A stretch of DNA of 9,959 nt from NCBI GenBank assembly GCA_054661495.1, contig BAAFSQ010000340.1, positions 1 to 9,959 on the forward strand. Direction: 5' to 3'. The translations under genes were made by a program, and so were the position numbers. Under the pieces are notes generated by a model that saw only the letters and a program-made list of their open reading frames with translations, had not been told where the DNA came from and made no database searches. Each line of letters begins with the position of its first letter. Positions within the stretch are counted from its first letter, which is position 1. The DNA is from Zygophlyctis sp. KS116 (lineage: Eukaryota > Fungi > Chytridiomycota). This document shows positions 1-9,959 of this stretch, one piece after another.

Positions 1-1241
1 CTCCTCTATAATATGTAAAATGGCAGACAGTCTAAGTACAGTCCCAGGAAGCTTAGATAGCTCTCCTGAGTAAACTTCATCAACTGAATCTTGGCGTTTT
101 AAATTGATTAAGTCATAAATCTTATCAAATGCATAATTTTCGGGGATGAAAATTATTTTCTTGGAGCAATCCTTTTTTTAGTTAAAATTACTTACATCTG
201 AACTAAAATCCACCTTCCTGGTGACCGAGTGAAAAAAATCAAATATTTTTAAATATAGCTCTTTTCATCAATGAGTAAAAAAATTCCTTGTAAAACTTTT
301 CCATCGAAACAATTATGGCGAATCTCATCCAGAGATACAAAACTGGAGCGAAAGCAAGTAAGAATGAACCTTAATAGTTAAATGACTGCCAATGTTTACC
401 TTTCAAACAAACCATCATGGTTTTGATCTTCTCTGTTTAAAAATTTCATAACCGATTCAGGATGAATACAACCAATAAAATTTAGACTCATAGTTGGAAT
501 TTCAACTACTCCTTTTGTTTTAGTGATGTATTTGAATTTTCCTCCACCGTGAAAATTCAAATATTGAGTTCTGAATTTGTTATCATCTTTAAATAACTAA
601 ATATCGAGAATACCTTTCTGAGAATACAGTTTATTGAAAAAAGTCTCAGATTCATTGGCCACCTGTAACATTTCTCCTTTGTTAGTCATAAGTCGGTTTG
701 TTAGTCCTTCCAGGGTTCCATCCAGAAAAATTAGATCAGCAGTTCCACTTGATTTTAAAAAATCGTTAAGAGGGTCGATCATTGTTTTTAATATCGGAGA
801 CTTCTTAGACCCCTTTCTCCCCACTAACAACGCAAAAATAATTATGGGTTCTTCCCAATTGACCGACGAGTCGGGCTTCACGTAACAGTTAGCGCCTAAT
901 AGAAGAGATACAATAGGTATCAAAACTGTTAGAATGGCTATAGGATCCACTGCTAAAGATTCCGCTTTTTATTAAAATGCTCATATTACCTATAGATTCA
1001 ACTAAATTTGCGGTATTTTCCCCGCAGCATTCTAGAATTTGTGGCGTGATACCGAGACAATCAAACACTCTTATTTTCATTATATTTTATGATACCTTTG
1101 TGAGACGGTGTCTTCCCATTCTTTTTTGAGTTTTTTTTTGGAGGGGCTTTTTTTAAAATAAGAATAAAATTACCTATCAAAAAATAGAGAGCTTCTCCGT
1201 TTGAGGTTACTTGATGCTTCGCAGGTTTCATGAGCAAGCAT
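1..1241 (-). CDS. Spliced DUF3987/YfjI-like P-loop NTPase/helicase gene, 3'-partial (continues past position 1)
   Basis: ATG at 1241. Exons 1241-1174, 1146-1096, 1069-990, 964-614, 586-400, 369-287, 260-196 and 171-1 join into a stop-free 352-codon frame. Motifs: WEEPIIIFALLVGRKGSKKSP (Walker A-like), GTLEGL, ANESE (Walker B-like), SLNFIGCIHPE, DGLFERF, SKLPGTVLRLSAILH. These resemble DUF3987 proteins and explain ORF-track fragments 597..950 and 889..1080. Confidence 0.75.
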
Positions 1242-1246
1242 TTAGA

Positions 1247-1463
1247 AAACGCGACAAAAAATGGGCGCGAAATCCGTTTTCTTATCTCAATTACGTCATT
1301 ATTGAATTTTGACCAATCATATTTAATTAAATATTCCGAAATTTGAAAGTTGAGAATTGAAAAAGAAAATTTATCGTGAGAGTTGAACTTACGTCATGAG
1401 AAATTTTTTCGGTCCGTTAGGCTCTCTTATTAATTTGCAACAAAATTTGCGCGGGACGCGAAA
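1247..1463. promoter_or_regulatory. Putative promoter of the DUF3987-like gene with E2F/MCB/SCB-like, CRE-like and CCAAT motifs
   Basis: GCGCGAAA at 1265-1272 (TTTCGCGC on minus), TTTGCGCG at 1446-1453, ACGCGAAA at 1456-1463, TTACGTCAT at 1291-1299 and 1389-1397, CCAAT at 1313-1317. All lie in AT-rich DNA directly upstream of the ATG. Confidence 0.4.
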
Positions 1464-1549
1464 TTCTCCGAACTCAAAGACTGGCTGCCAAATCAGTGGC
1501 ATTTTGGATCTTGGTCAAAGTTGTCCGATTTAGGACTTTGATAGCTCAT

Positions 1550-2878
1550 TTTAAAGATCACAAAAAGCTGGAAAACATACTAAAAACTCAGAAGTAGATT
1601 ATGACAATTGGATGCGCTAGAGCAGGTTAAACAAGGAAATTTCAACATGACTTCAAATGAGTTTATCTTCTAAACGCGCTATGCGATTCTCGCTCGGGTG
1701 ATCCACCTGATCAATACTCAGCTTCTATTGAATCTAAACTACCCCGTTACATAACAAATGCCTTACCTCAAACTCGTATTGCAGAAATAATCGTCAGTTT
1801 TCCTCAAATCGTAGCACCAAAAGTATGGATCGGCATGATCACCAGCCTGATTCATACGGTCGTTCCCAGGATCGGCGTCCCAACAGTTCAAGTCTCTGAG
1901 TGGTTAAGTCACAAAATTATCACTCACGCACCGTCAAACTCCCCCTACAATTCGCCATTATTAGTAGTACCCAAAAAAGGGAAAGCTCAGCGGGTTTGTA
2001 TTGACCCCCGGCCTACATCGGTGGCTGGATTCAATTATGTTTTGGTTCGTGTGGACGTACTCACTAGATTTATAATTCTTCGACCGTTACATTCAAAATA
2101 AGCTTCTGAAGTAGCGCAGCAGTTGTTCTGTATCTGGTCCGATATTGGTTCCCTAAGATAATCCAGTCATATAACGGTGGTGAATTTGTAAATGCCATAC
2201 TCAAGGAACTCACCTCCAACCTAGCCATTGATCACCGACTCAAGACTCCCTACATTCCTAGATCGGAAGGTTTAGGAGAATCGGCAGTTAGGAGTTTCAA
2301 ATCTGTTTTCGTCAAACTAATATTTAGTGAATACTCTAGATGGGAACAATTCCTCCCTTATATTCAATATTTTCTCAACTAAAAAATTCGCGCCGTACAT
2401 GGATCTACGGCATTTTCTCTCATGTTCTCCAGAAATGCTAATCCTTTCACAAATTATTCTAGTGTTCGCCAGGAACCACTATCACCTGTTGCGTTGCGCA
2501 CCCGTCTCGCACATATTCAGTCTGTACTTTTGCTATTTCTGACGAACTCAAGAAATCTCAACAGACAATGCAATGGTAAATGTGTTAAATTCTAATCAAA
2601 AAATTCTAGACCAACCATTTCGTAACGGATCGTATGTCATGTGAATTGATAAAACCCGCTCCAGTACTCTGCAACCTCGCTATGAAGAACCCTTTAAAGT
2701 TAGGAGACGCACAGCCGGTGGATCTTATGTATTACTAGATTCAACAGGTGCCCTTCTGTCTCGTAATTCTCCCCATGATCACCTAAAAGTATCTCTTTTT
2801 CCCCTGATTCCGATTCACAGTCGTATGAGGTTCAAGCGATCCTGAATCATCGTGGCACACCCAATTCTCGTGAGTATT
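1550..2878 (+). mobile_element. Degenerate, internally deleted Ty3/Gypsy retrotransposon with chromodomain (gag-like remnant, RT N-terminus, integrase, chromodomain)
   Basis: RT N-terminus WLSHKIITHAPSNSPYNSPLLVVPKKGKAQRVCIDPR is fused to integrase PTSVAGFNYVLVRVDVLTRFIILRPL...PKIIQSYNGGEFVN...DHRLKTPYIPRSEG. This is followed by a GPY/F-like LQPRYEEPFKV and chromodomain start SYEVQAILNHRG. Stops and frameshifts are present; the left boundary is approximate. Confidence 0.88.
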
Positions 2879-2929
2879 CAGCTCAATTAAAATACTCAAA
2901 ACTTAGTATTGTATTTTTGTGTATGTTTT

Positions 2930-4066
2930 ACATTGAGAAGAGTCTGATGCCAAATTCTTTACAGTAAATTTAATCATGTTTAGTAGTTGGTGGTAGTTTT
3001 TCTTGCCTTATAATTACCATCCATTGACCAGTGGACGCCAAAAATTAGGGTTAGATTTCCAGCCCTTACGAGCTCAGTTTTTGGAACTATATGAATTGTT
3101 TGTTGATTGATTTGGAACTCGTTATTAGGCTGATCTTCATTAGTTAGCATTTTAGATTTTGTTGCATTGAGTGACATTTTATGTGATTTTAAAAATAATT
3201 TAATATCCTCAAGCATCTCCTGAAGAACTTGGTTTTTAAGGGAAATTCGATGAATATCATCCGCATAAGCGAGTACTGAGATGTTTATTGTATTGTTTAA
3301 TTTATTTCCTATTTTGCTTTGTAAATGTGTTAAGATTTCATCGTAAAAAATATTCCATAAAAAAGGAGACATTGGATCGATCGCCTTGAAACAGTCCTCT
3401 TTCAGCTGAAAAAATTTGCGTTCGTCCGGCTGGTGATTCAGTAACCCTAATTTTTCTAACCTGATTTATAAAGTGACTAGAGACTTTAATTCACTTGCGA
3501 GATTGTTCTATACTTTGAAAGGGAACTGAGTCGTATGCTTTTTGGACATCGAGCGATTCCATGTAAAGGTTGTTTTTGGGTTTCTAACCCTTTTGGCGTC
3601 GTCGATCAATAGTCTTATGATCATTATTAGATCTTTTGTACTCATATCTTTTGTAAATCCAAAATTGTTTCCTTTCAGAACAGTATTATTATTTATTATT
3701 TTAGTGATTCTAATAGAAGTAATTGACTAAATAATTTTTTAAACGTATCTATCAGTGGAAATGGTCTGGTTTTGGATAAGTCGCCATCAAATGATCCGAT
3801 TTAGGAATTAGAATTATCTTAGCAATGTTGAAATATCCGGAAGTTGTTCTTCTGCTAACATTAAGTTTAACAGTTGAAGTAATTTTATTTGAAATTTGTG
3901 ATAAGCCTGGAGTTTTATTTCTTCTTAATTGTTTAATAGACTCTTGCATTTCTGGAATTGAGAATTCATCCGAAATATGATTGTATAGATTGTGATCAAT
4001 ATCAGAGATAAATTCCTTTTTCTATGTGATCTGTTGTTCATTTTCACTATATATTATTTTAAAATA
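2930..4066 (-). mobile_element. Degenerate non-LTR (LINE) reverse transcriptase fragment
   Basis: Motifs in order on minus: NKTPGLSQISN, AKIILIPK, NFGFTKDMST, DVQKAYDSV, RGLFQGD/PMSPFLWNIFYD, VLAYADDI, LNATKS, FGVHW. Several frameshifts and internal deletions. Confidence 0.92.
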
Positions 4067-4083
4067 ACCCTAAGACTTAAAAT

Positions 4084-4160
4084 CTGATGTGTTAGTTTCT
4101 TTTTAATCAACTTTATTACCTGATGTGCCAGCTTCTTTTTAATCAACTAGGACACATCAG
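4084..4160. repeat. 29-bp imperfect direct repeat plus short inverted copy
   Basis: ctgatgtgttagtttctttttaatcaact (4084-4112) versus ctgatgtgccagcttctttttaatcaact (4120-4148), 3 mismatches. acacatcag (4152-4160) is the reverse complement of 4084-4092. Confidence 0.8.
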
Positions 4161-4285
4161 TGTGGCGCATGCCTTTGTATTAATGAGAAAGTCTAATTTT
4201 AACTCTCCCCCTGACTTTGGAATGCATATAATCCAAATCCTTTCATCATGGTACTTAGCTTATGACCAGGAACACCTTTGGTCAC
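4160..4285 (-). mobile_element. Probable Copia 3' remnant (RNase H C-terminus, polypurine tract and LTR start)
   Basis: Minus frame TKGVPGHKLSTMMKGFGL resembles the Copia (AD..)TK...GL terminus. It is followed by AGGGGGAG (4212-4205), a typical PPT. Confidence 0.5.
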
Positions 4286-4326
4286 TTGAAGCCCTTTTAT
4301 GATCCTTTAGTAAGAGCTACGCAAGC

Positions 4327-4632
4327 CTAATTATCTTCATAAAGTTTGATTTTTCCTTGAGATTTTCTTTTTTGGGGTAGGTCAAAATTTAATGTTAGTT
4401 TTATGGGATGATGATGTAGTCTTTGCTCTATTTTATAGAGAATTGATATGTCGTTTGTCTCTTTTAAATACACCATGTTCTTCAATAGGAACATACACCG
4501 AGTCCCAATATTTGAACTTGATCTTTTATCCATTGATCTTGATATCATGAATACCAATCTAAGAAATTCGCGCTCATTAAAGATATTTTCCTTGAGACAC
4601 AAATAGAAAGGAGCAAAATCATTAGCCTTCAA
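4327..4632 (-). other. Unassigned 101-aa ORF
   Basis: Open frame only, with a non-ATG start and no recognisable motif. May be spurious. Confidence 0.15.
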
Positions 4633-4833
4633 TTTCGGAGAAATATTATTTAGGTTTCTTAGACTTAAATGTCAGTACATAGATTAACCCTATTAATTCT
4701 ACTTTTGTTGATGAAGGATTTTGTGAGTCTACTATAATTGATTGTTTATGTATTATATTTTCTTGATTGTCCCGCATTAGAAATCCTGCACCCATCTCAT
4801 TGGATTCTCAAATTACTCAGATTAAGATAAAAC

Positions 4834-5034
4834 ATGATTTTCTTATGGGAGCAGGTGAGATTAAGTATAACTTATAACTAGCAGAGACCATTTGAGAATA
4901 ATTTACATCCTCACCCAAGAATTAAGGCAGTAAAGACATTTCTTGATAGACTCACTATTGCTCATGCTATTGAAAAAGACGAATGGTTAGAAGACAGAGG
5001 AATTGATACGGACGGGTACACGGTATCCAATTTA
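4834..5034 (+). pseudogene. Unidentified coding fragment, probably spliced, truncated at a telomere-type tract
   Basis: Candidate 27-nt GTGAG...TAG intron at 4855-4881, then an open frame QRPFENNLHPHPRIKAVKTFLDRL...EWLEDRGIDTDGYTVSNLR that runs into AGGGTTAGGGTTAGG. Family not recognised. Confidence 0.3.
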
Positions 5035-5049
5035 AGGGTTAGGGTTAGG
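5035..5049 (+). repeat. Interstitial telomere-type repeat (AGGGTT)2.5
   Basis: agggttagggttagg at the junction between two unrelated fragments. Confidence 0.85.
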
Positions 5050-5088
5050 CAGTAGGTTCAGGTTTTGTAACAAAACCTGAACCTACTG
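5050..5088. repeat. Perfect 19-bp-arm palindrome (fold-back)
   Basis: cagtaggttcaggttttgt-a-acaaaacctgaacctactg. The right arm is in frame with Copia pol (TKPEPTDTPF...MYRS). Confidence 0.95.
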
Positions 5089-5789
5089 ATACACCATTTA
5101 CAAATAATACAATGTATCGATCAATAATAGGATGTCTACTGCATATATCAAGACAAACACGTCCAGACATTTTATATGCAGTAAACGTGCTATCATCGCA
5201 TTTAGTTAATCCTATGCAACGACATTGGTGTGCTGCGAAACGAATTCTTATATACTTATATCATACAAGACTTGAATCTTTAAGAATTGGTCCATCGAAT
5301 CACAAAGGGTTATCTGCATACTCGGATGCCACCTGGGCTGATGACCCAGATACTCGTCTGTCACGAACAGGGGGAGTAATTTTTTACAATGGTTCATTTA
5401 TCTCTGCACATTCTCATCAACAGCGATCTATCTCACTCTCAGCAACACAAGCTGAATATCAAGCACTTTCAAGTGCAGTACAAGAAATCTTATATTTTAG
5501 GACCTTACTACAAGAGATAGGATACAGTGAAAATATTCCAACACCTTTGATGTGTGATAATCAAGGTGCATTATATCTCGCCATTTCAACAAAGAATCAC
5601 CCTAAAATTAAACACATAGCCATTAGGTATCATTTTATACGAGATGCTATTCACAAAGATGAAGTTAAACTCGTATACGTTCCCACTCAAAATCAAATTG
5701 CAGACATGTTCACCAAACCTCTTCCTCCCAATCTTTTTCATAAATTCAAAAAAGAAATCGGAGTACATGCATGGAATTTAAGAATTTAA
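5070..5789 (+). mobile_element. Ty1/Copia pol 3' fragment (RT C-terminus and RNase H), open frame, 5'-truncated
   Basis: YRSIIGCLLHISRQTRPDILYAV, HWCAAKRILIYL, YSDATWA, SRTGG, SLSATQAEYQA, CDNQGA, KHIAIRYHFIRD, QIADMFTKPL. Confidence 0.96.
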
Positions 5790-5829
5790 CCGCGTTGAAT
5801 TTTCCGGACATATTCACGCGTGATTTGTT

Positions 5830-5992
5830 GGATAGGGGGAGTGACAGAATCTGATCAATTCTGATCATATTCCTATGATATCCAACAACCTCTATTCATA
5901 TTCTATAATTAGAAATACTATTTTTAGGTACCTGCCTTAAATACGGCAGTTCTATAAATAAATACATCTCATTTTTATTTAAAAATCTATCA
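5830..5992 (+). mobile_element. Copia polypurine tract (5830-5841) and putative 151-bp 3' LTR (5842-5992)
   Basis: GGATAGGGGGAG is followed by TGACAGA...TCTATCA (TG..CA ends, 6/7 terminal inverted repeat). Overlapping TATAAATA and AATAAA lie at 5953-5962. Confidence 0.65.
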
Positions 5993-6009
5993 CTTACTAT
6001 AGATACCAC

Positions 6010-6134
6010 TTTCCACGTTTAAAGATATCGCCAATTGGTTTTTGACTCTTCAAAACCAAGCCGAGATTCATGAGTCTCGTGCAGATTTTTTGACTTCAAA
6101 AGCCCTCCTAGCGAGAGGTCAAACGACCAGAGGA
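6010..6134 (+). mobile_element. Possible Copia gag-like fragment
   Basis: Open frame STFKDIANWFLTLQNQAEIHESRADFLTSKALLARGQTTRG resembles the gag region before the zinc knuckle. Weak similarity only. Confidence 0.3.
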
Positions 6135-6138
6135 AACC

Positions 6139-7078
6139 CTAAGTGTGTTCTACTATTACTCTTGCTTTAGAAAATTCTAAATTAAATAATGCATTTTCTG
6201 GAACTTCTGCAGCAGGATTTCTATAAGGAGTAAGCGTGTGCTTGCTAGCTGCATACCCTGAGTCTCCTAGTAGGTGTTCATTAGGGCTTAAATACATATG
6301 AGGGCGCAAAAAAAGTGTGGTTTGGCTGAAAGCTGTTTGATCGAATATAGACCCTGGCCAGTCCACTTGATAATATAGTATCCTTCTATTGAAATCACAG
6401 ACTATTTGCGCATTTAAAGAATATCGGCATTTACGAGTCCAAAAAACTTCCCCATCTATTGCAGGCTTCTGGCTTAAATTAATATGTGTTACATCAATAA
6501 TTGCCACTGCATTTGGTAGATTGTATTTTGGTTTGAGTCAGGCCACTTTATGAACTCTTTTTCAATGACAACATGGCTGTCAAAAATCTGTAAATAAACT
6601 AATTTTAAAAGAATACCTCTTCATATATAGAGTAACTGTCCCATTGCCCACGCCAGCCGATCTGGCAATCTTTCCAACAGCAGCCCCGTTCCTATCAGAG
6701 CCTAGCTTTTCTAGAGCGACCAATGCTTGAATCCAACAATCTCTTTGAGTACGTCTACTGTTGTTTACAAAAACTGGATTAGTCGCAATCTTCGAGACTA
6801 TAAATTGGAATGTGTCTCTATTAACTCTTACAATCTGTTTAAACTCTCTTTCTGAATACTCCCATAGTAAATTTCGCAACTGGACTGTCTTTGGAACATG
6901 GGTTTTGGAAGACATAAATCTGGTAATATTATTTGTATGCTTTGTACCTAGTCGATAGCAAAAGGGCCTGATATTCTAAAAACTCATCAGCTAATTTATC
7001 ATCATAATTAACAGCTGCGAGGAGTACTATGTTCTGAAATTGATTCTTAAGTTGTTGGCGATTTGAAATTCTTGGCAT
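6139..7078 (-). pseudogene. PIF/Harbinger (HARBI1-like, DDE_Tnp_4) transposase, spliced, frameshifted and 3'-truncated
   Basis: ATG at 7078 (MPRISNRQ); introns 6947-6920 and 6616-6588. Motifs FKQIVRVNRDTF, GVGNGTV, IKWP, IIDVTHI, YSLNAQIVCD, WPGSIFD, LLGDSGY, LTPY, FNLEFSKARVIVEHT. Indels near 6520-6565. Confidence 0.92.
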
Positions 7079-7174
7079 AAAAGGCGCGTTTTAGACCCGT
7101 TTCAAATTTCGCAAACTAACCCACATTTTAATTTATTTCCATATTAAAAGCGCTTTATTTTTTCGCGTTTTTTT

Positions 7175-7191
7175 CATATTTGAAACCCCCT
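7175..7191 (-). mobile_element. Possible Harbinger 5' terminus/TIR
   Basis: Minus strand AGGGGGTTTCAAAATAT directly abuts the Crypton-like coding fragment. The partner TIR is absent, so this is unconfirmed. Confidence 0.3.
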
Positions 7192-7193
7192 AT

Positions 7194-8345
7194 AGAAATA
7201 TTGAATTGTGCCCTGTTAGGGCTCTTGCATTGCATTTACTTCATCGTTTTCACATCCAGAAAGAAAAACGACCGGAATTCGCAGACCGCTCTCTATGGTA
7301 GAACAGAATGATATTAAAGGTAAGGTAAGCATTATGAGTATTTAGATTATAGGGACATGGTCTACAAGAAAAAAAATATGAAAAGCAGAGAGAATATATT
7401 CTTAAAGGTTACAAAGCCTTTGACGTAAATTGTAACAAGTAGGTTTCATAATAAACTATTAGGTAAGTCATGTTGGGAGAGCACGTGGAGCCATAGATTT
7501 AGCTCATGCAGGTGTTTCTCAATCAGCAATTGAACGAATGGGGTTTTGGGGTCTAGATGCTTTGAATGGTTCATATTTGAGTAAAGTTCTACCAGTGGAG
7601 TGTCTCCACGTTTTGGCAGGCTATTCAAAAGACGAGCCCTATTTTTTACACAGAAGTGTCATCCAGCCACCGCAGGAGCTGCAGAATGAGATTTCCCCCT
7701 GGATAAATGAGTTGGAGAAAGAATGTAAAACTAGTATTGAACAAAACTTATTGAACAAAACGGTACAGAATACTCAGGTTAGCACAATTTTTTTACACAC
7801 TAAGGCCTTGGACTAATAAAACTACTCAGGTTTCTTAGGATACCTAAGAACAAGAAAAACCTATATTGGCATTTGGATGTCTTCAAACTGGCCGTGTTCA
7901 AGTCTGAGATATTTAAAGCGTTTGCAAGGACTCTAGGAGGTGGTATGGAGGAAGCTCGAATCCCTAGGAGCGAATTACTAGAAAGGGTTAAACCCACACA
8001 ATTTATAAATAGGCAGTTCCAGCACTTAAACAAAGGGTTAGGGTTAGGATGAAATTCAACAAATTATGCTGGCTCAGGAGGATACTCCAATTGTAAAACT
8101 CGGCTCTTACGACGTAATTCGAACAGTCAGGGATGTTTGGGCGGAGTGGAAGGAACCATGGGATGGACATCCGTCGATTAAAGAGTTGATTAATCAGTAC
8201 GGGTACAGTTGGCGAGTGAAAAGTGCTGCAGAAAAAAAACTGTTTTCAAGAAGGAAGTTTTTGCGGATTTAGAAGAGGAGAGACGCGGACAAGCACTAGC
8301 CACATGGATTGACGACCGAAGAAAGCGTCAGAGTACTGATTCATA
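7194..8345 (+). mobile_element. Crypton (CryptonF-like) tyrosine recombinase remnant with NDC10_II-like region and GCR1_C domain, pseudogenised
   Basis: RNIELCPVRALALHLLHRFH, SHVGRARGA (HxxR), ERMGFWGLDALNGSYL (catalytic Tyr region), YFLHRSVIQPPQEL; GCR1_C-like TVRDVWAEWKEPWDGHPSIKELINQYGYSWR...FSRRK. Introns 7320-7352, ~7439-7462 and 7778-7804. N-terminus missing. Confidence 0.88.
8034..8048 (+). repeat. Interstitial telomere-type repeat (AGGGTT)2.5 inside the Crypton coding frame
   Basis: agggttagggttagg. Removing 8041-8047 restores the reading frame. Confidence 0.85.
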
Positions 8346-8602
8346 AAGAACTATTCATAAAAAAATAAAAAAAATCGATTGATTGAATGATTTTTAATTT
8401 AGGAAATATCATGTTGTGTTGATTGAGTTTGTTTTTTTGTTTTATCATGCAAAAATTCTACGGTGATTGGCTGGAAAGTATCTGCAAATTTATCCTATGG
8501 TGACTCAAAAGTATTTGGTAAACATATCTTTCAGTCACATGACTCCGCGGAAATTTTGTTAGTCTCGAGTCACGAAATTTGTGTGTAAAAAAAATAATTG
8601 GG

Positions 8603-9607
8603 AGTCCAGAAATTTTAAGGTATTAAATTTATTGAATTAACACCAAGCTGTCTATCTGAATTATTTTATTATATTCCATCAAACAATCTTTTTCAAATTC
8701 TAAAAATGATTACTGCTTCAGTAATCTACCATCAATATTGGTTAAGGGAAAATCTCCCAGCTTCCCATCCACTTTTTAGAGCTACAATTTTTACTCAGGT
8801 ATACAGATTTCTACTTAAATATAGACGCATATCACGTCTCTCTTAACCTCAGGATTGATTAATCAATCTGAATCGAGTTGGAGGTCTACAGGTATACCAC
8901 CTCATGTAACTCAATTTATGGAATTTAAGTCTATAGTAAATTTTACTTAAATGATTTTAGAAACGAAAAATAGATTGGATCGAATCCAAAATCAATAATA
9001 TTTCAAAAGATGTTGTATGAGGCGTGATGGATGTTTTGGAAGCCCGAGCGATTGGTGCCGGTACCGTTACGCATGAAGGATTGGAGCAGCTCTTGGATGA
9101 AAAGCTGCAACTGATTGTGAATGCATTTGAAAATAGAACTTTGCATTCTGTAGCTGCTGCGTCGTGTAATTCTACCCCAATACAATCTCCAGTCGAATTA
9201 CCAGATACAGCAGCTATTCATCTCTGGGGAGGGCAACTGCATCGTGTATCGAGACCAATTGAATTCCATAGCAATCCTTCTATTTTAGAAGTATGGCGTT
9301 TGTGGAATTTCGGAGATCAATCTCAGGGTTACCCCCGTACCGACTTTTGAAACGTATAGATTTTGATGATAATAGGCGGTATTCAGAATTAAAGTATGTT
9401 GTACAGGCTATTATAAGAAAATATACTGGAAATGGGTTGCCTGGAATGCCCACTAGTCTTTCAGACTGTGATAGGTTGCTTTCAGATGCAATCGAGGCAA
9501 TTATTCCAAATAAAACTAAGAAAGGCAGAGAAAGAAGAGCACCGATTAACATTGGATTGCGGCAAGCTTAGAAAATATTAAAAGAGGAAGAGAGATTAGA
9601 ATCCTAG
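8603..9607 (+). mobile_element. Second Crypton-like element, C-terminal remnant (resembles the oomycete-type C-terminal region)
   Basis: After introns 8620-8647, 8799-8824 and 8936-8960 the frame reads ASVIYHQYWLRENLPASHPLF...TGIPPHV...WGGQLHRV...WRLWNFGD...PPYRLL...SELKYV. It has a stop near 9018 and a frameshift near 9330. The recombinase core is absent, so the family call is from recall of these motifs. Confidence 0.6.
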
Positions 9608-9816
9608 TTGCTTGTGAAATTTAGAATTTTGTATTTTTCTTTGAGATAATATTTCCTTTCAAGTGTTAGTTGTTAATAGTGTTCATTGATCTGTCTTAGA
9701 CAATGGACTGAAACGTCATCTATTGATGTCATTATCGGGTGATTAGAATTATATAAACTATCTGATTCATAACTTATTACTATTAGATTAACAGTCGAAT
9801 AGAATCTACAATAAGA

Positions 9817-9959
9817 ATGTCGAATAGAAAAGAATATGTTATTTATAATGGCGAAAACTATGGTGCTTGGCGTTTTGCTACTATGAATCATCTGAAATCA
9901 AAGAAAATTTGGAGAACAATAAGAGACCCAATCAATCCTAACATAAAAGTTGAAGGAGG
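9817..9959 (+). mobile_element. Copia gag N-terminus (DUF4219-like), runs off the right edge
   Basis: MSNRKEYVIYNGENYGAWRFATMNHLKSKKIWRTI matches the NGxNYxxW...L....W Copia gag start pattern. Too short for the ORF track. Confidence 0.75.

Follow-up and report, generated by a model that had tools for sequence, protein, structure and literature searches.

Short telomeric tracts at transposable-element breakpoints in Zygophlyctis sp. KS116: probable telomerase footprints at repaired breaks

Transposable elements and telomeric tracts of the window

The window, a 9,959-nt stretch of contig BAAFSQ010000340.1 (Zygophlyctis sp. KS116), contains a DUF3987 gene, a degraded LINE copy and a collinear Crypton copy that is interrupted by a captured Ty1/copia piece and a PIF/Harbinger element (Table 1). 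Six tracts in telomeric (TTAGGG) phase had been predicted here, at 3045, 3584, 4065, 5035, 6135 and 8034, and all are present; two more, at 3442 and 4685, had been overlooked. The accompanying claim, that each tract coincides with a lesion, holds for all eight. Alignment with sister or related copies reveals that the tracts are derived: five of the original six mark lesions relative to copies that lack the tract, and the sixth, at 5035, lies at the site of the copia piece captured in the Crypton intron. These empty-site comparisons use paralogous copies, not orthologous alleles.

Table 1. Elements, telomeric tracts and associated lesions in the window
Feature	Position	Strand	Remarks
DUF3987 gene	1–1430	−	Window copy without tract; family of at least 12 copies
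Degraded LINE RT copy	2907–4066	−	Four tracts and several lesions without tract
Telomeric tract, 10 nt	3045–3054	+	First half of 18-bp in-frame insertion in LINE RT frame
Telomeric tract, 9 nt	3442–3450	−	Deletion-insertion: ~18 bp of LINE replaced by ~7 bp; 2 nt in register
Deletion-insertion in LINE	3578–3591		4 bp replaced by 12 bp; 8-nt tract 3584–3591 on − strand
Telomeric tract, 9 nt	4065–4073	−	LINE/other-repeat junction: LINE homology to 4066, C413 homology from 4075
Telomeric tract, 8 nt	4685–4692	−	Left edge of second LINE piece; 4 nt in register with C649 flank
Collinear Crypton copy (NDC10_II, GCR1_C)	4844–8400	+	Three pieces: 4844–5033, 5988–6135, 7192–8400
Telomeric tract, 15 nt	5035–5049	+	On broken Crypton intron end; left junction of captured copia piece
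Perfect 19-bp hairpin	5050–5088		8-bp natural palindrome at copia break plus 11 nt
Captured Ty1/copia 3' piece in Crypton intron	5061–5987	+	RT end, RNase H, polypurine tract 5833–5841, part of LTR
Telomeric tract, 8 nt	6135–6142	−	Crypton/Harbinger deletion junction
PIF/Harbinger element (DDE_Tnp_4)	6143–7191	−	Truncated at 6135 tract; other end ~7191
Telomeric tract, 15 nt	8034–8048	+	Crypton frame: 4 bp replaced by 12 bp (two exact repeats), reference C149

In the LINE frame, the tract at 3045 shares 1 nt in register with its flank, and the insertion to which it belongs (3046–3063) is missing from two other LINE copies, C107 and C649. The last 9 nt of this insertion (3055–3063) are non-telomeric filler, for which a source was looked for and not found. 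The open-frame C107 copy is the reference for the deletion-insertions at 3442 and 3584; in the latter (3578–3591), the left end also carries a short in-register extension on the plus strand, i.e. the lesion is a miniature head-to-head pair.

In the Crypton, the 11-nt extension within the hairpin is fold-back synthesis prior to joining. The deletion at 6135 took about 120 bp of the Crypton and cut off the Harbinger transposase at its distal end. The tract at 8034 has 2 nt in register on its 5' side and shares 1 nt on its 3' side. Positions 5034 and 8033 do share a 16-mer; at the latter, the flank supplies the first three letters and the last, so the identity is convergent and a copied 16-bp cassette was rejected.

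The DUF3987 gene had been offered as a tract-free control. The window copy indeed has no tract, but the control is weak: five other copies of the family have tracts within the homology or at its edge.

Enrichment, breakpoints and occurrence in other samples

Under an order-4 Markov model, the window holds five tracts of at least 9 nt against 1.4 expected, and two 15-nt tracts against 0.003; telomere-phase 7-mers are not enriched in it. Tracts of 8 nt are near chance in one window; the original prediction had cautioned that a single 8–9-mer can be fortuitous. The window is a tract hot spot relative to the other loci sampled.

The enrichment is also found elsewhere. In 154 kb of other, unselected transposable element (TE)-rich loci there are 16 tracts of at least 10 nt, compared with 0–2 in nine controls of the same composition; the corresponding figures are 28 versus 1–10 at a threshold of 9 nt, and 8 versus 0–1 at 12 nt. 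Within the 183 kb, picked by homology to the window, that the breakpoint statistics cover, all 18 informative non-family tracts of at least 8 nt lie at homology breakpoints, compared with 17 of 43 controls (p=6e-6). Outside the window the figure is 11 of 11 (p=3e-4), and the association has p=0.01 when six tracts carried by a repeat family are scored as conserved. In this small family (C380, C471, C590, C760 and C137) the motif is a fixed component, which inflates counts. In TE-rich DNA, the excess is roughly one tract of 8–20 nt in every 6 kb. The host is a freshwater fungus with a small genome (12.7 Mb), in which tracts of at least 10 nt are on the order of a hundred, with shorter ones additional.

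Genome-wide, the 10-mer ending in TTAG has 4 matches (C23:19709, C43:51685, C64:32122 and C70:29199) in approximately 5.5 Mb of large contigs and 106 in the remaining 7.2 Mb or so, a 20-fold bias toward TE-rich DNA. This confinement is real, yet it is also predicted by selection and break frequency. The total barely exceeds that of the reversed pattern (110 versus 96; 39 versus 48 for the 10-mer starting at GGG). This control is uninformative because the reversed words belong to the most frequent words of that composition, and the case therefore rests on the compartment, length and breakpoint data. Promoter telo-box motifs were rejected, being nearly missing from gene-rich contigs.

Evidence on the junctions comes from assembled contigs. 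Three studies, with three runs, yielded contigs that read through the tracts unaltered and with identical junctions, and the tracts are therefore not an artefact. Hairpins are typical of whole-genome amplification, and the near-chance frequency of 8-mers could likewise be held against the tracts, but an amplification artefact is rejected by the recurrence of the same junctions, hairpin included, and the enrichment over nine controls argues against chance; that chance matches or amplification or assembly errors account for the tracts is hardly credible. The contigs of other samples in which close relatives of the elements occur total 20 kb, and one TE mosaic (L110) has two tracts. In a metagenome scan, the LINE piece had no match and copia had distant matches only, without tracts.

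Telomerase-like marks and competing explanations

The 10-mer ending in TTAG is 2.8 times as frequent as that starting at GGG (110 versus 39), compared with 1.03–1.18 under a phase-blind model. Sixteen of 19 unselected tracts stop at TTA, TTAG or TAGG (p=0.009), the register p-values being modest after removal of selected loci. Paired tracts are head-to-head in ten cases (about eight independent) and tail-to-tail in none. In-register priming of 1–4 nt is seen in most resolved cases, a small sample with sister copies 80–99% alike. End-joining marks include the deletion-insertions at 3442, 3584 and 8034, the filler at 3055–3063 and the fold-back at 5050.

The host encodes TERT (on C66; motifs A, B', C and E), Ku70 and Ku80; the RNA subunit of telomerase was not found, and Pol theta was not clearly found, with a single weak family A polymerase match (C49:21033). 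The assembly contigs contain no terminal repeat array that would confirm the telomere repeat of the host; in the chytrid B. dendrobatidis it is the same hexamer (PMC11797018). The longest tract seen is 20 nt, short of four repeats, and by length the tracts are thus not classical interstitial telomeric sequences (ITSs; at least four units). Nor are they telomere–telomere fusion sites, the head-to-head pairs comprising 1–3 repeats within TE sequence and no long arrays, or parts of a telomere-targeted retroelement (MoTeR, TRAS/SART type), being internal, copy-specific and not fixed at termini.

The tracts probably arose where telomerase addition to double-strand breaks was aborted and the ends were then joined, and not from a targeted system. 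A break in the TE-rich compartment would expose a 3' end, with which telomerase would pair by 0–4 nt before copying its template once or twice (mostly 7–15 nt), usually halting at or beside TTAG. The extended end would not mature into a telomere; instead, end joining would ligate a partner end. Such joins would come with small deletions, with filler or fold-back synthesis, with the capture of fragments, or with a second addition where telomerase had extended the partner end too. Telomerase itself would be the maker of the tracts, with a putative template near 5'-CUAACCCUAA-3', and the joining would be Ku-dependent. Most likely, telomerase leaks onto breaks and the scars are kept where indels are tolerated. 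The original prediction of telomerase extension and rejoining is well supported by the breakpoints, priming, register, polarity and TERT/Ku genes, but overstated in holding that this happens often: 11 of 332 breakpoint sites across the sampled loci carry a tract of at least 8 nt, a lower bound, shorter additions being invisible.

Templated insertion without telomerase, in which a repair polymerase copies short pieces by switching template to telomeric DNA or RNA or to tracts already present, would suit junctions that bear other templated scars (the fold-back at 5050–5088, the captured copia piece, and 14-bp and 4-bp duplications), and the TE-rich contigs may be subtelomeric, close to such donors. 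Copying from an array, however, predicts no phase preference (a ratio of about 1.1) and either polarity, contrary to the register bias and the exclusively head-to-head pairs, and the lack of tracts of four or more repeats also counts against it; we consider it unlikely. An even smaller probability attaches to the proposal that breaks occur at tracts which were there before, either as long-standing components of repeat elements or as relics of former chromosome ends. The small family with the fixed motif would suit this, as would the end joining by which Magnaporthe internalises interstitial telomeres that have broken (PMC7367193), but sister copies have ordinary sequence at the homologous position, in the window and in 11 cases outside it, and several tracts lie within a single collinear reading frame whose sequence is retained on either side.

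The original prediction also raised the possibility of a defence, in which the host would cut TEs and inactivate or scramble them by telomerase-assisted joining. The strong compartment bias would fit, as would the fact that every TE class of the window except gypsy is affected. This reading nevertheless gained no positive support and appears very unlikely. Only about 3–7% of visible breakpoints bear a tract and most TE lesions, those of the entire gypsy piece among them, have none; the insertion at 3045 keeps the frame, the 5035 tract is intronic, and introns and non-coding pieces are struck as well as frames. There is no preference for site or family, the proposed control, DUF3987, is repetitive too and has scarred copies, and purging of indels from gene-dense DNA explains the bias without targeting.

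Known systems and significance

In mammals, short ITSs have been inserted at repaired breaks (Nergadze et al. 2007, PMC2246262; Santagostino et al. 2020, PMC7215372). The tracts described here resemble these: they are one-step insertions at breaks, with flank deletions or extra filler, inside repetitive elements and with in-register priming (1–8 nt in mammals, where telomerase and end joining have also been proposed). The human genome has 229 ITS loci of at least four repeats and the present one none so long, thresholds that differ, so that densities are not directly comparable. Unlike mammalian ITSs, the present scars include a measurable template register, two-ended head-to-head insertions and joins of unrelated fragments. 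In human cells, telomerase-dependent telomeric insertion and neotelomere formation occur at breaks (PMC5388398; bioRxiv 10.1101/2022.10.31.514589), and end joining of an unprotected short product is predicted to give an interstitial insertion (bioRxiv 10.1101/2022.10.31.514589). Those events are somatic, experimental or pathological, and restrained by MLH1 and checkpoint signalling, whereas the present ones are inherited and common to wild samples.

Among fungi, MoTeR relics of Magnaporthe are similarly broken, internalised TE pieces bordered by telomere repeats, but MoTeRs are telomere-targeted and take the repeats from their target (PMC7367193); here, LINE, copia, Crypton, Harbinger and DUF3987 copies are struck internally. 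A targeted search of open-access literature found no report of such scars in fungi or protists.

At end-joined breaks, capture of Ty1 cDNA in yeast and snap-back insertions of the Pol theta type are known. With its hairpin, the 3' copia piece captured by the Crypton intron resembles both, but differs from plain fragment capture in the telomeric addition on the host end as well. Conceivably, although this is a rather improbable extension of the telomerase explanation, telomerase acts in this lineage as a regular end-joining partner, a filler polymerase that gives short overhangs for joining in repeat-rich chromatin, possibly replacing Pol theta and so driving the shredding and shuffling of TEs.

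Telomerase is thought to be held off internal breaks, and the case for its role in interstitial telomeric sequence has so far come from long vertebrate loci, a few hundred in number. What is known in mammals from rare events is here short, dense and frequent enough to count and measure. The scars would be heritable traces, each of a single pass of telomerase at a break, and would open three questions to counting: the frequency with which telomerase engages breaks, the points at which its template begins and ends, so that the scars predict the template of the telomerase RNA, and how joining outcompetes telomere healing.

Tracts and lesions in the window

All six TTAGGG-phase tracts of the original prediction are present, together with two further tracts of the same kind (see table). 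Five tracts of at least 9 nt were observed, compared with 1.4 under a Markov null, and the two 15-mers are far above this null; there is no excess of 7-mers. Comparison with the LINE copies in contigs C107 (open frame) and C649 reveals an insertion at the 3045 tract, deletion-insertions at 3442 and 3584, and an end of homology at 4065. The first LINE piece also has lesions that carry no tract: deletions of 38 and 197 bp, a duplication of 4 bp and losses of single bases.

In the Crypton copy, a short intron (25–26 nt) was broken and took up approximately 940 bp from the 3' end of a copia element. The Crypton end of this break bears a 15-nt tract, and the copia end is folded back on a natural palindrome, forming a 19-bp hairpin. 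Normal transposition of the copia piece was rejected. Further along lies a Harbinger element, whose distal end was removed by a later deletion with about 120 bp of Crypton; the transposase frame continues at this point in an intact relative.

Features of the window, with runs (X1–X4) whose contigs cover each tract; X2 and X3 also cover most of the tracts marked X1
Position	Feature	Runs
1–1430	DUF3987 family member; copies share an end near 1423–1432	
1433–1688	256-bp non-coding MITE-like repeat; many 82–99% copies, often at contig ends	
1690–2900	Rearranged gypsy piece (integrase, chromodomain); several junctions, no telomeric tract >6 nt	
3000–4066	LINE piece alignable to C107 and C649	
3045	Tract; 18-bp in-frame insertion (3046–3063) of tract plus 9 nt filler	X1
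3442–3450	Further tract; deletion-insertion	X1
3584	Tract; deletion-insertion	X2, X3, X4
4054–4067	Short natural palindrome at breakpoint	
4065	Tract; LINE homology ends, different repeat starts	X1
4685–4692	Further tract; left edge of second LINE piece	
4844–8400	Single collinear Crypton copy	
5033	Break in Crypton intron	
5035	Tract	X1, with hairpin
5050–5987	Captured copia 3' fragment, including a polypurine tract and some of the LTR	
5061–5077	Short natural palindrome at breakpoint	
6135	Tract at deletion point	X1
8034	Tract; two exact repeats in place of 4 bp	X1

Distribution in the repeat compartment

The tracts are real, inherited and spread across the repeat compartment. In 154 kb of TE-rich loci, selected without regard to the motif, there are 28 tracts of at least 9 nt, 16 of at least 10 nt and eight of at least 12 nt, compared with 1–10, 0–2 and 0–1, respectively, for the nine other hexamer classes of the same composition. 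Across the genome there are 110 copies of the 10-mer that ends in TTAG, only four of which lie within contigs C1–C96 (about 5.5 Mb from interpolated lengths), a density of 0.7 per Mb vs approximately 15 per Mb elsewhere.

Breakpoints were analysed in 183 kb gathered by homology to the window. Of the tracts of at least 8 nt that align with a second copy, six come from a single small repeat family in which the motif is a fixed part; the remaining 18 all coincide with an indel or the end of homology, compared with 17 of 43 among the controls (P=6e-6). The association holds outside the window (11/11, P=3e-4) and when the six family tracts are counted as conserved (P=0.01). Conversely, 11 of 332 breakpoint sites have a tract of at least 8 nt (controls 0–4); since a single event could enter the count twice and many alignments simply stop at a normal TE terminus, the resulting share of approximately 3–7% is a lower bound.

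The small family (L017, L020, L021, L023 and L064, in contigs C380, C471, C590, C760 and C137) has a fixed 12-nt telomere-phase motif, with a conserved AT-rich stretch and short inverted repeats after it and, in two copies, 21–23 bp tandem arrays before it. We take it to resemble non-autonomous Helitron-like elements.

The DUF3987 gene had been regarded as intact and tract-free. The window copy lacks a tract and, as read from its sequence, may well be intact, with stops confined to intron-like segments of 27–30 nt; five other copies have tracts. The family (contigs C704, C513, C431, C167, C379 and others) has at least 12 copies, 64–99% alike, and for these reasons is not a host-gene control. 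Given the shared end, it is probably an unclassified mobile element.

The source assembly is eukaryotic (12.7 Mb, 1175 contigs), the window being the whole of C340. Its TE complement (Crypton, chromodomain gypsy, copia, Harbinger, LINE) is in keeping with an early-diverging fungus, as are the very short TERT introns. Two tracts, at 3559 (9 nt) and 4959 (10 nt), are also present in L110, a TE-mosaic contig from a different sample.

Probable telomerase signatures and alternative explanations

We consider it likely that the tracts arise by abortive telomerase addition at a break followed by end joining. Telomerase would add a short run of repeats to a broken end, which would then be rejoined; were both 3' ends extended, a two-ended scar would result. 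This extension and religation, as originally proposed, is well supported by the breakpoint association, register, polarity and the presence of TERT, with intact RT motifs, and of both Ku70 and Ku80. In most resolved cases, the G-rich strand has 1–4 nucleotides of its 5' flank in register, as in mammalian insertions (PMC2246262). The register is biased: the 10-mer that would fit a single pass over a short template occurs 110 times and one that would have to cross the template boundary 39 times, where phase-blind copying predicts a ratio of 1.03–1.18. By hand count, 50 of the 74 matches listed have the first T as their exact starting base, and 62 stop at TTAG or a single base beyond it, a class that consists in part of repeat-family members; once selected and family loci are set aside, the last letters are TTA, TTAG or TAGG in 16 of 19 tracts (P=0.009). 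A G-rich tract is followed by a C-rich one 10 times and the reverse never occurs, although some of the short partners may be chance; this polarity would be expected under telomerase were both 3' ends of a break extendable. Clear head-to-head double tracts, 2–3 nt apart, occur in L025 (94–124; C826) and L029 (C720:2157–2176).

Template switching onto telomeric DNA predicts neither the register nor the polarity, and is unlikely. A TE-directed defence, also raised originally, would account for the compartment bias, but selection against indels in gene-dense DNA also predicts this. Most lesions lack a tract, and of the insertions one leaves the reading frame intact and another falls in an intron; such a defence appears very improbable. 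Pre-existing motifs explain the one repeat family but fail for the window tracts, and there is little reason to credit them in general. That the tracts are artefacts is scarcely credible: contigs of runs X1–X3, from three studies, cross window tracts unaltered, and most of those covered by X1 also lie within X2 and X3 contigs, this evidence being from assembled contigs rather than long reads. The runs holding window sequence originate from freshwater samples. These samples differ from the window elsewhere, and the tracts are therefore common to a polymorphic population. At 3200–3430 and 6785–7640, the three main runs depart from the window in different blocks matching sister copies, which suggests gene conversion between TE copies, or mosaic assembly.

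There is no terminal telomere array in the assembly, and the host repeat is therefore only inferred, from TERT, the scars and that of B. dendrobatidis (PMC11797018). The assembly has one match to a family A DNA polymerase (G000:C49:21033–21779), weak at 48.8 bits, which may be Pol gamma or Pol theta; loss of Pol theta is not proven because of short introns and incomplete assembly.

Relation to known systems

The proposed process works like that of mammalian short interstitial telomeric insertions (PMC2246262, PMC7215372), and the tracts resemble what has been predicted to become of telomerase products left unprotected at a break (bioRxiv 10.1101/2022.10.31.514589). A targeted search of open-access text found no fungal or protist report of such fillers, the nearest published case being the Magnaporthe MoTeR relic (PMC7367193). 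In contrast to the mammalian insertions, the tracts here comprise 1–3 repeats, none meeting the four-repeat definition; some scars are two-ended, and TE-rich DNA has an excess of roughly one tract in every 6 kb. To our knowledge, the number of such short fillers in other genomes has never been measured, and for this reason the density here is described only as probably unusual. The tracts would thus represent a known mechanism in a short, probably dense and partly two-ended form.
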